A stretch of 64,000 nucleotides of DNA from Candidatus Nomurabacteria bacterium RIFCSPLOWO2_01_FULL_41_18 (lineage in GTDB: Bacteria; Patescibacteriota; Minisyncoccia; Phycocordibacterales; UBA9973), in the NCBI GenBank assembly GCA_001785865.1, contig MFUZ01000006.1:176880-240879 (forward strand). Reading direction: 5' to 3'. Of the stretch, positions 1 through 64,000 are shown piece by piece (positions within the stretch are counted from its first letter, which is position 1; every line of letters begins with the position of its first letter). The translations under genes were made by a program, and so were the position numbers. The notes beneath the pieces are model-generated. The model made no database searches. It had not been told where the DNA came from and saw only the letters and a program-made list of their open reading frames with translations.

Positions 1-586
1 CTTTCTTATATTCATTGATTTGTTTCTGAGCATGAGAAAAACTGCTAGTGTCTTCAATGTTGGCAAAGTGCGCATAGATCCCAGAAACTTTTATATTGTT
101 GCATTTTTTTATTTCTGAAAATAAACTCGGCAACTCACTCCATAAAAACCCTTCACGTCCAAGATACGCATCTATGGGAATATGAATCTCTTGTATTTTG
201 TTTAATTTTTTAGATACTTTATTTAATTCTTTTAATTGCCCTAATGAGAAAACAGTCAAAATGCAACCTAATTTTATTGCTCTAGATAAATCTGAATTTT
301 CCACGTATCCTAAAACCAAAGTTTTCTTTTTGCTTACTTTTTGTAAAAGTTCTAATTCTTCCACACTATTTAATTGAAAATAGTTTACATGTGGCTCCAA
401 AATTTTAGCAATTTCATTTTGCCCATGCCCGTAAGCGTTCCCCTTTATAGCCACAGAAAGTTTAGTCCCCCCGCCACGGCGGGCAGGCTTTTTTACTAAA
501 TTCCTAAACTGTTTGATGTTGCGAATCAAATTATTTTTAGAAAGTTCTATGTACGATAGAGGCAGCTTTTTTTTAATATCTTGCAT
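1..586 (-). CDS. alr: Alanine racemase, N-terminal ~195 aa (partial; continues beyond the window start)
   Basis: The reverse-strand ORF starts at ATG 586 and is not in the ORF track because it runs off the edge. Its translation MQDIKKKLPLSYIELSKNNLIRNIKQFRNLVKKPARRGGGTKLSVAIKGNAYGHG... contains the PLP-lysine motif (V/I)K(A/G)NAYGHG. It lies directly downstream of ddl. Confidence 0.7.
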   Translation of the reverse strand, partial: MQDIKKKLPLSYIELSKNNLIRNIKQFRNLVKKPARRGGGTKLSVAIKGNAYGHGQNEIAKILEPHVNYFQLNSVEELELLQKVSKKKTLVLGYVENSDLSRAIKLGCILTVFSLGQLKELNKVSKKLNKIQEIHIPIDAYLGREGFLWSELPSLFSEIKKCNNIKVSGIYAHFANIEDTSSFSHAQKQINEYKK

Positions 587-2930
587 TTTTAATAATTTTT
601 TCTAATAAATCTAATGGGAAAATTTTAGGACTTTCTGCTAGTGCTTGATGGTAAAGGACAGTCGAAGGAGTAAGAGCTGGTAGAGTATTAACCTCGATAA
701 TTATAAGAGCACCAGTTGTTGTATTCATAAAGGCGTCTATTCGTGCATATCCTTGAATTCCAATTTTGATAGCTAATTCTTCTGCTAAAACACAAGTTTT
801 GGAAACAATTTTAGGTTTTATAATTTCAATCGGTGGAGGGGTAATGTTTATACCCGTGCCACCCTGAAATTTTTCTTCTACGGAAAGTACTTCGCCTTCG
901 GCCACAGTCAAACTAGGATTAAAAGCGTGTAATTTATTATTTTCTTCTAAAATTCCAATAGTAACTTCCGCCCAGCCGTCTTTCCTTGTATATTTTAATT
1001 TATTTCCTTTGAAATGTATAATATCTGTTCTAACAAATTTCTCAAATAAAATTTCCTTTATCGCATGATTTGGCATTTCGATGATACTTTTCTGATTAGA
1101 TAAAGTCCCTGTAGGAATGAGGCTTTCATTTTTAAATAAATATTCTAAATAATTCTTTAAGTCAATTTCACTGTATAAATGAGCCACCCCAGTCGAACAT
1201 CCATCATCTTTGGGCTTTACTATCACAGTCTTTGAATCAAGTTCTGATTGGAGCAGATGCCAAAATTCTTTTATTCTGTCTATTTCTATGTCTTTCAAAA
1301 ATACAACTTTCTGTGAAGCAGTGCCTACTCCATTTATCCGTAAATTTCTTATAAATTCCCCTGTCGTAAATTTATCCATACAAAGACGGGAGGTTTTTTC
1401 ATCTGATCCGTTAAATTTTATCTCCTTATCTTGTAACGATTTTTGAAAATTACCATTCTCGCCATCCCCTCCATGTAATCCTAAAAATACAAACGGGGAC
1501 TTGTTTATAAAATCTTCAAAAGATATTTTTCTGGGCATAAAAAATGGTTCAGTTGCTTCTTCGTTTGAAATTAAAAGTTCATTTTTTACTTTTTCTATTA
1601 TATTCTCTGCATTTTTTTGGGTTACTTCAGCATTTTTAGCGTTAGTAATTATTTCTTCTACCGTATGGTTCAAGATCAGAGTGTATGGTAATTCCCACAC
1701 ATTGTTTTCAAAATCGAGCAAATACGGTTTCGGTTTATATATACTAGATTTACGCAATTTGAGCCATACATTAGTTCCACTCATGAGAGACACTTGTCTT
1801 TCCGATGTTTTTCCTCCAAAAATTACAGACACTTGTTTCTTTTCTCCTTCTTTTTGTTTTAAAGATTCTGAAAAATTTATTTTTTGTCTATTACAAGAGT
1901 TTTTAACGACATAACGTAATAAATCGCTATGACTCATGCCGATCCTTGAAGATTGTTGAAAAAGAAAACTATTTTGTTCCATACCTGACAAAGGATTAAA
2001 GTCAGAAAACCAAATTTCACCATTTTTAAGCAACCAACCATCGAAACGAGTAAAATCTTTCATGTCAAAAAGAGAAAACAGTTGCTTGGCTTGTGTTTGT
2101 ATTTTTTCAATTACTTCATTTGGGAACCTTGCTGGACAATGATATTTTACTTGGTTGGTTGGTAAATACTTTTTTCGGAAATCAAAAATCCTGCCTTCGT
2201 GATAAGCCATCTCTATTTCAGAAGGAACCAAGGCAACTGGCATACCGAGCTTGTTTTGTAATATTATGATTGTGAATTCCGTACCTTCTGCAAAAGGTTC
2301 TAGCACCACTCGAGTATCAATTCTTTTAGAGAAAAGAAGATTCACTTTTTCTACAGCTTCTTCCGGAGTATTCACAGAAAAAACTCCAATACTTGAACCA
2401 CTTGCTGCTGGTTTTACAATTGCACGTTTTACGTTATTTTTTATAAAAAACTCCTTGATTATTTTTTCGTTATCTTTAGAATATATTTTTAATAGAACAG
2501 AAGGAAGCGTAAAGAAACCTTTTTCTCGAAGAGTTTTATTTGCCTCATATTTATCGAAGGCCATTTTGCAAGCCTTACTGCTTGATCCAATAAAAGGAAT
2601 TTTATTTTTTTCTAAAAATGTTTGAATTTGTCCATCTTCACCAAATGCACCATGCATCGCAGAAAAAGTTATATCAACTGACTTTAAAAACTTCGCCAAA
2701 GATTTTTGACTTAAGGGTGAAGAATTTTTTGCTAATTTAAAATCAAAATCAGAAGGGTTATTAGAATAAAGATCAGAACAAGAAATTTTGTAAGCTCTTT
2801 TTTTTTGATCAAAATAAATTGGAACGATTTCAATATTTTCACTCGATAGATGATCGAGAACAGACCTAGCGGAATTTAATGATATTCCGCGTTCCAAAGA
2901 CGGACCGCCTGTAAGAAGTGCTATTTTCAT
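573..2930 (-). CDS. ddl: Tandem D-alanine--D-alanine ligase (two complete Ddl/ATP-grasp modules fused, 785 aa)
   Basis: The N-terminal half (MKIALLTGGPSLERGISLNSARSV...IVKPAASGSSIGV) and the C-terminal half (KQVSVIFGGKTSERQVSLMSG...IVKPKDDGCSTGVA...EVNTLPALTPSTV) each carry the Ddl signatures. Confidence 0.8.
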   Translation of the reverse strand: MKIALLTGGPSLERGISLNSARSVLDHLSSENIEIVPIYFDQKKRAYKISCSDLYSNNPSDFDFKLAKNSSPLSQKSLAKFLKSVDITFSAMHGAFGEDGQIQTFLEKNKIPFIGSSSKACKMAFDKYEANKTLREKGFFTLPSVLLKIYSKDNEKIIKEFFIKNNVKRAIVKPAASGSSIGVFSVNTPEEAVEKVNLLFSKRIDTRVVLEPFAEGTEFTIIILQNKLGMPVALVPSEIEMAYHEGRIFDFRKKYLPTNQVKYHCPARFPNEVIEKIQTQAKQLFSLFDMKDFTRFDGWLLKNGEIWFSDFNPLSGMEQNSFLFQQSSRIGMSHSDLLRYVVKNSCNRQKINFSESLKQKEGEKKQVSVIFGGKTSERQVSLMSGTNVWLKLRKSSIYKPKPYLLDFENNVWELPYTLILNHTVEEIITNAKNAEVTQKNAENIIEKVKNELLISNEEATEPFFMPRKISFEDFINKSPFVFLGLHGGDGENGNFQKSLQDKEIKFNGSDEKTSRLCMDKFTTGEFIRNLRINGVGTASQKVVFLKDIEIDRIKEFWHLLQSELDSKTVIVKPKDDGCSTGVAHLYSEIDLKNYLEYLFKNESLIPTGTLSNQKSIIEMPNHAIKEILFEKFVRTDIIHFKGNKLKYTRKDGWAEVTIGILEENNKLHAFNPSLTVAEGEVLSVEEKFQGGTGINITPPPIEIIKPKIVSKTCVLAEELAIKIGIQGYARIDAFMNTTTGALIIIEVNTLPALTPSTVLYHQALAESPKIFPLDLLEKIIKNARY

Positions 2931-2963
2931 ATTTTTTTGCAGAAAATGACCTTAAATCTGCCT

Positions 2964-3707
2964 TTACAGTATAGCACTATTTAGATTTTTAGGGAAGTTA
3001 GTTAAATTCTTATAACCATTTTTTGTTATCAACACCATATCCTCTATTCTTACCCCACCGAAACCTTTCAGGTATATTCCCGGCTCTATAGTCATCACAC
3101 ACCCCACAGGAATAATGTCTTCACTCTTTGGTTTAAAATTTGGCCACTCGTGAATGACAGTGCCGACTCCATGCCCAAGTCCATGTTTAAAATTATTTTT
3201 AAATTTCTTCGCCAAAAAACTTCTAGCAACTCTATCTACTACTTTTGCTTTCTTTTCCCCCTTACTCAACTTCGCTAAAGCACGATTCTGGGCTTCGAGA
3301 ACTACTTGATAAACTTTTTTCTGCTTAGCAGTAGGTTTGCCCCAAAAATAAGTGCGAGTCATGTCTGAACAATAATGATTTATTGTGCATCCAAAATCAA
3401 ACATGATTATATCCGCCCCGCCACGGCGGGTAAACTTTTTTAATTTAGTTTTTCCCGGATTGTGGTGAATATTCGCAGTATTTTTACCAAAAGAAACTAT
3501 TGGTGGAAAGGACAACACATTTACGCCATGGCGTAAATGTGTTTTTTTAATAAAATTTGCAATTTCAAGCTCTGTCACTCCATCCCGTAATTTTTCTATA
3601 GTCTTTTGCAAAACCTTCTCGCTTATCCTCTGCGCTTTTACAATATTTGCCAACTCTTTTTTACTTTTTACCGCCCGTACTTCGTGAATGAGTTTTGTTT
3701 TTTTCAT
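2964..3707 (-). CDS. map: Methionine aminopeptidase type I
   Basis: Metal-ligand motifs DFGCTINHYCSDMTRT, HGLGHGVG, TIEPGIY and RIEDMVLIT. It contains an in-frame GC-rich insertion coding FTRRGG. Confidence 0.9.
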   Translation of the reverse strand: MKKTKLIHEVRAVKSKKELANIVKAQRISEKVLQKTIEKLRDGVTELEIANFIKKTHLRHGVNVLSFPPIVSFGKNTANIHHNPGKTKLKKFTRRGGADIIMFDFGCTINHYCSDMTRTYFWGKPTAKQKKVYQVVLEAQNRALAKLSKGEKKAKVVDRVARSFLAKKFKNNFKHGLGHGVGTVIHEWPNFKPKSEDIIPVGCVMTIEPGIYLKGFGGVRIEDMVLITKNGYKNLTNFPKNLNSAIL

Positions 3708-3790
3708 GGTTCGATTTTGCTCACCATGACCCTGAGAATTTATTCGAATGGGTCATAATTAACTATCCGCATATTCGCGCGAATTAGAGA
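3704..3790 (-). promoter_or_regulatory. Conserved leader element with the start codon embedded in a hairpin (copy 1 of 3), plus an upstream ATTCGCGCGAAT palindrome
   Basis: The minus-sense sequence reads ATGACCCATTCGAAtaaattCTCAGGGTCATGGTGAGcaAAAtCGAACCATG, where the final ATG is the map start codon. The arms ATGACCC/GGGTCAT and CATGGT/ACCATG are self-complementary. Almost the same string lies upstream of the CDSs at 56892 and 57451. Confidence 0.5.
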
Positions 3791-3792
3791 TA

Positions 3793-4908
3793 TCAAAAGA
3801 ATTTAACTATGTCATTAAAGGTCACGAGAACCATAAGCAATATCAGGATGCCGAAGCCGATCATATTGGCTGTATTGGCAACTTTCGGATTGATTCGCGA
3901 ACCCTTTATTTTTTCGATTAACAAGAAGAATAGCCGCCCGCCGTCTAGTGCTGGAAATGGCACCAGGTTGATCACCGCTAGGCTTACAGAGATGAGTGCA
4001 GCAAAAGACAATAAATACCCCACTCCTACGTCAAATACGACTCCAGTGACCTTGGCGAGCCCTACAGGGCCTATCACCGATTCGCGTATGGCCTTTGATT
4101 CCGGACCGCCAAAAACAAGCTTTTTGAGCCCTACAATCGTATCTCGAGAGGTAAGCAAGGTGGTTTGCAGGCCATAATTGATTGACTCAAAAAAATTGAA
4201 TTTTCCAGAGATTAAGGTATAAGGCATGATGCCGATCAAAGCTCGCCCGACTTCATCATTAGCTTCTGGAATCAGATCTACTGATTTTTCTTCGCCACTC
4301 CGCAGATAAGATATACGAATCGTTTCTCCTGGCTTGTCGGTAAAAGCGATGAATTCATCCAAGGTCGGCGTTTCCATTTTTTCATTATTTGTCTCTATAG
4401 CAGTCAAGATGTCTCCCGCTTCCAGTCCCGCTTTTTCCGCCGGACTTTTTGACGCCACTCCGAGCACTACTATCTTTTCTGTCATCTGCTCAAGGGCGCC
4501 TTTAGGAATACTGTCAGTCGCAAGCGGAGAACCAATAAAAAGCGTGCTCGCAAACAAGAGCCACGCCAAAAGGAAATTCATAAAGACTCCAGCAAACAAC
4601 ACTATCGCCTGTTTCCATTTCGCTTTATTGTAAAATTTTCTGTCTTCATCTGGGCCATTAGTATTTCTTGCTCCGTCCTTGGCAGGGTCATCATTTGGAT
4701 TCTCACCAAATATTTTAACAAATCCGCCTATGGGCAGGAGGTTTAGACTATATTCAGTTTCTCCAAATTTCTTGCCGAATATTTTAGGTGGGAAACCAAA
4801 ACCAAATTCATCCACGCGGATGCCGAACTTCTTCGCAGTAAAAAAATGTCCGAACTCGTGGACTAGGACCAGCACTAGTAGAATAATTATGAATATAATA
4901 ATTGACAT
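3793..4908 (-). CDS. rseP: RIP zinc metalloprotease (site-2 protease) with PDZ domain
   Basis: HEFGHFF zinc motif in TM1, an internal PDZ-like segment, and C-terminal TM helices. Confidence 0.8.
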   Translation of the reverse strand: MSIIIFIIILLVLVLVHEFGHFFTAKKFGIRVDEFGFGFPPKIFGKKFGETEYSLNLLPIGGFVKIFGENPNDDPAKDGARNTNGPDEDRKFYNKAKWKQAIVLFAGVFMNFLLAWLLFASTLFIGSPLATDSIPKGALEQMTEKIVVLGVASKSPAEKAGLEAGDILTAIETNNEKMETPTLDEFIAFTDKPGETIRISYLRSGEEKSVDLIPEANDEVGRALIGIMPYTLISGKFNFFESINYGLQTTLLTSRDTIVGLKKLVFGGPESKAIRESVIGPVGLAKVTGVVFDVGVGYLLSFAALISVSLAVINLVPFPALDGGRLFFLLIEKIKGSRINPKVANTANMIGFGILILLMVLVTFNDIVKFF

Positions 4909-4921
4909 GAATTTTTAGCAC

Positions 4922-5473
4922 CTAACCTAAGACTTCCTTCTGCTTTTTCTCGAAGCTTGCTTCCAGACTCTTATTCGCTTCGTCGATAATTTTTTGCAAC
5001 TCGTCTTTTGCTCGAAATTTATCATCATCTGTAAGTTTGCCTTCCTTGTGTTTCACTTCCACATCTTGCCAGACACGTTCTCGCTCACGACGCACCGTAA
5101 TCCTCTGCTCCTCTAATTTATCTTTCAAAACTTTTACGAGGTTTTGTCTTGTTTCTGTGGTTAGTTGTGGAAAAATAACTCTGATGCCCATGTCGTCAGT
5201 AGCTACTGACAATCCTAAATTTGAAGCATTTATAGCTTTCTCTATATCTTTAATTTGATTTTTATCAAAAGGAACAATGCGTATAGTTTTCGGATCTTCG
5301 ATAGATACAGAAGAAACATTCTTGAGTGGAACACGAGAACCATATGTTTCAACCGATACTCCATCCAAAACCATCGGCGAAGCCCGACCGATGTTTAATT
5401 GACTGTATTCCTTCCCCAAAAACTCCCCCACCTTTTTTATCTCTGTCTTAAAATTTGAAAAATTGTACTGCAT
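4922..5473 (-). CDS. frr: Ribosome recycling factor
   Basis: Full-length RRF-like sequence (183 aa) with the characteristic charged C-terminal helix. Confidence 0.9.
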   Translation of the reverse strand: MQYNFSNFKTEIKKVGEFLGKEYSQLNIGRASPMVLDGVSVETYGSRVPLKNVSSVSIEDPKTIRIVPFDKNQIKDIEKAINASNLGLSVATDDMGIRVIFPQLTTETRQNLVKVLKDKLEEQRITVRRERERVWQDVEVKHKEGKLTDDDKFRAKDELQKIIDEANKSLEASFEKKQKEVLG

Positions 5474-5526
5474 AACTTGATTATATCATACTTTTTAATT
5501 TAATAAATGTGCATAAAAAGAGAAAC

Positions 5527-5570
5527 CCGCCAAACGAACGGAGGGTTTCCTGTTCGGGCGGGTCGAATGA
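5527..5570 (-). terminator. GC-rich hairpin (CCCGCC...GGCGGG family) followed by a U-run on the minus strand
   Basis: aacccgccaaacgaacggagggtttcctgttcgggcggg. The minus-sense transcript ends ...hairpin-tttctcttttt. Confidence 0.5.
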
Positions 5571-5574
5571 ATTT

Positions 5575-6090
5575 TCAACTATGTGCTTTTTTTTGAAGCC
5601 TGTCAGCCTCGAAGCAATCTACCAACTGTTCAGCGCCACAGACAAGCACTCGAGCGTTCACTTGCGCAAGTTCCTCGTAAGGCCACCAGAAGCCCAGCCC
5701 ATCCTCTGAAGGACAAAAACAAATCTTTTTTTTGTCCTTTGAAACCTTGCTTGTAAATGCGACGAATCCCATTGACCAATCTCCGTAGCGTGGTACAACG
5801 TAATCAACGCCCCCAACAATTTGCGCCACTCCTGTTTTGGTTTTTGGTTGATGAAAGCTGCACAAGAAATTTGGGAAATAGATTCGCAGATGTCTGAGTG
5901 GGTTGTCGCCAAACTCGAAACATTTGTCAATATAACCCCAGATGTCTTCGAGAACTTGGCTCAGGGTATCGTCAAATTGTTTATCAACAGGATCGAAATC
6001 CTGAAAGGGATCGCCTGAGTAGTTAAGAACCTTGTTCCTTATCGGATACAAGTAATGGTCTTTTGCTTTTTTCATTTTTGGATTCTCCAA
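5575..6090 (-). CDS. Hypothetical protein, GC-rich relative to its neighbours (likely true start MKKAKDHY at about 6075)
   Basis: ORF with no recognisable motif. Its local GC is clearly higher than the flanking genes. It is driven by a consensus TTGACT-17-TATACT promoter. Confidence 0.45.
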   Translation of the reverse strand: MENPKMKKAKDHYLYPIRNKVLNYSGDPFQDFDPVDKQFDDTLSQVLEDIWGYIDKCFEFGDNPLRHLRIYFPNFLCSFHQPKTKTGVAQIVGGVDYVVPRYGDWSMGFVAFTSKVSKDKKKICFCPSEDGLGFWWPYEELAQVNARVLVCGAEQLVDCFEADRLQKKAHS

Positions 6091-6173
6091 AAGTCTCGCG
6101 GACTATCTCACACTTAGGAACATTCCTGTTGAAGCTTTGGTGACAAGCTTATGTTAAAGGACACTACACTTTA

Positions 6174-6202
6174 AGTATAGCATATCTACACCCAAAAGTC
6201 AA
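6174..6202 (-). promoter_or_regulatory. Sigma70 consensus promoter TTGACT-N17-TATACT (minus strand)
   Basis: rc of 6174-6202 = TTGACTtttgggtgtagatatgcTATACT. It is near-identical to the promoter at 60760-60788. Confidence 0.6.
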
Positions 6203-6224
6203 GCTTTTTTGCGGTATATTCAGT

Positions 6225-7925
6225 CTAGTAAACCTCCAACTGATAGCACTTCTCGCAATAAATTATTTTTGATTTATCTGGTGCATAACTTGTTTCAAAA
6301 GAAACCTCACACTTATTTTTATGATCATGATTTTCTTTATCACACATACAAGTTCTAGTCCAAAGTTTATTTGGCCCTCTATTTTGAAAACGTCTTATAT
6401 GCCGGCACTCTGGGCAATTTCTCGGAATCGGTATTTGCATTCTTTTATAAAAACCAAGTTCATCTTCTATAATTCTATAATTCTTTTTGCATTCTAAACA
6501 CACAAAAACTTCTTTACCCACATCAAAATCAGAAGGCAATTCTGAAATAGAATCTGGAAAAGTTTTCCAATCAACAGTTTCTTTTCCATAAGTTCCCCTC
6601 GGGGTATCTTCCCATTTGAAACCTTGCTTTAATGCTTCTTCTTTCGTAAGCGGAAATTCATCCATAACAGATGATTCATTGTAACCAAATGGAGAAAGCT
6701 CTTTTGGAAAGAAATCTCCATAAATCCCTTCTTGTGTCATTTTTGCAATTATTTCTGCGCGTAATTTTTTATATTCTTCTTTACTGTATTGTTTATTTAA
6801 AATACAATAAGAACCTTTTATTAAACCAGCGCAACCGAAACAATCTTTGGAATTTGGACAATTTGCACAATATTCCATAAACTGCGAACCCCAACACATC
6901 GATCCACAAATTACATTCGAGGCTTGTAGTCCTGTATTGTGACTATTGTAAATAAGTTCAGCAGAACGACCTGCTGTATTACAATCCACGCAATCCTTAG
7001 CTCCACGCCACACATGCACAGAATAAGCATTATCTTCTGCTTCATATGAATGAAAACAGTGATGATTGTTTTTTACATTAATCATGTAATTGCCTGTGGA
7101 ATTAACTGCGTTTGTGATTTCGGCAAATTTTCTCGGCTGATCTTTTAGGAAATTTTTATATTCTTTTCTGAAGGCTTCCACCCCAGTGTAAGTATCTAAT
7201 TTAAAAGATTTTAATTTTTTCTCATATTCTTCTTTTGAATATTGTGTATTGAAAATATTATACTTCTGTCCTCGTAAATTTATACAACCCAGACAATTCG
7301 TACAATTTCTGCAATTAAGTAAGAAAAAACTCTCTAGACAGTTGTAACACCCCTTTGAGAAGCGCAAAGAATGCGAGTCATAACAATCATCAACTTCATA
7401 AGAAAGTTCAACTTTATTGGTAAAAGAACAATCAGCTAAATCTTTTGAAAGTTGTATCCAGTGGCAATTTATGCAGTTTTCGTTATTGGAAGATTCCGTA
7501 ATTACATAACAATTTTTGTTGTCAGCTGCAAAATTAAGATAACTTGAATTTACACTTCTTTCATGAATAAGTGAAAGTTTCGGAACTTTATTCCACAACT
7601 CATTAAACTGCTCAAAAAATGTTTTTTCTGAATCATAATTTTGAGCGTATTTTTTGGCGTCCAAATCATCACTCCACCAACAGTCATGACACCAGACAGG
7701 ATAAGTTTTATTGGGGCTAAATATAGAAATGTGATCTTTTTTACAGTTATCACATTTGTGCTTATAAAAAAATCTTTCATTTTTAAAACAAAGCCGGAGT
7801 TGCATTCGGCATTCTGGACAAAGTTTGGGTGGTAACACCTCCATTTTTTCATAAAACCCAAAATCATTCGGCTCAATAGTGAAATCTTTTTTACAGTTTT
7901 GGCAAATTTTTGTTTGTTGATTCAT
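6225..7925 (-). CDS. Cysteine-rich protein with N- and C-terminal CxxC...CPECR zinc ribbons and an internally duplicated CxxC-repeat core
   Basis: N-terminal ICQNCKKDFTIEPNDFGFYEKMEVLPPKLCPECR matches C-terminal VCLECKKNYRIIEDELGFYKRMQIPIPRNCPECR. The core has many [DNG]CxxC units, and its two halves both end in N.QYSKEEY.KKL. Confidence 0.6.
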   Translation of the reverse strand: MNQQTKICQNCKKDFTIEPNDFGFYEKMEVLPPKLCPECRMQLRLCFKNERFFYKHKCDNCKKDHISIFSPNKTYPVWCHDCWWSDDLDAKKYAQNYDSEKTFFEQFNELWNKVPKLSLIHERSVNSSYLNFAADNKNCYVITESSNNENCINCHWIQLSKDLADCSFTNKVELSYEVDDCYDSHSLRFSKGCYNCLESFFLLNCRNCTNCLGCINLRGQKYNIFNTQYSKEEYEKKLKSFKLDTYTGVEAFRKEYKNFLKDQPRKFAEITNAVNSTGNYMINVKNNHHCFHSYEAEDNAYSVHVWRGAKDCVDCNTAGRSAELIYNSHNTGLQASNVICGSMCWGSQFMEYCANCPNSKDCFGCAGLIKGSYCILNKQYSKEEYKKLRAEIIAKMTQEGIYGDFFPKELSPFGYNESSVMDEFPLTKEEALKQGFKWEDTPRGTYGKETVDWKTFPDSISELPSDFDVGKEVFVCLECKKNYRIIEDELGFYKRMQIPIPRNCPECRHIRRFQNRGPNKLWTRTCMCDKENHDHKNKCEVSFETSYAPDKSKIIYCEKCYQLEVY

Positions 7926-7931
7926 AAAACA

Positions 7932-8660
7932 TTATATTTTCTCCGGTATTACCAAAGCCACAGATTCCATCAAGGTCTTAGAGGAACTTCCGGGCATACG
8001 CAAGAATTCACGGACTTTAAAAATGTGCTCAAAAAATCTAGTATCAAAGGGCATCTTTGACATGAACTTATTATGCAAAATAAGTTCTAGCGCATTTAGA
8101 AATTTCAAAGCTTTTGAGCGAGTGGAATCTAAGGCAATAATTTCATTTCCCTCTTCGTCCTCTTCTTCTGATTCAGCTAATAATTCTTTTATAAAATCAA
8201 TTCTTTTTTGCAAAGGCATATTTATAAACTTCTCTACTTCTTTTGTGTCTTCTCCTAATTCCGTAAGGCCTTGCCTTGGGGAGATTACATAAAATCTAGA
8301 AACTAAAGTTTTTAGAAGAGAATTTGTATCTGGCACGACCAGAAAGAAATGTGTATTTTCTATAGGCTCTTCAAACATTTTTAGCAAGACATTCTGCGCA
8401 TCTAAAGAAAAACTATTAACACAAACAACGAAAATTTTTTTAGTAGAAGAGAAACCTTTGTTCGTTGACATCGCACGCAAATCAAACGCCTCATCTATTT
8501 TTAGGTTATCAATTGTGATGTGACAAAAATCAGGATTACCCGAAGTTTTAATACCTAAATCTTCACAAAATCGTAAAATCTCCGGCACAATTTTCTCTCG
8601 TCCTCCTTCTATTAAGTAAGCATGGTGTAAATTATTTTTATCTAAGTGTTTTGAAATCAT
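7932..8660 (-). CDS. holB: DNA polymerase III delta-prime subunit-like (clamp-loader AAA+ fold, no Walker A)
   Basis: HAYLIEG, NVLLKMFEEP (the NALLKTLEEP box) and a SRF-type sensor motif. Confidence 0.65.
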   Translation of the reverse strand: MISKHLDKNNLHHAYLIEGGREKIVPEILRFCEDLGIKTSGNPDFCHITIDNLKIDEAFDLRAMSTNKGFSSTKKIFVVCVNSFSLDAQNVLLKMFEEPIENTHFFLVVPDTNSLLKTLVSRFYVISPRQGLTELGEDTKEVEKFINMPLQKRIDFIKELLAESEEEDEEGNEIIALDSTRSKALKFLNALELILHNKFMSKMPFDTRFFEHIFKVREFLRMPGSSSKTLMESVALVIPEKI

Positions 8661-8677
8661 GTGAATATTTTTTAAAT

Positions 8678-8812
8678 TAATAGCTTCTCTCGAAAAGCAA
8701 TCTATCTGGCAAAGCTTTGCCAGCGAACTGCTCGTCGCTCAAGAAAATAATAATCGGAATACCTATTTTATTTTCTAAGCTTCTGCGCAAGGCTTTTCTT
8801 AAGAACTATTTA
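8678..8812 (-). repeat. Dispersed ~134-bp repeat, copy 1 (inverted relative to copy 2), with an internal 18-bp palindrome CTGGCAAAGCTTTGCCAG
   Basis: The reverse complement of 8678-8812 aligns to 12112-12250 with about 95% identity (roughly 6 mismatches in 134). It is intergenic, between holB and mreB. Confidence 0.75.
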
Positions 8813-8823
8813 ATTTAAAATAA

Positions 8824-9837
8824 CTATTTTTTACTTAAAACTGTTTTCTTATATACATCCAAATGCTCCAATGCTATGCCTGTGCCCTTTACCACACAAA
8901 AAAGAGGATCTTCGGCTAAGGCCGCCTTTACCCCAGTTTTCCTGTAAACCAAATCAGTAAAATTGCGCAATTGAGACGAACCTCCGGTCATAATGATTCC
9001 TTGATCTATGATGTCGGAAGCAAGCTCGGGTGGAGTTTCTTGCAGTACATCTTTGATAGCTTGTATTATTTGTTTTAATTCTCCGTCTATGGCTTTAACT
9101 ATCTCATTTGTACCTACTCGCGCAGAACGAGGCAATCCCTGAATATAATCTCTACCCTTGATAGTAACATTAAGTTCTTCTTCCAAAAGTACAGCCGCAC
9201 CGATTTTTATTTTTACTTCTTCCGCTGTCCTGTCACCTATTGCTAGATTGAAGGTTTTTTTAATATAATCTGCTATTGCTTGATCTATTTTATTTCCGGC
9301 ACATTTAACTGATTTGGAAGAAACTATTCCGCCGAGCGATATAACTGCCACATCCGTCGTTCCTCCACCTATGTCCACTACCATATGCCCTCTAGACTCG
9401 TAAATCGGTATCCCAGCGCCAATAGCAGCCAAAATGGGTTCTTTGACGACATATGCATTCTTTGCACCTGCACGTATTGCGGCCTCTATTACAGCTCTGC
9501 GTTCTGTGCTGGTGACTCCGGCAGGTACTGAAACCATCACATCTGGTTTAAAGAAATTGAATCGCCCCATCGCTTTATTTATAAAATAACGAAGCATGGC
9601 TTCTGTCACACGATAGTCAGCAATCACACCGTCTTTCATCGGACAATAAGTAATGATGGATTCAGGGGTTTTGCCGATCATATCCTTGGCTTCGAAACCG
9701 ATAGCTAGAATCTTGTTGTCTTGCTCAGAAACTGCTACCACCGAAGGCTCGTTTAAGATTATCCCCTTGCCAGGCAAAAATACCAAGGTATTCGCTGTTC
9801 CTAAATCTATGCCTAATTTTTTCGTAAAAATACCCAT
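8824..9837 (-). CDS. mreB: Rod shape-determining protein MreB
   Basis: Actin-fold motifs GIDLGTANT and DIGGGTTD. Confidence 0.9.
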   Translation of the reverse strand: MGIFTKKLGIDLGTANTLVFLPGKGIILNEPSVVAVSEQDNKILAIGFEAKDMIGKTPESIITYCPMKDGVIADYRVTEAMLRYFINKAMGRFNFFKPDVMVSVPAGVTSTERRAVIEAAIRAGAKNAYVVKEPILAAIGAGIPIYESRGHMVVDIGGGTTDVAVISLGGIVSSKSVKCAGNKIDQAIADYIKKTFNLAIGDRTAEEVKIKIGAAVLLEEELNVTIKGRDYIQGLPRSARVGTNEIVKAIDGELKQIIQAIKDVLQETPPELASDIIDQGIIMTGGSSQLRNFTDLVYRKTGVKAALAEDPLFCVVKGTGIALEHLDVYKKTVLSKK

Positions 9838-9875
9838 TTAACTAATATATATTATTTTTGTGTTAAAATCAAAGA

Positions 9876-10229
9876 ATGAAAGATAAGGAACAAGAAGAGA
9901 AAAAAGAAGAAAAAGATCTTGAAAATAATTTAAAAAATCCATTTGCAGGATATTTAGATAATTTAAAAAAACATAAGCAAGCAGTGAACCCTGTTCACGA
10001 AATCGTAAACTGCTATTACAAAATGAACGGCTGGGAAAAGATGCCTAAAGATTTTTATACCGGCCGATATGCCTACAACAAGCTCGCTAGTGAGGCAAAA
10101 AAATTATATATAGCTTGTAGCGAAGAACTTGATGATTGTATTTGGGCGTTAGATAAAATGAAATACTTGGCAGAAAAAGGTGGCTTTGATTGGTCTATAA
10201 TTACCTGCTTGAAACATAAATTGAAATAG
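9876..10229 (+). CDS. Hypothetical protein
   Basis: 117-aa ORF with a Lys/Glu-rich N-terminus and no recognisable motif. Confidence 0.45.
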   Translation: MKDKEQEEKKEEKDLENNLKNPFAGYLDNLKKHKQAVNPVHEIVNCYYKMNGWEKMPKDFYTGRYAYNKLASEAKKLYIACSEELDDCIWALDKMKYLAEKGGFDWSIITCLKHKLK

Positions 10230-10263
10230 TATATATTTTAATAAATCAACCGAAAGGAAAATT

Positions 10264-10446
10264 ATGCTAAGTTGGTTCTTTCCCGCCGAGGGAGAGGGAT
10301 CCGTCCCTCAACACATTGAGTTGTTTGAACGCAAAGTTGTGGAGCATGATTTGGATATTGGAAAACCAGCGGTTCTCGAGGTGTTGAATTCTCATCACGA
10401 CAATCGCCCAGCCCAACGCATTCCCCACGATCTCGAAAGCAAATAA
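10264..10446 (+). CDS. Small hypothetical ORF (60 aa), GC-rich
   Basis: RBS-like aaaggaaa 7 nt upstream, and followed by a hairpin terminator. It could be non-coding. Confidence 0.3.
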   Translation: MLSWFFPAEGEGSVPQHIELFERKVVEHDLDIGKPAVLEVLNSHHDNRPAQRIPHDLESK

Positions 10447-10462
10447 GATCATCTCAATCAAT

Positions 10463-10500
10463 GGACGCACGGAGAACCCGATGCGTCCGCCCTTTTTTAA
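10463..10500 (+). terminator. Rho-independent terminator hairpin GGACGCA...TGCGTCC plus T-run
   Basis: ggacgcacggagaacccgatgcgtcc gcccttttttaa. Confidence 0.55.
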
Positions 10501-10501
10501 G

Positions 10502-10531
10502 TACGTAATGTATTACGTAATACATTACGTA
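10502..10531. repeat. 30-nt perfect palindrome TACGTAATGTATTACGTAATACATTACGTA, overlapping the rsmI stop codon
   Basis: The sequence equals its own reverse complement. It lies in a convergent intergenic region. Confidence 0.7.
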
Positions 10532-11214
10532 ACGATGACTGTAAATTCCCCTCTTTGTTTTTCGGGATTTTTATTAAGATATTCTAAAACTTCAGCAGGT
10601 GAGCCAGTTTTTAATTCTTCATAGATTTTTGTAAGTTCGCGCGCAATGCAGACTTTTTTAGTTGGGCAAAATTTTACAAGCGATTCTAGGGTTTTTAAAA
10701 TTCTGTGAGGGGATTCGTAAAATACCATAGTTCTCTCCGATTCAGCAATTTCTTTAAACAAAGTTTCTCTCCCCTTTTTGTGTGGTAAAAATCCAAGAAA
10801 AGTAAATTCATGCGTTGGCAATCCTGATGCAGAAAGTGCAGCAATGACTGCTGAAGGACCAGGAATCGGAATCACATCTACGCCATGGCTGAAATGCGTT
10901 TTGATCTTGTTTATAAGCATTGCCCCTGGGTCTGATATCCCCGGCGTACCCGCATCCGAAACCAACGCCAGATTTTTCCCCTGCTCTAATAATTCAAAAA
11001 TTTTATCTATCTTTTTAGCATGGCCTGCCCGGCTGTAATCGTCAGACGGGTAGCTCATAGTCGGCTTATTTATATTATATTTATCTAAAATCTTTTTAGT
11101 CTCCCGGGTGTCCTCGCACAATATCAAATCCACGCTTTTGAGCGTCTCTATCGCCCGGAGCGTAATGTCCCCCATATTTCCTATCGGGGTTGCGACGATG
11201 TAGAACTTTGCCAT
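10525..11214 (-). CDS. rsmI: 16S rRNA (cytidine1402-2'-O)-methyltransferase
   Basis: Tetrapyrrole-methylase fold motifs YIVATPIGNMGDIT, EDTRETKKIL and SDAGTPGISDPG. Confidence 0.85.
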   Translation of the reverse strand: MAKFYIVATPIGNMGDITLRAIETLKSVDLILCEDTRETKKILDKYNINKPTMSYPSDDYSRAGHAKKIDKIFELLEQGKNLALVSDAGTPGISDPGAMLINKIKTHFSHGVDVIPIPGPSAVIAALSASGLPTHEFTFLGFLPHKKGRETLFKEIAESERTMVFYESPHRILKTLESLVKFCPTKKVCIARELTKIYEELKTGSPAEVLEYLNKNPEKQRGEFTVIVT

Positions 11215-11624
11215 ATAGAATTTTTACCATTAAATGCAAAAATGAAAATAGCGGCCGCGACAATGAGTATATTCTTGATTATGTATTGCCCTTCCATTGT
11301 GGGCACCAAGAACCCTTGCCAGGCCACCTCGGGCAAGAGAAAAAGCGGCATAGTAATCATCGCGAGATGAGCTGCCAAAAGGAGCATTACAGGCTTGGTA
11401 AATTTTGGTACCAAAAATAATATACCGATCAGCATCTCAAAGATCCCAAAACAAATTATGAAAGTCTCGAAAGACATGAAAGGCATGGTTCTGCCGAGAA
11501 GTTCCGACACCAGCGGATTCGCCGGGCTCTCGTCGAAAACCTTCAGGATTCCGAACCAAAAATATACTAAAAAAATAGCGAAACGCGAGAAAGGTAGTGA
11601 TATTTTTTGAAAAAATCTTTCCAT
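11181..11624 (-). CDS. Integral membrane protein (DoxX/DUF417-like), probable start MERFF
   Basis: Four predicted TM helices. The family assignment is tentative. Confidence 0.45.
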   Translation of the reverse strand: MERFFQKISLPFSRFAIFLVYFWFGILKVFDESPANPLVSELLGRTMPFMSFETFIICFGIFEMLIGILFLVPKFTKPVMLLLAAHLAMITMPLFLLPEVAWQGFLVPTMEGQYIIKNILIVAAAIFIFAFNGKNSIWQSSTSSQPR

Positions 11625-11625
11625 A

Positions 11626-12096
11626 TTACTTTCTATATTTTTTCGTCCTCCACTTGTCTGCAATCTTTACCCGTGTGAGCGAACGCTCGAGCTCGGCTTC
11701 AAAATGCTCAAAGTCCACTGCCCCTTTGTTTTCTATTTGCTTCTTCAATTCTTCCGAACGAGCTTTTGCTTGAGCAATTTTTTCGTCAGAAATTTCTTTT
11801 ATATGTTCAGCAAAATCTGCAAGTACAGCCACTTCTGTAACGCCTTCTCCCCCCCGCCCATCCAGGCGGGGCAAGCCAGTTTTAACTTCCACAAATCCGC
11901 CGACTACAGCCATCGGCACATATTCGCCATTCGTAACAGCGACAACATCTCCGGATTTTAAACCAACAACAAGCGGAACATGTTCCGGCAAAATAGTTAT
12001 CTCGCCTTCCGTAGTCGGCAAGGTAACTTGATCCACCATTTCTTCCAAAACAAGCCGTTCTGGGGTGACTATTTTTAGTTTTAATTGTTTTGACAT
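11626..12096 (-). CDS. atpC: F1 ATP synthase epsilon subunit, with a ~12-aa in-frame GC-rich insertion (TGLPRLDGRGGEG)
   Basis: The N-terminal beta-sandwich and C-terminal helix are typical of epsilon. The insertion is coded by ccccgcc-tggatg-ggcgggg at 11846-11877. Confidence 0.85.
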   Translation of the reverse strand: MSKQLKLKIVTPERLVLEEMVDQVTLPTTEGEITILPEHVPLVVGLKSGDVVAVTNGEYVPMAVVGGFVEVKTGLPRLDGRGGEGVTEVAVLADFAEHIKEISDEKIAQAKARSEELKKQIENKGAVDFEHFEAELERSLTRVKIADKWRTKKYRK

Positions 12097-12111
12097 AATG
12101 TATATTTACTT

Positions 12112-12250
12112 AAAAAACAAATAGTTCTTAAGAAAAGCCTTGCGCAAGAGCTTAGAAAATAAATGAGGTATTCCGAATATTATTTTCTTGAGCGATGAGC
12201 AGTTCGCTGGCAAAGCTTTGCCAGATAGATTGCTTTTCGAGAGAAGCTAT
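12112..12250 (+). repeat. Dispersed ~134-bp repeat, copy 2, forming an inverted pair with copy 1
   Basis: About 95% identical to rc(8678-8812). It is intergenic, between atpD and atpC. Confidence 0.75.
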
Positions 12251-12312
12251 TTATTTTTTAAATTACAGTGCACCCTTCCCATTCTTCGCTAACGCTCATC
12301 AGGACTTCGGCG

Positions 12313-14420
<2,108 letters not shown>

Positions 14421-14460
14421 TTTATGTTATAATTTTAATCTTTCGATTTACTCAAGACTT

Positions 14461-15381
14461 TCAGCTTACAGACGCCATCCCGGCACTAATCTCTGATATT
14501 TCTCTGGTAATGTTCGACTGTCTGGCTTTGTTAAATACCAAAGTCAGATCATCTATCATTTCTCCCGAGGCATCACTCGCATTTTTCATCGCCACCATTC
14601 TGCTCGACTGTTCGGAAGCATTTGATTCTAGCATCATCTGATATATTTGCATTCTGGTCAATTTCTCTGCAAGAGAACCAATCAATTTTACCTTATCACC
14701 TTCTACTAAATAATTTATTGTTTTTTTCTGCAAAGACCCTATTTCCTCAGATTTAATATTTTCCAAAGATTCAATCATTTCTTTTAAATCTGTCCTACTC
14801 ACTGGCAAAATTTGTTTTATATTTGCTCGTTGCGTAAGGGCAGAAATAAAATCAGTATAAGCTACTAGCACTTTATCATATTTCAAAGCGCTGTATTCGT
14901 CTATGGCAAGTTTTGAAATAGGAATAATTTCAGACAAAGAAATGTTGTCATTTAATTCTGTAAAAGAGGCAATTACATTCACGCCGAGTCTGTGCATTGC
15001 CACATCCCCCTTTCTACCAATTGAAATTATGTCAAAGCCCGTCTTTGACATGCTAGATTTTAAGAGACTTAAAGTCTTTTTGATAACTTGCGCATTGTAA
15101 GCTCCACAAAGACCTCTGTTTGAAGTAATGAGAATCAATAAAACTTTACCTGCAGAAGTTTTTTTATCGCGTTCATCAAAAAGTGGATGCGAAATATCTT
15201 GAATACTTTGCGCAATTGAAGTCAAAATTTCCCAAGAATATTCTGCATACAAACGTGAAGCCAAAGTAGAAGCCACCGCACGCTTCATCTTAGAAGCAGC
15301 CACCAGCTCCATCGCTTTGGTGATCTTCTTAGTGCTTTTTACAGATTTTATTCTATTTTTTATTGCTTTACTGTTTGACAT
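14461..15381 (-). CDS. atpG: F1 ATP synthase gamma subunit
   Basis: Gamma-subunit N- and C-terminal coiled-coil helices, with a conserved C-terminus ITREISEISAGMASV. Confidence 0.9.
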   Translation of the reverse strand: MSNSKAIKNRIKSVKSTKKITKAMELVAASKMKRAVASTLASRLYAEYSWEILTSIAQSIQDISHPLFDERDKKTSAGKVLLILITSNRGLCGAYNAQVIKKTLSLLKSSMSKTGFDIISIGRKGDVAMHRLGVNVIASFTELNDNISLSEIIPISKLAIDEYSALKYDKVLVAYTDFISALTQRANIKQILPVSRTDLKEMIESLENIKSEEIGSLQKKTINYLVEGDKVKLIGSLAEKLTRMQIYQMMLESNASEQSSRMVAMKNASDASGEMIDDLTLVFNKARQSNITREISEISAGMASVS

Positions 15382-15399
15382 ATAATTCTTTTAATTTCC

Positions 15400-15440
15400 C
15401 CGCCCGTACCGAACGGTACGTTCGGGCGGGTTTTGTTCCA
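15400..15440 (-). promoter_or_regulatory. Nested GC-rich palindrome CCCGCCCG-GTACCGAACGGTAC-...-CGGGCGGG between atpA and atpG
   Basis: It is not followed by a U-run, so a processing or stability element is more likely than a terminator. Confidence 0.4.
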
Positions 15441-15448
15441 GACATAAA

Positions 15449-16948
15449 TTATTTCACAAAACTTGTTTTAAAATCCGCAATCGCTTTTTTAAGTTGCTCT
15501 TCGCCTTTATCTGTCCACATTTTGCTTTCTTTTACTTCTTTATAGAAAGTTTTAGCATGAGTTTCGGTATAATCAATGAGTCCAGATTCAAATTCTTTTA
15601 TTTTCTCCACTGGCACATCATCCATAAATCCTTTTGTAAGAGCATAAAACGTCACCACTTGGTGTTCTGTTTTTACCGGCGCGTATTGAAGCTGTTTGAG
15701 CATTTCCACTGATCTCTTGCCTCTTTCGAGTTGTTTTTTAGTAGATTCATCAAGATCAGAGCCGAATTGAGAAAAAGCTTCGAGTTCTCGGAACTGTGCA
15801 AGGTCAAGTTTCAAAGTTCCTGCAACTTTTTTCATAGCTTTTATTTGTGCACTAGAACCCACACGGGACACAGAAGAGCCCACGTTGACAGCCGGACGAA
15901 TTCCTTTATAAAAAAGATCTGTTTCAAGGAAAATTTGTCCGTCAGTAATGGAAATAACGTTGGTCGGAATGTAAGCTGAAATATCTCCAGCTTGAGTTTC
16001 AATAATTGGAAATGCGGTAATAGACCCTCCGCCATATTTTGCATTTCGTCTGCACGCACGTTCCAAAAGACGAGAGTGTAAATAAAAAACGTCTCCCGGA
16101 TACGCTTCACGGCCTGGGGGGCGACGAAGAAGCAAAGAAATTTCACGATATGCCACAGCGTGCTTGGAAAGATCATCATAAATAATTAAAACATCTTTTC
16201 CTTGATCCATAAAATATTCTGCAATAGAAACTCCGGCATACGGCGCAATATAAGACATTGAAGCCGCTTCCGATGCTCCTGCAGAAACAATAACCGTGTA
16301 ATCCATAGCCCCACCAGCCTCAAGTCTAGCTCCCAATTTGCGAAGTTTTGAATCTTTTTGACCGATTGACACATACACACAAATCATGTTTTGTCCTTTT
16401 TGATTTAAAATAGCATCGATGGCAAGCGCAGTTTTTCCTGTCTGTCTGTCACCGATGATGAGCTCACGTTGGCCACGACCTACGGGGATAATTGCGTCTA
16501 TGGCTTTGATACCTGTAGCGACTGGTTCAGAAACGCTCTGTCTAGTGACGACGCCCGGAGCTACTTTTTCGATTGGGTAAGTCTTGCCAGCTTTTATAGC
16601 TCCCTTGCCGTCAATCGGCGCGCCGATAGCATTCACCACTCGACCCAAAATACTATCAGAAACTGGTATTTCCAGAATTCTACCAGTAGCTTTGACCTCA
16701 TCCCCTTCTTTTATTTTTGAAAAGTCACCGAGAATAATTACTCCCACTGCATCTTCTTCTAAGTTTAACGCAACACCCGTTTCACCCCCCGGAAAAGTCA
16801 CCATTTCAGAAGATTTAATATCAGACAATCCAGAAACTTTGGCAATACCATCGAAAACTTCCATAACTTGACCCACTTTTTCCACTTTTAATTGGAGTGA
16901 AAAATTATCTATTTCTTTTCTTAAGTTTTCTATAATGTTATTGCTCAT
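15449..16948 (-). CDS. atpA: F1 ATP synthase alpha subunit
   Basis: GDRQTGKT P-loop and [27 protein letters not shown]. Confidence 0.95.
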
Positions 16949-17355
16949 ATGTTTCTTTCTAAATGCTCTTGTAATTTTCCAATTTTATTTTTTACACTCA
17001 AGTCTATCACTTCATTATTCACTTCCAGTTTTATTCCGCCTATCAATTTTTCATCCAACTTTTCTTCTAATATTACTTCTTTGGCGGAATATCTTTTTTT
17101 TAATGAGTGGGTTAAATCTTCTTTTATTTTATGGCTTAATTTTTCTACGCTTGATACTTTGGCTATTATTCTCCCCTCTTCTTTATTTATTATTTTTCTT
17201 AATTGTGAAAGTATTTCGGGAGCTTTTGATAAAAGTCTTTTCCGAAATAAGAAATTAACGACATTTTTCTGATACAGAGATAATTCATGACCATGCTTTT
17301 CTTTTGCTCCTGAATATATCGCGCGAGCTATGTCATTGTTTGATATAACTGTCAT
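16945..17355 (-). CDS. atpH: ATP synthase delta (OSCP) subunit, short form
   Basis: The position in the operon and the C-terminus [18 protein letters not shown]. Confidence 0.7.
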
Positions 17356-17813
17356 AAATTATTTAAATCCTTTTTACTGCTCATTAATTTCTCTGTGGCA
17401 AGCATTGATACACTCACAATTTCTTTGTTTGCTTCTTCTACAATTTTTGTTTTCTCAACCTGAAGACTTTTTTTACCGTTCTCTAAGATAGATGCAACCT
17501 CGATTTTTGCGTTTTCTATCATTTCGTTCTGCTTAGCTTGCACTTCCTTTTTCCCATCTTGAAAAATTTTGTTTGCTTCAATGCGGGCTTTGGCTAGGAT
17601 TTGTTCGGATTCTTTGCTTGTTTTTGCAAGAATTTCAGCATTTACTTTCGCATCATTCACTCCTTTGGAGATCAAATCTCCCCTGTCTTTCATAAGCTTG
17701 CGAAGCGGTTTTGCGGCAAGTAAATAAAACGCCAAAAACACAATCCCGAAGTTGAACAACTGGGCAATCATGAGCTTCCAATCTATGTGAAATGTTTCAA
17801 TAAACTCTTCCAT
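17352..17813 (-). CDS. atpF: F0 ATP synthase b subunit
   Basis: An N-terminal TM helix followed by a long charged helix, plus operon position. Confidence 0.75.
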   Translation of the reverse strand: MEEFIETFHIDWKLMIAQLFNFGIVFLAFYLLAAKPLRKLMKDRGDLISKGVNDAKVNAEILAKTSKESEQILAKARIEANKIFQDGKKEVQAKQNEMIENAKIEVASILENGKKSLQVEKTKIVEEANKEIVSVSMLATEKLMSSKKDLNNL

Positions 17814-17819
17814 TCTTTT

Positions 17820-18128
<309 letters not shown>

Positions 18129-18148
18129 TTAATAATTTTTTACCAACT

Positions 18149-19060
18149 TTAAACACTTGCTAATTTTTCTTCATGACTTTCGTGCTCTTCATGCTCCCCG
18201 CCTGAATGATCTTCAGATCGGGCAGGCTCGTGATCCTGCGATGCTATGGTGAAGTAAACTGTAGCGAGCAAACTGAATATCAATGCCTGAATGAGCCCGA
18301 TGAACACCTCCAGAAACAAAAACGGAGTCGGCAGGATATAAAGAAAAATTGCCCCCATAGAGGCCAATAACACTTCTCCAGCAAATACATTGCCAAAAAG
18401 TCGGAAAGAAAGTGATGCCACCTTTGCCATTTCTCCGATAAGCTCCAAAATACCTACGAAAAATGTAATCGGGGCAACAATTATGACATTTTTATCCTTG
18501 CGGAATTTCGTCACTATTCCTCCGAGCGCTTTTATATTAACATATTTATTGAAAATTTTCCAAATTCCTATAGTTATGATTCCAAAAATATTTGAAGCGA
18601 TAACTATAGCAATACTCAAGGCCAAAGTAGTGTTTATATCAGCTGTGCCAGCTCGAAAGATGGGAATAAAAACAGAATGTCCGGCCTCATTGGCTAAAAA
18701 TCCGACAGAACCGACAATGGGCAAAAGCCCCAGCCAATTGTTTACTAAAATAAAAACAAAAAGCGATATGACGAGAGGGAAAATTTTAAGGGTTATTTTT
18801 CTGTCATTTGTAACTTGATCGCAAAGTGAAAGCGCACCTTCTAAAAGAATTTCAAAAATGTGCTGAACTTTTCCCGGTATTTGTTTTAGGTTCTTTCGAA
18901 GCACCAAGCAAAATACGATAATAACCAAAACTGCGAGCCAAGAATTAAGTAACGAGTTTGTAATTTGAAAACTTCCAACATGGAAAACCGGTTCCGCGTA
19001 AATAGTAGTTTCGTGGACTGGTTCTACTTCAATATTTTGTTCTAAATTATTTGTTGCCAT
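18149..19060 (-). CDS. atpB: F0 ATP synthase a subunit with a His/Glu-rich C-terminal extension
   Basis: Subunit-a TM architecture. The tail reads ...HEPARSEDHSGGEHEEHESHEEKLASV. Confidence 0.85.
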   Translation of the reverse strand: MATNNLEQNIEVEPVHETTIYAEPVFHVGSFQITNSLLNSWLAVLVIIVFCLVLRKNLKQIPGKVQHIFEILLEGALSLCDQVTNDRKITLKIFPLVISLFVFILVNNWLGLLPIVGSVGFLANEAGHSVFIPIFRAGTADINTTLALSIAIVIASNIFGIITIGIWKIFNKYVNIKALGGIVTKFRKDKNVIIVAPITFFVGILELIGEMAKVASLSFRLFGNVFAGEVLLASMGAIFLYILPTPFLFLEVFIGLIQALIFSLLATVYFTIASQDHEPARSEDHSGGEHEEHESHEEKLASV

Positions 19061-19388
19061 TTGTTTTTTCTTCAGCCCGAGGCTGATCTGCCTCTGGCAG
19101 AAATTCTTTTTTATATCCCTTTACTTCCTTATAAATTCCGAAGCAAGTGATGCCGAAACCAATAATCAGAAAAATAAAGAACAAAGTCTGGCTTTCTGTA
19201 AAATTGCCCGCTATCAGACCTATAACCAAAGGCAATATAATCCACGAGGTCGTTTTAACATAAAAAACAATAACTGGTTGCCAGTTCATATGCATACAGT
19301 ATAAGGGAAAAACCATCGGGATGCAAATAAAAACAAAAGCCCCAAGCACCTTGTTGTGATTGGAGCCGCGATGATATAAAAAGATCAA
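19047..19388 (-). CDS. Small membrane protein upstream of atpB (AtpI/AtpZ-like position)
   Basis: Three hydrophobic helices. The 3' end of the ORF is coded by the 5'UTR repeat motif. Confidence 0.35.
   Translation of the reverse strand: MIFLYHRGSNHNKVLGAFVFICIPMVFPLYCMHMNWQPVIVFYVKTTSWIILPLVIGLIAGNFTESQTLFFIFLIIGFGITCFGIYKEVKGYKKEFLPEADQPRAEEKTNGNK
19068..19108 (-). promoter_or_regulatory. Two-hairpin 5'UTR motif (copy 2) immediately upstream of the atpB start
   Basis: Sense: AATTTCTGCCAGAGGCAGATCAGCCTCGGGCTGAAGAAAAAAcaaATG. Confidence 0.5.
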
Positions 19389-19454
19389 AAAGTGTTTTGA
19401 GTGAGGCCGTGTCCTCTCTCGGCTAGGTTTAGTGATTCACGGCACGAAAGTGGA

Positions 19455-19820
19455 TCAACCACCAGCCCCTGGATCACCATAATACTCTTTCGCTTCAGTA
19501 TCAAGAAGAGCCATCTCTGCTTGCTTTGGATCATTCTCGGGAACGACAGTCTCAGTGCTCAGATCTGGGATGGCGTCGATGTCAATGTGCATCCACTTCA
19601 AATATCCAGCTCTTGTTGCCTGATCAAAATTGCCGGTCTGGTTAACCAAGTAAAGACGCTGAAGTAACTTCACCGCTTCAATGGTCTTCGGACCATACAC
19701 TCCGTCAGGTACGATGTTGTAGCCAATTCCTTGAGCCTTCAACATCAATTGCAGAACCAAATTGGCGTGGCGGTCAGTTGATCCCTGATCAAGAGAAGGA
19801 AACGGGAATAGTTTTTTCAT
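19455..19820 (-). CDS. Peptidoglycan-binding domain (PG_binding_1-like) protein
   Basis: LQLMLKAQGIGYNIVPDGVYGPKTIEAVKLLQ matches the PGBD repeat. The gene is GC-rich. Confidence 0.5.
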   Translation of the reverse strand: MKKLFPFPSLDQGSTDRHANLVLQLMLKAQGIGYNIVPDGVYGPKTIEAVKLLQRLYLVNQTGNFDQATRAGYLKWMHIDIDAIPDLSTETVVPENDPKQAEMALLDTEAKEYYGDPGAGG

Positions 19821-19896
19821 ATTAACGAGCTTTCTTTTTTGGACGCGTTTTGCGTCGCTTTATATTTACAATATGAGAAAAGGCGAATTTGTCAAG

Positions 19897-19968
19897 TGAG
19901 TGTGGAAGGAATCGGACCTTCGACCTCTGTCTTATCAGGACAGCGTTCTACCACTGAACTACACACTC
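19897..19968 (-). tRNA. tRNA-Ile (anticodon GAU)
   Basis: rc = GAGTGTGTAGTTCAGTGGTAGAACGCTGTCCTGATAAGACAGAGGTCGAAGGTCCGATTCCTTCCACACTCA. It folds as a cloverleaf with anticodon loop CTGATAA. Confidence 0.85.
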
Positions 19969-20074
19969 AATAGAAAAAACTATAACAAAATAAACAGATT
20001 TCAGCAAACAATAATTTATCAAACATCACTCTACTAATATGCTGTTACTATGTACTAGTACATGAATGCATTTG

Positions 20075-20108
20075 AAAAAATCAAAAAACCGCCGGGAGGC
20101 GGCTTCTT
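20075..20108 (-). terminator. Rho-independent terminator of the RRM gene
   Basis: Minus-sense GCCGCCTCCCGGCGG followed by TTTTTTGATTTTTT. Confidence 0.7.
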
Positions 20109-20130
20109 GATTTTAAAATACAAATTTAAT

Positions 20131-20451
20131 TTAGTATTCTCTTCGTCCGCCTCCTCCCCCATAACCTCCTCGGTCATTGCCTCCACTTCGTGGTGGACGA
20201 GCTTCCATAGGGCGAGCTTCGTTGACAGTAAGTTTGCGTCCTTCGAATTCTTGATCGTTGAACATTGAAATAGCTTTACCAGCCTCATCTTGCGATGACA
20301 TTTCTACGAATCCAAAACCTTTTGAACGACCAGACATCTTGTCCATAATAATCACAGCGGATACTACTGATCCAGCTTGTGCGAAGAGCTCTTTGAGAGC
20401 ACCTTCTTGAGTGCTGTAAGGGAGTCCCCCTACATATAGCTTTGTAGCCAT
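20131..20451 (-). CDS. Glycine-rich RNA-binding protein (RRM domain)
   Basis: RNP2 LYVGGL, RNP1 KGFGFVEM, and a C-terminal RGG/GGYGGGGG tail. Confidence 0.85.
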   Translation of the reverse strand: MATKLYVGGLPYSTQEGALKELFAQAGSVVSAVIIMDKMSGRSKGFGFVEMSSQDEAGKAISMFNDQEFEGRKLTVNEARPMEARPPRSGGNDRGGYGGGGGRREY

Positions 20452-20660
20452 AACTTATTTCTTCCTTTTTTAATAAAAAGGACAAAAAACTATTTATAAA
20501 CCCTCCCAAGGCGGGCGGGCGTAGAAAACTCTTTTTCGCTAAATGAGACCCTACAGGAAAAGCATACCATATCTGAAATGAAAAGCAATAATTGTGTATA
20601 AAAAGGAACAGGTCGCCTGATTTTATTCAAGCAACCCGGTCTTGCAATTCAAAAATCTAA

Positions 20661-21209
20661 TTAAAATTTGCGTTTCCAAACCACAAACAAGCTACGACTT
20701 TGTGTGGTTTGTCCAACCGACGACACAGGGTACTCATCCCTGTACTGAACCTCGATCCCTTTCAGCCACGATCTTTGCCGAAATGAAAAGATATCCAGTT
20801 TCTCCCTCTTGTCTGGGGTTCGGACAGAATTCATCCCTACCCCTTCCCACGCATTTTCCGGCGTTGCTTTTGATAGCATTTCTGCCGACTTTAGCGCTTG
20901 TGCTTCTTCGACGATGTCAGTTTTTGTGAGAAACAATTTCGCCGTCGAAGTCGCCGAAGCAACTGAAACTTTAGGTTTTGGCTGAACCGACGAGGTTTCG
21001 ACTTTCTTCTGCGGAAGCCTGGGTTCATAAAGCACCATTTGCAAGTCCTTCCAGGTTTTTTCATTCCTCATCTCCATCAAGTTCCATGAGGATTGATAGT
21101 CGTTGCTCGCCACAACCACGACTTTGTTTGTGCTCGCTTTCACAGTCACTACGCAAGCAACGAGACCAACCGCAACCAACACCAGCATCCGACTGAATGT
21201 AGTCTTCAT
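20661..21209 (-). CDS. Secreted hypothetical protein (signal peptide), in a GC-rich block
   Basis: N-terminus MKTTFSRMLVLVAVGLVACVVTVKAS. Local GC is about 50%. Confidence 0.5.
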   Translation of the reverse strand: MKTTFSRMLVLVAVGLVACVVTVKASTNKVVVVASNDYQSSWNLMEMRNEKTWKDLQMVLYEPRLPQKKVETSSVQPKPKVSVASATSTAKLFLTKTDIVEEAQALKSAEMLSKATPENAWEGVGMNSVRTPDKREKLDIFSFRQRSWLKGIEVQYRDEYPVSSVGQTTQSRSLFVVWKRKF

Positions 21210-21339
21210 AGTTTTTTCGGTTTAGGGGGTTTAGGTTTGGAACGTCTTGGATTGTCAAAAAGACCAATCTGAGGAATAGTCTAGCACTTTTATAAAAATT
21301 TGCATCTAAATTTTATTAAGAAAATTAATACAAAAAGTA

Positions 21340-21372
21340 AAGGCCGGTTGCTTTCGCAACCGGCCCGAATCA
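21340..21372 (-). terminator. Hairpin GGCCGGTTGC-tttc-GCAACCGGCC downstream of the 395-aa secreted protein gene
   Basis: Perfect 10-bp stem. Confidence 0.55.
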
Positions 21373-21430
21373 TGATAGTCATTATTTTTGGTCTACACTA
21401 GACCATCTCGACTCAAGGTCGAGCACGAGG

Positions 21431-22618
21431 TCACTTTTCCTCAATGATGACTGGCGTAACTGCGCCACTGCCACCACGATACGAATTATATGGAGACTCA
21501 AAGGTCGAGTCTTGGAAATTCCACCAAATCGGGATCACGTGGTATCGCCCGATTGAGAAGTCCAACTCGAGATCCTCGTTCCAATTTATCGGAAACTCAC
21601 CGGAATCGCCTGTTGCGACGTTAACGATGATCACTTTTTGAGCTGTCTCGCCTTCTGAAGTGCGAACCACCAAACGAACACCGCTGACATTAGAGGTGTA
21701 AGTGACTTCCGTCAGGATGTCACTACCTCGCCTGTACTCGGCCTCGGGTCGTATGACGATTGTGTTCACATTGGTCAGGACTTGTGTCCCTTCAATGGTC
21801 GGACGTACGTTCGCATGCACTTCTCCGACTTTGCTTGCTGAACCAGATGGAACATCAAACGCAATTTGATTCCAATTGCTGTCAATGGCAACAATCACCG
21901 ATCTGCTACCGATAACATTCCTTGGAATGAGAAATCCTCCATTGCTGTCGGGAGAAAGCCAGATAGGCTCTCCACCGTCTTCAGGAAAGATTTGTAAATA
22001 GCGAGCGCCGGGAACAGTGACACGAATGTTCTTTGCAATTGTCACTTCAGGATCTTTCCCATACAGAGACCACCGCATTACCCCATTCGTCGGCTGTGGA
22101 TAGTCCTGATACGTGTACTTCTCCGAACTGCCCTCGAAAAGAGCAACCCAGTTTGTATCGAGATATTTCACAGTGACAGTGACCCGCCCACTTGTGGCGA
22201 TTGGAAACGAAACCTCGACGCTTGCAACGGTGTCACTCATCTCGTCGATCGAGGGCGAAAGACTCGAATAACTCCAACCCCAGCTGTAGCCACCGGAGGC
22301 GACCATGACCGGAGATCGGAATTCAAGATCCAAGTTGCTGACTCTCCTCAGCGCCCACGACATAAACGCAGGCTTCGACTGAAACATCCACAGATTGGAT
22401 GCCACGGTTTCAACCGTGAGAATCTGGTTGGACGCCGGCACCGACACCACGTTGGTTGGCAACGTAATTGGGGTCGGCATGTTCCCAAAGCAGGACTGAC
22501 CAGTGGTTACAGAGAACCCGTTGGTCCGATCACCGCAGCCAGGAATTGTTTCGGCGTTGATAGTGAATACCGCGACCGTCATCCCAATGACGGCAACTAA
22601 CGTTTTGATTGCTTTCAT
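21431..22618 (-). CDS. Secreted hypothetical protein (395 aa, signal peptide), GC-rich
   Basis: N-terminus MKAIKTLVAVIGMTVAVFTINAET. No recognisable domain. Confidence 0.55.
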   Translation of the reverse strand: MKAIKTLVAVIGMTVAVFTINAETIPGCGDRTNGFSVTTGQSCFGNMPTPITLPTNVVSVPASNQILTVETVASNLWMFQSKPAFMSWALRRVSNLDLEFRSPVMVASGGYSWGWSYSSLSPSIDEMSDTVASVEVSFPIATSGRVTVTVKYLDTNWVALFEGSSEKYTYQDYPQPTNGVMRWSLYGKDPEVTIAKNIRVTVPGARYLQIFPEDGGEPIWLSPDSNGGFLIPRNVIGSRSVIVAIDSNWNQIAFDVPSGSASKVGEVHANVRPTIEGTQVLTNVNTIVIRPEAEYRRGSDILTEVTYTSNVSGVRLVVRTSEGETAQKVIIVNVATGDSGEFPINWNEDLELDFSIGRYHVIPIWWNFQDSTFESPYNSYRGGSGAVTPVIIEEK

Positions 22619-22678
22619 TTATTTCAGTTCTTGGTTGTATTTCTTTGTTGTTCTTATTTACGGTTTTTTGTCTTGAGT

Positions 22679-22960
22679 TTACTTGTCGCTAAACGTCGGA
22701 CGAGTCCGCGTGTTCACGACGTTTGTTGAGTTGACTGCCACCACCACTGGACCCGTTCCACCCACCGGTGCAAGTTCCTTTTTCAGAAACTCCTCCAGCA
22801 CTGGTGAAGGTGCCACGGAAACTGACACAACCTCCTGTTTTGGTTCAGGCACCGGCGCAGTTTCAGCAACCGGCGAAACCGGCCCCAGGCACGTTGTGTA
22901 CCAGACTCCAACTCCACACAGGGCAGTTAGAATTATCCAGACTTTAGTCGATTTATTCAT
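22679..22960 (-). CDS. Small signal-anchored hypothetical protein (start MNKSTKV preceded by GGAGG), GC-rich
   Basis: An internal Met with a strong RBS. The longer track ORF would overlap prfA. Confidence 0.45.
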   Translation of the reverse strand: MNKSTKVWIILTALCGVGVWYTTCLGPVSPVAETAPVPEPKQEVVSVSVAPSPVLEEFLKKELAPVGGTGPVVVAVNSTNVVNTRTRPTFSDK

Positions 22961-23078
22961 AATTTCCTCCGTTCGGTTCCAACAGTCCTCACAGACACAA
23001 AAACACACTCCTTGATCGCCAAGCGAAAAGAAGTTGTCTTTATCGAGCCCTAAAGTCAAGGGCAAAATACCCTTCATT

Positions 23079-24047
23079 TTAGTCGCTTTCCTCGTTTCCA
23101 ACCACCCCAGAATCTATAGCTGTAATGATATCCCCGATATCGCCTTCCATTATTTTAGGCAGATTATGCCAGGATTTCTTTATACGATGATCTGTCACCC
23201 GGTCTTGTGGAAAATTGTAGGTGCGGATTTTTTCTGATCTGTCAGCTGTGCCTATTTGCTCTTTGCGATCACCCGCATATTTCTTTGCTTCTTTCTCTTC
23301 TTCAAGTTGCTGAAGTTTAGCTGTCAAAATAGCCATCGCCTTTTCTCTGTTTGCAAGCTGACTTCGTTCATTTGTGGAACGCACATCGAGCCCTGTCGGC
23401 TTGTGGATGATACGCACAGCCGTCTCAACTTTGTTTACATTTTGTCCGCCCTTTCCGCCAGAGCGAGAATATTCCATTTCAAATTCTGAAGGATCAATTT
23501 TTACTGTAACTTTTTTCCTAATGGGTAGAACTGCCACCGACGCAGTGGAAGTGTGTATCCTGCCATTTTTTTCAGTCGCAGGCATTCTCTGCACTCTATG
23601 CACGCCCGTTTCATAACGCATTTTATCGTAAATATTTTTTCCTTTTATTTCAAAACTCGCCTCCTTGTAGCCATTCAAATCACTTTTAGATTCATAGTTG
23701 ACTCTCCACTGCCAACCTTGAGCTTCTGAAAACTTCTCATACATATGCGCGAGCTCCCACGCAAAAAGAGATGCCTCGTCTCCGCCGGCGCCTGCCCGCA
23801 CTTCTAGTACTATCTCATTAGTTATCTCTTCTTCTATTTTTTCTTTATCTAAAATTTCTTGAACTTGTTTTTCTATTCTTTCTCTTTCTTCTTGAATAAA
23901 TTTTAATTCTTTTGCTGCCATTTCGTGCAAGCTGTCATCACCCGAGAGCATCTCTCGCACTTCAGCTTCTTCTCGCAAAATTTTTTCTAGCATTTCTGCT
24001 AGATAATTTGTTCTGTGATCTTTCTTAAGTTCAGATATGTCCAACAT
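23079..24047 (-). CDS. prfA: Peptide chain release factor 1
   Basis: PAT tripeptide (RMPATEKNGRIHTS) and GGQ motif (SGGKGGQNVNK). Confidence 0.9.
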   Translation of the reverse strand: MLDISELKKDHRTNYLAEMLEKILREEAEVREMLSGDDSLHEMAAKELKFIQEERERIEKQVQEILDKEKIEEEITNEIVLEVRAGAGGDEASLFAWELAHMYEKFSEAQGWQWRVNYESKSDLNGYKEASFEIKGKNIYDKMRYETGVHRVQRMPATEKNGRIHTSTASVAVLPIRKKVTVKIDPSEFEMEYSRSGGKGGQNVNKVETAVRIIHKPTGLDVRSTNERSQLANREKAMAILTAKLQQLEEEKEAKKYAGDRKEQIGTADRSEKIRTYNFPQDRVTDHRIKKSWHNLPKIMEGDIGDIITAIDSGVVGNEESD

Positions 24048-24266
24048 TTACTTCTTAGCTTTTGCAGTGGCCGCTTTTCTCTTATTGAAACGTTCCACAC
24101 GTCCAGCGGTGTCCATGATCTTTTCATTGCCAGTATAGAAAGGATGACATTGACTACAAATTTCCATCTCGATACTCGCCATAGTCGAACCAACTTCAAA
24201 TACCGCCCCGCAAGCGCAGGTTGCTTTTGTTTTTATATCGTATTTTGGGTGTATATCTTTTTTCAT
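24048..24266 (-). CDS. rpmE: 50S ribosomal protein L31
   Basis: MKKDIHPKY and a CxxC...CxxC zinc ribbon. Confidence 0.9.
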
Positions 24267-24289
24267 TGCTCCGAAACATTATCATAAAT

Positions 24290-25669
24290 TTATGATGAAA
24301 GCAAATCGATGTTGGCCTGGATGGAAGCTTTCAGCCTTGCCACACTTTGGCTGTATGAGCAGGAGATTCCTCCGGAACCGTAATATTTGCACGCGGCAAT
24401 ATTTTGAGCGCTGGCGCTCGTACCTATGCCCCCTAGATCCGTCAAGTACATGGAAGAAGCCATGAAAGCATCTTTCGGTTCCCAAGGACTCGCGTCGCGG
24501 CCAAGCAAATTTCGGAGGCGCCCTTCAAACAAAGTCCAGGTAGTAGGAATGAATTGCGCAGGACCCATGGCGCCTCCGTATCCTGCCACTCCCGCGATCG
24601 GACAAGAAATTGCGGTCTGGTTCCAGACTAGGCCGAGCTTTGAAGTGATGCGAAGGAAGTCTTCCACATCCCCTTTTCTTCCTGGCATACCCATCGGTTT
24701 CATGACATTCGAGAAAGGCGTTCCAGTGTTCTTGCCTATCCCCGCTCCAGTCGTCTGGTTTGTGAGATAGCATTGTCCGACGTTTGAACCCAGATTGCTC
24801 TCCTGTGTAAGAATTGCGAGAAGAAAAGCGGGCTCAATGCCGGTAAGTTTTTGAGCCTCTTGCGCGTAAGCAAGCGCTGTGCCAAATTCAATCTTCTGCG
24901 AAGTGTTTGCGAGCGGGAACAAAGCGCTCCTAATCCTGTCGGCCCTTGCTTTCTTTTCTGCAGCCAACTTTTGATAAGCAGCTTCGGTCTGCTGGGAAAT
25001 AGAGAGAAGTTGCCTCTTTTCAGCTTCAGAAACAGCTACTTTTTTTTGAGCGCTTTCGAGCTCCGCTTTCGCGTCAGTCTCTGCATTTTGCTTTTTCTCC
25101 AGATCCTGCTTGGCGACTTCGGTCTCTTGCTTAACCCCTTTGATCATATCCACTGAATCTTTTACTGCTGCCTTGAGTGAAGTATAGGATTCGAGATCAT
25201 TATAAAAATTAGAAAGATTGTCGTCAGAAAGAATGAGGTGCACTATATTTTCATTATCATACTCATTTGTATTCCGCAATAATTGGGCCAAGGATTCATA
25301 TTCGCGTTCTATCTTGCTCGAAAGAGAATTGATAGTTTTGGCTTTCTCGGTGATATTGATCTTCAGTTGAGCAATCACGAGCCCCCTCGCCTTGATTTTG
25401 GCTTTTAGGGCATTTATCTGGCTGTTTAAATAATTCACATCTCCGGTCAAGGTACCGGTTTGCTTTTGCTGCTGTTTCTGTAAGTCAAGTAACTTGGCGA
25501 GTTCCGCTTCTATCTGCGAAAGTTCGTTCTTGCAATAATTTTTATCTGACTCGCTTGAAGAAGGAGTGAGTTTAAGACAATCAAAAGCAGCCTCTCCTCT
25601 CACTAAGGGAAAGATTAATAATCCACTAAACAGTAAAAAGCTAACAAAAAATACGGTATTTCTAACCAT
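24290..25669 (-). CDS. Secreted coiled-coil protein with a C-terminal lytic transglycosylase (SLT-like) domain
   Basis: Signal peptide, a long Q/K/E-rich coiled coil, and a C-terminal FLLAILTQESNLG (catalytic Glu) domain. Confidence 0.6.
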   Translation of the reverse strand: MVRNTVFFVSFLLFSGLLIFPLVRGEAAFDCLKLTPSSSESDKNYCKNELSQIEAELAKLLDLQKQQQKQTGTLTGDVNYLNSQINALKAKIKARGLVIAQLKINITEKAKTINSLSSKIEREYESLAQLLRNTNEYDNENIVHLILSDDNLSNFYNDLESYTSLKAAVKDSVDMIKGVKQETEVAKQDLEKKQNAETDAKAELESAQKKVAVSEAEKRQLLSISQQTEAAYQKLAAEKKARADRIRSALFPLANTSQKIEFGTALAYAQEAQKLTGIEPAFLLAILTQESNLGSNVGQCYLTNQTTGAGIGKNTGTPFSNVMKPMGMPGRKGDVEDFLRITSKLGLVWNQTAISCPIAGVAGYGGAMGPAQFIPTTWTLFEGRLRNLLGRDASPWEPKDAFMASSMYLTDLGGIGTSASAQNIAACKYYGSGGISCSYSQSVARLKASIQANIDLLSS

Positions 25670-25690
25670 ATTTTTATTATATCACAAATC

Positions 25691-26392
25691 TTATTTTTTC
25701 TCGGCTTTTTCCCCGCCTGCGTGTGCAGGTTCCTTGGCAGCGACAGTAACGGCATCTGCGGCCGGAACTCCTTCCTCCTCTTTCTTGCCTTTCTTCTCAA
25801 CTTCAATTGCAGTCAAATCAGGCGCTACGACAACTTCCTCTTTTTCTTCCACTTGAGCAACGACAGATGCGACAACATCACCGGCAGATGTGATAGCCAC
25901 GACTCCAGATGGCAATTTGATATCAGAAACTAAAATATTATTATCTAAAGTTTCAAGCTTTGATATGTCAACAGAAAGATTGTGCGGTAAATGAGCAGGC
26001 AGAGCTTCGATTTCTATTTCATGAAGAACTTTTACAAGGTTTCCTATGCCAGTTTTAACTGCATTTGATATACCTTCAAAGACAAGAGGTACTTTAACTT
26101 TTATTTTCTTTTTCATGTCAATAGCCAAAAAGTCTACATGAATAGGTTCGTCTGTCACTGGATCTACTTGTACTTCGTGAATGAGCACATCTATGTCTCC
26201 ATCTGATGTGGCAACTTTAACAGCTGAAGATTCCCCTGCCTCCCTCCAGACTTTCTTGAATTCAATATTTGAAATAACAATGGAAGTGGTATCTTGTCCC
26301 GCACCGTAAAAAACAGCTGGGATTTTCCCAGATTTTCTTAAAACACCTAATTTCGTATCCAAATCTCGCTTGGAAGCTTTAATTACAAACAT
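25691..26392 (-). CDS. rplY: 50S ribosomal protein L25 / general stress protein Ctc form
   Basis: L25 N-terminal beta-barrel plus a Ctc-type C-terminal extension with an acidic/Lys tail. Confidence 0.8.
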   Translation of the reverse strand: MFVIKASKRDLDTKLGVLRKSGKIPAVFYGAGQDTTSIVISNIEFKKVWREAGESSAVKVATSDGDIDVLIHEVQVDPVTDEPIHVDFLAIDMKKKIKVKVPLVFEGISNAVKTGIGNLVKVLHEIEIEALPAHLPHNLSVDISKLETLDNNILVSDIKLPSGVVAITSAGDVVASVVAQVEEKEEVVVAPDLTAIEVEKKGKKEEEGVPAADAVTVAAKEPAHAGGEKAEKK

Positions 26393-26427
26393 AGGAACAG
26401 TATATAGAAAAAAAATAAAAATGCAAA

Positions 26428-28182
26428 TCAGACCTTATGCTTCGCGTCATGCTCGATAGCAATATGGTCTGTGATATATTTTTTTGTTCCTTCCTCTTCA
26501 GTAGGCACTTTTTTCCCTGGATTTAAAATGTTTAACGGATCGAAAATTTTCTTTATTTCCGCAAAGAGCCGTATTATCTCTTTTGGATACATTTTGTCGA
26601 GATATGGAGTGCGGATGATGCCATCATTGTGCTCCGCAGTAATTGAGCCATGGTATCTCCCCACCAAGTCATAGACTTTGTCTGAAAGCTCCATAATAAT
26701 CTTAGCGGTACCTGGACGCTTGAAATCCATCAGCGGAATGATATGGAAATTCCCGTCTCCGGCATGGCCGGCTAAGGTAAACATAAGATCGTATCCGCTT
26801 AATATCGCGTTTAACTCCGGAAGGAACTTCGGCAAAAATTCTGGGCGAACGATCACATCATCGATAAATGGAGCAGTACGCATACCTTTGACATGCTTCC
26901 GAAGGAGCGCAAAGCTCTCTCGGCGGATATCCCAATATTTATTCGCTTCAATTTCTGATTTAGTTATATGAACTTTCAACCCCGACGCATTAGGTTGGGA
27001 TCCCGACTTTATGTCGGGATTAAAAATTTTCAACCTTGATTTTAATACTTGGCATTTTTTATCAACTTCCTTTTCATCATTACCGGCAAACTCAGCCAGA
27101 ATAATTAATTTAGGAAAACCATCTTTAAGCATAAGAAGCGCTTCCGGCAAAAAACTCCACATGAATTTAAGCATTCCCAAAATTCCTTTGTTCTTGAGAA
27201 AATCCGGGAAAAATTTGACCGCTAGCTTCATAGTCTTGTCATCATATGTTTCGAGAGTTTCCGGGTTGAGGGTGAGGATCTCTTCCACCAAGCGCCCGAG
27301 CGGGCCTATGTCGTTCACAAAGATGGCCACAAGCTTGGAATATTTGTTCTCTGGGATCACCTTGAAAGTAATCTCTGTGACAATACCCAAAGTGCCCTGT
27401 GAACCGACTAATAATTTATTGAGATCAAATGCATACCCTTCGGCTCCGCTCAGGGTCTTTGGCTTTTGGCCTTCGACATTCCAAATATAATATCCAGCAG
27501 AATTCTTGCTTACTTTTGGTTTTGCGTGTTGTATTTCTGATTCATTATTTTGTATTAATGAAAATATATTTTTATAAACATTCCCCTCAAAATCGTTCTG
27601 AGTAATCTTTTTATTTAATTCTTGTTTATTGAGTGGCTTTACGACATATTCATTACCATCAGCAAAGACCACTTTGGCTTCTAAAATATAATTTTCAGTT
27701 TGACCGTATTTTAAAGTTCTCTCGCCAGCAGAATTGTTTCCAAACATGCCACCCATGGCATTTATACTTTTTGAAGCCGTGTAGCACGGCAAAATCATTC
27801 CTTTTTCTAAAGTTATTTTTTCAAAATCTCTATAAAACATCCCGGGTTGAACGGCAATTTCCCATATAGACTTTGTTTTCATGGGTAATGGCCCGCCAAT
27901 TAATTTATTCATGTACCGAGTGAAATCCAAAATAATAGATTCACCTATCGCTCCCCCCGACATATCGGTTCCGGCACACCTCGCTGTGATAGAAAGATCC
28001 GGATACTTTTGTTTATTTTCATTTACCCATTTAACTAAATTTTTCACATCTTCCGAATCTTTTGGAAAAAGCACAATTTTAGGCCGCACTTCAAGTAAGC
28101 TCGCATCATGCGAATATTTTAAAAGCGTTTCTGCATCATCCTCCACATCTCCCCTAAAAAATTTTTGTATTTCGGGTTTCAT
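26428..28182 (-). CDS. FAD-linked oxidoreductase (GlcD / D-lactate dehydrogenase family)
   Basis: PCMH-type FAD-binding N-terminal domain and a C-terminal FAD-oxidase domain (HAGDGNFH). Confidence 0.7.
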   Translation of the reverse strand: MKPEIQKFFRGDVEDDAETLLKYSHDASLLEVRPKIVLFPKDSEDVKNLVKWVNENKQKYPDLSITARCAGTDMSGGAIGESIILDFTRYMNKLIGGPLPMKTKSIWEIAVQPGMFYRDFEKITLEKGMILPCYTASKSINAMGGMFGNNSAGERTLKYGQTENYILEAKVVFADGNEYVVKPLNKQELNKKITQNDFEGNVYKNIFSLIQNNESEIQHAKPKVSKNSAGYYIWNVEGQKPKTLSGAEGYAFDLNKLLVGSQGTLGIVTEITFKVIPENKYSKLVAIFVNDIGPLGRLVEEILTLNPETLETYDDKTMKLAVKFFPDFLKNKGILGMLKFMWSFLPEALLMLKDGFPKLIILAEFAGNDEKEVDKKCQVLKSRLKIFNPDIKSGSQPNASGLKVHITKSEIEANKYWDIRRESFALLRKHVKGMRTAPFIDDVIVRPEFLPKFLPELNAILSGYDLMFTLAGHAGDGNFHIIPLMDFKRPGTAKIIMELSDKVYDLVGRYHGSITAEHNDGIIRTPYLDKMYPKEIIRLFAEIKKIFDPLNILNPGKKVPTEEEGTKKYITDHIAIEHDAKHKV

Positions 28183-28874
28183 ATTCTGTCTCGATATTTT
28201 ATGAAATCATTAATAAATAATCTATATAATGCGGGAGTAATTTTTTTTATCTCTTCCGCCCACTTTCGTACAATTTCCATTTCGCTATTAAAATTAACCC
28301 TAGACATATAAAAAAGAGTTGCGAAAGGAATAAGATCTGGTTCGTCTTTCAATCTTTCAATTTTTTCATCTTCTGAAACCATTAAAACTTGTGGCTTTAT
28401 TCTATCTCTATATGCTCCTACAGTTTTGGGATATATTTTATCGTATGCTTCAATCGCTGTTTGCGGTAAGCCAGACATTCTACCCATTTCCCAATAAATT
28501 TCTGGATCTCTTTCATGATTACCATAATCGGGCCTAGACCAAAAATGTGATATTAAATCTAAGTCCTTTTGATTATTTGCAACAAGACAAATTTTACCCG
28601 GTCTTGATCCTCGTATTCTTATATTCAATACTGGACCTTCATTAAACAACATACCAGCCTTTTCAACTCTTTCTTTCAAGTCACGTAACACTGATTCTGG
28701 CATGCCAAGTTCAAGAGATACCGCAGTGGCTGTTTTTAACCCCTTCCAAACAAGCACAAGAAAAACTCTATCTTTTGGCTCTAAATGTTGAAAACTCTCC
28801 AACGAAGTTGCTATTTTGTGTTCTTCTGCATTTAATTCTCTTTTTTGTTGTCCAACACTATCAGGTGTTTTCAT
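28179..28874 (-). CDS. Hypothetical protein with a sigma-70 region-4-like HTH
   Basis: The segment LEPKDRVFLVLVWKGLKTATAVSLELGMPESVLRDLKERV. Confidence 0.4.
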   Translation of the reverse strand: MKTPDSVGQQKRELNAEEHKIATSLESFQHLEPKDRVFLVLVWKGLKTATAVSLELGMPESVLRDLKERVEKAGMLFNEGPVLNIRIRGSRPGKICLVANNQKDLDLISHFWSRPDYGNHERDPEIYWEMGRMSGLPQTAIEAYDKIYPKTVGAYRDRIKPQVLMVSEDEKIERLKDEPDLIPFATLFYMSRVNFNSEMEIVRKWAEEIKKITPALYRLFINDFIKYRDRI

Positions 28875-29446
28875 AATTTTTTATTTAAATACTTTAAAAT
28901 CACAGCCACACTTCTGTCCTCCTTCATTTTACCAGATAGTGCTAATTCTTTTAATTCATCTTTAGAGATTTTTTTGACTTCTATTTTTTCATGTTCTTCT
29001 AGTTTCTGTCCAACTTGTTCATATTTTTTAATTACAAAATAATACAAATCCCACTCAAAACTACCTCCGCATTTAGAAATACAAAAAAATTCCATTTCAA
29101 TAGGTTTTACGCCCACTTCTTCCATTCCTTCTCTGATAACAGCAACTTTCACTTTTTCTAGAATTTCTTTTTGATTTTTTGGGTCTTTCTGTTTTACTAA
29201 AAAATCATTGTACTCAATCAAGGAATCAAAAACTTTTCCACCTGGTAATCTAAAATCTATACCTAAACCAAATCTTTCTTCTTTGCTTATTAAAAATTCA
29301 CCATCTGGGGTTTCGATAATTAATCGCACTCCTGGAGCCCTGCGTCCTTTTTCTAACACAATTTCTTTACCATTTGGAAAAAGAGTCTCGTGAACTATTT
29401 CTATCATTTTTCCTTGATAAACTATTTTTTGATTTTTACTTTGCAT
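28871..29446 (-). CDS. NUDIX hydrolase
   Basis: Nudix box ...REGMEEVGV. Confidence 0.75.
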   Translation of the reverse strand: MQSKNQKIVYQGKMIEIVHETLFPNGKEIVLEKGRRAPGVRLIIETPDGEFLISKEERFGLGIDFRLPGGKVFDSLIEYNDFLVKQKDPKNQKEILEKVKVAVIREGMEEVGVKPIEMEFFCISKCGGSFEWDLYYFVIKKYEQVGQKLEEHEKIEVKKISKDELKELALSGKMKEDRSVAVILKYLNKKL

Positions 29447-29495
29447 ATTTGTATCCTAAATTTCATCTTTAGTCCTTTCGGATAAATGTATGAAA

Positions 29496-30368
29496 TTACT
29501 TCATCCCGCTAAAGAGTTTTAGTCGAGCTTCTACAACTTTCTCTACTGCATCTACAGCAGGAGGCAAATATTTATAAGGGGTAATTTCTTCAGGACTATC
29601 ATTCAGAGCTTTCCTTAATGCCTTAGTAAAGGCAACACGAATCTCAGTATTGATATGAACTATGTCCACACCTTCCTTTATGCAAGCGATGAAGTCTTCA
29701 TCCATTGAACCAGAACCACCATGCAATACTAATGGTATACCCGTAGCTTTGCGGATATCTTTGACGCGCTCAGGATGTAATCTAGGATTACCACTTTTAA
29801 CCATACCATGCACATTGCCAATAGAAGGTGCTAAAAGATCAATACCAGTTTCATCCACAAAATGCTTTGCATCTTCTGGGGTTGTCATCGTAGCTTCTGA
29901 AACTCCATCTGGAATTTTATCTAGAATTTTTGAAGATGAACCAATGAAACCAAGCTCTGCCTCTATTAAAATCTCTCTATTCTCTTTTTTAGAAAGCTCA
30001 CGAGCATACTCCACGCATTGTTTAGTAATTTTTATATTTTCTTCTAGTGGAAGTTTAACCAGATCGATAACGGCCGAATCAAAACCAGCATCTAGCGAAT
30101 TTTTTACCGCCTCAAAACTGTAATGATGGTCCGCATTCAAAAATATCGGATAATTGTCTCTGGCGCGCAACGCTCGCACGACAGCCACTGCCTCATTTTT
30201 TCCGAAAAATTCTTCTTCCCCTTCGGAGAGTCCAATAATAATCGGCACGCCTAATTTTTTTGCCGCGTTGTAAATACCGTGTAGCGCTTCTAGATTTGAA
30301 ATATTAAAATGACCCATCGCAATGCCTTTCTTATCCGCCTCTAAAATATATTCTTTATATGTTTTCAT
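29496..30368 (-). CDS. fba: Class II fructose-bisphosphate aldolase
   Basis: Class II aldolase metal ligands and overall alignment (GHFNISNLE...HGGSGS). Confidence 0.85.
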   Translation of the reverse strand: MKTYKEYILEADKKGIAMGHFNISNLEALHGIYNAAKKLGVPIIIGLSEGEEEFFGKNEAVAVVRALRARDNYPIFLNADHHYSFEAVKNSLDAGFDSAVIDLVKLPLEENIKITKQCVEYARELSKKENREILIEAELGFIGSSSKILDKIPDGVSEATMTTPEDAKHFVDETGIDLLAPSIGNVHGMVKSGNPRLHPERVKDIRKATGIPLVLHGGSGSMDEDFIACIKEGVDIVHINTEIRVAFTKALRKALNDSPEEITPYKYLPPAVDAVEKVVEARLKLFSGMK

Positions 30369-30372
30369 TCTT

Positions 30373-31848
30373 TTATTTTAACATTTCTATTAAAATTTGC
30401 TTTGTAACTACTGGATTTACAGAACCTTTTGTCTCTTTCATTATTTGGCCAACGAGAGACATCAATGCTTGCTCTTTGCCCCTTTTGTAATCTGCTACAA
30501 CCTTTGGATTAGCATCTATAATCTTTTGTGCTATTTGTTTTAACGCCCTTGTGTCATTACTCTGAAGTAAATTCTGTTCTGTAGCTATTTTAAGCGGTGA
30601 TTCATCTTTTGTGACTAAAGTTGCTAAAATATCTTTGGCCACACGAGAAGAAATCTTATTTTCTCCAACTAAATTTATAAGCTCTGAAAAATTGTTTTCA
30701 CTTGGAAGCTTTGCATTTTTTTCAGACTTTTTAATACCTATATAATCTGTCGTAATATAATTCGATGCTATTTTTATTTTATCCTTATCTTTTAAAACCT
30801 TTGCAACTTTTTCAAACCAAGCACTAAGCGTAGGGTCATTTATGTAAACTTCAATATCTTCGTCTTTTATTCGAAAATCTTTTTTATACCTAGAGCGCTT
30901 AGCAACAGGCAATTCCGGCAATTCTTTCTTCATCTTTTCTAAATCAAATGCTTCGTGCAGTTTCAATTTAGGAAGATCGGGTTCAGGAAAATAGCGGTAG
31001 TCGGCGCTTCCCTCCTTCTTTCTCTGTGAAAAAGTCTTTTGTTTATTTTCATCCCAGCCACGAGTTTCCTGTACTATTTCTGACTCTTTACCACTCTCTA
31101 GTAATTCAGTCATTCTATCAAGCTCATATTTTATGGCACGCTCCACACTTCTGAACGAATTTAGATTCTTCACTTCCACTTTTGTGCCTAATTTTTTAGA
31201 GTCCGTAGAAATAGAAATATTCGCCTCAACTCGCATTTCGCCTTTTTCCATATTTGCTTCCGACACGCCGAGATACCAGAGCAAGAGCTGAAATTCTTTT
31301 GCGAATTTTGTCGCGCCCAAAGCCGCCTCATCCGCTTTTTGAAATGTGGTCGATTCGGTGACCAGCTCCATTAACGGCATTCCGGCTCTATTAAAATCTA
31401 CTAAACTATACCTTCCGAGATCGCCTGCCCCGTAGGAAGTACTCTTTCCTTCGGGGTGTTTGTTGTTCGCAGTATCTTCCTCTAAGTGCACTCGGGTGAT
31501 ATCGAAATCCACCAAATGTCCGCCGGAGACTATCGGATACTTGTATTGCGAGATCTGATACCCCTTCGGGATGTCGGGATAAAAATAATTCTTGCGGTCA
31601 AATTCGGAGAAGTCCGCAATGTTGCCACCAATCGCGAGACCGACCTTGATGACATTTTCTATTGCTTGTTTGTTCGCGACAGGAAGAGCGCCGGGGTGCG
31701 CCATGCATACCGGGCAAATATTTGTATTCGGCCTCTCCTCGTCCGGGTCGTTCTTGCAAACACAAAACATTTTCGTCAGTGTTTTGAGTTCGGCGTGGAC
31801 CTCGAGACCGATCGTTGGGTAATATTTTTTATCCATAGGCAATATCAA
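30373..31848 (-). CDS. gatB: Asp/Glu-tRNA amidotransferase subunit B
   Basis: PTIGLEVHAEL, CPVCMAHPGALPV and a C-terminal GatB/YqeY domain. Confidence 0.9.
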   Translation of the reverse strand: MILPMDKKYYPTIGLEVHAELKTLTKMFCVCKNDPDEERPNTNICPVCMAHPGALPVANKQAIENVIKVGLAIGGNIADFSEFDRKNYFYPDIPKGYQISQYKYPIVSGGHLVDFDITRVHLEEDTANNKHPEGKSTSYGAGDLGRYSLVDFNRAGMPLMELVTESTTFQKADEAALGATKFAKEFQLLLWYLGVSEANMEKGEMRVEANISISTDSKKLGTKVEVKNLNSFRSVERAIKYELDRMTELLESGKESEIVQETRGWDENKQKTFSQRKKEGSADYRYFPEPDLPKLKLHEAFDLEKMKKELPELPVAKRSRYKKDFRIKDEDIEVYINDPTLSAWFEKVAKVLKDKDKIKIASNYITTDYIGIKKSEKNAKLPSENNFSELINLVGENKISSRVAKDILATLVTKDESPLKIATEQNLLQSNDTRALKQIAQKIIDANPKVVADYKRGKEQALMSLVGQIMKETKGSVNPVVTKQILIEMLK

Positions 31849-31883
31849 TATAATATCATAAACAACATCAACGTGCGTATGGA

Positions 31884-32564
31884 TTACTGCCTTTGAATTC
31901 TTTCTTGGACAATTTTTCCGTCGTCCAAATGAACTATGCGCTCGGCGAATTTGCTGTATTCTTCCTCGTGAGTCACCATAATGATAGTCTGGCCTCCTTT
32001 ATGTAGTTCTTTAAAAATATTCATGATGATACGGGAGGATTCGTTGTCGAGATTCGCTGTCGGCTCGTCGGCAAACAATATCTGCGGTTCATGTGCGATC
32101 GCCCGAGCGATGCTCACTCTCTGCTGTTCTCCGCCGGAGAGCTGGCTCGGCAAATTAAAAAGCTTTTTATCTAGTCCGATTTTTGAGAGAGCCTCGCCCG
32201 CCTTTTTATAGGCCTGCTTTTCCGAAATATTCTGCATCAAGAGAGGCAGAGCCACATTTTCGATTGCATTCATTTCAGGCAGGAGCGCATAGTCCTGAAA
32301 AACATACCCTAACTTGGAAAGACGAAAGTATGTCTTTTCACTGATTGAGAGTGAGTTCATATTTTTATTGTCTATATAAATATCCCCCTCGGTTGGCTCG
32401 TCGAGTAGGCTCATCTGGTAAAGAAAAGTGCTTTTCCCTGCACCGGAACGGCCCATGATTGCGATGAACTCCCCGCCTTTCGCTACAAAATTAATTCCTT
32501 TCAGAACTTCTGTCACAGTTTCTCCATCTTTGAATAATTTTTTTAAATTTTTTACTTCAATCAT
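31884..32564 (-). CDS. ABC transporter ATP-binding protein (MacB/LolD-type)
   Basis: Walker A GRSGAGKST, signature LSGGEQQR, Walker B ILFADEPT. Confidence 0.85.
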   Translation of the reverse strand: MIEVKNLKKLFKDGETVTEVLKGINFVAKGGEFIAIMGRSGAGKSTFLYQMSLLDEPTEGDIYIDNKNMNSLSISEKTYFRLSKLGYVFQDYALLPEMNAIENVALPLLMQNISEKQAYKKAGEALSKIGLDKKLFNLPSQLSGGEQQRVSIARAIAHEPQILFADEPTANLDNESSRIIMNIFKELHKGGQTIIMVTHEEEYSKFAERIVHLDDGKIVQERIQRQ

Positions 32565-32569
32565 ATAAT

Positions 32570-33826
32570 TTAATTTCTGCCTAAAATGGAATCTAATGTA
32601 TTTTTACGGACGATGAGACGCGCGGGGATAAACCCGGCCACTATCGTGGTAAACATCAATAACCCCACTCTAAATAACGTACCACCGACCGGGGCTACCA
32701 ATATACCGTCGCTGAAAGGAAAATCTATCGGATGCGCCGCGATAAATGGTTGGAGCACACCGTAAAGCACGAGAATGCCTATGACGGAACCGCAAAAAGC
32801 ATAAAAGAAGGATTGTAATATATAGGAGATCTCGATTGCCCTCTCATTGATGCCGATTCCTTTCAAAATTCCAATAAATTTTCTTCTGGTAATTGCATTG
32901 ATGAAAATCACAATGAAAATAGTGATCGAGGCGACGACCAGACCGATGGAAGAAAGCATGTTTCCGAGCAGAGCAAACGTGTCGATCATATCTTTTATGA
33001 ACTTCGGCTGCGCATCGGCATATGTTTGGACCTTGGCTACGCGGTCGATCCCATTCTGTTTGAGAATATCGCGGACAACTTCTGGATCGGTGCCAGGTTT
33101 CAGTTTGATGGATATTTCATCTACGTTGTAATCATTGCGCCCGATAATGCTGCGAAGCTGAGAATCCACCATGAAGACCCGGAGGCTGACTTCATCCACT
33201 TTCGCTTTAATGATGCCCTTGATAGTGACTTCTCGCTCGATACCGTGCACATTGATACGGATTTTCACGCCAGGAGCCACATTGTAAAGAGTTGTAAATC
33301 CTGGAGAATCGATCGGCAAATATTCGCTATCAAGATAAGCACCAAGCATGACTTGATCATAGTCTGTGGGCGAGAGGTATTCCCCTTCGACTATGAACTT
33401 CGAGAGATTGGTAACCTCGTCCTCAGCCACTGGATCAATGCCGGTCACTGAGGCGACAGCAGTGTTAGGTTTCTCTTTGTCATTGGTTCGCGTCTTGTAA
33501 TTGGCCTCGAGAGTACCGCCTTCCAGATATCGCGCCGAGACGGCTTCCACCTGTGGCAAAGAATTCACAATACTCATAATTTCCGGACTACTCTCTATGT
33601 AAGTTTTGTTATTTAAGGTAGATATGATGACATCACTCGTATAATGGCTACGCACAGCGACTATCGCCCCTTGGATGAGTCCCACCAAGATTCCGCTCAC
33701 CACCACTAAATTAATGAAGGTGAAAAACATTACGAAAATGATAAGAATTGTAGTCCATATACTAGACCTTCTGATTTGCCGTTTCGCCAGAAAAAATCCT
33801 ATTCGAATATTCAATAAAGAAAACAT
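32570..33826 (-). CDS. ABC transporter permease (FtsX/MacB-like)
   Basis: An N-terminal TM helix, a large extracytoplasmic domain, and three C-terminal TM helices. Confidence 0.75.
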   Translation of the reverse strand: MFSLLNIRIGFFLAKRQIRRSSIWTTILIIFVMFFTFINLVVVSGILVGLIQGAIVAVRSHYTSDVIISTLNNKTYIESSPEIMSIVNSLPQVEAVSARYLEGGTLEANYKTRTNDKEKPNTAVASVTGIDPVAEDEVTNLSKFIVEGEYLSPTDYDQVMLGAYLDSEYLPIDSPGFTTLYNVAPGVKIRINVHGIEREVTIKGIIKAKVDEVSLRVFMVDSQLRSIIGRNDYNVDEISIKLKPGTDPEVVRDILKQNGIDRVAKVQTYADAQPKFIKDMIDTFALLGNMLSSIGLVVASITIFIVIFINAITRRKFIGILKGIGINERAIEISYILQSFFYAFCGSVIGILVLYGVLQPFIAAHPIDFPFSDGILVAPVGGTLFRVGLLMFTTIVAGFIPARLIVRKNTLDSILGRN

Positions 33827-33828
33827 AA

Positions 33829-35364
33829 TTATTCGACTGGCGGGAGGGTTGGGTTGAGCACAACCATTTCCCCTACTTCCAGTCCTGACACAACCTCGAC
33901 TTGCCCCAAAGAAGAAATGTCCCCGAGTACCACCTCTCTGTCATTTATTTCTTTACCATTTTTTACCTGCACGAATTTTTTTCCGTCTTTTCCAAAGACG
34001 ACCCCTCCCGGCACAGTTATGACGTCCGGTTTGCTGAAAATTACTATGAGAACATTGGCGGTCATACCAGATTTTAGCCGGTCATCCTTTTCAACGAATT
34101 GGAGTTGGATCTTATAATTGGCGACGCCGTCCCGCACTGTTTCGGCTTGATCGATAGACACTACCTCCGCGTTGAAGGTCTCATTTTCTCCGTAGGCATC
34201 GAGAGTCACCAGAGCTTTGTCGTGAAGTTTAATAAGAGGAATATTTATTTCCGGGACGTAACTTTCTATGAGAAAAGTACCGGTACTTATCATTGTAATA
34301 AGAGGCTCATTCGTAGAAGCTATTTCCCCAACTTCTTTTTCGGTGTTTGTGATCAAGCCATCGAAAGGCGCGTAAATAGTGTTTTTCTTTATTTCTGCGT
34401 GTATTTTTTCAATTTCAGCGTCTAAAATGGAGGACGAACCGTCATTTTTCTCCGTTAAAAGCTTTTGATAATCCGACTCTGCATTTTTAATTGCCAAATC
34501 ACGCTCATCTTTTGCTTCATTGTAAGCATTCAGGTTTGTACCGTAAGAAGAACTGGTTTTATTGGGAATATCCAGGTACCAAGTCGTTCCCTCATAAGAA
34601 GATAGGCCAGGATCGTCGGGAAAAAAAATATAGAGCCCCCTCGTGCCGAGCAGTGTCGAGCCTTGTTTGTTAATGACTCTTTTTGTGTTTTCTAAATTAA
34701 AAGTGAAAAGCACATAATTAGGCAGAGTTACATTTTCTTTATCAATATAAATTTTATATCTTCCTTCCGCGCCTTTATAAATCCCTCCCAAAGTCGGCGG
34801 ATCTACACCATAGTCATTGACCTCTGGAATTAATTCCAAATCTTCTGTAAGCAAAGCTTGGTAAGTATTGTCGACTTTTGTATCTTCCTGATTTCGTACT
34901 TTTTCTAATACTTCTTTTGCGTCTTCCAGATCCACATTGGAAGTTCTGGAATTTATTTCTTTTATTTTAAGATCCGCGAGAAGATCTGTAATTTCAAGCT
35001 GCGCTAAAATCTGTCCAGCTTTGACATTCTGGTTCTCCTTTACAAAAATCCTACCTATCCGGCCGGAATCCGCAAAACCGAGCTCCGCTCTGCTAGATGT
35101 CTCCACTTTTCCAGAAACAGAAACTTGATTCACGAAAAGCGAACGCTTAACCATGATTGTTTCTCCTGATATTTCCCGTCTAGTCAAGAAGAAAATTACC
35201 ACAATAACAAAGAGGAACGCCCCGATCGCATAATAAAGATATTTCTTATTTAGCTTTGAAAAAATGGTCATGTTGGTATGAATATTAGCACAAAATCCCT
35301 TTTCTGCAAAATAAAAAACCCTTACTGACTTATTAAATTTATTTAACGGGAGATAATTCTGCAA
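33829..35364 (-). CDS. Periplasmic adaptor / membrane-fusion protein (HlyD/MacA-like)
   Basis: TM anchor, coiled-coil hairpin, and a lipoyl/beta-barrel C-terminal domain. It is the first gene of the ABC trio. Confidence 0.6.
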   Translation of the reverse strand: MQNYLPLNKFNKSVRVFYFAEKGFCANIHTNMTIFSKLNKKYLYYAIGAFLFVIVVIFFLTRREISGETIMVKRSLFVNQVSVSGKVETSSRAELGFADSGRIGRIFVKENQNVKAGQILAQLEITDLLADLKIKEINSRTSNVDLEDAKEVLEKVRNQEDTKVDNTYQALLTEDLELIPEVNDYGVDPPTLGGIYKGAEGRYKIYIDKENVTLPNYVLFTFNLENTKRVINKQGSTLLGTRGLYIFFPDDPGLSSYEGTTWYLDIPNKTSSSYGTNLNAYNEAKDERDLAIKNAESDYQKLLTEKNDGSSSILDAEIEKIHAEIKKNTIYAPFDGLITNTEKEVGEIASTNEPLITMISTGTFLIESYVPEINIPLIKLHDKALVTLDAYGENETFNAEVVSIDQAETVRDGVANYKIQLQFVEKDDRLKSGMTANVLIVIFSKPDVITVPGGVVFGKDGKKFVQVKNGKEINDREVVLGDISSLGQVEVVSGLEVGEMVVLNPTLPPVE

Positions 35365-35728
35365 TTAAAGAATCTAACATTCTATTAGCTATATCTACAT
35401 CCTCTTCCGTGTAAAATCTTTCAGTACCCCGAAGGGTGTCGCAAAACCTGGAAAATTCTTCGCATTGTTTCTTAACTTCAGGATTATTTATCAATTCATG
35501 TGTATTTAAAACCATAATGACCCCCAATACATTACTAAAGAACACAGTTCGACATTTATACCTTTGATAATTTGGCATTTCAGGTCGCAATCTTTTAGAA
35601 GGAATTTCCTCTATATAATCAAACCTTAAAACATTAAGAAGCTTCAAATATTCTTCTCTTATTTTCGAAATTTTTTCAGGACTCGGAGTTACTTTTATTT
35701 TTTGGAATTGTTTAAAATTTTCATCCAT
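35339..35728 (-). CDS. Hypothetical protein
   Basis: 129-aa ORF with no recognisable motif. Confidence 0.4.
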   Translation of the reverse strand: MDENFKQFQKIKVTPSPEKISKIREEYLKLLNVLRFDYIEEIPSKRLRPEMPNYQRYKCRTVFFSNVLGVIMVLNTHELINNPEVKKQCEEFSRFCDTLRGTERFYTEEDVDIANRMLDSLIAELSPVK

Positions 35729-35740
35729 GGTAAATTTTGG

Positions 35741-36751
35741 TTACTTTTTCTTTAAAATCTTTACCAGTGCATCTTGAAACTTCTTCACAGCTTTATCATC
35801 AAATAAAGATAAAGTAAATACGTTTTTACTTATTTTCTTAAATTCTGCTACTTTTTTTAGGACGACTTTCGGATCATCTATTACATCACTTTTTGTTAAA
35901 ATAATTATTTCTTCTTTCTCTGATAAACCTTCTACTCCTAAATCTAAGCTTTGATCGTATTTTGCCAACTCTTTGCGAATTTCTTTGTAGCTCTTCATCA
36001 TGCCCGTCGAACCTCTGGATAAATTCTCGAACGAGATCAAGTGCGCGAGCATCTTGGTGCGCTTGATGTGACGTAAAAATTTGACCCCGAGCCCCTTGCC
36101 CTCGGACGCCCCTTCTATAAGTCCTGGAATATCGGCAATGATGTAACCGAAAAAATCTCCCAGATTTGGATCAAGTGTGGTAAAAGGATAATCTCCCACT
36201 TTCGCTTCAGCATTTGTAAGCGCGTTTAAGAGCGAAGACTTGCCTGCATTCGGAAGCCCGATAAATCCAATATCTGCAAAAAGCTCCAGCTCTATTTTAA
36301 AATTCCCGCTTTCTCCGGGTCCTCCGATGTTTGATTCATGTGGAGTAGTATTGATCGAGCTTTTGAAATGCTCATTTCCAAAACCTCCAAAGCCGCCCTT
36401 CAAAATAAGTATTTTCTCTCCTTCTTTTGTTAATTGCCATTTCTCATTAGTATCGAAATTGGTAATAATAGAACCCACTGGCAATTTTAGAACAAAATCT
36501 TCTCCATTTGCTCCATGTAAACTTTTACTTCCGCCGTCCTCTCCTCTCCCAGCGACAAAACTTTTTTTGGTTTTGTATTTTGAAAGAATATGAACGTCAC
36601 GCACTGACTGTACGTAAAAATTCCCACCCTTGCCAGCGTCACCTCCGGCTGGTCCGCCTTTCGGTTCAAATTTCTGGCGATGCCAGCGCACGACGCCGTT
36701 TCCGCCGTGCCCCGCCTCCGCATATATTTGTATTTCATCAATAAAGGCCAT
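35741..36751 (-). CDS. obgE: GTPase Obg
   Basis: Obg fold with a Gly-rich N-terminus (AEAGHGGNGVVRWHRQKF), G1 GLPNAGKSSL, and G3 DIPGLIEGA. Confidence 0.9.
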   Translation of the reverse strand: MAFIDEIQIYAEAGHGGNGVVRWHRQKFEPKGGPAGGDAGKGGNFYVQSVRDVHILSKYKTKKSFVAGRGEDGGSKSLHGANGEDFVLKLPVGSIITNFDTNEKWQLTKEGEKILILKGGFGGFGNEHFKSSINTTPHESNIGGPGESGNFKIELELFADIGFIGLPNAGKSSLLNALTNAEAKVGDYPFTTLDPNLGDFFGYIIADIPGLIEGASEGKGLGVKFLRHIKRTKMLAHLISFENLSRGSTGMMKSYKEIRKELAKYDQSLDLGVEGLSEKEEIIILTKSDVIDDPKVVLKKVAEFKKISKNVFTLSLFDDKAVKKFQDALVKILKKK

Positions 36752-36770
36752 CTTGAATAGGCTCTAGGCT

Positions 36771-37700
36771 TTAGGCACTAGGCGTTAACTTATAATCTAA
36801 GGCAAGTTGTGATAATTTGATGGCTCCCTCTTTTGATTTTGCTACCGCGAGGAAAAGAGCCCGATGGCAGAATACAGCATCCTGGACACCGGTAAGTTCC
36901 TGTAATTTTTTGTCCATAAGCCCAGCCCAGGATGCAGGAAGATCTTTTCTGTTTCCAAAGCTGTTTTTTGTTTTTCTCATAGCTACTGCAGACCATTTTT
37001 CATTGTCACCAAATACGGCGAATAAGGGTTCGGTAAAATTTTGCAAAGCATCCCAGATCTCAAATTTAGAAACTTTCGGCTCATCTATCACAATCAATCT
37101 TTTATCTTTTGCTTTTTTATAAAAACCTTTGATAATTTGGGCGACTTCTATTTGATCGTTCGCTTTCTTTATTTCTCTTTGAAGAATTTCTTTGCCCCAA
37201 GCAAACGCTTTTAAAAACTGTTTGTCTTTTTCCATATCTTCCAGAGAAGTCGGTGAAAAAATGGCGAAAACATCCTGTAAAGTATATGCCGAAATATTTG
37301 GAAAATTATTTTTATATAAATCAATCCCATTATCATTGGCATCTATCGGCATTGCAAGTTTGTGCTCGATAAAATCCGCAACTTCTTTGTTGCCGGCAAC
37401 TTCCACACCAAATTTTTTCCATACCAGACCAAAAGAGGAATAGGGTATTCCTTCCCTTTCACCTGCCCCGTCCGTTTGATGATGATCAAACCTATTTAAT
37501 TTTGCATCATATATTCCCCCCACATCAAAAACATAGTCCGCGTCATGTATGGTTTCTTTATCTCTCGTGCGAATTACTTCAAATTTCTCCCGCTTTTTCT
37601 CAAGCAATAAAGACAGCGTTGCGTAGGCAAAAATGTCATCCGCGTGAAAAGACCCGTCATGGGTAATTAGTTTTAATTTTTTTTCTTTCTTGCCCATCAT
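36771..37700 (-). CDS. MYG1/UPF0160 family metal-dependent hydrolase
   Basis: HDGSFHADD motif. Confidence 0.7.
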   Translation of the reverse strand: MMGKKEKKLKLITHDGSFHADDIFAYATLSLLLEKKREKFEVIRTRDKETIHDADYVFDVGGIYDAKLNRFDHHQTDGAGEREGIPYSSFGLVWKKFGVEVAGNKEVADFIEHKLAMPIDANDNGIDLYKNNFPNISAYTLQDVFAIFSPTSLEDMEKDKQFLKAFAWGKEILQREIKKANDQIEVAQIIKGFYKKAKDKRLIVIDEPKVSKFEIWDALQNFTEPLFAVFGDNEKWSAVAMRKTKNSFGNRKDLPASWAGLMDKKLQELTGVQDAVFCHRALFLAVAKSKEGAIKLSQLALDYKLTPSA

Positions 37701-37703
37701 AAT

Positions 37704-38153
37704 TTAAAAAAGACTGTCCACGACTGCTTTTACCACCATCCCGTCTGCTTTGCCTTTTAGTTCTTTCATAAGAGCTGACATGAGCATTCCCTTCTTTGCG
37801 GCATCTGTGATTTTAAGTTCCTCTTTTTTAATACGAGCAATTTTTTCCACTTCACCCCTATCCATCATTTTTGGCAAATAAGTTTCAAGTATCGCCAGCT
37901 CGGATTCTTCTTCTTTTACTAAATCCTCTCTATTTCCCTTTTTAAATTGCTCTATTGAGTCTTTTCTTTGTTTTGCGAGTTTAGTTATAACAGAAATAGC
38001 TTCGGGGTCTGTGAGCATTTCTTGTGGTTTTCTATTTTTGGCGACAAGCTCGTTGGTAAATGCGGCAGACATGGCCCGGAAAGCTTTCAAGCGCAAAACG
38101 TCTTTTGCCATCATTGCTTCTTTTATTCCATTTTTAATTTGTTCGTGTAGCAT
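37704..38153 (-). CDS. GatB/YqeY domain protein
   Basis: YqeY-like helical repeat sequence. The probable start is MLHEQ. Confidence 0.65.
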   Translation of the reverse strand: MLHEQIKNGIKEAMMAKDVLRLKAFRAMSAAFTNELVAKNRKPQEMLTDPEAISVITKLAKQRKDSIEQFKKGNREDLVKEEESELAILETYLPKMMDRGEVEKIARIKKEELKITDAAKKGMLMSALMKELKGKADGMVVKAVVDSLF

Positions 38154-38191
38154 TGCTTGATTATAACAAAGAAATATTGTTTTAGAAAGCC

Positions 38192-38262
38192 TTGCACAGG
38201 CGGGTAGCCGAGCAGTTCGCCCTGCCAAGCTTGCAGGGATAGATTGCTTTATAAAATAATAT
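38192..38262 (+). repeat. Partial third copy of the ~134-bp repeat, with a covarying palindrome around AAGCTT
   Basis: gagcagttcgcc-ctgccaagcttgcaggg-atagattgcttt compared with gagcagttcgc-tggcaaagctttgccag-atagattgcttt in copies 1 and 2. Confidence 0.6.
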
Positions 38263-38284
38263 TTCTTTGTGGTAATATAGTAAG

Positions 38285-39001
38285 ATGGCTAAGCTAATAT
38301 TTTTTGATACGGAGACCACGGGCAATGAACAGAAGGACTCCCTATGCCAAATTGCTTATAAAAGTGGTGATGAAAGTTTTACTGGCCTTTACAAGCCTCC
38401 ACTAAAAATTCCACCCGAAGCTTCTGCTGTACACCATATAACCAATAAGATGGTCGCCGACAAACCATCTTTTGCTGAAAGTGGGGATTTGTCTAAAATT
38501 AAAAAACTTTTTGAAGATAAAGACATCGTCGTCGTGGCTCACAACGCGCCTTTTGATTTGATGATAGTCGAAAAAGAAGGAATCAAGCCGCAAAAATTTA
38601 TTTGCACTTTACGGGTTGCCAGACATTTAGACCCAGAGGGAAAAATAGAAAGATATAACTTACAATATTTGCGTTACTTACTCGAAATAGAAATAGATGC
38701 CACTGCTCATGACGCGCTTGGTGATGTGTTGGTCTTAGAAAAACTTTTTGAGCGATTGAAAAATAAATTAATTCAGAGCGAGAATGTAAGCGAAGATGAA
38801 GCGATAAATAAAATGATTGAAATCTCTTCGCACCCTTCACTTCTGCGTTCATTCAACTTTGGCAAACATACTGGTAAAAAAATAGAAGAAGTAGCGAAAG
38901 TAGATAGAGGCTATCTGGAATGGCTACTAGCCCAAAAACTCGAAAGCGATCAAATAGATGAGGATTGGATTTATACGTTGAAACATTATTTGGGGAAATA
39001 A
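38285..39001 (+). CDS. DnaQ-like 3'-5' exonuclease with a C-terminal DUF3820-like domain
   Basis: Exo I FFDTETTG, Exo II VVAHNAPFDL, and C-terminus KHTGKKIEEVAKVDRGYLEWLL. Confidence 0.75.
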   Translation: MAKLIFFDTETTGNEQKDSLCQIAYKSGDESFTGLYKPPLKIPPEASAVHHITNKMVADKPSFAESGDLSKIKKLFEDKDIVVVAHNAPFDLMIVEKEGIKPQKFICTLRVARHLDPEGKIERYNLQYLRYLLEIEIDATAHDALGDVLVLEKLFERLKNKLIQSENVSEDEAINKMIEISSHPSLLRSFNFGKHTGKKIEEVAKVDRGYLEWLLAQKLESDQIDEDWIYTLKHYLGK

Positions 39002-39004
39002 TCA

Positions 39005-39052
39005 CCACCCCCTACCCCCGCCTTAATCAAGGAGGGGGTTAGGGGGTGGTAA
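39005..39052 (+). terminator. G/C-rich hairpin CCACCCCCTACCCCC...GGGGGTTAGGGGGTGG
   Basis: Imperfect 15-bp stem immediately after the stop codon. Confidence 0.5.
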
Positions 39053-39074
39053 TTCTGAATTCGGAAGGAAAAAC

Positions 39075-39106
39075 TTGACAATAGCTGTGTGTGTGTGTGT
39101 TAAATT
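39075..39106 (+). promoter_or_regulatory. TTGACA promoter with a (TG)7 dinucleotide tract in the spacer (20-nt spacer to TAAATT)
   Basis: ttgaca-atagc-(tg)7t-taaatt. Losing one or two TG units would give 18 or 16 nt, close to the optimal 17-nt spacing (candidate slipped-strand switch). Confidence 0.4.
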
Positions 39107-39140
39107 TTCAATCGAAAAGAAAACCCAACGAAAGGCTGTT

Positions 39141-39350
39141 ATGCTAGTACAAATTGTAAGTGCCCCTACAGGTTTAAGTTTGGTGGGAATAATGCACGTA
39201 GGTGCAGTCCACACCGGCAAGGCAATCGTCTGTATTAATGAACAACAAGGTTTGTTGGAAATTCACAACGGAGACGACAACGACCTTAAGACGTTGCGAG
39301 AAAAGGCAAGAATCACCTTGCAACAAGTTCCCAGCGAAAAAAGAGTGTGA
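39141..39350 (+). CDS. Small hypothetical protein (69 aa)
   Basis: RBS aaagg is 6 nt upstream. It is followed by repeated terminator module A. Confidence 0.35.
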   Translation: MLVQIVSAPTGLSLVGIMHVGAVHTGKAIVCINEQQGLLEIHNGDDNDLKTLREKARITLQQVPSEKRV

Positions 39351-39371
39351 AAAAGTGTGCATTCTGCCGCT

Positions 39372-39420
39372 TGTGAGGAGCCGAGCTTCCACAGGCGGCT
39401 TCTTATTTTTATTTAAATAA
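39372..39420 (+). terminator. Repeated terminator module (copy A): GCCGCTTGT-loop-ACAGGCGGC plus TTCTTATTTTTATTT
   Basis: About 55 nt, almost identical to 40525-40580. Confidence 0.65.
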
Positions 39421-39447
39421 ATGTGGTAAAATAAATTGGAAACTTGA

Positions 39448-39481
39448 TTACCTAACTTTTCCGACCGGTAGAGTTAGGTAA
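39448..39481. repeat. 34-bp palindrome TTACCTAAC-N16-GTTAGGTAA (copy 1), overlapping the 3' end of the PaaX-like CDS
   Basis: Perfect 9-bp arms. It codes the last 9 residues (LPNSTGRKS) and the stop codon. Confidence 0.65.
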
Positions 39482-40087
39482 ATTGAAAGTTTTTCGCAAA
39501 TGCCAATCATTTTCTAATTTTTCTACTATCATATACAAAACATCTTTTCCTATCTTAAAATCCGCTTTTAATAAAGAAATCAGATCCTCGCAATCATACG
39601 GATATAGCCAGACACTATTTTGAAGCCGAATAAAGCCTATTTGAGAAAGTGTTTGCCTTAAAAGAAATCTGGTTTTACTCCTTGATTCTTTTATATCAAA
39701 AATAACTACCCTCCAACGACCATCCCATTTTTTTGGAATTTTTAATTTAAAATTATGCTTATCAAGAAAATCCAACTTACTTTCCCCTTTCCTTGTAATA
39801 CGGGCAACTTTTTTCCCATTTATTTCAATTATTTCAATAAAGCCTTTTTCTCTAAGACGTGTAAAGGAATCATTTATGGAGTACTTTAAATTCTTTTTTC
39901 TTTTAAAAGAACTCTCAAGTTTTTTAATAGCTGATAAAACATTGGGAGCAACCAGAGCAACTCCAAGCATGCCAGCGGTAAAAACTGTGTTTAAAATTAT
40001 TTTTTGAATATTTTTGCGTTTATCCTTCTTTTTGATTTCTTGTTCTAAATTTCCCATATATTGATAACTACGTAAATTATAATCCAC
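39452..40087 (-). CDS. PaaX-family transcriptional regulator-like protein
   Basis: N-terminal winged-helix region (RLREKGFIEI...ARITRKGESKL). C-terminal WDGRWRVVIFDIKESRSKTRFLLRQTLSQIGFIRLQNSVWLYP matches the PaaX_C pattern. Confidence 0.55.
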   Translation of the reverse strand: MDYNLRSYQYMGNLEQEIKKKDKRKNIQKIILNTVFTAGMLGVALVAPNVLSAIKKLESSFKRKKNLKYSINDSFTRLREKGFIEIIEINGKKVARITRKGESKLDFLDKHNFKLKIPKKWDGRWRVVIFDIKESRSKTRFLLRQTLSQIGFIRLQNSVWLYPYDCEDLISLLKADFKIGKDVLYMIVEKLENDWHLRKTFNLPNSTGRKS

Positions 40088-40097
40088 AAATATAAAA

Positions 40098-40131
40098 TTA
40101 CCTAATTATTCCGACCGGTAGAGTTAGGTAA
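40098..40131. repeat. 34-bp palindrome TTACCTAAT-N16-GTTAGGTAA (copy 2), 11 nt upstream of the PaaX-like start codon
   Basis: Differs by one base from copy 1. It is a candidate operator. Confidence 0.65.
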
Positions 40132-40211
40132 TTTAGCAAAGTAAAAAATTGACACCTTACGCCTGAAGTGTTAGTTTTTAAGGGATAATCAACTAGTTCA
40201 CCAAAGGACAT

Positions 40212-40511
40212 ATGAAACAAAATGAAAAAGAAGTTACTGTTGTCGCAGACTGCACGAGTTGCGACGGCACTGGACTCTTTGGGTTTCGAGACAAACTCGG
40301 AGTTACCTGTTGGGATTGTGAAGGCAGTGGAAAAATGTCCATAACTTACACACCCTTCATCGAGCGAAAATTACGCCACGAGTGGCAAATCACAGAGGTA
40401 TGCCAAAGAAGTTCCCTCAGTATGAGATTGGGAACACCCATCAGCTACAAGGAGTTCCTGGAGGGTAAGTTCCCTGAGACACCTATCGAACCAGAAATAC
40501 CCAAAGATTAG
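40212..40511 (+). CDS. Small protein with two DnaJ-type CxxCxGxG zinc-finger motifs
   Basis: CTSCDGTG and CWDCEGSG. It has its own TTGACA promoter (40149-40178) and terminator module B. Confidence 0.5.
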   Translation: MKQNEKEVTVVADCTSCDGTGLFGFRDKLGVTCWDCEGSGKMSITYTPFIERKLRHEWQITEVCQRSSLSMRLGTPISYKEFLEGKFPETPIEPEIPKD

Positions 40512-40524
40512 TGTGCGTAATTGC

Positions 40525-40580
40525 CGCTTGTAGGAAGCCGAGCTTCCACAGGCGGCTTCTTATTTTTATTTAAAATGCTA
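40525..40580 (+). terminator. Repeated terminator module (copy B)
   Basis: gccgcttgtaggaagccgagcttccacaggcggcttcttatttttatttaaa. Confidence 0.65.
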
Positions 40581-40590
40581 AAATACTCTT

Positions 40591-41640
40591 ATGCAAATTC
40601 TTTGGATAATATTAGCTTTAGTTGCAGGAGTAACAATTGCCTATTTTGCTTTTGGGCGTAGAAAAGAAGAAAAGAAAGATGATAGTTTGGGGTTAAATTT
40701 AATACTCACTCAAATAAACGAACTTTCCAGAACTGTAGACAATAAAATCGGAGAATCGCATAAACAAGTCAACGAAAGTTTGAAATTCCATTCTAGCGAA
40801 TCAAATAAAATTATTAGAGATGTTACAGAAAGATTGACCAGATTGGACGAGACAAATAAACAAGTCATTTCTTTTGCAGACCAATTGCAAAGTTTGGAAA
40901 ATATTTTAAAGAATCCGAAACAACGCGGAATTCTCGGTGAATATTATTTAGAAACAGTTTTAAAAAATGTCCTTCCTCCCGGTAGCTACCAAATGCAATA
41001 CGAATTTGAAGATAAAACTATTGTGGACGCTGTAGTTTTCGTAAAAGATAAAATTATTCCCATAGACTCAAAATTCTCTCTGGAAAATTATAATAAAATG
41101 GTGGAAGAAAGGGATGCCGTAGAAAAGAAAAGACTAGAAGCAATCTTTGTGGGAGACTTAAAAAATAGAATCACTGAAACTGCAAAATATATTCAGCCAA
41201 CAAAAGGCACTACTGATTTTGCTTTTATGTTTATCCCCCACGAAGCTATTTATTATGATTTGCTCACAAATAAAGTGGGCGCGTTGGCATCGGAAGAAAA
41301 TGAGAACTTGATCCAACGCGCGGCAGGAAAATATAAAGTCATCATCACCTCCCCCACTTCATTCCTCGCATATTTGCAAACTGTCTTGCAAGGATTGAAG
41401 GCACTCAAAATAGAAGAATCCGCGAAAGAAATAATTAAAAAAGTGGAAGATTTGGGAAAACATTTAAAATCTTACGACGAATATCATAATAAACTCGGGA
41501 ATGCGCTCGGCACTGTGGTGAACCATTACAATGCTTCCAATAAGGAATTGAAGAAAATAGACAAGGATGTGCTCCGGATTGCTGGATCATCGCCGGAATT
41601 GGCATTATTAGAAGTCGAAAAACCCCGCCCGAACGACTGA
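40591..41640 (+). CDS. rmuC: DNA recombination protein RmuC
   Basis: N-terminal TM helix, a long coiled coil, and a C-terminal RmuC nuclease-like domain. It ends in TGA. Confidence 0.8.
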   Translation: MQILWIILALVAGVTIAYFAFGRRKEEKKDDSLGLNLILTQINELSRTVDNKIGESHKQVNESLKFHSSESNKIIRDVTERLTRLDETNKQVISFADQLQSLENILKNPKQRGILGEYYLETVLKNVLPPGSYQMQYEFEDKTIVDAVVFVKDKIIPIDSKFSLENYNKMVEERDAVEKKRLEAIFVGDLKNRITETAKYIQPTKGTTDFAFMFIPHEAIYYDLLTNKVGALASEENENLIQRAAGKYKVIITSPTSFLAYLQTVLQGLKALKIEESAKEIIKKVEDLGKHLKSYDEYHNKLGNALGTVVNHYNASNKELKKIDKDVLRIAGSSPELALLEVEKPRPND

Positions 41641-41687
41641 TCGTTCAGTCGGGCAGGCGAAATTAGAAGAATAATTAATAAATCAAG

Positions 41688-41906
41688 ATGTTTAAAAATT
41701 TTTTATTAAAAAAGATGTTGCGAACCCAAGGCGTGCCAGAAGCTCAGATCGACATGTTCATTAATATGATGGAAAAGAATCCTGAGCTTTTCAAAAAAAT
41801 TGCGGAGGAAGTAAAAGTAAAGATGGATCAGGGCGTAGATCAACAGACTGCGTCTCTCACTGTCATGAAAAAATACGAGCAGGAACTGAAAAAATTGGCG
41901 CAATGA
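41688..41906 (+). CDS. Hypothetical small protein
   Basis: 72-aa ORF that overlaps the msrB start by 4 nt. Confidence 0.4.
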
Positions 41907-42259
41907 ATAATTTAACTCCGGAAGAAAAAAGAGTAATAATCGACAAAGGCACGGAAGCGCCATTTGTGGGTGAATATGTGAACAATAAAGAAACTGGTGT
42001 GTATGTCTGCCGACAATGCGGATCCCCTCTTTATAATTCCAAAGATAAATTTGAATCTACTTGTGGCTGGCCAAGCTTTGATGATGAAATAAAAGGCGCA
42101 GTTAAAAAAAGCGTAGATGCTGACGAAATGCGAACAGAAATAACTTGCGCAAAATGCGGTGGGCATCTCGGACATGTCTTTACTGGAGAACACCTGACCG
42201 ACAAAAACGTCCGCCATTGCGTGAACTCGATCTCGATGAAATTTATTCCCGGAAAGTAG
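41903..42259 (+). CDS. msrB: Peptide methionine sulfoxide reductase MsrB
   Basis: Two CxxC pairs ([20 protein letters not shown]) and the catalytic RHCVNS. Confidence 0.9.
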
Positions 42260-42277
42260 TTAATTATTTAAAACGCC

Positions 42278-42769
42278 ATGACCAAAAAAATAGTATTAGC
42301 AGGAGGATGTTTTTGGGGACTCCAGGATTTGATCCGGAAACAGACGGGTGTGATACAGACGCGCGTAGGCTATACCGGCGGCAAAATCATCAATCCTACC
42401 TACACAAACCATGAAGGCCATGCGGAGGCTGTGGAAATAGAATATGACACAGAAAAAACTTCTTACAAAAATCTGCTGGATTTTTTCTTTCAAATCCACA
42501 ATCCTACAACATTGAACCAGCAAGGCAACGACCGAGGCACTTCTTACCGTTCAGCTATTTTTTATGGTAGCGATGAAGAGAAAAAGGAAGCCCAGAATTT
42601 CATAGACATCGTGAATAAGTCAAAAAGATGGAAAGACCCCGTCGTCACCACCCTTGAGCCTTTGGATAAATTTTATCTTGCCGAAGATTATCACCAAGAT
42701 TATCTAGAAAAGAATCCGGGTGGCTACACCTGCCACGCTATTTATTTTGATAGCTATTTGAAACCATAA
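42278..42769 (+). CDS. msrA: Peptide methionine sulfoxide reductase MsrA
   Basis: GCFWG active-site motif. Confidence 0.9.
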
Positions 42770-42853
42770 ATTCCCTATTCGCCTATTCGCGCGAATTAGA
42801 GAATAGAAAAGCTGGGCTGTGATTATACGTATATGAATACGTATAAAGTCGTG

Positions 42854-42925
42854 TGACCCTACGCGGAATCGGACCGCGATTTAAGCCTTGAGAAGGCCTT
42901 GTCCTAACCGTTAGACGATAGGGCC
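42854..42925 (-). tRNA. tRNA-Glu (anticodon CUC)
   Basis: rc = GGCCCTATCGTCTAACGGTTAGGACAAGGCCTTCTCAAGGCTTAAATCGCGGTCCGATTCCGCGTAGGGTCA. It folds as a cloverleaf. Confidence 0.8.
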
Positions 42926-43000
42926 GTAGCAAAAATATAACATTTTTAATAAAAAATTGAAAATTATCTCATCTGATATAGAATTTGTTATAATAATCTT

Positions 43001-43252
43001 ATGATCAAGAACAAGATAGCCACTGGCACAGTACACAAAGTACCAGCGGATTTGAGAAAGGCCGTTACTTCTGACAAAACGGTGCTAAAAACTTGGGAAG
43101 ACATCACTCCGCTCGCGCGCAACGAATGGATCTGCTGGGTTACATCTGGCAAAAAAGTAGAAACCAGAAATATCCGTATCAAAAAGGCACTCTCAAAGCT
43201 AAAAGGCGGAATACGTCGGCCTTGCTGTTGGGCTGGTTGTATTCATCGTTAA
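43001..43252 (+). CDS. YdeI/OmpD-associated (OmdA)-like small protein
   Basis: TPLARNEWICWVTSGKKVETRNIRI resembles the OmdA-family core. Tentative. Confidence 0.4.
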   Translation: MIKNKIATGTVHKVPADLRKAVTSDKTVLKTWEDITPLARNEWICWVTSGKKVETRNIRIKKALSKLKGGIRRPCCWAGCIHR

Positions 43253-43286
43253 AACCCCCTAAAACCCTGTAAAATCGATCAATCCC

Positions 43287-43321
43287 ATCAAAATCAGCTC
43301 GATTTTGATGGGATTCGCCCA
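43287..43321 (+). terminator. Perfect 15-bp hairpin AATCCCATCAAAATC-agctc-GATTTTGATGGGATT
   Basis: It is the first of several perfect hairpins in a 300-nt non-coding stretch. Confidence 0.45.
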
Positions 43322-43564
43322 AAAACAACAAAACCCACGTCCGGATAGTCGAACGTGGGTGTAAACGATTTACACAGACAAAAAAAGTGAAGCTGGGTTG
43401 CAACCTCTGGCTGTTGGTTGCAGAATGCTGAATTTCCCGTGGAGGAAAAGCCTTCCAGCAGAGCAGAAGATCCAACAACTGATCATCGGTGAAGAACAAC
43501 CCAACTTCGATAAATTTATATCACAACAAAAACAAAAAGCAAATTTGTGTTATAATATGAGTCT

Positions 43565-43879
43565 ATGATCAAATATTTAATCATTTTAGGCCTTATACTT
43601 CTCGCTTGGTGTCCGTGGCTGACAGCAGAAGAAGCCTCAAATATTATTGATAACAGAGTCGCAGAAATGCAGGAAGCGAACCCGGATCTTTGCGCTATGG
43701 AAATAAACAAGGACTCGATCCGCAAAGTACCGTTTGGCTATACGGAAGAAGTTTCTTACGACTGTTCGGTCTCTGATCCTATCTACGGAGTCTTCCAATC
43801 GACAGAAATAGTGTTTATAACATTCTATAAAGGACTGATCGGCATGCCAAACCGAAAAGTTTTACAGAATTTTGATTAA
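43565..43879 (+). CDS. Small secreted hypothetical protein
   Basis: Signal peptide MIKYLIILGLILLAWCPWLTAEE. An extended -10 TGtTATAAT ends 8 nt before the ATG (leaderless-type). Confidence 0.45.
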   Translation: MIKYLIILGLILLAWCPWLTAEEASNIIDNRVAEMQEANPDLCAMEINKDSIRKVPFGYTEEVSYDCSVSDPIYGVFQSTEIVFITFYKGLIGMPNRKVLQNFD

Positions 43880-43901
43880 GACTGGATTTAATTATAAGTA
43901 G

Positions 43902-44144
43902 ATGCAAAAAAATATTAAAAAGGCTGCCATACTCACCGCTGGAATCGTCTTCCTCACACTCGGATTACTCGGCTTGGTGTTGCCCTTTCTGCAAGGAATT
44001 CTTTTTTTGGCTATCGGGCTCATTCTGGTCTCGTTCAGCTCACCAAAGATCCGTCTGTGGATAAATAAACACACGGCAAAATACCCTCACTTGTCTTCGG
44101 TAATAGGAAAAGTTGAGACCTGGATCACTAAATTTATCGGATAA
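43902..44144 (+). CDS. DUF454/YbaN-like inner-membrane protein
   Basis: GLLGLVLPFLQGILFLAIGLILVSFSSPK pattern. Confidence 0.5.
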   Translation: MQKNIKKAAILTAGIVFLTLGLLGLVLPFLQGILFLAIGLILVSFSSPKIRLWINKHTAKYPHLSSVIGKVETWITKFIG

Positions 44145-44147
44145 GAA

Positions 44148-45449
44148 TTATTTTTTACCGAGCCAGGCATCGTCTTGACGCACTAGGATTTTATTTTTGT
44201 TTTCCTTATCGAGAATTATAGCTTCCACCACCCGCTCGAGGCGCATTTTTTGAGAACCTTTCACTAAGATGAAATCGTTCTTTTTTACAAATGTTTTCAT
44301 AAATTCGCCTGCATCCGCCGCATCTTTGAATTCAAGAATGTTATTCGGATCCATTCCTGCATCTATGGCGCCGGACTTGATAGCTTGCGCCCGCTGTCCC
44401 ACTACGATCAATATATCGCAGTTGTCCTTGGCTAGCCTGCCCACTTTTTCATGCGCTTCTACTGTATGTTTCCCGAGTTCGAGCATGTCTCCGAGCACTG
44501 CGATCTTCCTGTTCTTCGCTCTCACTTCTCCCAGGGTCTTCACCGCTCCCTCACAGGCAAAAGGAGAAGAATTGTAGGTATCATCGATGATCATCGAGTC
44601 GTTTATGCCCTTTAGTAGGCGCATGCGTCCCGGTGGTGCATCGTATTTCTGAAGAGCGTCGATGGCATTGATGACGTTCAGCTTGAGCCCGAAAGCGAGA
44701 GCAATTGAAGCGAGCGAGGCGTATTTGTGATTTTTACCGAATGCTCCGCCGATCACTACCGGCAGACTATTGCCTCCTTTTTCATCCTCTACTCTGAAAA
44801 TTATTCCTTCCGGATCCTCCGAAGCATTGTACAAAATACTCTCCTGAGTTCCCAATACGTCGGCGCCTGGCTTGAATCCAAAAGTAGTCACCAAGCTTTT
44901 AGTTTTGCTCCTCATTTCTGAGACATCTTCGTCGTCGTAATTCAATATCAAGAGGCCGTCTTTTTTTAAAGTTTTAATGAGCTTGGTCTTTTCTTCTATC
45001 AAGCTTTTGCGAGAGGTAAAAAATTCAATATGAGCGGGAGTTTCTCCGATCGTAGTAATGATCACCACGTCGGTCTTGAGCCATAGTGCGGTCTTCTGCA
45101 TATCCCCTTCTTTCCCCACCCCCACTTCGAGAACCAACCATTTCGGATATTTATGAGGGAATAAAAATAGAGACAATCCTTTTAAAATATTCGAAAACCA
45201 AATCCAGGGATTGTTCCAGCCGTTCGGAATGCCTAAAATAGTAAGCGGCAGACCGATTTCGCTATTGTAACTTTTCTCGCTCTTCCTCACATGGGAGACT
45301 CCGGAGAGGACAGCATACACCGCATCCTTGGTGGAAGTTTTTCCGACACTGCCGGTAATGGCAATGATCTTCGGCTTGTACTTGGCGAGTACCAGTCGGG
45401 ATTCCATCTGCAATATGTAGGCTATAATTTTTCTAAATGTTGTTTTCAC
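44148..45449 (-). CDS. murF: Mur ligase, MurF-like (UDP-MurNAc-peptide D-Ala-D-Ala adding enzyme)
   Basis: ITGSVGKTSTKD P-loop, a Mur ligase central domain, and a C-terminal domain. It is the last gene of the dcw cluster. MurE is not excluded. Confidence 0.65.
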   Translation of the reverse strand: MKTTFRKIIAYILQMESRLVLAKYKPKIIAITGSVGKTSTKDAVYAVLSGVSHVRKSEKSYNSEIGLPLTILGIPNGWNNPWIWFSNILKGLSLFLFPHKYPKWLVLEVGVGKEGDMQKTALWLKTDVVIITTIGETPAHIEFFTSRKSLIEEKTKLIKTLKKDGLLILNYDDEDVSEMRSKTKSLVTTFGFKPGADVLGTQESILYNASEDPEGIIFRVEDEKGGNSLPVVIGGAFGKNHKYASLASIALAFGLKLNVINAIDALQKYDAPPGRMRLLKGINDSMIIDDTYNSSPFACEGAVKTLGEVRAKNRKIAVLGDMLELGKHTVEAHEKVGRLAKDNCDILIVVGQRAQAIKSGAIDAGMDPNNILEFKDAADAGEFMKTFVKKNDFILVKGSQKMRLERVVEAIILDKENKNKILVRQDDAWLGKK

Positions 45450-45455
45450 GTTTGA

Positions 45456-47216
45456 TTATGAACGGTCCGGCGGAACATCGTAATAATTTAATAAAAATTC
45501 TGTGATATCTACAAAGGGGTTTCCCCAGGTAGTTGCGGCATAGGACACGCCTTTCGGATTTACGGCATAAAGGAAAACAATAAACTTCGGCTCATAAGCC
45601 GGAAAATAACCGACAAATGAATGAATGTGCACGTCCTTATAATAGCCTCCAGTGGTATGGTCCGCAACTTGCGCCGTGCCTGTTTTTATCGCCACACTAA
45701 AATTATCTATTTTCCCTTGTCCGCTCTTCATCGTCTTATCCATGACACCGACCAGCATCCTGGTTATCTCTTCGGAAGTTTCCTCGCTTATTTTCGTGCG
45801 CGTGGTCGGGTAAGTGAGTTTCTTGGAACCGCCAGTCATGTATCTGATCTCTTTGATGACATGAGGCACCACTAGATTCCCGCCATTTGCGAGCGAAGCT
45901 AGAGCTCGGGTCATCTCGATCGGAGTGAGAGCTATTCCTTGGCCGAAAGCAGCGTTGGCATATTCTATTTCTCGAATATTTTTCAAATTGCTGGTAATAT
46001 TTTTCATCAAGCCACTGGTTTCATTTGGCAGGTCAATGCCAGTTTTTTCATCTAATCCATAGGAGAGCAAGTAGTCGTGCATATTTTGTTTACCCAATTT
46101 GCGAAAAACATAAACCATTCCTGTGTTCAATGATTGATTCAAAACTTCTTGCATGCTTGTACCAGGGCCACGACCTTTTTTGTCAAAATTAGTAATAGGT
46201 TTATTAGTATCTACCATCACCGAACCCTTGTCGTCATAAGTAGTGTTTGCGTTTAATACTCCCGCATCGATCGCCCCCGCCATAACGAGAGGCTTTACCA
46301 CCGATCCGAACTCCATCACGTTTTCTACCAGAGGGTTGGAAAACACAGAGATCTTGTTTTTAGAAAAATCATTCGGATTAAAGTCCGGTTTGGCTCCTAG
46401 CGCATAGATCGATCCGTCCATCGGATCCATAATTATCCCGCCGATAGAATCCACTTTATATCTTTCTTGCACCTCGGTTAATTTCTTTTCCAAAAAACTC
46501 TGCACTTCTGGTTCGATAGTGGTGACCACGTCTCCGCCTCTGTCCGACTGTCTGAATGGGCTGATGTTTGAAAAGACCTCTGCAAAGAAATTCACATACG
46601 GCTTGTCATTATTGTGAGCGAGGACTTCTTCATACTGTCTCTCGAGTCCATAACGCCCGCCCAAATCATTTCCCTTGTAACCGACAAAGCCGAGGGTGTG
46701 GGAAGCGAGCAAACCCCCGGGGTAAAAACGCCATTTCTCCTTGAAGACACTGACACCCGAAATTTTCAGAGCCGTCACCGCATCGGCTTTATCCTTGGAA
46801 AGGCGGTACGCGACTTCTTCGTAAGGATCGCCGACTTTGGATGCCTTCGCGATGAAATCTTCCTGGTCGAGAACTATTATTTTTGACAATTTCAGATAGG
46901 CGGCCTCTTTGTCAGTTATTTTGCTAGGATTGATTGTGACCTTGAATCCGGTGACTTGAGTGGCAGCTGCAATCAGATGCCCTTCTTTGCCATCCCGGCT
47001 TCTGTTTTGAAAGAAAATAGTTCCACGCTCATAAATATTACTTCCGGGCGTGACATACTGACGGTCGGCAGAAGCCGAGTACGTTTCCCCGTGCACCACC
47101 TGCACCATAAATAGCCTCGCGCTCAAGACCAGACTAAAAGCTACGATGAATAAAAGCGTAACTCTTGATCTATTGATGAAACTAAAGGTCATTTTGGACA
47201 ATTTTTGCTCTATCAA
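45456..47216 (-). CDS. ftsI: Penicillin-binding protein (FtsI/PBP2-type transpeptidase)
   Basis: TM anchor, a dimerisation domain, and transpeptidase motifs SVVKP, SNT and KTGTA. Confidence 0.85.
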   Translation of the reverse strand: MIEQKLSKMTFSFINRSRVTLLFIVAFSLVLSARLFMVQVVHGETYSASADRQYVTPGSNIYERGTIFFQNRSRDGKEGHLIAAATQVTGFKVTINPSKITDKEAAYLKLSKIIVLDQEDFIAKASKVGDPYEEVAYRLSKDKADAVTALKISGVSVFKEKWRFYPGGLLASHTLGFVGYKGNDLGGRYGLERQYEEVLAHNNDKPYVNFFAEVFSNISPFRQSDRGGDVVTTIEPEVQSFLEKKLTEVQERYKVDSIGGIIMDPMDGSIYALGAKPDFNPNDFSKNKISVFSNPLVENVMEFGSVVKPLVMAGAIDAGVLNANTTYDDKGSVMVDTNKPITNFDKKGRGPGTSMQEVLNQSLNTGMVYVFRKLGKQNMHDYLLSYGLDEKTGIDLPNETSGLMKNITSNLKNIREIEYANAAFGQGIALTPIEMTRALASLANGGNLVVPHVIKEIRYMTGGSKKLTYPTTRTKISEETSEEITRMLVGVMDKTMKSGQGKIDNFSVAIKTGTAQVADHTTGGYYKDVHIHSFVGYFPAYEPKFIVFLYAVNPKGVSYAATTWGNPFVDITEFLLNYYDVPPDRS

Positions 47217-47559
47217 AAGACTCGCCCGGAGAAAGCAGGCCGAGAGTCTTGCGAGTTGCGAATGTCGCTTGAGTATTTTTGAATCCTAAAGAATACGAAA
47301 GGGTCAGATCGACTTTGTTCGACATGGATAGATAGGTGACTTCCAGATCTCGGACTTCATTGACAAGAGTGCGGGCGCTCGACTCCAAGCTTTGTCGTTC
47401 TACGATATTTTTGACCATATTGCCTAGGAGCAATACATATACCAAAGTAAGGAATCCGAGGGACCAAAAAATAAAACTGAACAAGGAGCGTTCAAAATTA
47501 TTGGTAACAATATTCAAACTCTTCACATGCATATATAATTTTGAACTGAGCTGCAACAT
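47182..47559 (-). CDS. ftsL: FtsL/DivIC-like cell division protein
   Basis: Short cytoplasmic tail, a single TM, and a periplasmic coiled coil. It lies between rsmH and ftsI. Confidence 0.5.
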   Translation of the reverse strand: MLQLSSKLYMHVKSLNIVTNNFERSLFSFIFWSLGFLTLVYVLLLGNMVKNIVERQSLESSARTLVNEVRDLEVTYLSMSNKVDLTLSYSLGFKNTQATFATRKTLGLLSPGESFDRAKIVQNDL

Positions 47560-47562
47560 ATT

Positions 47563-48495
47563 TTATTTTTTTTCTAAGATCCTTAATTTTGCGCTTCTGG
47601 ATCTCGGATTATTTTTAATTTCACTTTCCCCTGCTAATATTACTTTTTTGTTGATCAATTCTCCTTCTCCTTTCGCAACTTTCTCTTTATAAAATCTCTT
47701 AACTATCCTGTCTTCCAGACTATGAAAAGATATGACCGACATTCTTCCTCCATTTTTCAAAAATTGAAACCCTTTCTCCAACCCTTCCGCGAGCGCTCCC
47801 AGTTCATCGTTGACCGCTATCCTGATCGCTTGGAAAGTCTTGGTAGCAAAATGAATTCGTCTCTTATTCCCCTTGCGAAACTTTGCCGGAATAGCTTGCT
47901 CTATAATCTTTACTAAATCAAAAGTGGTTTTAATCTCCTGCTTCTTTCTAAACTCCACTATTTCCTTAGCGATTCTCCGAGCTTGCTTTTCCTCGCCGTA
48001 GCCGTAGATTATATCGGCTAGGCTTTCTTCTTCCCAAGTATTTACCACATCCTGGGCTGTAATATCTTCTGAAGAAGGATTTTCTTTCATGGTCATGAGT
48101 AGCGGCTCATCGATCAAAAAAGAAAATCCTCGTCCAGATCCACCGGCTAGCGGACTCAACTGATCCGAACTCAAACCTAAATCAAAAATAATACCGTCAA
48201 CTTTTTCTATCCCCTCTTTTTCCAAAACTTTATCTACATTTCTGAAATTGTCGTTAATAAAAGTAAAATCACAATTTAATTCTTTGAATTTACTTTCAAC
48301 TCTCTCTAAAGTGCTTTTGTCTTGGTCAAGAGCTAGTATTTTCACGCTCGGATATCTTCGGCAAATCTCGGAGCTGTGTCCTCCGCCCCCGAACGTCGCA
48401 TCCACAATCACCAATTTCTCATTCCCCACCTTGTGCGGAGCAAGCAAACCATCTATAGCTTCATTTAAAAGAACTGTCTTGTGTATACTCGTCAT
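47563..48495 (-). CDS. rsmH: 16S rRNA m4C1402 methyltransferase RsmH (MraW)
   Basis: DATFGGGGHS SAM motif, and DLGLSS. Confidence 0.9.
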   Translation of the reverse strand: MTSIHKTVLLNEAIDGLLAPHKVGNEKLVIVDATFGGGGHSSEICRRYPSVKILALDQDKSTLERVESKFKELNCDFTFINDNFRNVDKVLEKEGIEKVDGIIFDLGLSSDQLSPLAGGSGRGFSFLIDEPLLMTMKENPSSEDITAQDVVNTWEEESLADIIYGYGEEKQARRIAKEIVEFRKKQEIKTTFDLVKIIEQAIPAKFRKGNKRRIHFATKTFQAIRIAVNDELGALAEGLEKGFQFLKNGGRMSVISFHSLEDRIVKRFYKEKVAKGEGELINKKVILAGESEIKNNPRSRSAKLRILEKK

Positions 48496-48935
48496 TTTTG
48501 TCCGTTTCCGAGCGCTTCCGCTAATTGTTCCGCCTGCTTCTCGACAACTGCTTTATTTTCCGCCCAAACCTTGTCGTTCCAAACCTCCACTCTGTCCCTC
48601 ACGCCGACGATTGCCGCAGAACTGGAGAGCCCAATCCTTGCCTTCAGGAAATCCGGAATGAGAATCCTGCCGATCGAATCTATCTCCACTTCCGCCGCAC
48701 GTCCGAACATGTAGCGGTTGAAATTTCTCTGGTCAGCTTTCAGGAAAGACAGATCTGAATCCGAGTCAGAAAGTTTCTTGCTAACTTTTTCCCATTCTTT
48801 AGCTGTAAAAATGAACAAGCAAGCGCCCAACCCCGGTGTGATGATAATTTTTTTCCCAAGCTCCTTGCGGAACTTTGCCGGCATGGAAACCCTGTTTTTG
48901 TCATCTATTGTGTGTATGTATTCGCCGATCAACAT
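48492..48935 (-). CDS. mraZ: Transcriptional regulator MraZ
   Basis: Two SpoVT/AbrB-like halves with DxxxR motifs (DDKNRVSMPAKFR, DSIGRILIPDFL). Confidence 0.9.
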   Translation of the reverse strand: MLIGEYIHTIDDKNRVSMPAKFRKELGKKIIITPGLGACLFIFTAKEWEKVSKKLSDSDSDLSFLKADQRNFNRYMFGRAAEVEIDSIGRILIPDFLKARIGLSSSAAIVGVRDRVEVWNDKVWAENKAVVEKQAEQLAEALGNGQK

Positions 48936-48956
48936 AAATTTTGTAAAAATTATTAT

Positions 48957-48996
48957 TTCCCACTTCTTCCCACTTGATATACATTGTAAACCACTA
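48957..48996 (-). promoter_or_regulatory. MraZ box: direct GTGGG repeats (10-bp spacing) upstream of mraZ
   Basis: Minus-sense AGTGG-N21-AGTGGGaagaaGTGGGaaa. MraZ is known to bind GTGGG direct repeats upstream of its own promoter. Confidence 0.55.
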
Positions 48997-49042
48997 ACAA
49001 AATAACGCCAAGCCCCACCTGTGGATAACTTTTAGTGTCGCT

Positions 49043-49071
49043 GTTGACTTCTGTTGATTTAGGTTTTATAA
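49043..49071 (+). promoter_or_regulatory. Perfect sigma70 consensus promoter TTGACT-N17-TATAAT (plus strand, divergent from mraZ)
   Basis: ttgact-tctgttgatttaggttt-tataat. Confidence 0.6.
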
Positions 49072-49077
49072 TTAGAA

Positions 49078-49142
49078 TGTTTGGTTCCCCGAGGGGGGTC
49101 GTACCTGCGTGCATTTCAGGCCGACCTCCCTCACTTTTCTTG
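49078..49142 (+). ncRNA. Candidate ~65-nt small RNA: consensus promoter followed directly by an 11-bp GC hairpin and a U-run
   Basis: GAGGGGGGTCG-loop20-CGACCTCCCTC then ACTTTTCTT. There is no ORF downstream on the plus strand. Confidence 0.35.
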
Positions 49143-49250
49143 AAAAAAATACAAGAAAAAGGTGTCTAAAAAACGCCCATATCAAAATGATGTCCCGAGA
49201 ATCCCTGTGGTTCACGGGCATTTTCTATTTTTGGATAATTTTTACTCTTT

Positions 49251-49463
49251 TTATTTTGGTTTAAGCGCTCTAAGTCTAGCTATTTCTGTTTCAGCTTGAA
49301 TTTTCTTTGTATTTAAATATTCAAGTAAAGTCTTATCTTTGCTACCGGCTTCATTCAATTTAGCAATCTGCGAAACTGCAAATTCCAACATAGACTCTAA
49401 TTCTTCAATTGTTCTTGTAGGAGTTTTTTCTCTTGTTTCTGATTTTGATGACTTTCGTTCCAT
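49251..49463 (-). CDS. Small hypothetical protein downstream of lysS
   Basis: 70-aa ORF with a helical, charged composition. Its start overlaps the lysS stop. Confidence 0.35.
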   Translation of the reverse strand: MERKSSKSETREKTPTRTIEELESMLEFAVSQIAKLNEAGSKDKTLLEYLNTKKIQAETEIARLRALKPK

Positions 49464-49464
49464 G

Positions 49465-50931
49465 TTATTTTGGCTTCATTGTTGGAAAAAGAATAACTTC
49501 TTTTATGTTTTTCGCGCCTGATAAAAACATGACAAGTCTATCAATTCCTATGCCAATTCCCCCATTTGGAGGCATGCCATATTCCATAGCTTCTAAATAT
49601 GCCATATCGGTCGGTGAGATCTCTTCTGCCCCTTTTTTTGCTTTATTATCCTGATCGAGATAGCGCTCTTTTTGGTCGATAGGATTATTGAGCTCGGTAA
49701 ACGCATTTACCAACTCGAGACCTGAAATGACTAACTGGAAGCGATCGATAATGGATGGATCATCTTCTTTTCTTTTTGCAAATGGATTAAAAGCTACGGG
49801 ATAATCTATGATGAATGTAGGCTGAAGCAAATTTGAGCGACACAGCTTCTTGTACACAGAATCTAGAATATTCTCTTTCGATTCATCGGGTTCAATTTTG
49901 ATGCTATTTTTTTCTGCAAAGGCGGCCAATTCTTTTTCTGAGATATTTTCTGGATCTTTTATCCCTGAATATTTCTTTATCAAATCGTAAAACGTAATTA
50001 CCTCGAATTTTTTAGAAAAATCCAATGCAGTTTCCCCTATCACAACTTTATCTTGCTGAAAAATCTCCTTGATTAAATATTTAAATAGTTTTTCTGTAAA
50101 ATCTCTCTGGGTTTCGGCATCGCCATAGACTTCTTGAGACTCAAGCATGGTAAATTCGGGATTATGGGTGGTATCAATCCCTTCATTCCTGAATTTCCTT
50201 CCGATCTCGTAAATCTTTGTAAAACCTCCGACCAAGAGCATCTTCAAATATAATTCTTGCGCGATGGTAAGAAAAAAATCTGCATCTAGGGCATTGTGAT
50301 GCGTAATAAAAGGCTTGGCGATGGCACCGCCAGCAACTGTCTGCAATCTCGGAGTTTCTACTTCTATATAACCATTGTCGTTATAGAACTTGCGCACTAA
50401 GACAACGGCACGAGAACGTAAAAGCAACCTGTCCTTCGCTTCTTCATTCATCAAAATATCCAAATATCTCTTTCTAAATCTCTCTTCCACATCTTGCAAT
50501 CCGTGCCATTTTTCAGGCAAAGGTCGGAGGCTTTTTGAGAGCATTCGCCAATCTTTGGCCTCTACTGTCTTCTCTCCTCTTTTTGTTGTGAAAAAACCAC
50601 CTTGAATTTCTACAAAGTCCCCAATATCCACTATTTCATTAAAGAAATTAAATTTTTCTTCAGAAAGGACATCTTTTTTTAATAAACCCTGAAAAGTTGC
50701 AGTGCCATCATTTAAAGTTATGAAAATAATTGCGCCTTGCCCGCGAATAGACATGATTCTGCCGGCTATCCATTTCACTTCCTTACTTTTCTCCAGATTC
50801 TCAAAATTTAGGACAGCTTCACTGATGGCGAGCTCCCTTTTTGACTCCGCCGGATACGGATTCACACCCTTTTTCTTTAAGAGCTCAAGTTTTTTTATCC
50901 TGGCATCCCTAATTTCATCAATTGAAGACAT
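49465..50931 (-). CDS. lysS: Lysine--tRNA ligase, class II
   Basis: Anticodon-binding OB fold and class II motifs (FRNEG, GGIGIGIDR). Confidence 0.95.
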   Translation of the reverse strand: MSSIDEIRDARIKKLELLKKKGVNPYPAESKRELAISEAVLNFENLEKSKEVKWIAGRIMSIRGQGAIIFITLNDGTATFQGLLKKDVLSEEKFNFFNEIVDIGDFVEIQGGFFTTKRGEKTVEAKDWRMLSKSLRPLPEKWHGLQDVEERFRKRYLDILMNEEAKDRLLLRSRAVVLVRKFYNDNGYIEVETPRLQTVAGGAIAKPFITHHNALDADFFLTIAQELYLKMLLVGGFTKIYEIGRKFRNEGIDTTHNPEFTMLESQEVYGDAETQRDFTEKLFKYLIKEIFQQDKVVIGETALDFSKKFEVITFYDLIKKYSGIKDPENISEKELAAFAEKNSIKIEPDESKENILDSVYKKLCRSNLLQPTFIIDYPVAFNPFAKRKEDDPSIIDRFQLVISGLELVNAFTELNNPIDQKERYLDQDNKAKKGAEEISPTDMAYLEAMEYGMPPNGGIGIGIDRLVMFLSGAKNIKEVILFPTMKPK

Positions 50932-50935
50932 ATTT

Positions 50936-50990
50936 TTCAGCCTGAAGCTGATACTCCTTCAAAGGCGGACACAGCGCCTCCAGAGGAAAG
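50936..50990 (-). promoter_or_regulatory. Two-hairpin 5'UTR motif (copy 3) immediately upstream of the lysS start
   Basis: Sense: ...GTCCGCCTTTGAAGGAGTATCAGCTTCAGGCTGAAAAATATATG. Confidence 0.45.
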
Positions 50991-51458
50991 TTAAGAAACA
51001 TCGAGAATTTTATAATTTACTTTTCCACCCGGAGCAGTGAAAGAAACATTTTCACCTTTTTTTTTGCCAAAAAGGGCTTCTCCAAAAGGAGATCTGTTTG
51101 AGACCTTGCCCTTCCCCATATCAGCCTCTTCGGAACCCACTATAGTATAAGTCCTTTTGTCTTGGCTACCCACTTTCTGCACAATGACATTCGAGCCAAC
51201 TTCTATCAAATCTCCCCCACCTCCGGAAACAGTCTCTGAAGACTGCAAGATTTTTTCTATTTTTACGATGCGTCCTTCGAGCTTGCCTTGATCTTCGCGA
51301 GTCTGATGGTATTCCGCATTCTCCGACAGATCACCCAAAGATTTTGCATACTCCAAACTAGCCAAGATTTCTTTTCTTTTCGGCCCTTTCAAATCTTCTA
51401 ATTCCTTCAACAACTCTTCTCTTTTTTCTTTGGTTATATAGTTAGCTGCTTGGTCCAT
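50991..51458 (-). CDS. greA: Transcription elongation factor GreA
   Basis: N-terminal coiled coil with acidic tip residues (DLSEN), and a C-terminal FKBP-like domain. Confidence 0.9.
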   Translation of the reverse strand: MDQAANYITKEKREELLKELEDLKGPKRKEILASLEYAKSLGDLSENAEYHQTREDQGKLEGRIVKIEKILQSSETVSGGGGDLIEVGSNVIVQKVGSQDKRTYTIVGSEEADMGKGKVSNRSPFGEALFGKKKGENVSFTAPGGKVNYKILDVS

Positions 51459-51534
51459 AATTGTTTATAGTATCTTTTTTACCAAAAAAGTCAATACATT
51501 TTACAAAAAATCATTTATATGATAGTCTCTCTGT

Positions 51535-51768
51535 ATGGCAAACACCGTAATCGAAATAAAGAAAAATCCAAACGAGAACAATTCCAGCGTTCTGCGTCGT
51601 TTTTCACGCCGGATCCTGGAGTCAGGCATCATCCGCAAAATAAAAGGGGCTCGCTACAACGTGCGACAAGAATCCAAACTCAAGATAAAAAAAAGCGCGC
51701 TCAAGAGAATGGCTCGCAGGAAAGAAATCGAGCACTTAAAAAAACTCGGCAAAATGGTCACGAAATAG
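51535..51768 (+). CDS. rpsU: 30S ribosomal protein S21
   Basis: Basic 77-aa protein with the ARYNVRQESKLKIKKSALKRMARRKE pattern. Confidence 0.85.
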   Translation: MANTVIEIKKNPNENNSSVLRRFSRRILESGIIRKIKGARYNVRQESKLKIKKSALKRMARRKEIEHLKKLGKMVTK

Positions 51769-51772
51769 AGTC

Positions 51773-52114
51773 ATGCATTTCAAAAAATTAAAAAACGACA
51801 TTCTAGGAAAAGACTATTCCCTGTCGATTGCTTACGTAGACGAAAAGAAATCAGAAGAGATAAATAAAAAATATAGAGGCAAAGACAAACCGACAAACGT
51901 CTTGTCTTTTGCTTTGCGCAAAAATGAAGGCGAACTCGTGTTGTGCAAACCTGTCATCAGAAGAGAAGCGAAAAATTTCAATAAGACTTTCAGTCAGTTC
52001 CTGGGCTTTTTAGTTATCCACGGCATGCTTCATTTGAAAGGCCTCAAACATGGCAAAAAAATGGAAAAACTAGAGAAAAAATACTTGTCCCGTACTAAAT
52101 TTTTGATTAAGTGA
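51773..52114 (+). CDS. ybeY: rRNA maturation endoribonuclease YbeY
   Basis: HGMLHLKGLKH zinc motif (H..H....H). Confidence 0.8.
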   Translation: MHFKKLKNDILGKDYSLSIAYVDEKKSEEINKKYRGKDKPTNVLSFALRKNEGELVLCKPVIRREAKNFNKTFSQFLGFLVIHGMLHLKGLKHGKKMEKLEKKYLSRTKFLIK

Positions 52115-52154
52115 TATAATAATAAGTATTAGTAAATAAAATTTTAGTACTGGG

Positions 52155-53321
52155 ATGATAAGAAATATTTCAGTCGGAATAGACGTCGGATCAGGAACGA
52201 CCAGAGTCGTGGTGGGAGAATTCACAAAGGGAGAAAAAAATCCTAGGATTGTTGGCGTGGGCGAAGGAGAAACATTCGGCGTTCGCAGCGGTTATGTGGT
52301 AGATCCAAATGAAGCGCTAGAATCGGTCAGGAAAGCTGTCAGCATGGCGGAAAAATCTGCTGGAATAAAAATCAAGCGCGCCTTCATCTCAGTCGGAGGC
52401 TTGAGCTTGCGCGGAGAAGCCAGTTCTGGTTCGACCATCATTTCCAAGGCTGACGGCGAAGTAACCAACCTCGATGTAAATAAGGCTCTGCAGGACTGCG
52501 AGGATAATCTTAATCTGACCAACAAAAAAATCATCCAGATGTTCCATAGCTCTTCTCGGCTAGATGGAAAAGAAGTGTTGGGGCGCTTGGAAGGCATGCG
52601 AGGAACTCGGCTCGAGGTCAAAGCTTTTTTCATCACCTATTCCCTGCAACATCTAGAGGACTTGATAGAAATCATCGCCCAAGCGGGAGTGGAAACCATC
52701 GACGTGGTCGCTTCCCCCATCGCTATCGCTGAAATCACCCTATCTAAAAAACAAAAGATCGCCGGTGTCGGCCTGGTAAACATCGGACACCGCACCACTA
52801 CGCTAGCGGTATTTGAAAATGGAGTACCGACAGCGCTCCATACTTTTTCGATCGGCGGAGCCGACATCACCAATGACATTGCGCTTGGATTCAAAGTTCC
52901 GCTCGAGACTGCAGAGTCCTATAAACAAGGAAATAATATGGAAGAGAACTTTTCTAAAAAGAAATTAGACGAGATCATTGAAGCGAGGCTCTCGGATATT
53001 TTTGAACTCATAGAGAATCACTTGAGAAAAATAAAACGGAACGAACTTTTGCCGGCCGGGATAGTGTTTGTCGGCGGGGGCTCGAACACGCCAAAGCTTG
53101 TCGAGCTTTCGAAATCTATATTGAAGCTCCCTTCCGGATTGGGAACGACTGAAATTTTTGGGAACAATAAAACAAAACTTCGCGACTCTGCCTGGTTTAC
53201 AGCCATTGGTCTGGTCATCTCTGGACGAAACAACGATGACTATTCCGAAGGATCATTAAAAAACTTATTCAAGGACGTAAAAAATACTATAAAATCAAGC
53301 ATCAAGCAGTTGATGCCGTAA
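52155..53321 (+). CDS. ftsA: Cell division protein FtsA
   Basis: Actin-like ATPase motifs GIDVGSGTT and VFVGGGS. Confidence 0.9.
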   Translation: MIRNISVGIDVGSGTTRVVVGEFTKGEKNPRIVGVGEGETFGVRSGYVVDPNEALESVRKAVSMAEKSAGIKIKRAFISVGGLSLRGEASSGSTIISKADGEVTNLDVNKALQDCEDNLNLTNKKIIQMFHSSSRLDGKEVLGRLEGMRGTRLEVKAFFITYSLQHLEDLIEIIAQAGVETIDVVASPIAIAEITLSKKQKIAGVGLVNIGHRTTTLAVFENGVPTALHTFSIGGADITNDIALGFKVPLETAESYKQGNNMEENFSKKKLDEIIEARLSDIFELIENHLRKIKRNELLPAGIVFVGGGSNTPKLVELSKSILKLPSGLGTTEIFGNNKTKLRDSAWFTAIGLVISGRNNDDYSEGSLKNLFKDVKNTIKSSIKQLMP

Positions 53322-53351
53322 AGATTTGCTTTTTTTTACGCCAGTGCTAAG

Positions 53352-54572
53352 ATGATGGATATGCCAAAAATAAACCAAGAAATACAAACTTTCGCTCGCA
53401 TTATGGTCATTGGGGTAGGAGGATCGGGGAAAAACGCAGTCAATCATATGATAAACTCGAAGGTCAAAGGAGTATCCTTCATCTGCATGAATACCGACAC
53501 CCAAGACCTACATCACTCTCTCGCTGATAAGAAGATCCATATCGGAAAAAATCTTACCAAGGGTCTCGGCGCCGGAATGGATCCAGAGACCGGCAAGAAA
53601 GCGGCCGAAGAAACAAAATCCGAGATCCAAGACGTCATCAAAGGAGCTGACATGATCTTTATCGCCTGCGGAATGGGCGGAGGCACTGGCACTGGCGCAG
53701 CCCCGATAATAGCTCGCGCAGCTAGAGAGCAAGGGATACTCACTGTCGCCGTCACGACCAAGCCTTTCTTCTTTGAAGGAAATTATAGAATGAAAATAGC
53801 AGAAAAAGGAATCGAGGAACTCGCAAAGGAAGTGGATGCGATCATTGTCATTCCAAATGACAAACTTCTTCAATTGTCGGACAAAAATACCAACTTCAAA
53901 GATGCATTCAGCAACTGTGACAATATCCTACGCCAGGCGGTAGAGGGAATCTCAGACCTTATCACCACTCCCGGAGTCATCAACGTAGACTTCGCAGATA
54001 TCAAAGCTGTCATGCGAGATGCGGGAAGCGCGCTTATGGGCATCGGACTTGCCTCCGGCGAAAAGCGCGCTGAAAAAGCCGCCCTTATGGCGATAAATTC
54101 CCCTCTCCTCGAAATTTCGATCCACGGCGCCAAAGGAGTGCTGTTTGCTATCTCTGGCGGAGATGACCTGACTATTCACGAGATACAGGAAGCAGCGAAA
54201 ATAATCACTGAATCTATCGACAAGGATGCCAAAGTCATATTCGGTACGATACGTGATGAAAATATGAAAAAAGGCGAGTTGAAAGTGACTGTCATCGCCA
54301 CAAACTTCCCTGCTGATATGCCCAGGAAGAGTCTCTTTGGCAGCACTGGAGCTACACAGCCCGGCCCATTGCTCAAAGAAGATAATGCACTCATGGCAAA
54401 AAAAGATATAAACAGTAGCATCAATAGCGCCAAAGGTGGCAATACAAATATAAGCAACAATGATTTCATAAAGAAGGGAGACAAGAAATCTGACCCTATC
54501 GAAGATATAGTGATCGAAGACAATACTGATGACTGGAGCGCTGTTCCAGCATTTCTACGAAGGAAGAAATAG
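53352..54572 (+). CDS. ftsZ: Cell division GTPase FtsZ
   Basis: GGGTGTG tubulin signature and a variable C-terminal linker. Confidence 0.95.
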   Translation: MMDMPKINQEIQTFARIMVIGVGGSGKNAVNHMINSKVKGVSFICMNTDTQDLHHSLADKKIHIGKNLTKGLGAGMDPETGKKAAEETKSEIQDVIKGADMIFIACGMGGGTGTGAAPIIARAAREQGILTVAVTTKPFFFEGNYRMKIAEKGIEELAKEVDAIIVIPNDKLLQLSDKNTNFKDAFSNCDNILRQAVEGISDLITTPGVINVDFADIKAVMRDAGSALMGIGLASGEKRAEKAALMAINSPLLEISIHGAKGVLFAISGGDDLTIHEIQEAAKIITESIDKDAKVIFGTIRDENMKKGELKVTVIATNFPADMPRKSLFGSTGATQPGPLLKEDNALMAKKDINSSINSAKGGNTNISNNDFIKKGDKKSDPIEDIVIEDNTDDWSAVPAFLRRKK

Positions 54573-54606
54573 GAAAAAACTTGACGCTTAGTATATAATG
54601 TAAGAT

Positions 54607-55551
54607 ATGACTTACGATTTGATAATAATTGGTGGTGGGCCGGCTGGGGCGGCTGCTGCTGTTTACGCTTCTCGTAAAAAACTTCAAACACTTTTTATAA
54701 CTGCCGAATGGGGAGGGCAATCTGTCGTGTCTGAAAAGATTTTTAACTGGATCGGGACAACTTCCCTTTCGGGTAATGAGCTCGCGGACAATTTCAAAAA
54801 ACATGTTTTAGCTAATGCTAAAAGCGCTGAAAACACAAATCCTACTTTAGAAGTAAAAGAAGGCGAGAAAGTAACTAGTATAGAAAGACAGGGAGAATTA
54901 TTTTTAGTCAAAACAGAGTCTGGTCAAGAATTTTTAAATAAAACTGTTCTCATAACCAGTGGCAGTGGACGCAGAAAGCTTATGGCAAAAAATGCAGACA
55001 GACTGGAGCACAAAGGCCTCACTTATTGTGCTTCTTGTGATGGACCTCTTTTTGAAGGGCAAGATGTAATAGTTATTGGTGGAGGCAATGCAGGCTTTGA
55101 ATCTGCTGCTCAGCTCCTCGCCTATTGTAAATCTGTAACACTTTTGCACAGAAGTGAGAATTTCCGTGCGGACGAAATAACTGTGGAAAAGGTTCTAAAG
55201 AATCCAAGGATGAAGGCTATTAAAAATCTGGATATTTTGGAAGTAAAAGGCGATAAATTTGTGGAAGGAATAGTTTATAAAGACAAAATTACAGGTGAAC
55301 AAACAGAACTAAAAGTCTCAGGAATTTTTGTTGAAATAGGACAGATTCCAAATACTGATTTCATAAAGGACCTTGTTCCACTTGATTCCATTGGGCGTAT
55401 TAAAATAAATCCACTAAACCAAAAAACAGAAGTTCCGGGCATTTGGGCGGCTGGCGACTGCACTGATGTCCTCTATCATCAAAACAACATCGCTGCCGGC
55501 GACGCTGTGCGGGCACTTGAAGATATTTATCTTGCGATACATGCAAAGTAG
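54607..55551 (+). CDS. trxB: Thioredoxin reductase
   Basis: GGGPAGAAAA FAD motif, the redox-active CASCDG, and an NAD(P)H motif GGGNAG. Confidence 0.9.
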   Translation: MTYDLIIIGGGPAGAAAAVYASRKKLQTLFITAEWGGQSVVSEKIFNWIGTTSLSGNELADNFKKHVLANAKSAENTNPTLEVKEGEKVTSIERQGELFLVKTESGQEFLNKTVLITSGSGRRKLMAKNADRLEHKGLTYCASCDGPLFEGQDVIVIGGGNAGFESAAQLLAYCKSVTLLHRSENFRADEITVEKVLKNPRMKAIKNLDILEVKGDKFVEGIVYKDKITGEQTELKVSGIFVEIGQIPNTDFIKDLVPLDSIGRIKINPLNQKTEVPGIWAAGDCTDVLYHQNNIAAGDAVRALEDIYLAIHAK

Positions 55552-55562
55552 CATTTACACAA

Positions 55563-55590
55563 AAAAACACCCTGAAGGTGTTTTTTTGTG
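55563..55590. terminator. Bidirectional terminator ACACCCTGAAGGTGT flanked by A-run and T-run
   Basis: aaaaaaacaccctgaaggtgttttttt. Confidence 0.65.
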
Positions 55591-55606
55591 TGTGTAATCT
55601 ATAAAT

Positions 55607-55777
55607 TTATTTCTTATCCTCCATTCCATGCCCCTTTGGATCTGCCATGCAACATTGGCCTACTGGTTTGCCAGATCCACAAAAACACTTTTCCATCATT
55701 CCACAGCACGCTCCGTACATTTTTCCAGATCCACATTTGCAATCCTCCATTAATTTTGCTTTTTGTGTTTCGTCCAT
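55607..55777 (-). CDS. Unannotated 56-aa protein with two tandem SEC-C metal-binding motifs
   Basis: Hand translation of the reverse strand gives MDETQKAKLMEDCKCGSGKMYGACCGMMEKCFCGSGKPVGQCCMADPKGHGMEDKK. The two motifs are CxCGSGKxxxxCC. It is below the 60-aa cutoff of the ORF track. Confidence 0.55.
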   Translation of the reverse strand: MDETQKAKLMEDCKCGSGKMYGACCGMMEKCFCGSGKPVGQCCMADPKGHGMEDKK

Positions 55778-55940
55778 ACTTTTTAAATAAATTAAATTAT
55801 AATTGTAATTGTACCGAGAGATACGAGTGACTAAGACGCATCTATCATACTCGTCTATTATACCATAAATTGACTAGAGATTTTTTTTAGGATAATCTTT
55901 TAGAGAAAACAAGCAGTCAACCCTTAACGGAGACAAAAAC

Positions 55941-56552
55941 ATGATCTTTAAGCAAGCACTCAACAGGCGGAAGTTTGTTCGGAATTTCGGCATCCTGTCG
56001 ACAACTCTTTTAGCACACAAGGGAGTCGCCAGCATCACCAATTTGGTTTCGTCTCGACTGAAATACGAAAAAGTGGTGGTCAACGGCACGGAGATTTTCC
56101 GAGTTGTTGCAACACCTTCACCAACAAATTCAGTTTGGGAACTGCAACAGTCTCTGGATGCAGGAACGTCATGGACGACTATCACAAACGCCACTTCTAT
56201 TGGTGGGGGCAAAATCCAATGGGATGCGTCGTCGATAAAAAAAGCCGAATTTTTTCGGGCAAAGATAGTCACAGCAACAATCACGGTCCCAAACAATACT
56301 CCTTATGACATCCCTTTGATTGAGGGGCAAAAGTTATTTGACGCCATGGAAAGCCTTAAATTGGTTATTCCATCGTTCACTTTCACCTCCCAGTTTCACA
56401 CTGGTCTCGGTCAGTTTGTGACCAGCATCAATGGGACGAGCCAAGGAGGAGGCTTGAAGTGGATCCTATTCGTCAACGGAGTCTCCTCGACCAAAGGAAG
56501 CTCACAATTAGCGCTAAACGCAGGCAACCATATGGAATGGCGCTTAATCTAA
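55941..56552 (+). CDS. Secreted protein with a Tat-like signal (RRKFVRNFG) and a C-terminal DUF4430-like domain
   Basis: C-terminus GQFVTSINGTSQGGGLKWILFVNG...NAGNHMEWRL. It has its own TTGACT promoter and a GGAG RBS. Confidence 0.5.
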   Translation: MIFKQALNRRKFVRNFGILSTTLLAHKGVASITNLVSSRLKYEKVVVNGTEIFRVVATPSPTNSVWELQQSLDAGTSWTTITNATSIGGGKIQWDASSIKKAEFFRAKIVTATITVPNNTPYDIPLIEGQKLFDAMESLKLVIPSFTFTSQFHTGLGQFVTSINGTSQGGGLKWILFVNGVSSTKGSSQLALNAGNHMEWRLI

Positions 56553-56569
56553 TCGGTTTTATCGGTAAC

Positions 56570-56610
56570 AAACACGGCTGGTAAGGGTTTCCCTTGCCAG
56601 CCTGTTCTTT
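56570..56610 (+). terminator. Rho-independent terminator GGCTGGTAAGGG-tttc-CCTTGCCAGCC plus T8
   Basis: 12-bp stem followed by TTCTTTTTTTT. Confidence 0.7.
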
Positions 56611-56816
56611 TTTTTACTTGCAACTATTTTTAAAGAGAATATAATATGTTTACTGTTATATGGTGGAAATGAGGTTAGATTCCTCTACTGTGCCGCAACG
56701 GTAATATCATAAATTTTATGATTAGTCCGGTCTTCATGTAACAGAGCTTCCGAGCAGAAGATTTTTTCATAGAAACTTTTATGATATCTTCCCGCCCGGG
56801 TAAGATATTTTTTTTA

Positions 56817-56894
56817 TGTGACCCTTCTAAATAATCAGGCCTTCGCTCTGAGACTCAGGCTCGAAGAGGTCATGGTGAGTAAAACCGAACCATG
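56817..56894 (+). promoter_or_regulatory. Start-codon-embedding leader element (copy 2 of 3), expanded form
   Basis: TGACCC...CTCAGGcTCgaagaGGTCATGGTGAGtaAAAcCGAACCATG. The final ATG is the CDS start. Confidence 0.5.
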
Positions 56895-57401
56895 AAAAAT
56901 CCAAAAAAACTATATATTGAAACAATTATTTTATTATTTTTTTGTGTTGTTATATTTTTTGTATATACAAAAGAAGAGAAAATCACCACCCCGTCTCAAG
57001 TAAAAACCGAAGCTCCCCTCCTTGATAAGGAGGGGGTTCCGGCTGGTAATTTAAAAAAGAACCACCTCGCCTCTGGCACTCCTCCTCAACAAGGAAGAGA
57101 GGAAACTATCCCAGAAAATACTCAATCTGCAACTGTCCTAGCTGGAGAAATGAACATAAATTTATCATTTCTCCCAAATACTATTTTCTATGATGCACTC
57201 ATACAAGCAAGAGATGCTAATAAAATAACATTTTCCGGTAAAAATTATCCTGGGCTTGGATTTTTTGTAACCGACATCGGCACCCTGCATGCAGGCAGTA
57301 GAAAATACTTGATTTATTACATTAATGGGAAGGAGGCGACCGTCGGCGTCTCGGCTTATACACTCAAAAAGGGCGACGTCATCGAGTGGAAATTGGAATA
57401 A
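56892..57401 (+). CDS. Secreted protein with a C-terminal DUF4430-like domain
   Basis: Signal-anchor MKNPKKLYIETIILLFFCVVIFFVY. C-terminus GFFVTDIGTLHAGSRKYLIYYINGKEATVGVSAYTLKKGDVIEWKL. Confidence 0.5.
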   Translation: MKNPKKLYIETIILLFFCVVIFFVYTKEEKITTPSQVKTEAPLLDKEGVPAGNLKKNHLASGTPPQQGREETIPENTQSATVLAGEMNINLSFLPNTIFYDALIQARDANKITFSGKNYPGLGFFVTDIGTLHAGSRKYLIYYINGKEATVGVSAYTLKKGDVIEWKLE

Positions 57402-57402
57402 C

Positions 57403-57453
57403 ATGACCCATTCGAGAAAACCTCAGGGTCATGGTGAGTATAATCGAACCATG
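57403..57453 (+). promoter_or_regulatory. Start-codon-embedding leader element (copy 3 of 3), with a perfect TATAAT 7 nt before the ATG
   Basis: ATGACCCATTCGAGaaaacCTCAGGGTCATGGTGAGtaTAAtCGAACCATG. It starts 2 nt after the upstream stop codon. Confidence 0.55.
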
Positions 57454-59526
57454 ACAAATATATTAAAATTGAGTTTGTTGTGTCTGATGGTGTTTAGTTT
57501 TACTGTAAATATTTATGCAGAAGATACTGAAATAGTTGATCCAGAACCAGTACTCCCTCCAGCCGAAATTCCTCTAGATCCAATTCCAGATCCCGTGCCA
57601 GAACCTGATCCAGCACCAACAGTTACATTTATAATTAGAAATGGTGATACATTGATCTACCAAGACACAACCCCTCTTCCTGACATAGAAAATGATAGAA
57701 ATGTATTATCAGTTTTGCAATCTATTGATGAATCAAGTGATGCATTTTCTATAACAAACATTCAAGAATTTTCTTTCGGTAAATATTTAAAATGCATATT
57801 ACCAACTGATGCGACAGAGCTATGCGACAATTGGCAATACGCCGTCGGAAATTTGACGCCTTTCTCGAGCATAGATACTACAATGCTCGTAGGCGGCGAA
57901 ACAGTAGGCATATATTTCGGCACATCGCACCAGCTCGTCTTGAGCAACGAACGCATTACTGAAGGCGGATCATTGACTGCCACTGCTCAAAAATATAATT
58001 ATGAAACCAACGCATGGGATATATTGGAAGGTGTCTCCGTGGGCGTGACCCTGCCAAATCCCGATGACGCCTGGAATCCGATAGTGGTCTCGACCCACCC
58101 TGTCGATGATGTGGGAATAGCAACTATCACCATCGCCGAAGAAAACACATTCACACTCGGCATCGTGGAAGATTTTTACTTTCCTTCATACACCGTAGTC
58201 GTCGAAAAATCCGAAGAAGACGGCGAAAATGGAAGCGAGAATGAGGGAACGAACGGAAGCAACCCTACCCCACACTCTTTCAGCACCGCAGACGCTTTGT
58301 CGTATCTGAAAAGCATGCAAAGCGAAGACGGATCATTCGGAGACTCCGATCTGTACACAGACTGGGCAGGAATTGCTTTTGGATCTATGAATGTAGGCGG
58401 AAGTTCAAAAACTAAAATTCTTTCTTATTTTGAATCTAATAACGAAATTAGTTCCCTTTTGACCGACAATGAAAGGCGTGCGATGACACTTCTCGCGCTT
58501 GATAAAAATCCATATTCTTTTGGTGATGATGAAGTAAATTACATAAAAGCTATTGTGGATGAGTTTGATGGTGAACAGTTTGGTGATGCAGACTTAGTTA
58601 ATGATGATATTTTTGCTTTGATTCCACTTCAAAATGCTGGTTACAATGAAAACGACGATATGATTATAGAAGACATCACTTTTATAATTTCAAAACAAAA
58701 AAGTAACGGCTCATGGGAAGAAAGCGTAGACGTCACAGCGGCAGCTATCCAAGCACTTGAAGCTTTTGATGGAGTAGATGGGGTTTCAAATGCACTCTCG
58801 CAAGCAAGTGCTTATCTCGAAAATGAACAAAACAGTGACGGTGGTTGGGGTAATGTTTCTTCTACAAGTTGGGCAATGCAAGCAGAAAGTGCGCTAAATA
58901 CGTCATGGTCAAAAAATGGAAAAGATGGACTTGATTATCTAGCGACAGGGCAAGAAGAAGACGGCGCAGTTTCCCCTACCGAAGAGACACTTGAAAATCG
59001 CATTTGGGCAACGAGTTATGCAGTTGCCGGAGCTTCGGGAAAGTCATGGGGTGAAATTATGAATTCAGTTTCAAAACCATCAAATCAAGAAGAGAATTCT
59101 GGGAATAATAATGAAAATGATTCAGATGATGAAAATGATTCTAGAGATGACACAGAAGATGAAATAGAGGATGTTGCTCCAGAAGAAACCCAAATTAAAA
59201 CAGTTGTCTGCCCTGTCGGAGATTTTTTTAACGCGACGACTGGAGAGTGGTGCACCGAATTTGTGGTGATAAATAATCCACCAATTATTAAACAAGAAAC
59301 AAAAATAGTAAAAAAAATAGAGATAGTGGAAACTCTAGCGGAAGAAAAAACATTAGGAGAACAAACTTTAACAACAACAGAGACCCTGACAGCAACAGCT
59401 ATCGGTACATTACCTACCGAGCAAAGTGTGCCACCGGAAAAAACTTCCAGTACGACCCCGATTGTTCTCGGAACTCTCGGAGGAATCGTTCTTCTTTATA
59501 TTGCCGCTAAGTTTTTGATCAAATAA
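57451..59526 (+). CDS. Large surface protein with an N-terminal DUF4430-like region, prenyltransferase/squalene-oxidase-type alpha-alpha toroid repeats, an acidic linker, and a Thr-rich C-terminal anchor (TM plus basic tail)
   Basis: The likely true start is MTNILKLSLLCLMVFSFTVNIYA (a signal peptide). The track ORF starts 42 codons earlier and runs through the leader element. Repeats: SEDGSFGDSD..., QKSNGSWEES..., EQNSDGGWGN... and GQEEDGAVSP.... C-terminus ...TLPTEQSVPPEKTSSTTPIVLGTLGGIVLLYIAAKFLIK. Confidence 0.6.
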   Translation: MTNILKLSLLCLMVFSFTVNIYAEDTEIVDPEPVLPPAEIPLDPIPDPVPEPDPAPTVTFIIRNGDTLIYQDTTPLPDIENDRNVLSVLQSIDESSDAFSITNIQEFSFGKYLKCILPTDATELCDNWQYAVGNLTPFSSIDTTMLVGGETVGIYFGTSHQLVLSNERITEGGSLTATAQKYNYETNAWDILEGVSVGVTLPNPDDAWNPIVVSTHPVDDVGIATITIAEENTFTLGIVEDFYFPSYTVVVEKSEEDGENGSENEGTNGSNPTPHSFSTADALSYLKSMQSEDGSFGDSDLYTDWAGIAFGSMNVGGSSKTKILSYFESNNEISSLLTDNERRAMTLLALDKNPYSFGDDEVNYIKAIVDEFDGEQFGDADLVNDDIFALIPLQNAGYNENDDMIIEDITFIISKQKSNGSWEESVDVTAAAIQALEAFDGVDGVSNALSQASAYLENEQNSDGGWGNVSSTSWAMQAESALNTSWSKNGKDGLDYLATGQEEDGAVSPTEETLENRIWATSYAVAGASGKSWGEIMNSVSKPSNQEENSGNNNENDSDDENDSRDDTEDEIEDVAPEETQIKTVVCPVGDFFNATTGEWCTEFVVINNPPIIKQETKIVKKIEIVETLAEEKTLGEQTLTTTETLTATAIGTLPTEQSVPPEKTSSTTPIVLGTLGGIVLLYIAAKFLIK

Positions 59527-59530
59527 AATG

Positions 59531-59615
59531 CGGAGATGGTGAGATTTGAACTCACGATACCTTGCGGTATGCCGGTTTTCGAAACCGGTGCTTTAAACCT
59601 CTCAGCCACATCTCC
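59531..59615 (-). tRNA. tRNA-Ser (anticodon CGA)
   Basis: rc = GGAGATGTGGCTGAGAGGTTTAAAGCACCGGTTTCGAAAACCGGCATACCGCAAGGTATCGTGAGTTCAAATCTCACCATCTCCG. It has a long variable arm, which is typical of Ser tRNAs. Confidence 0.85.
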
Positions 59616-59650
59616 ATGTCTTTTAATCTAGCATTTTTTAAAATTTTGGC

Positions 59651-59680
59651 TAGAAATTAAACAAGGCTTGGAGTTGTACT
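59651..59680. terminator. Perfect 13-bp hairpin CAAGGCTTGGAGT-tgt-ACTCCAAGCCTTG
   Basis: It lies between tRNA-Ser and a GC-rich non-coding stretch. Confidence 0.5.
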
Positions 59681-60097
59681 CCAAGCCTTGCGATGATAAA
59701 ACCCTGATACCCTATTTACCATACTTACCGTCCTACGAGTGAAAGCACCTGACTCTGGAACCGAAGTCCCGTGCCAGTGATCCCTTCATCGGAAACCTTC
59801 GTATTAGTAACGAATGGCATCCAATCCCCTTGCCTTGAACTGTAAACTGCGTTCCACGCCTTCTGTGCAAGTGACGTGAAATATTGTGGGTGTGAGATTG
59901 TTTTCTCGTGCATTTTTGGTTTTAGTTGGGTTTTTGGTTGTTGGGTTGTGCTATGAATTCTCCTCCCGAAGAATCCACAGCGGGTGAACATTAAAACTAC
60001 AAAAATATCCTAGCACGCTTGCTAATTTTTGTCAAGTGTTGTGAAATAATAAAATTAAATTTGTTTTTTTAAAAAAAATGTTATAGTATCCAACATT

Positions 60098-60169
60098 GGC
60101 CCTATCGTCTAACGGTTAGGACAACGGGTTTTCAATCCGTTAATCGCAGTTCGATTCTGCGTAGGGTCA
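60098..60169 (+). tRNA. tRNA-Glu (anticodon UUC)
   Basis: GGCCCTATCGTCTAACGGTTAGGACAACGGGTTTTCAATCCGTTAATCGCAGTTCGATTCTGCGTAGGGTCA. It shares its 5' half with the Glu-CUC tRNA at 42854-42925. Confidence 0.8.
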
Positions 60170-60341
60170 CAGCTACATAAAACAAACCCACTGCTGGGCT
60201 TTTTTATGTGCTGTGACGACCGCAGTGATGTTTTGTCAGTAGACAAAACCACGAGGAGCGGACTGCGAAAATTCTGAGTGACGAAGAAGAATTATTTGTG
60301 GTCACATTTTTGTAAAAAATTGCAAAAAAAAGTGGCCTGCG

Positions 60342-60366
60342 TTTTCCACGCAGGCCAGTGCACCCA
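60342..60366 (-). terminator. Hairpin GGCCTGCGT-tttcc-ACGCAGGCC with a U-run on the minus strand
   Basis: Minus sense: ...GGCCTGCGTGGAAAACGCAGGCCACTTTTTTTTGC. Confidence 0.5.
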
Positions 60367-60759
60367 ATTTGTAGTTATACGAACCTACTGCTTACGCAAA
60401 CCTCATCACCCGATCCTGATCACCACTCCTCCTCCAGTCGGCGACAATGCCACGACTGGTTGGACGAGAAATCAATCTCGGATCATGCCACGTCCTGAAT
60501 CTGATGGTGGGACGATCCAAGCGAACAGGATTTGCTGAGGTTTCTTTGAGACCCTGCCTTACTGCAGGCGCCGTTGCGTTTTGCGTTTGCATTTTTTTTG
60601 TTTTTCGTTTTTGGTTTTACGTTGCTGCTCTTGGTTGAGGAACCAATATGTCGGTGGAGAACCGACACCGAAGAACAGCTTCAAAAAGACTGTACCACAT
60701 CTTCTTTAATAAAGCAATTTTTCCACAATCCCTTTAAAAATAAGCCTAAAAATCAGTGA

Positions 60760-60788
60760 TTGACTTTTGAGTATGAATATGCTATACT
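60760..60788 (+). promoter_or_regulatory. Sigma70 consensus promoter TTGACT-N17-TATACT (plus strand), a twin of the promoter at 6174-6202
   Basis: ttgact-tttgagtatgaatatgc-tatact. Confidence 0.6.
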
Positions 60789-60862
60789 GTAGAGAGTAGG
60801 TAGTAAATAGTTCAAACAACGGTCTCCTTAAAATGGGGACTGCAACAATTCAACCGAAAGAG

Positions 60863-61057
60863 ATTATGAAGTCAAAAAATTCACTCAATGCGAAGTGGTC
60901 TCGGCAAAGATACGAAGACAACAACGAGATCATGAGACTTGGGATATGGGGCATGGCATCGGCTACAGCAGTTTGGTTCACAATCTGCGCCACTTGTAGC
61001 AACGAGTCGGCAACGCATCTGGTGGACTGCTTCCGACACATCGTCGCCAACTGGTAA
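60863..61057 (+). CDS. GC-rich small ORF (about 63 aa) between a consensus promoter and a hairpin terminator. It could alternatively be an ncRNA.
   Basis: RBS gaaagag is 5 nt upstream. Terminator at 61080-61120 (GAGCGCCAAGG...CCTTCGGCGCT plus a T-run). Confidence 0.3.
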   Translation: MMKSKNSLNAKWSRQRYEDNNEIMRLGIWGMASATAVWFTICATCSNESATHLVDCFRHIVANW

Positions 61058-61144
61058 TCTCATGAAAACATCAAATCGTCGAGCGCCAAGGTTCTATTCC
61101 TTCGGCGCTTTACTGTTTTTATATATACTTTATAATCATACTTA

Positions 61145-61741
61145 ATGACTAAAAAAGAAGAACTAGAGAATTTACATAATAAATGGAAACAAGAATGCTC
61201 GTGCGAACTTAAAAAAACAGCCACGCAGGCAGTGCCAGGGGCTGGCAGCCCTGATGCAGAGATAGTCTTTATCGGAGAAGCGCCAGGAAAGAAGGAAGAC
61301 GAACTCGGAATCCCATTTGTCGGATCTGCGGGGAAATTCTTGGACGAAATGCTAGGGTTGATAAATTTAAAAAGAGAAGATATATACATCACAAACGTAG
61401 TAAAGTACCGCCCGCCAAACAATCGCGATCCTAGCCCCGAAGAAAAAAGTGCCTGCCGAGAATGGCTCTTGGAAGAGCTTAAAATAATTTCCCCAAAACT
61501 CATAATCTTCCTCGGGCGTCATGCAATGAACAATTTCTTTCCAGAACTCCAGATATCCGGCGCGCATGGTAAATTATTAATCAAATCTTTCAAAGATATA
61601 TCTACAAAATATTTCTTCCCTCTTTATCATCCAGCAGCTGCTCTGTATGACGGCTCTATGCGTGAAACTTTAAAAGACGATTTTAAAAAAATTCCGAAAG
61701 TCTTGAAGGAGATAGAGAAACGTGAAGAAAAAGCAAATTAG
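61145..61741 (+). CDS. udg: Uracil-DNA glycosylase, family 4
   Basis: GEAPGKKEDELGIPFVGSAGKFLD motif (GE[AG]PG...G.PF.G.AG). Confidence 0.8.
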   Translation: MTKKEELENLHNKWKQECSCELKKTATQAVPGAGSPDAEIVFIGEAPGKKEDELGIPFVGSAGKFLDEMLGLINLKREDIYITNVVKYRPPNNRDPSPEEKSACREWLLEELKIISPKLIIFLGRHAMNNFFPELQISGAHGKLLIKSFKDISTKYFFPLYHPAAALYDGSMRETLKDDFKKIPKVLKEIEKREEKAN

Positions 61742-62511
61742 TGTATAATCTTGAGACAATGTCAGATAAAATAAAAATCGTAATTTTAGCGGCGGGCAAG
61801 GGCAAAAGGATGCAAAGCGCACTGCCGAAGGTTTTGATTCCCTTCAAAAATAAACCCCTAATTTTCCATGTTCTGGATAGCGTAAAAAAATCCGGAGTGG
61901 ATCACAGGCCGACGATCGTCGTTGGACAACAGCGTGAATTGGTGATGAAAACCCTCGGAAATGATTACAATTATATAATACAAGAAGACCAGAAAGGCAC
62001 CGGGCACGCAGTCATCATCGCCCAAAAAACTCTAGAGAATGATGCAGATCACATAGTCGTGCTTTATGGAGACCACCCTTTTGTAAGTCCGGAAACCATA
62101 AAAAAATTAGTGCAGAAACATTTGGACTCTCACGGAAAAATAACATTGGCAACAGTCAAGCTTCCAGACTTCGAGGATTGGCGATCAGTGTTTGCTAAAA
62201 GTTTTTCCCGCATCATTAGAGACGAAAATGAAAATATAATAAAAGATGTACAGTATAAAGATACAACTCTCGAAGAGAGAAAAGTGACTGAAGTAAATCC
62301 ATGCTATTTTTGTTTCGAAGCAAAATGGCTTTGGGAGAAACTTAAAACCTTAAATACAAATAATGCTCAAAAGGAATATTATCTGACTGATTTAGTAAAA
62401 ATAGCTATGCAAGAAAAAATAAAAATAGCATCAATAAATATAGATCCAAAAGAAGCTTTGGGTGTAAACTCTAAAGAAGAATTGGAAGTATTAAATAATT
62501 TGGCAATATAA
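61741..62511 (+). CDS. Sugar nucleotidyltransferase (GlmU N-terminal-like, lacking the acetyltransferase domain)
   Basis: LAAGKGKRMQSALPKVL and YGDHPF motifs. The probable start is MSDKIKIV (61762). Confidence 0.65.
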   Translation: MYNLETMSDKIKIVILAAGKGKRMQSALPKVLIPFKNKPLIFHVLDSVKKSGVDHRPTIVVGQQRELVMKTLGNDYNYIIQEDQKGTGHAVIIAQKTLENDADHIVVLYGDHPFVSPETIKKLVQKHLDSHGKITLATVKLPDFEDWRSVFAKSFSRIIRDENENIIKDVQYKDTTLEERKVTEVNPCYFCFEAKWLWEKLKTLNTNNAQKEYYLTDLVKIAMQEKIKIASINIDPKEALGVNSKEELEVLNNLAI

Positions 62512-62518
62512 TCATCAT

Positions 62519-63769
62519 ATGCATCCCCCACACAATCCATTTGAAAACGCGATGGCCCAGCTCGACCTCGCCGCAAAGCTAAGAAACTTTGACGACAGTT
62601 TTATTGACAGCCTGAGGGAACCGAACCGCGACATCAGAGTCTCGATCAAAGTAAAAATGGATAATGGGGGGACGGAAATATTTGAAGGATATCGGGTGGA
62701 ATACAACAATTCCCTCGGGCCCTACAAGGGCGGAATAAGGTATCATCCTAAAACAGAGATAAATGAAGTGAAGGCTCTCGCCTTCTGGATGACGCTCAAA
62801 TGCGCCGTAGTAGGCATCCCGATGGGCGGAGGCAAAGGCGGAATAACTGTCGAGCCAAAAAATTTATCAAAATCGGAATTAGAGAGACTTTCCCGCGGGT
62901 GGGTAGAGAGCCTTTCTGACGTCTTGGGGCCATACAAGGACATCCCTGCTCCGGATATAAACACTACTCCGGAGATAATGGCGTGGATGGCAGATGAATT
63001 TGCAAAAATATCCGGCGACAAAACTCTCGCCACCTTTACCGGCAAACCGATGGCGAAAGGAGGCTCAGAGGGGCGAAATGAAGCCACCGGCCTAGGCGGG
63101 TTTTACGTTTTAGAAACACTACGCAAAGAAATAGGATTACCGGAAAAATGCGAGGTAGCTATCCAAGGATTTGGAAACGTGGGCAGTAATGCGGCGAAAA
63201 TTTTTATTGATCATGGGCATAAAGTGACAGCCGTTTCAGATTCTCAAAGCGGAATTTATAACCCGAACGGTCTCGATATCAAAAAAGTCTTGGAATTTAA
63301 AAAAAATACCGGAACCCTATTAAATTTTTCAAAAGAAAATCCGGAATGTAAGAACATTACCAACGAAGAACTCCTTGAATTGCCTTGTGATATTCTCATC
63401 CCGGCCGCCTTTGAAAATGTCATCACCGGCTCTAACGCCGACAAAATACAGGCACGAGCGATTCTGGAGCTCGCTAATGGGCCGGTCACTCCGGAAGCGG
63501 ACGAGATCCTATTTAAAAAAAACATCCCCGTCATACCGGACATATTGGCCAATGCTGGCGGAGTGACAGTGTCTTATTTTGAATGGGAGCAAAATCTAAA
63601 GGGTGAGCATTGGACACCAGAGCAAATTTTTGAAAAATTAAGACCAATAATGGAAACCGCTTCCAGTGAAATATTTAACAAAGCCAAAGATGTCAATACT
63701 TCTCTCCGCATGGGAGCTTTTATAGTGGCTCTTGAAAGAATTCAGCGAAAAAAATTAAGTAGCATTTAG
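62519..63769 (+). CDS. gdhA: Glutamate dehydrogenase
   Basis: GPYKGGIRYHP and GGGKGG motifs, and a C-terminal Rossmann motif GFGNVG. Confidence 0.9.
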   Translation: MHPPHNPFENAMAQLDLAAKLRNFDDSFIDSLREPNRDIRVSIKVKMDNGGTEIFEGYRVEYNNSLGPYKGGIRYHPKTEINEVKALAFWMTLKCAVVGIPMGGGKGGITVEPKNLSKSELERLSRGWVESLSDVLGPYKDIPAPDINTTPEIMAWMADEFAKISGDKTLATFTGKPMAKGGSEGRNEATGLGGFYVLETLRKEIGLPEKCEVAIQGFGNVGSNAAKIFIDHGHKVTAVSDSQSGIYNPNGLDIKKVLEFKKNTGTLLNFSKENPECKNITNEELLELPCDILIPAAFENVITGSNADKIQARAILELANGPVTPEADEILFKKNIPVIPDILANAGGVTVSYFEWEQNLKGEHWTPEQIFEKLRPIMETASSEIFNKAKDVNTSLRMGAFIVALERIQRKKLSSI

Positions 63770-64000
63770 TTAATTTAAAAATACTTATAAATCTGCGATA
63801 GCAGAAACATAAGTAACTTTATTTTTTAAACATGTAACCTTTTGCTAATTTGAAAGTTTTCAACCCATCTTTAATACCTATACTTTCCACATATTCCAAA
63901 AATTCCCTTGGAAGAGGTGAAGGTCCCACCCATACACTTTTCTGAATCATTAAATAATTGAACTTTTTTAGGTGCCAGCGAAGCCATTCCCTTTCAGCTT

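Follow-up and report, generated by a model that had tools for sequence, protein, structure and literature searches.

A putative family of ultra-short, terminator-like palindromic cassettes beside A-runs in unrelated Patescibacteria genes

Results

A GC-rich inverted repeat in frame within alr and an M24 peptidase gene

The window (the whole stretch of 64 kb analyzed here) carries two relevant minus-strand genes, both assigned by homologue comparison: alr (alanine racemase; positions 1-586), which runs off the window after its N-terminal 195 codons, and a gene for an M24 family peptidase (Xaa-Pro-peptidase-like) of 247 amino acids (2964-3707). The preliminary description took the latter for map; however, its single-domain product is nearest to Xaa-Pro dipeptidases (E 1e-48), with methionine aminopeptidase matching at E 1e-8. 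The sequence CCCCGCCACGGCGGG occurs at 469-483 and 3416-3430 of the plus strand, followed in each case by four nucleotides and a CTTTTTT tract ending at 494 and 3441, respectively. On the coding strand of both genes this reads A6G, four nucleotides and CCCGCCGTGGCGGGG, in frame: GTA AAA AAG CCT GCC CGC CGT GGC GGG GGG ACT (KKPARRGGGT) in alr and TTA AAA AAG TTT ACC CGC CGT GGC GGG GCG GAT (KKFTRRGGAD) in the M24 gene. This confirms an earlier report of one motif in frame in two unrelated genes. The same report gave the 26-mers as identical, perfectly palindromic and about 75% GC. They match at 22 of 26 positions (cagg versus taaa), the inverted repeat has 6-bp arms around a 2-nt center (CCCGCC-AC-GGCGGG), and the high GC content holds for the core (93%), with 58-69% for the whole 26-mers. 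The two copies compare with 0.01-0.18 expected in 64 kb from shuffled sequences, which rules out a chance origin. An assembly artefact is ruled out by recurrence of the locus in at least six independent metagenome assemblies and by variants in diverged orthologues.

We define the prototype cassette, E, as the 18-nt sequence CCTGCCCGCCGTGGCGGG, which encodes Pro-Ala-Arg-Arg-Gly-Gly. It lies at 470-487 (minus strand) in alr, specifying residues 34-39, and is missing from 114 of the 121 aligned sequences. The M24 gene carries a diverged form, TTTACCCGCCGTGGCGGG (Phe-Thr-Arg-Arg-Gly-Gly), at 3417-3434 (minus strand, residues 92-97), missing from 101 of 121. Each cassette is adjoined by an A6G run on the minus strand: at 488-494 in alr (the last base of GTA and the Lys-Lys codons AAA AAG; on the plus strand, the CTTTTTT tract 3' of the hairpin) and at 3435-3441 in the M24 gene (TTA AAA AAG; on the plus strand, a T-run).

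A scattered subset of orthologues carries an insert at Lys-Lys|Gly

For each gene, 120 orthologues were aligned with the query (121 sequences), and both alignments show a six-codon insertion at a Lys-Lys|Gly junction. Uninserted orthologues read KK|G (AAA AAR GGN). Because these already have the Lys-Lys codons, the A-run is the pre-existing target and lies outside the insert, a point missed in the preliminary description. The empty alr site of L037 has the same flanks as the window copy, and filled and empty sites (AAA AAG|E|GGN) differ without target-site duplication, no bases being doubled beyond an ambiguous G. The residues previously reported as extra relative to homologues correspond to a 6-residue gap at both sites in solved homologues and in most orthologues. 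Thus most relatives lack these residues, rather than all of them carrying the same residues in AT-rich codons. Structure prediction places both inserts in coil, in line with the loop location that had been expected: the M24 cassette ahead of strand 99-105, and the alr cassette in a segment with pLDDT <50.

Carriers are scattered and form a minority of Paceibacteria (20/121 for M24, 7/121 for Alr). On a neighbor-joining (NJ) orthologue tree, whose resolution is weak, they require at least 13 and at least 6 state changes, respectively. The two genes vary independently, L037 having the insert in M24 only, and L050 and L056 in alr only. E is identical at 18/18 nucleotides in the window alr, L056, L057 and L058, with third-codon positions of the flanks 47-60% identical. 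At the M24 site, the Phe-Thr variant is also present in L037 and unmodified E in L058; flanking synonymous sites of the E-bearing alr and M24 genes are about 50% identical.

Long variants are hairpins with shared ends

Insert lengths are 18, 21, 36 or 39 nt. The relatives of E (21-39 nt) have common ends, CCTGCC(C)GC...G(C)AGGCGGG, around a variable middle; the terminal sequences CCTGCCCGC and GCAGGCGGG are kept across variants, and the whole cassette is an inverted repeat. All variants are hairpins, extended or tandem in the long ones, with the stem directly adjoining the A-run, so that on the antisense strand a 7-9 bp stem stands directly against T6-7. L052 and L040 share the variant arms CCCACC..GGCGGA, and L054 has a compensatory C-G to T-A change. 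One long variant is common to unrelated genes (PARNATHNVAGG in Alr and PARNAAHNAAGG in a cytidylyltransferase), as is a second (PASSAGG-LARRGG in M24 and PASPAGG-PARRGG in cytidylyltransferase). A nested-insertion model fits L049 (A-B-A'-B') but fails for L048 and L050; because of this misfit and the recurrence in other genes, the long forms are better seen as family members.

These data bear on whether each gene received a single ancient insertion that was inherited vertically, repeatedly removed by precise hairpin-mediated deletion and passed between strains through homologous recombination, its copies being kept identical by selection on a nucleic-acid structure or binding site. Palindromes are deletion-prone, seven M24 carriers do form a clade, and decayed and compensated copies indicate age. 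However, this history leaves unexplained the same 18-mer and the 36-39-nt variants in at least three unrelated genes and in Chitinophaga. Pristine copies also share their invariant loop and spacer bases, though a hairpin constraint would allow these to drift, and in L051 a second cassette is placed again directly behind the A-run. With the NJ tree so poorly resolved, we keep a few ancient insertions with precise losses and allele exchange as an alternative, but a quite improbable one. The identity of copies could reflect nucleotide-level selection instead of youth.

Copies in other genes and genomes

One and the same 24-mer recurs without change of frame in the C-terminal tail of the cytidylyltransferase (three diverged orthologues), an N-terminal extension of S11 and the N-terminal tails of L040 and a Chitinophaga GlgB-like protein. 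Orientation is constant, as is the frame in all six coding contexts; the copies in Alr, M24, the cytidylyltransferase, S11 and the GlgB-like protein all read KK-PARRGG. Most of 120 cytidylyltransferase orthologues end in KKAKLKKKK*; seven carry a cassette after KK, and one copy sits two codons ahead of the stop. Decayed copies (LALRGK, PTKRGG) also exist.

A basic peptide motif (KKPARRGG, RGG-like) gained convergently for its function, with an incidental hairpin, would suit both this constant frame and the position in exposed loops and tails. We find it scarcely credible: the copies are identical codon for codon despite saturated flanking synonymous sites, the long variants keep the hairpin ends and no peptide property, most orthologues lack the motif, and the host enzymes are unrelated.

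Exact-pattern scans gave only 33 genome and 8 metagenome matches, which speaks against a high-copy dispersed repeat. Most of the genome matches come from other phyla and are ordinary terminators whose stems extend further. Across 185,579 species genomes the exact 21-base pattern had only one further in-CDS match in Patescibacteria, and in-CDS matches never exceeded one per genome in the species-level scan. All Patescibacteria copies are inside CDSs. CRISPR-like or tandem arrays were rejected as a source of the Saprospiraceae copies, which are A-rich intergenic hairpins and TRF-negative. A hairpin in the ALDH gene of L001 is ambiguous, native sequence forming part of its stem. No M24 relatives were found in IMG/VR, and tRNAs were the sole matches in Rfam. 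Neither a donor terminator nor a transposase, reverse transcriptase or HUH enzyme was found among the 40 of 68 window ORFs scanned; no RAYT was seen in the window and no transposase at the fetched loci. Literature searches returned nothing directly relevant on palindromic insertions in Patescibacteria, on antisense terminators within genes or on Rho in this phylum.

Sense and antisense hairpins

Slippery heptamers followed by a hairpin act as -1 frameshift signals in dnaX and IS3-family elements. We therefore weighed seriously, given A_AAA_AAG (X_XXY_YYZ phase) and a GC hairpin, a programmed -1 ribosomal frameshift that would reduce how much full-length Alr and M24 peptidase is made. The heptamer is in phase in both window genes (GTA AAA AAG, TTA AAA AAG), a GC stem of 5-6 bp follows after 4 nt, and every coding context found has this phase. 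However, the -1 frame stops after 8-13 codons with useless truncations (KKACPPWRGD* and KKVYPPWRGGYNHV*), the heptamer varies (A_AAA_AGG in L053, T_AAA_AAG in L057), and the spacer, 5-9 nt for the dnaX and IS3 type, measures 4 nt for the prototype and zero for long variants. Furthermore, A.C mismatches break sense-strand pairing in several variants, the cytidylyltransferase copy lies close to the stop, and a third hairpin follows ATT AAA AAA, out of phase. As the conserved feature the frameshift was rejected, and it is very unlikely overall.

Not noted in the preliminary description is the element's geometry, which is that of an intrinsic terminator on the antisense strand. On the antisense (plus) strand each insert is a hairpin followed by a T-run, with a GC-rich stem of at least 5 bp and a short loop. 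The prototype spacer between stem and T-run is 5 nt (CAGGC), or 0-3 nt counting weak extra pairs; it is 0 nt in the long variants. At the M24 cassette, an alternative 8-bp antisense stem, TATCCGCC/GGCGGGTA (3410-3432, plus strand; -12.0 kcal/mol, z -2.0), recruits the native codons GCG GAT ATA and ends 3 nt from the T-run. The third hairpin, also within the M24 gene, is a perfect 30-nt palindrome followed by T7 with a 0-nt spacer (3514-3550, plus strand; sense strand IKKTHLRHGVNV; -17.2 kcal/mol, z -5.5). Plus-strand folds have z of -2.0 to -5.5; folding of the sense strand at both cassettes gives -0.65 to -1.0. These three sites in two genes make up 3/5 of the antisense-in-CDS sites in 64 kb with a stem and T6-7 on the plus strand.

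Such hairpins might have been kept, and perhaps fixed, by selection as antisense terminators that stop spurious antisense transcription through the M24-ddl-alr cluster of an AT-rich genome, sequence identity between genes then being secondary. The share of antisense-in-CDS sites, the more extreme plus-strand folds and the direct abutment of 7-9 bp stems on T6-7 in long variants are all consistent with this possibility. So are the evolution of the 8-bp stem closer to the T-run in the M24 lineage, the origin of the third M24 hairpin and its T7 by amino-acid-changing substitutions, and one-sided stem changes in L052, L053 and L040 that pair as G.U in antisense RNA only, although L049 has the opposite wobble. 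Several other features speak against it: with its 5-nt spacer and T-runs just 5-6 long the prototype would terminate weakly, promoter-like sites are as frequent as expected by chance, the distribution is patchy with decayed copies, and identical 18-mers cannot come from convergent selection. We regard this account as possible but doubtful. It is compatible, as a statement on function, with the explanation that we propose below.

Discussion

The observations are probably, though far from certainly, explained by a family of ultra-short GC-rich, terminator-like palindromic cassettes that are copied by a templated process into A-run sites of unrelated Paceibacteria genes. Insertion would take place immediately 3' of a coding-strand A5-7(G) run, so that Lys-Lys codons precede the copy and a Gly codon usually follows it. 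The cassettes most likely derive from terminator hairpins, and copying may proceed through A/T-run (and GGG) microhomology, by template switching or by target-primed copying of a terminator. Survivors would be those copies whose Pro-Ala-Arg-Arg-Gly-Gly falls in a surface loop or protein tail, in the orientation that spares the mRNA a hairpin and U-run; the antisense hairpin and U-run could stop antisense transcripts. We infer that insertion recurred, as opposed to a single ancient event in each gene. The low number of copies (two in 64 kb, one site per gene), the few exact-pattern matches and the failure to find a donor terminator or mobility enzyme among the 40 of 68 window ORFs scanned count against templated cassettes. 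A stronger version, in which the family is active and either trans-mobilized or self-templating, with a terminator hairpin copied onto an A-run and, at 18 nt, smaller than any mobile DNA so far seen in bacteria, is unlikely. Its route could be target-primed reverse transcription of the hairpin-U tail of a terminated RNA, or microhomology-mediated template switching.

If the proposed reading holds, the phenomenon known from Rickettsia palindromic elements (RPEs) and mitochondrial GC clusters, in which ORFs receive selfish palindromes in frame and their proteins come to vary in loops, would extend to a new phylum and a far smaller size. At 18 nt, the unit would match or undercut the shortest REPs and be several times smaller than every MITE or RPE described, and a link would be drawn between intrinsic-terminator hairpins and how protein indels arise in reduced, AT-rich genomes. 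Were the family active, terminators would seed in-frame loop insertions across Patescibacteria and possibly Chitinophagales. For annotating indels of this kind in Patescibacteria, there is a signature that can be searched for (Lys-Lys, then Pro-Ala-Arg...Gly-Gly, with CCTGCC...GGCGGG as its coding sequence), and antisense transcription control in this phylum becomes a testable question.

RPEs are palindromes of about 150 bp, in ten families with 44 copies in R. conorii, which lie in frame in unrelated housekeeping ORFs, encode a fold-tolerated peptide and are patchy among relatives (PMC10969869). Resemblance to RPEs was proposed in the preliminary description, and part of it stands: the cassette is palindromic, patchy and in frame in unrelated ORFs (Alr, M24, cytidylyltransferase, S11, GlgB-like). 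Its mobility-like behavior is better supported than could have been known then, judging from identical 18-mers in diverged alr and M24 genes, their presence in a cytidylyltransferase, an S11 and a Chitinophaga GlgB-like protein, and the recurrence of long variants. It is nevertheless not an RPE, being 18-39 nt long, low in copy number (two in 64 kb), always beside an A-run, GC-rich, terminator-like and from another phylum. Yeast mitochondrial GC clusters (e.g. GC42) are 32-42 nt long, number dozens per 80-kb genome, are mostly intergenic or intronic with an AG target, and form sub-families with an identical 5' end and variable downstream part, with merging and nesting; an RNA-mediated transposition route has been discussed (PMC4478555). 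Like them, the cassette is a GC-rich hairpin in an AT-rich genome, sporadic at homologous sites, and its stems are better conserved than synonymous positions. Unlike them, it is half the size, bacterial, present in few copies and in frame within CDSs at an A-run|G target. Thus, although it behaves like both, the cassette is neither an RPE, from which its size sets it apart, nor a GC cluster.

SPRITE is a dispersed repeat with a terminator-like stem, a T-rich tract and AAAA/TTTT ends near gene 3' ends; it is AT-rich and intergenic, has an 18-bp stem, less than 200 bp overall and 30 copies per genome, and target-site duplication could not be established (PMC3049150). The cassette shares the terminator-like stem and T-run without target-site duplication, but its GC stem measures 5-9 bp and it is located within CDSs, in antisense orientation to the gene. 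As in MITEs there are terminal inverted repeats, again without target-site duplication. REP/REPIN elements, mobilized by RAYT transposases, are extragenic and high-copy. They are GC-rich imperfect palindromes of 20-40 nt with a GTAG or CGTC tag at one end and proposed roles in termination and mRNA stability (PMC3733652). In contrast, AAAAAAG-CCTGCCCGCCGTGGCGGG has no GTAG or CGTC tag on either strand, and the cassette is intragenic with two copies in 64 kb.

Clustered changes that perfect an inverted repeat are the classical signature of quasipalindrome template switching. Such switching is local copying and by itself leaves one 18-mer in unrelated genes unexplained. The palindrome at 3514-3550 is, on comparison with L037, a product of substitution and not of insertion: its inverted repeat (3514-3543) differs by four clustered nucleotide changes, all of which perfect the repeat, and it shows hairpin-templated copying at work in this lineage.

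Two in-frame hairpin cassettes in unrelated genes

The motif occurs at two sites on the + strand, as ccccgccacggcggg-cagg-ctttttt at 469-494 inside alr and as ccccgccacggcggg-taaa-ctttttt at 3416-3441 inside an M24 peptidase gene (2964-3707, minus strand, 247 amino acid residues). With up to three mismatches allowed, no further real copy was found in the 64-kb window, and shuffles of the window predict 0.01-0.18 matches. Both host genes are on the minus strand and both motifs are in frame, reading ...NLV KK PARRGG GTKLSVAIKGNAYGHG in alanine racemase (Alr), the gene for which runs off the left end of the window, and ...TKL KK FTRRGG ADIIMFDFG in the M24 protein. The in-frame motif in two unrelated genes reported in the preliminary description is thus confirmed. 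The second gene had been taken there for map, encoding MetAP, but Pfam and PDB comparisons point to a Xaa-Pro-peptidase-like product. At least six independent metagenome assemblies contain this locus, and the proteins it encodes are identical in them. The best hits carry names that point to a Nomurabacteria-like organism within the Paceibacteria (Patescibacteria).

The same region (573-2930, minus strand) encodes a 785-residue protein composed of two complete D-Ala-D-Ala ligase modules in tandem fusion, with the Pfam N and C domains of this ligase each matching twice. Among related loci, the ligase is single (321-330 residues) in L050, L054, L056 and L057 and fused in L048 and L051. Genes of the window are almost all on the minus strand until near 38.2 kb, where the orientation turns to plus, and it switches again near 51.5 kb; the GC skew changes sign at about the same places (about 38 kb and about 51.5 kb).

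The insertion junction in orthologues

Alignments of Alr and M24 with 120 orthologues each (121 sequences with the query) established the proposed extra segment in both proteins. The usual uninserted state is KLKK|GD in M24 and AKK|GTK in Alr. The segment (P/F/L)(A/T)R(R/H)GG stands between KK and G in 20 of the 121 M24 sequences, and PARRGG or a 12-residue variant occupies the like junction in 7 of the 121 Alr sequences. Solved homologues have a 6-residue gap at both inserts, and in AlphaFold models each insert falls in coil that separates secondary-structure elements, where the confidence dips locally; a surface loop had been expected. Carriers are scattered on neighbor-joining trees, which are weak; M24 needs at least 13 state changes there and Alr at least six. 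The alr and M24 inserts are independent of one another across loci: in L037 the M24 site is filled and the alr site empty, and L050 and L056 have the insert in alr and lack it in M24.

The empty alr site of L037 reads TTA GTA AAA GGA GGG ACT versus TTA GTA AAA AAG [E] GGG ACT in the window, where E is the 18-nt cassette; this comparison of filled and empty sites revealed no target-site duplication. Uninserted orthologues already have KK at the junction, and the flanks of this empty site match those of the window; the A-run (Lys-Lys codons) is thus part of the target and not of the insert. At two empty sites, L037 alr and the M24 gene of L050 (422-1147), K-G-G (AAA GGA GGG, AAA GGA GGC) replaces the usual K-K-G exactly at the cassette position, and these sites may be excision footprints.

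Copies in other genes and long variants

The cassette E (CCT GCC CGC CGT GGC GGG) is identical at 18/18 positions in alr of the window, in alr of L056 (77% amino acid identity) and L057 (70%), and in M24 of L058 (75%); within 90-nt flanks, the alr genes of the window, L056 and L057 agree at only 47-60% of third-codon positions. The window M24 copy is an older version that has diverged (TTTA for CCTG) and is also found in L037; it was therefore not the source of the alr copy.

When 185,579 species genomes and the JGI metagenomes were scanned by pattern, the same 24-25-mer was recovered in the same frame in the C-terminal tail of a cytidylyltransferase (three diverged orthologues), an N-terminal extension of S11, the N-terminal tail of another protein (L040) and, as the single cross-phylum case, the N-terminal tail of a Chitinophaga GlgB-like protein. 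Most remaining genome matches come from other phyla and are ordinary terminators whose stems are extended; they have the core in common with the cassette only because the search pattern required it. The cytidylyltransferase orthologues, a third set, repeat the picture obtained for Alr and M24: the majority end in ...KKAKLKKKK, and at the protein level a cassette directly follows KK in seven, including two longer forms, the short ones reading PARRGG, LARRGG, SVRRGG, PTKRGG and LALRGK (decayed). On the minus strand of L040, the basic N-terminal tail of a 405-codon ORF contains two cassettes separated by 15 nt and reads KK-LARRGG-KK and then LAHRSLGGGG. The latter is an E-like hairpin with a loop 6 nt larger and the variant arms CCCACC..GGCGGA; these arms are also present in the M24 gene of L052. 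Neither a donor nor a mobilising enzyme was identified among the retrieved loci and 40 of the window's 68 ORFs.

At the DNA level, the long variants keep the ends of E but form hairpins that are longer or in tandem. L049 carries CCTGCCCGC-N9-GCGGGCAGG, with a 9-bp stem adjoining A7; in L051 a second insertion, GCCTGCC-N5-GGCAGGC, immediately follows the A-run and precedes a CTTG-type E; hairpins of 36 nt are present in L048 and L050. Two long forms were found again in unrelated genes, one as PARNATHNVAGG in Alr and PARNAAHNAAGG in the cytidylyltransferase, the other as PASSAGG-LARRGG in M24 and PASPAGG-PARRGG in the cytidylyltransferase. In L054, a compensatory C-G to T-A change is accompanied by an enlarged loop. 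Conserved ends, a variable middle and variants that recur across genes are the behaviour of a family of copied elements; independent mutation would not give conserved ends together with recurring variants in different genes.

The mRNA carries A_AAA_AAG in phase together with a hairpin. The dnaX and IS3 signals are built in the same way, and the motif could be read as a -1 frameshift signal. We reject this reading as the conserved feature: L053 has lost the heptamer and L057 has a weakened one, 4 nt separate it from the hairpin in the prototype but none do so in the long variants, several variants have broken sense-strand pairing, the -1 frames reach a stop within 8-13 codons, and one host site is only two codons ahead of its stop.

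Antisense hairpins followed by T-runs

Read on the + strand (antisense to the genes), each copy forms a hairpin, and the Lys codons provide the T-run that follows it. The stem of the long variants lies directly against T6-7; the prototype has a 5-nt spacer, which is made shorter by additional pairs in alr and, in M24, by an alternative 8-bp stem. Where the stems of L052, L053 and L040 have changed on one side, the bases still pair, as G.U, in the antisense RNA only, although L049 is a counter-example. This form would fit an origin of the cassettes from terminator hairpins, and it is possible that they stop antisense transcripts. Their constant orientation and frame could equally be the outcome of filtering, as a sense-oriented copy would terminate the mRNA and the peptide in the other two frames would be KKACPPWRG or KSLPAVAG.

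Coding sequences of the window contain five antisense sites with a hairpin and T-run, three of them in alr and M24. A perfect 30-nt palindrome followed by T7 lies on the + strand at 3514-3550 inside the M24 coding sequence (z = -5.5). It arose from four nucleotide changes relative to L037 that lie in a cluster; two or three of them, Y to H and S to R among these, alter the amino acid. All four perfect the inverted repeat, and this is a signature of template switching. The window also contains genes for an ExoX-like 3'-5' exonuclease (38285-39001, +) and an RmuC-family protein (40591-41640, +); proteins of both kinds have been associated with keeping rearrangements or template switching at inverted repeats in check.

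Relation to known elements

Rickettsia palindromic elements (RPEs) are in-frame palindromes of about 150 bp in housekeeping ORFs (PMC10969869). The likeness to RPEs initially suggested for the motif is supported for behaviour and not for family membership: the size does not match and, with two copies in 64 kb, the copy number appears too low. The closest analogy is with yeast mitochondrial GC clusters, GC hairpins of 32-42 nt that are sporadically present in AT-rich DNA, have stems conserved above the synonymous rate, form sub-families with a shared 5' end and merge with each other; there is no settled account of their mechanism (PMC4478555). SPRITE provides a precedent for terminator-like repeats as dispersed elements (PMC3049150). 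In contrast to REP/MITE elements, the cassette has no GTAG/CGTC tag, extragenic location or target-site duplication. Within the searchable literature, no account was found of 18-nt hairpin cassettes inserted in frame in Patescibacteria. The best explanation is that the cassettes represent a novel variant, far smaller in size, of the palindromic elements that insert in frame, and that they resemble terminators in form; we infer how they are copied and what they do.

Other hairpin sequences

At the protein level, a second type of insert, NPSS[KR]AKLTTG[RH]RK, is found in the cytidylyltransferase C-terminal tails P0242, P0337 and P0358. A 9-bp inverted repeat (CCTTCGTCC...GGACGAAGG) could encode its P-S-S...G-R-R, pointing to a further putative family of hairpin cassettes. 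Just outside the window in the same genome (L001, ~18777-18794), a CCTGCCTGCACAGGCAGG hairpin lies in an aldehyde dehydrogenase gene (17764-19146). It has the CCTGCC/GGCAGG arms of the cassettes, but in sense orientation, and falls in a loop 1+5 residues longer than in solved homologues, with native sequence (AGYFY) as its 3' arm.

Finally, AAAAAAGC[GT]TGCCCGCCGTGGCGGG[GT] is repeated in A-rich intergenic DNA of several loci: L019, L028, L030 and L035, all from one Saprospiraceae MAG (CAZNYK01), L041 and L046, and L009, L016 and L038 (Chitinophagaceae). It could represent a small hairpin repeat, dispersed in Chitinophagales, that has its core in common with the Patescibacteria cassette. The L046 copy is located between hsp20-like and dnaJ-like genes.

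Follow-up and report, generated by a model that had tools for sequence, protein, structure and literature searches.

Two promoters of near-identical sequence, found in the 64-kb window (i.e., the whole stretch of DNA that was analysed), most likely owe their likeness to convergence on an optimum that is widespread in CPR, Firmicutes and phages. The best explanation, which we hold to be probable, is that of two independent single-gene units, A and B, in each of which a near-optimal housekeeping sigma-70 promoter would have been gained or favoured by selection; unit A would have a gated leader and unit B would be a recent acquisition. The promoter likeness alone adds little and is an ordinary observation. 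The main interest lies outside the original claim of a portable module: family A, with its leader that is absent from Rfam, offers a tractable case of a possible new regulatory RNA. To our knowledge, almost nothing is known of gene regulation in CPR.

Sequence and geometry of the two promoters

The two promoters are located as follows.

6174..6202, minus strand: promoter A, with -35 TTGACT (6202-6197), 17-nt spacer and -10 TATACT (6179-6174)
60760..60788, plus strand: promoter B, with TTGACT, 17-nt spacer including TATGc, and TATACT

The 29-mer of promoter A (reverse complement of 6174-6202) is TTGACTTTTGGGTGTAGATATGCTATACT and that of promoter B (60760-60788) is TTGACTTTTGAGTATGAATATGCTATACT. 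The sequence-only reading had placed both on the right strands, with the right TTGACT-17-TATACT architecture, to which a TG before the -10 can be added in both cases; it had counted 26 matches upon 29, the actual value being 25. The form common to both promoters is TTGACTTTT...ATATGCTATACT. The four mismatches (positions 11, 14, 16 and 17) are all purine-purine, i.e., transitions, and lie inside the central spacer, the 7 central bases of which match at 3 positions. The spacer of promoter A contains a T-run and TATGc (-16 TRTG / extended -10). For both promoters the -35 (TTGACT) agrees with TTGACA, and the -10 (TATACT) with TATAAT, at 5 positions out of 6. With a TG one base 5' of the -10 (TATGc then TATACT) and a spacer of 17 nt, both have the characteristics of extended -10 sigma-70 promoters. 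As judged from their sequence, transcription would start near 6167 (minus strand) for unit A and near 60795 (plus strand) for unit B. The tRNA genes of the window have an extended -10 only (TGtTATAgT), without -35.

When 230 nt around each site are aligned, the likeness begins at the -35 and ends at the -10, and no homology is found on either side of the 29-mers. A degenerate search of the 29-mer in the 64-kb window gives two matches only, i.e., promoters A and B, and none in 100 shuffles. There are thus no copies in the window beyond this pair; across other genomes the same fixed bases precede unrelated genes.

Recurrence of the promoter form in other genomes and in phages

The pattern TTGACTTTTG-N7-ATATGCTATACT, which represents the 22 bases common to A and B outside the central spacer, was searched for in one genome per species (596 Gb). 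Its chance expectation is estimated at 0.07 (uniform composition) to 0.5 (35% GC). The pattern is present in 36 species genomes: 17 are labelled CPR (Nomura-, Yonath- and Saccharibacteria, Paceibacterota), 13 are Clostridia/Oscillospiraceae and a few belong to other groups; CPR are strongly over-represented among these exact matches (17/36). It is also present in 15 phage contigs. The genes located 3' of the matches are unrelated: type IV pilin, leaderless secreted proteins, xpt, alcohol dehydrogenase, radical-SAM activase and small phage proteins. Since the 22 shared bases recur before unrelated genes in 36 genomes and 15 phage contigs, the likeness is best read as convergence and not as common descent. 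The sequence-only reading had itself proposed that its module would fall if the 29-mer preceded many ordinary housekeeping genes, being then simply the strong-promoter consensus of the organism; this is nearly what is observed, not inside this genome but in a range of others, both related and unrelated.

The syntenic Nomurabacteria loci (353 kb) contain four promoters with TTGAC and an extended -10 (TTGAC..TGnTAYANT), three of which read ATATGCTA. The shorter form TTGAC-N12-ATATGCTATACT is found in at least 120 phage contigs. Among the matches listed, T follows TTGAC in 30 of 108 distinct promoters of this form, and in 14 of these 30 the T is itself continued by a T-run. TTTTG after TTGACT (positions 6-10 of A/B) is found at most 5 times among the 108 distinct promoters listed, i.e., at most about 5%. 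The TRTG / TRTGn «-16» is a known extended -10 motif of Firmicutes, and the AT tract adjoining the -35 has been described previously (bioRxiv 10.1101/2025.01.23.634641; PMC6570832). The -16 TRTGn extended -10 is of the Gram-positive type (Voskuil & Chambliss, cited in PMC6570832).

The bases shared by A and B would thus represent the optimum of the clade: -35 TTGACT, T-run by the -35, TRTG -16/extended -10 (TATGc) and -10 TATACT. The two 29-mers are alike because almost every shared base belongs to this optimum: 17 to 18 of the 25 matches are consensus contacts, and the T-run is a common accompaniment. The four mismatches would lie where no base preference was seen, i.e., in the central spacer, and a 3/7 match there is judged to be about that expected by chance for an AT-rich spacer. 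Against convergence, A and B share, once the consensus has been allowed for, the TTTTG of positions 6-10 mentioned above as infrequent; a short copying event may therefore have taken place, but is less likely than convergence. CPR (Patescibacteria) use the same composite optimum (-35, T-run, TRTG, -10) as Firmicutes and phages, and near-identical 29-mers are therefore no evidence of mobility.

A quite different reading of the shared spacer would make it an operator, A and B belonging to one regulon whose DNA-binding protein reads between the -35 and the -10. It could account for the identity, at 8 of 11 positions, of spacer bases that are not needed by RNA polymerase. However, what is conserved in the spacer is a T-run and the ATA preceding TG, both of which recur in unrelated taxa and phages, the variable centre is precisely where the conservation of an operator would be expected, and no palindrome is seen by eye in the spacer. 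This reading is thus considered highly improbable, and convergence is retained.

The matches of the 22-base pattern give a further observation, which concerns the sequence 3' of the promoter. A position-locked «+10 box», YYTTTRAHA (typically GGTTCTTTGAAAA), is found in 7 of 22 CPR promoter matches and in 0 of 15 non-CPR ones, for an expectation of about 0.026 per 45-nt stretch. It is at the locked position in 6 of the 7 (L015, L018, L027, L028, L035 and L036), 15-17 nt past the -10, and all 6 transcripts have long leaders (85-163 nt). Promoter A carries CCTTTAACA at this position (6160-6152 of the window). Several CPR genes behind this strong promoter are leaderless (L016, L026, L029 and L033). 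In the window, TATAAT is found 6-8 nt 5' of the ATG of frr (5473-5490) and of UDG (61131-61147), which suggests that the frr and UDG mRNAs may be leaderless.

Unit A: leader, protein family and flanks

Unit A is located between the gene of a 566-aa zinc-ribbon protein and frr, an arrangement that recurs in many metagenome contigs. Its features are the following.

6076..6167, minus strand: the roughly 91-nt 5' leader of gene A, counted from the inferred start
6160-6152, minus strand: CCTTTAACA of the leader
6150-6132, minus strand: leader hairpin AAGCUU-GUCACCA-AAGCUU
6126-6117, minus strand: leader hairpin GGAAUGUUCC
6104-6092, minus strand: conserved-core hairpin of the leader, AGUC-CGCGA-GACU
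about 6091-6077, minus strand: leader hairpin sequestering the Shine-Dalgarno GGAG
5575..6075, minus strand: gene A, 166 aa, ATG 6075
5515..5564, minus strand: intrinsic terminator of unit A, hairpin 5564-5524 followed by UUUCUCUUUUU

Gene A likely starts at ATG 6075, with GGAG 9 nt 5', and the protein, previously read as 171 aa, has most likely 166 aa. The mRNA of unit A would consist of the structured leader of about 91 nt and of this 166-aa protein.

The leader is conserved in 8 of the 10 family-A loci examined (the window, L001, L064, L065, L262, L263, L264 and L265); its motif is missing from the divergent members L066 and L068. About 45 nt 5' of the start are conserved and read AAG(C/U)G(G)UGA(A/G)NU - NNUC CGYGA GANN - NN - (N)GGAGAAUCC(N) - AUG. 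The NNUC/GANN stem changes across members from AGUC/GACU to GAUC/GAUC or AAUC/GAUU; two of its pairs covary (AU in 6 and GC in 2 for the first, GC in 5 and AU in 3 for the second) and none is broken, the 8 sequences representing effectively 3 pair states. Mean identity is 80% in the 30-nt core, vs. 60% for the DNA of the coding sequence and 35% for the protein. Upstream in-frame starts are not conserved, and the conservation of the leader therefore acts at the RNA level. The GGAG hairpin, which is predicted for the majority of the members, abuts AUG, and compensatory changes are seen in its lower stem. The leader may also adopt alternative structures, since for two members the fold of minimum energy has UCCGCG paired with UGUGGA instead.

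A covariance model of the leader matches the window at 6074-6115 with 57 bits. Only the 8 training loci scored well with this model, which is so by construction; no convincing further copy was obtained, and the single other match (E=0.43) is probably due to chance. The core motif is found only 5' of family-A genes in the 1.86 Mb of fetched loci and was not found in viral contigs. For leader A and transcript B, no match was obtained with Rfam (gathering and permissive thresholds) and ARAGORN, the best E values being 0.59-2.1 with snoRNA models; on the whole window, Rfam at gathering threshold gives tRNAs only.

The strong transcription of unit A would probably be gated at translation. The Shine-Dalgarno GGAG would be held in the conserved hairpin next to the start codon, 3' of the covarying NNUC-CGYGA-GANN hairpin, which probably binds a factor or a ligand. 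The leader may thus be a translational gate run by a ligand or by a protein, perhaps protein A itself. It may tentatively be proposed that the leader is a new class of cis-regulatory RNA (riboswitch or autoregulatory protein-binding), which would govern a protein of novel fold restricted to CPR, the whole (promoter, leader, gene, terminator) moving between chromosomal sites as a small self-contained cassette. Hints of such a behaviour are given by direct repeats in L262, by the repeat-bounded 892-nt L001 and by a terminator common to the window and L263.

In L262 the family-A cassette is bounded by 49-nt direct repeats (96%; 4810-4858 and 5582-5630), made of a terminator hairpin. Contig L001 has the same 18-mer at both ends (1-18 and 893-910), i.e., a period of 892. 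Cassette A itself has a 14-nt repeat (13/14; 5469-5482 and 6282-6295, 813 nt apart), which could be due to chance. No repeats flank the other family-A genes. With its 892-nt period and identical 18-nt ends, L001 was considered as a viroid- or Obelisk-like circle; this was rejected, the predicted fold being not rod-like and the family being otherwise chromosomal, on contigs of up to 681 kb.

Terminator A has a folding energy of -23.1 kcal/mol (z -3.8) and is followed by a U-run. Its hairpin (5524-5564) is nearly identical to the L263 terminator 3' of 1103 (CCCGCCCGAACAGGAAnCCCUCCG...GGCGGG), although gene A and the L263 family protein are only about 38% identical. It should also be noted that the loop of the A/L263 terminator has CCUCC, complementary to the GGAG of the leader. 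As for the neighbouring 566-aa Cys-rich protein (6225-7925, minus strand), it has many CxxC pairs and a weak treble-clef zinc-finger match in Pfam, and its N-terminal segment is weakly repeated near the C-terminus (24% over 93 aa).

The NCBI «hypothetical protein A2738_01265» of Candidatus Nomurabacteria (CPR) has the same sequence as protein A. Both cargoes had been described as orphans: this stands for B, which matches itself only, and fails for A, which has one homologue at 44% identity and a family in which an exhaustive profile search counts 68 or more cluster representatives (E<=1e-3), of which 29 reach E<=1e-10. Except for one marginal match of 654 aa, the length of the members ranges from 117 to 271 aa, mostly 140-200 aa (typically about 150-190 aa), and the conserved core of the alignment is NPLxHLRxYFPxF...DY.W...DWS.G..TA...ICF.P...WP. 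Each member occurs as a single gene, and the chromosomal surroundings are unrelated from one to the next: it may follow truB and an RRM protein, follow gyrA or, on a 681-kb contig, precede a DEAD helicase. The two members carrying an organism name belong to Nomurabacteria and Paceibacterota, and family A appears to be CPR-restricted.

Protein A gives nothing above curated cut-offs in Pfam, PHROGs, NCBIfam and PADLOC; the best E values are 0.12 vs. PDB by profile search and, with Foldseek, 0.78 vs. PDB and 0.57 vs. BFVD. The AF2 (AlphaFold) model has a pLDDT of 91.7 and a pTM of 0.87, i.e., a confident fold, which looks novel. Family A is previously unnamed and uncharacterised.

Unit B and the tRNA-Glu/UDG gap

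Unit B is flanked by tRNA-Glu and a family-4 UDG. Its features, and those of the region that contains it, are the following.

60795..61080, plus strand: body of transcript B (inferred), with ORFs of 63 aa (ATG 60866) and 74 aa (ATG 60833), both ending at 61057
61081..61120, plus strand: intrinsic terminator of unit B, GAGCGCCAAGG...CCUUCGGCGCU followed by UUUACUGUUUUU
60307..61252, no strand assigned: lineage-specific variable island, from the conserved element after tRNA-Glu to about codon 36 of UDG, with unit B and a divergent minus-strand segment

Terminator B (-22 kcal/mol, z -5.8, then U-run) overlaps by its tail the -35 of the UDG promoter. The GC hairpin terminators announced behind both ORFs are thus present, each with a U-run. 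The two cargoes had also been described as GC-rich, which holds weakly: the GC content is 44% for the coding sequence of A and 46.5% for transcript B vs. 40% for the window, i.e., inside the range of the ordinary long ORFs of the window (33-51%). When GC and codon usage are compared within the window, GC is only weakly raised and codon usage is atypical at both loci. The codon log-likelihood of gene A is 0.10 in frame, with a clear frame discrimination.

It is less likely that transcript B comes from a conserved protein gene than that it is a non-coding RNA or encodes a small peptide specific to the lineage. It is possible, though doubtful, that cargo B truly codes for a protein, a small membrane or toxin-like peptide of 63 aa, rather than being an RNA gene: an uninterrupted ATG ORF lies between promoter and terminator, and its product would have a basic N-terminus followed by a moderately to weakly hydrophobic 20-residue segment, LGIWGMASATAVWFTICATC (read by eye). 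However, no homologue other than ORF B itself was found among 5.8 billion proteins, and the ORF has no strong Shine-Dalgarno. With values of -0.04 to -0.11, its codon log-likelihood falls short of 0.09, the 5th percentile of genuine 63-codon windows, and does not exceed that of an antisense frame; no frame stands out. Moreover, four frames of this stretch contain ORFs of 60-74 aa. It was also considered whether B could be a degenerate paralogue of A, both having «LVDCF»; this was rejected, the family profile matching gene A only in the six-frame translation of the window. A search for base-pairing of B or of the segment preceding it with the rest of the window gave only short matches at chance level.

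The synteny tRNA-Glu ... UDG-glmU-like-gdh is kept in 80 related metagenome loci, in which 2 nt to more than 2 kb separate tRNA-Glu from UDG, with a cargo that differs by lineage; no relative of B was found by blastn in these 80 gaps. Locus L098, a strain variant, matches the window at 99.6% identity past position 61253 and is unrelated before it, and B is absent from this locus. The identity starts at 61253, which places a recombination breakpoint inside UDG, at about codon 36, and suggests homologous recombination rather than site-specific insertion. No convincing att-like repeats surround the island, and blastn of the island against phage and plasmid collections gave no match. Unit B would be a recent arrival in a hypervariable gap, with a transcript of about 320 nt.

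Two further segments of this region may be mentioned. Divergent from promoter B, the minus-strand segment 60318-60690 has a very stable fold (z -5.0) and contains a terminator (60357-60333) with a 10-bp GC stem and T8; neither a conserved ORF, nor a Rfam match, nor a homologue in the related loci was found, and the segment suggests a divergent candidate RNA of about 370 nt. Directly 3' of tRNA-Glu, the element 60175-60306 (plus strand) is 88% identical in L142 (1558-1690) and is also present in L081, L104 and L080; it has a covarying hairpin (GTTTTGTC/GACAAAAC vs. GTTTTGCC/GGCAAAAC) and a fold with z -2.8.

Probable independent origin of the two units

The sequence-only reading had seen in the two loci one portable promoter-cargo-terminator module, possibly left by a plasmid, a phage or a moron. 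What remains of it is the description of self-contained promoter-cargo-terminator units with atypical codon usage, to which may be added the hypervariable gap of unit B, the unrelated settings of the family-A genes and the direct repeats of L262; the common descent of the two loci is not supported. The flank alignment gives no homology beyond the promoter consensus, the profile search finds the cargoes unrelated, and the shared bases are the consensus and a common T-run. Neither cargo matches phage or plasmid collections. A phage or plasmid origin is considered unlikely on the following grounds: (i) neither the B island nor protein A gave a match by blastn or tblastn; (ii) PHROGs and PADLOC gave no match; (iii) no copy of the leader motif was found in viral contigs.

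There is a narrower version of this idea, in which only the promoter is a short portable element, copied from A to B, from B to A or from a common mobile source, and set before a different cargo. It would agree with the inclusion, in the 25/29 identity, of the infrequent TTTTG after the -35, with mismatches that are transitions in 4 cases out of 4, with the atypical codon usage of both cargoes, with the position of unit B inside a variable island adjoining a tRNA gene, and with the direct repeats of L262 and the common 18-mer of the L001 ends. On the contrary, the homology stops at the edges of the 29-mer and the central bases match at about chance level; outside the consensus, promoter A is unlike those of the other family-A members, and the fixed bases are met again, independently, in phages and in distant phyla. 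Moreover, there is no phage or plasmid match, and no recombinase was found near units A or B. A portable promoter is thus unlikely. With convergence as the preferred reading, locus A and locus B are each self-contained and were probably acquired.

Other elements of the window

A third full promoter, TTGACT-17-TATAAT, is located in the gap between mraZ and lysS (49044-49245, plus strand), which has no plus-strand ORF. The 160 nt or so 3' of this promoter fold stably (z -3.8) and end with a hairpin and a U-run; there is no Rfam match, and the segment is a candidate small RNA. A 138-nt intergenic repeat is present at 8674-8811 and 12119-12256 (95% identical, inverted, 3.4 kb apart) and folds as a closed multibranch structure (z about -4). 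The pair could represent small RNA paralogues or a miniature repeat element. The window thus yields several candidate small RNAs, in addition to the promoter-proximal «+10 box» of CPR long-leader transcripts.

Comparison with known systems

Phage morons are promoter-gene-terminator units inserted between phage genes. Like them, units A and B are self-contained single-gene units with their own strong promoter, an intrinsic terminator and an atypical codon usage. They differ from morons by their flanks, which are housekeeping genes (zinc-ribbon protein/frr for A, tRNA-Glu/UDG for B) and not a prophage: the neighbours are frr, rseP, holB, mreB, tRNA-Glu, UDG, glmU-like and gdh. Units A and B had no match in phage and plasmid collections.

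The gap of unit B resembles tRNA-adjacent genomic islets by its position next to tRNA-Glu, its variable size (2 nt to more than 2 kb) and its different small cargoes. It differs from them since the island has neither an integrase nor a duplicated tRNA 3' end or att-like repeat.

Leader A differs from the leaders known to sequester the Shine-Dalgarno (riboswitch expression platforms, autoregulatory leaders of ribosomal proteins) in that it matches no Rfam family and precedes a family without known function. It has in common with them (i) a long leader conserved above the coding sequence; (ii) a covarying hairpin with an invariant loop; (iii) a GGAG within the hairpin adjacent to the start; (iv) predicted alternative pairings.

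As for the promoters, those of the sigma-70/SigA TRTGn type have the same TTGACT -35, the same 17-bp spacer, the same TATG-C abutting TATACT and the same T/A tract by the -35. Promoters A and B have no structural difference with this type.

Follow-up and report, generated by a model that had tools for sequence, protein, structure and literature searches.

The closest described counterparts of the protein analyzed here are two Pfam zinc-finger families, PF13451 (zf_Tbcl) and PF23477 (zf_Tbcl_2), together with the NCBIfam model TIGR04272, a "probable treble clef" with the spacing CxxC-x17-CxxC. Zinc ribbons and treble clefs often bind nucleic acid. PF13451 and PF23477 are themselves uncharacterized, and they cover only ~150 of the 566 residues of our protein, OGI68495.1. 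The four terminal sites of its family are of the same types, a PF13451-like finger and then a PF23477-like finger at each end; however, the palindromic arrangement of these fingers around two solenoid domains is no part of the PF13451 or PF23477 definition. The second point of comparison is the type IV coupling proteins (VirD4/TrwB). Members of the family recur next to homologues of these ATPases, on the same strand, and the two have the PF23477 domain type in common. In contrast to type IV coupling systems, the family has no known substrate signal, its linkage to the ATPases is partial, and the ATPases are mostly unassociated with type IV secretion (T4S) genes. A survey of CPR bacteria counted 5,713 VirD4 homologues in 2,918 genomes, only 148 of them near virB4, and its authors suggested that the VirD4 homologues had been co-opted for another role (10.1101/2025.01.22.634366). 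A literature search for the family itself returned no description, with this survey of type IV secretion being the only relevant paper.

The gene was found in the window, by which we mean the whole 64-kb stretch of DNA analyzed, at 6225..7925 on the minus strand (all domains given below lie on that strand). According to the ORF list and translation, it runs from ATG to stop and encodes 566 aa plus the stop codon. The gene is real: the product matches the deposited protein OGI68495.1 (UniProt A0A1F6VFY6, Candidatus Nomurabacteria) at 100%, and its N terminus lines up with those of orthologues from residue 1. OGI68495.1 (~65 kDa, pI 6.9) has no hydrophobic segment or hydrophobic N terminus (maximum Kyte-Doolittle 19-residue mean of 0.78), and no signal peptide was found with the same 19-residue window, pointing strongly to a soluble cytoplasmic protein. 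The overall charge is near neutral, with only the Zn3-Zn4 module described below being basic (pI 8.7). Cys accounts for 6.9% of residues, compared with a mean of 0.63% (sd, 0.64) in the 38 other long ORFs of the window. This enrichment is far above chance and bears out the original prediction of an unusual Cys-rich protein, although the ~60 Cys claimed there were too many by half; the actual count is 39.

Upstream of the target are a holB-like gene (7932-8660, minus strand; PF13177, E 9e-17), as had been predicted, and mreB (8824-9837, minus strand; PF06723, E 5e-133). The junction sequence places the stop of the holB-like gene 6 nt ahead of the target ATG, and a promoter-like site is present at 9872-9844. 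The two co-directional upstream genes (7932..9837) are probably co-transcribed with the target. The gene order mreB-holB-target also occurs in loci L010, L011, L012, and L015, while mreB, mreC, and mreD are neighbors in the window and in L002, L010-L012, L015, and L028. The neighboring ORF at 5575-6090, previously described as a GC-rich orphan, is hardly rich at 43.8% GC compared to the window mean of 40%; it looks so because the target gene itself has only 32.9% GC. No RNA gene was found by Rfam or ARAGORN in the gap downstream of the target, the only hits being four distant tRNAs. Likewise, the whole 64-kb window yielded no target paralogues and no VirD4-like ATPase partners.

In sequence, both terminal modules open with a PF13451-like site and continue with a PF23477-like CxxC-x17-CxxC site. 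Zn1 (residues 5-45; 7791..7913) is a PF13451 (zf_Tbcl)-type treble-clef finger with putative ligands C8, C11, C36, and C39, a helix (FGFYEKM) between its two knuckles, and an Arg-rich helix after the second. Zn2 (residues 52-84; 7674..7772) is a PF23477 (zf_Tbcl_2)/TIGR04272-type finger with putative ligands C58, C61, C79, and C82, and its spacing (C58-x2-C61-x17-C79-x2-C82) is exactly that of TIGR04272. At the other end, Zn3 (residues 471-520; 6366..6515; C476, C479, C504, and C507) is a paralogue of Zn1, and Zn4 (residues 521-566; 6228..6365; C526, C539, C557, and C560) is a paralogue of Zn2. The homology spans ~82 to 93 residues and is evident by BLASTP (residues 1-100 versus 460-566, E 6e-15) and hhalign (probability 99.4%, E 5.9e-22). 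The two terminal peptides quoted in the original prediction were located at C8..R40 and C476..R508. The prediction was thus right that the termini are zinc modules that repeat each other, as paralogues, but each is a pair of sites rather than a single zinc ribbon. In the hhalign register, C58, C61, C79, and C82 correspond to C526, C539, C557, and C560, with a 10-residue insertion in the C-terminal copy; C526 and C539 are therefore separated by an inserted loop and do not form a CxxC. After each second CxxC, invariant basic residues (R40/R44/R48 and R508/R512/R516) line one helix face, R508 and R512 being invariant in the helix that follows Zn3. Half of the 14 CxxC motifs of OGI68495.1 (n = 7) fall in the terminal zinc modules.

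Profile searches gave the same assignment for the family, albeit below threshold for OGI68495.1 itself. We used the Pfam gathering cutoffs of 24 bits for PF13451 and 27 bits for PF23477 and the NCBIfam cutoff of 36 bits for TIGR04272. Pfam reported no PF13451 match for OGI68495.1, and its residues 52-83 scored below cutoff with both PF23477 (21.6 bits) and TIGR04272 (17.3 bits); the orthologue P0011 reached 26.5 bits for PF23477. The PF13451 cutoff was passed at the equivalent residues 2-45 by two orthologues, P0095 (26.9 bits) and P0098 (28.4 bits), and by three paralogues, P0274, P0333, and P0360 (24.8 to 31.5 bits). Among 74 members scanned against Pfam at E ≤ 0.1, PF13451 matched 33 and PF23477 matched 28, and no other family recurred. 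Zinc-ribbon proteins in BFVD superposed at 0.6 to 0.7 Å over 41 to 43 columns, the matching zinc module of the query being unspecified. There is also some likeness to LIM domains (PF00412), which similarly consist of two consecutive zinc sites: the C-terminal module weakly aligns to CRP1 (E 0.048), PF00412 touches 4 of the 74 members, and a full-length profile run against PDB sequences gave only subthreshold LIM matches. However, LIM domains are C2HC plus C4, whereas in the family a long helix separates two Cys4 sites and the spacing is different, and the match is below significance.

Judging by ligand conservation, zinc-site behavior appears to be limited to the four terminal Cys4 sites, which are either invariant or lost as sets. 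The Zn1 ligands are 97 to 100% conserved family-wide, as are those of Zn4 at 99 to 100%. Zn2 is invariant within the orthogroup, and three of its ligands are lost together in 40 to 45% of paralogues. The Zn3 ligands read CCCC in 104/138 sequences; in most of the remainder, three ligands are missing at once, and a few sequences lack one. We therefore strongly predict that the four terminal sites bind structural zinc. The loop insert of Zn4 (C528-x4-H533-x-H535) is present or absent as a unit ("CHH" or "---") and is a possible fifth zinc site. H509 was considered as the fourth ligand of this loop and ruled out, as it does not covary with it.

Between the terminal modules lie two Cys/Asn-rich repeat domains, B1 (residues 122-242; 7200..7562) and B2 (residues 270-399; 6729..7118), each of which appears to be a beta-solenoid followed by a capping helix (YSKEEYEKKLKSF in B1 and LNKQYSKEEYKKLRAEIIAKM in B2). 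The proposal that the core is an internal duplication with two homologous halves proved correct, given that B1 and B2 align by BLASTP (E 3e-14, 32% identity) and by hhalign (probability 99.9%, E 5.5e-36). Each half indeed terminates in N-x-QYSKEEY (FNTQYSKEEYEKK at 225-237 and LNKQYSKEEYKK at 376-387). This motif is detectable even at the DNA level as a 45-nt repeat, 78% identical and 453 nt apart, and N377, K378, and Y380 of B2 are nearly invariant family-wide. The description of the core as an array of more than a dozen CxxC knuckles, taken as metal sites, was not supported; only 8 CxxC were found, the first half having 5 and the second 3. The core contains 21 Cys, including the run C205-x2-C208-x2-C211-x2-C214, which is 95 to 100% conserved within the A orthogroup to which OGI68495.1 belongs. 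Across 138 to 143 diverse family members, by contrast, conservation of the core Cys ranges from 5 to 97%. They are swapped singly for Ser, Val, Leu, Ile, Ala, or Phe across paralogues (e.g., C362 to Leu, C340 to Phe, and C205 to Leu), whereas the terminal Cys4 sets mostly lose three members together. Because the core Cys are individually replaceable and the terminal sets are not, the former look like buried packing residues of a narrow beta-solenoid rather than metal ligands. The C205-C214 run was considered separately as a metal site and rejected, since its four positions vary independently; the commonest patterns family-wide are CCCC (n = 73), CCCS (n = 20), LCCC (n = 14), and CVSC (n = 6).

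The fold of the core is modeled as a tightly wound beta-solenoid. In the AF2 model, single beta bridges recur at every third residue from 191 to 221, and the B1 sequence has a periodicity of 3 residues with autocorrelation peaks at 12, 24, and 36. Within B2, pLDDT is 71 to 80 in the repeat and 93 to 96 in the helix. Searches of Pfam, NCBIfam, PHROGs, PADLOC, and PDB sequences found no significant relative of the core; a profile built from just the repeat domain had no match to PDB sequences even at E ≤ 10, and in the 74 members scanned with Pfam only the two zinc-finger families recurred. Foldseek with the AF2 model retrieved nothing from PDB at E ≤ 0.001 and nothing significant for the core from BFVD. 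The earlier statement that the protein cannot be assigned to a characterized family thus holds for its core. Among the best 50 of 241 Foldseek PDB matches, all were to proteins that contain left-handed beta-helix domains (gamma-carbonic anhydrases, LpxD, LpxA, GlmU, and eIF2B), which the model resembles in its short, regularly spaced strands and in the capping helix after the solenoid. These matches are nonsignificant (E ≥ 0.012, TM ≤ 0.2), and we saw no hexapeptide signature, catalytic residues, or trimer-interface features. The insect antifreeze protein TmAFP is a Cys-rich 12-residue beta-helix that is small, secreted, and disulfide bonded, with a TCT ice-binding face. It would resemble our core in its ~12-residue repeat, narrow solenoid, and Cys pointing into a very thin interior; however, the family protein has no signal peptide or TCT motif, and its Cys are interchangeable with hydrophobic residues.

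Conserved linkers complete the architecture. The N-terminal linker (residues 85-121; 7563..7673; AF2 pLDDT, 88 to 95) has conserved D86, W88, F103, Q106, L110, and P115, as read family-wide from alignments A2 and A3. B1 and B2 are joined by a helical region (residues 243-269; 7119..7199) with an AF2 helix at 246-260. After B2 comes a conserved linker domain (residues 400-470; 6516..6728; AF2 pLDDT, 94 to 96) bearing the family signature motifs FFP..LSPFGYNE[ST] and GF.WED..RGTY, in which G403, P407, S411, Y415, N416, E417, G435, and W438 are invariant or nearly so (alignments A2 to A4). The C terminus is folded (pLDDT, 75 to 91) and consists of an invariant zinc finger ending in ...YCEKCYQLEVY, with a conserved EVY. 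Modeling by AF2 with 43 close orthologues gave a pLDDT of 67.9, which rose to 87.1 (pTM 0.87) upon adding 120 paralogues from the profile search, and this model suggests a single compact body. The evidence argues strongly for a palindromic domain order: zinc pair, linker, B1 and helix, B2 and helix, linker domain, zinc pair. Column entropy across paralogues reaches its minimum (1.8 to 2.1 bits) in the zinc modules and linkers and peaks in B1, the interdomain helices, and B2 (2.3 to 2.7 bits), with region 243-269 the most variable part (2.74 bits). Orthologues differ least in B1 and Zn2 (0.9 bits), and B1 is among the most variable regions in paralogues.

The family is very large yet undescribed and, as judged from its named sources, every one of which belongs to the Patescibacteria, is confined to these tiny-genome bacteria. 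Cluster representatives numbered 4,736 at a threshold of E ≤ 1e-3, of which 1,949 reached E ≤ 1e-30. The family has ~1,950 clusters at 50% identity and >7,800 at 90%. Existing names are limited to "hypothetical" or "zinc-binding domain-containing". A tblastn search for a mobile-element origin found no match in IMG/VR or in the phage and plasmid collections. Two to eight co-directional tandem paralogues occur at 60/82 loci, and one 672-kb contig carries at least 7 copies (~12 kb, or 1.8%). OGI68495.1 is an "A-type" member, belonging to the best-conserved orthogroup, which evolves slowly, is present in single copy per locus, and is 57 to 79% identical across named candidate lineages. The A-type gene (X) occupies varied contexts, including the operons mreB-holB-X-frr, scpA-scpB-X-mraY, rluD-X-rplS, argS-X, and X-tgt, as well as a ppsA context; mreB adjacency is limited to a few related lineages (~7/81 loci). 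A CutA1 gene adjoins the family in several loci, and in L003/L038 the array is interspersed with DUF3800 genes.

A VirD4/TrwB-like ATPase (TrwB_AAD_bind/TraG-D_C domains) is encoded within 6 kb of the family in 26/81 loci, and the other 55 have none within that distance. The ATPase gene mostly adjoins the family in the same orientation, and at least four different layouts occur. Two ATPase types flank the array in L001, L026, L065, and L079. Type I is preceded by two membrane-protein genes. Type II has no N-terminal membrane anchor, carries a PF23477 finger at its C terminus (E 1.2e-14), and also matches PADLOC mad8 (E 2e-13) and HerA models. In the reciprocal test, which took ATPase-centered metagenome loci flanked by ≥3 kb on either side, the family was present at 6/24. 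More distant homologues of the type II ATPase (50 to 56% identity) lie in a different conserved operon that does not include the family. Because the loci are not phylogenetically independent, these linkage counts are inflated by inherited synteny. In the few loci that had gene and Pfam tables, we saw neither relaxase nor VirB4 channel genes.

The best overall explanation, to which we assign a probability of roughly 0.35, is that OGI68495.1 is a zinc-finger-flanked solenoid protein acting as an adaptor or scaffold with VirD4-like ATPases or nucleic acid. This role is proposed because the family recurs beside unattached VirD4/TrwB-like hexameric ATPases, one of which bears PF23477. The zinc-finger pairs and conserved linker would form a common chassis that docks either to nucleic acid or to a partner with the same PF23477 finger; the Arg-rich helices after the second CxxC knuckles would fit such docking. 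The solenoid and helical surfaces vary between paralogues and are very conserved within each orthogroup; therefore, they may give each paralogue its own specificity. Family proteins would then assist those ATPases in handling DNA or protein, either as adaptors or as scaffolds that recognize substrates. In the 64-kb window, the target would stand alone and be expressed together with mreB and holB. The part of this reading that concerns function, a zinc-finger scaffold or adaptor with paralogue-specific solenoid surfaces, is a guess that we hold with low confidence. The partial ATPase linkage (55/81 loci and the 64-kb window without an ATPase) counts against an adaptor, the many housekeeping contexts of the A-type fit an ATPase-independent function equally well, and with near-neutral charge, nucleic-acid binding by the family is not obvious.

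A more ambitious version, which we regard as doubtful, is that the family and the secretion-unlinked VirD4-like ATPases form an unrecognized machine specific to Patescibacteria. Its parts would be the type I ATPase, partnered at the membrane, along with the two membrane-protein genes upstream of it; the zinc-finger type II ATPase; and the arrayed paralogues. The paralogues would act as interchangeable zinc-finger adaptors whose solenoid faces pick nucleic-acid or protein clients for translocation or remodeling.

It is possible, though we do not favor it, that the protein is instead a housekeeping RNA- or DNA-binding factor independent of any ATPase, its four Arg-helix fingers binding nucleic acid and its solenoids serving as a rigid spacer. 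The strong conservation of the A-type, its single copy inside housekeeping operons in many genomes, the invariant Arg on one helix face, and the common nucleic-acid binding of zinc ribbons and treble clefs are all consistent with such a factor. Neighborhood is weak evidence here, given that translation and replication genes fill much of these tiny genomes, and the overall charge is neutral. In addition, neither the retention of up to 8 divergent paralogues nor the recurrent ATPase adjacency would be explained.

Export of the family to the host cell that these bacteria live on, as cargo or effectors of a type IV-like route that uses VirD4-like coupling proteins, seems improbable. Diverged tandem arrays beside coupling-protein homologues do resemble the T4S-dependent effector or pilin arrays seen elsewhere, and comparable VirB2 arrays have been reported in CPR bacteria; however, the coupling-protein genes are mostly far from virB4 (10.1101/2025.01.22.634366). 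Moreover, the proteins end in a folded, invariant zinc finger rather than a basic, disordered C-terminal export signal, and the A-type is under strong purifying selection, which is not typical of effectors. Tightly folded proteins with several zinc sites, such as these, are poor substrates for an unfolding translocon.

We give as little credence to a bactofilin-like polymer, in which cytoskeletal solenoids would stack end to end and paralogues would coassemble. The solenoid-like core, the mre neighbors, and the several co-transcribed paralogues, which could make heteropolymers, all suit this model. On the other hand, no member matched bactofilin or another solenoid family in Pfam, the mreB adjacency is confined as described above, and the helices after both solenoids, together with the flanking zinc modules and linkers, should block stacking.

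There is a slim chance that the family is a conflict or defense component whose variable solenoid surfaces sense invaders and signal to the neighboring ATPase. Paralogues diverge mainly at their solenoid surfaces, the type II ATPase has the mad8 and HerA matches, and the DUF3800 genes interleave with the array. The family itself, however, has no PADLOC or PHROGs match and did not turn up in the phage, plasmid, or IMG/VR collections; its arrays occupy conserved housekeeping positions rather than variable islands, and the A-type shows high conservation.

A metal-cluster or redox protein with Fe-S or metallothionein-like buffering by the core Cys, the idea implicit in the original prediction, is very unlikely: the 21 core Cys, with the C205-C214 run conserved in the A orthogroup, and the CutA1 neighbors are suggestive, but every core Cys is individually replaceable family-wide with no all-or-none pattern, and no metal-cluster family matched in Pfam or NCBIfam. 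Least probable of all is a divergent left-handed beta-helix enzyme (a hexapeptide acyltransferase or gamma-carbonic anhydrase), which the weak Foldseek matches would favor but their rmsd of ~10 Å or more, the best E of 0.012, the lack of a Hexapep match in 74 members, a periodicity of 3 and 12 rather than 6 and 18 residues, and the lack of a histidine triad or obvious catalytic residue among the listed conserved core positions argue against.

No profile family covers the core, and no relative by structure was found in the PDB. On the more ambitious reading above, its repeat domain would represent a new class of Cys-packed cytoplasmic beta-solenoid. The core also carries a caution for the reading of Cys-rich sequences, in that most "CxxC" here would be packing elements of a repeat fold and not metal sites. 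Patescibacteria have genomes of ~0.5 to 1 Mb, and up to eight or more 1.7-kb paralogues represent a large investment for so small a genome; the share retained thus implies an important function specific to Patescibacteria. Under the preferred adaptor or scaffold reading, the adjacency of the family provides a testable partner hypothesis for the unexplained VirD4-like ATPases of CPR genomes that are unattached to T4S. If the proposed machine exists, it could bear on how minimal, host-dependent cells acquire or exchange macromolecules.

The target is encoded by a 566-codon open reading frame (ORF) on the minus strand (positions 6225 to 7925, ATG to stop, per the ORF list and translation), and the junction sequence places its ATG 6 nt after the stop codon of the upstream gene. 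The deposited protein OGI68495.1 (UniProt A0A1F6VFY6), from Candidatus Nomurabacteria bacterium RIFCSPHIGHO2_01_FULL_42_1x, has exactly the same sequence as the product and is annotated only as "hypothetical" or "zinc-binding domain-containing protein." The protein contains 39 cysteines (6.9%), whereas 38 further long ORFs in the window average 0.63% (standard deviation, 0.64). The cysteine enrichment described in the original prediction is therefore real, although both of its counts were too high: about 60 cysteines had been proposed, and more than a dozen CxxC units had been placed in the core. We found 14 CxxC motifs, with 7 assigned to the terminal modules and 8 to the core. The target and the adjacent holB-like gene (6225 to 8660) are clearly more AT-rich than their surroundings, with GC contents of 32.9% and 33.6%, respectively (25 to 30% at third codon positions), versus 39 to 44% for neighboring genes and 40% for the whole window.

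Both proposed internal duplications were borne out. The N- and C-terminal modules, each a pair of zinc fingers, are paralogous (BLASTP E value, 6e-15; profile-profile E value, 5.9e-22), as are the two core halves, B1 and B2 (3e-14 and 5.5e-36). The QYSKEEY motif is indeed common to both halves and is detectable even as a 45-nt DNA repeat with copies 453 nt apart. When a zinc module and a core half were cross-compared by profile, no match was obtained. The domains are arranged as a palindrome (finger pair, B1, B2, finger pair) and not as a simple tandem duplication.

Two classes of cysteine could be distinguished in alignments of 43 orthologues, 138 representatives of 50%-identity clusters, and 143 mixed sequences. 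In the terminal modules, C8/C11/C36/C39 and C526/C539/C557/C560 are 97 to 100% conserved across the family, while the sets C58/C61/C79/C82 and C476/C479/C504/C507 are either complete or missing three ligands together. Judged by these alignments, the terminal sets behave as true Cys4 zinc sites. A C528-x4-H533-x-H535 loop is present or absent as one unit and may constitute a fifth site; we propose, with moderate confidence, that the terminal modules hold four or five structural zinc ions. Residues 5 to 45 correspond to the PF13451 (zf_Tbcl) finger, and several homologues exceed the Pfam cutoff at that position. Residues 52 to 83 correspond to the PF23477/TIGR04272 CxxC-x17-CxxC finger, for which the target is subthreshold (21.6 bits versus 27). 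By profile-profile alignment, the C-terminal module repeats this PF13451-like and PF23477-like pair. Zinc-ribbon proteins from BFVD superpose on the target model at 0.6 to 0.7 Å. Unlike the terminal sets, core cysteines are 5 to 97% conserved and change individually to Ser, Val, Leu, Ile, Ala, or Phe, with mixed substitution patterns even in the C205-x2-C208-x2-C211-x2-C214 run. Such variability suggests that they behave as buried packing residues, and the view of the core as an array of CxxC metal knuckles is not supported. A metal-cluster protein is a less likely reading for the same reason.

An AlphaFold2 model built from a diverse alignment was confident (pLDDT, 87.1; pTM, 0.87). The core displays single beta bridges at every third residue, and a helix containing the YSKEEY sequence closes each repeat domain. 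We infer with moderate confidence that the core is a beta-solenoid. It is less likely to be a left-handed beta-helix enzyme, given the wrong periodicity, the lack of a hexapeptide signature, and structural matches that were not significant. With a pI of 6.9 and without any hydrophobic segment, the target would be expected to be cytoplasmic, again with moderate confidence.

The family to which the target belongs is large. A word-indexed search gave at least 7,858 matches among 8,000 candidates scored, the best 120 of which were full-length and 57 to 79% identical to the target. An exhaustive profile search over 1.84 billion cluster representatives retrieved 4,736 sequences at an E value of ≤1e-3 and 1,949 at ≤1e-30; the best 150 matches were 33 to 45% identical and nearly all full-length (511 to 602 aa, with one exception of 416 aa). 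Named sources are almost all Patescibacteria (Nomura-, Jorgensen-, Lipton-, Staskawicz-, and Brennerbacteria, Paceibacterota, and Minisyncoccia). Many others bear the generic label "uncultured Candidatus Saccharibacteria," which may be a placeholder name for assembled genomes. One metagenome-assembled genome is labeled Burkholderiales (JAMPXW010000001.1), and its family gene lies in the same rluD...rplS setting as at other family loci; thus, the label is probably wrong. The family was not found in phage, plasmid, or IMG/VR collections.

The terminal modules fall inside or at the edge of PF13451 and PF23477, both uncharacterized Pfam zinc-finger families. No relatives of the ∼330-residue core or of a conserved linker domain (FFP..LSPFGYNE[ST], GF.WED..RGTY) could be detected in the libraries searched: Pfam gave no core matches for 74 diverse members, and the repeat-domain profile retrieved nothing from PDB sequences at an E value of ≤10. 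The target is therefore filed under no characterized family, in agreement with the original prediction. Zinc fingers and solenoids are familiar fold classes as building blocks. Neither the libraries nor the papers searched described this domain family, the palindromic layout, the expansion in minimal genomes, or the link to unattached coupling-protein-like ATPases. We rate this as a categorically new protein family; a match in AFDB or by HHpred might still tie the core to something known.

At 60 of 82 loci, at least two family copies occur within ±6 kb. Up to eight codirectional copies are present per locus (eight each in L039 and L078; seven each in L029, L040, L077, and L003/L038), frequently with overlaps of a few bases between neighbors, and such large arrays occupy the entire 13.7-kb locus in other Patescibacteria genomes. 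The array of L003/L038 amounts to eight copies when a partial copy is added to the seven called genes; two DUF3800 genes (1645 to 2295 and 7745 to 8377), neither with a PADLOC match, are interleaved with its paralogues. Pairwise identities are bimodal, with one cluster at 50 to 80% for the most conserved orthogroup (A-type, which includes the target) and values of 30 to 45% between paralogues. A-type copies never number more than one per locus, while other types recur inside single loci. Across paralogues, conservation is highest in the zinc modules and linkers and lowest in the solenoids and interdomain helices; across orthologues, it peaks in B1. This pattern fits a shared chassis with paralogue-specific surfaces.

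In the window, the gene order (all on the minus strand) is mreB, holB-like, target, 171-aa ORF, frr, rseP, map, and ddl; the 64 kb contain neither a paralogue nor a VirD4-like ATPase partner. A-type genes (X) elsewhere also occupy housekeeping settings, which vary (scpA-scpB-X-mraY-ftsW-murG, rluD-[array]-rplS, argS-X, and mreBCD-X-tgt). On one 672-kb contig, at least seven family copies are spread over two loci, and one of them (L163, 8874 to 12957) lies between ftsW and murG, breaking the otherwise conserved mraY-ftsW-murG cell wall cluster. The flanks (5526 to 5542 and 6174 to 6202) of the 171-aa ORF between the target and frr (5575 to 6090, minus strand; TTG start, 3.5% Cys, 43.8% GC) provide it with a separate terminator-like hairpin and a strong promoter-like site (TTGACT-17-TATACT, with TG ahead of it). 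Neither Pfam nor PHROGs gave a match to this ORF, and the other loci retrieved contain no relative. As the closely related L010 and L012 lack a gene here, the ORF resembles an insertion specific to its lineage, or perhaps is not a true gene. Farther along, a 785-aa ORF (573 to 2930, minus strand) carries the N- and C-terminal domains of D-Ala-D-Ala ligase in duplicate and looks like a fused tandem Ddl of about twice the normal length.

The sole recurrent nonhousekeeping neighbor of the family is a VirD4/TrwB-like ATPase, present within 6 kb at 26 of 81 loci. Type I ATPases (∼485 aa) lack a zinc finger and are preceded by predicted membrane proteins of 475 and 171 aa (upstream genes in L032, L036, L061, L067, and L073), often with cutA after them. 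Taken together, the 475-aa protein and the ATPase match one phage family, phrog_5156 (824 positions), so the pair resembles one protein split in two. Type II ATPases (600 to 1,000 aa) have a C-terminal PF23477 finger (CSxCGKxTxVPFEPxPGRPxYCxDC; E value, 1.2e-14) and a long low-complexity tail, and the next gene is trmD or encodes a protein with lamin-tail and PKD domains. In L043, L044, L050, L065, and L066, this protein is ∼490 aa with hydrophobic stretches at both ends and is probably a surface protein. The two ATPase types bracket the array in L001 (2212 to 4353 and 10121 to 11569), L026, L065, and L079, and a single family copy in L164, where dnaJ follows type I. Chaperone genes dnaK and dnaJ directly adjoin the cluster of ATPase and family genes at two unrelated loci (L001, 1 to 1838 and 11607 to 12680; L164, 8881 to 9999), and this DnaJ carries its own CXXCXGXG zinc finger. 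A gene for CutA1 (divalent-ion tolerance; PF03091; E value, 3e-30) lies inside or edges the array in L032, L036, L039, L056, L061, and L079, in most cases separating the type I ATPase from the first family copy.

Assuming about two VirD4-type genes per genome of <1 Mb and a 12-kb span, chance adjacency would amount to a few percent. The 32% observed thus represents an enrichment, which the common ancestry of the loci inflates. Reciprocally, among 80 metagenome loci centered on type II homologues, the family was present in 11 (6 of 24 with ≥3 kb on both sides), mainly beside the closest homologues (58 to 78% identity over the best aligned segment); remoter homologues (50 to 56%) are located in another conserved operon. 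The linkage between family and ATPase is partial. A survey of candidate phyla radiation (CPR) bacteria reported 5,713 VirD4 homologues in 2,918 genomes, just 148 of them near virB4, and its authors suggested possible co-option for another role (10.1101/2025.01.22.634366).

Our tentative reading, to which we assign a probability of roughly 0.35, is that the target is a scaffold or adaptor working with VirD4-like ATPases. The main rival, a housekeeping nucleic-acid-binding factor independent of these ATPases, we consider unlikely. Exported effectors are less likely still: the C terminus is a folded zinc finger, no export signal is present, and A-type members are under strong purifying selection. 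The same grade applies to a defense sensor array, as defense and mobile-element collections gave no matches and the arrays are located at housekeeping positions, and to a bactofilin-like polymer, as helices and further domains flank the solenoid ends and no family of that kind was matched by any member. As a scaffold or adaptor, the protein would use its zinc-finger pairs, after each of which comes a conserved Arg-rich helix, to dock on nucleic acid or on the PF23477-bearing ATPase. Family proteins would then work together with the VirD4-like ATPases, and their solenoid faces may provide client specificity.
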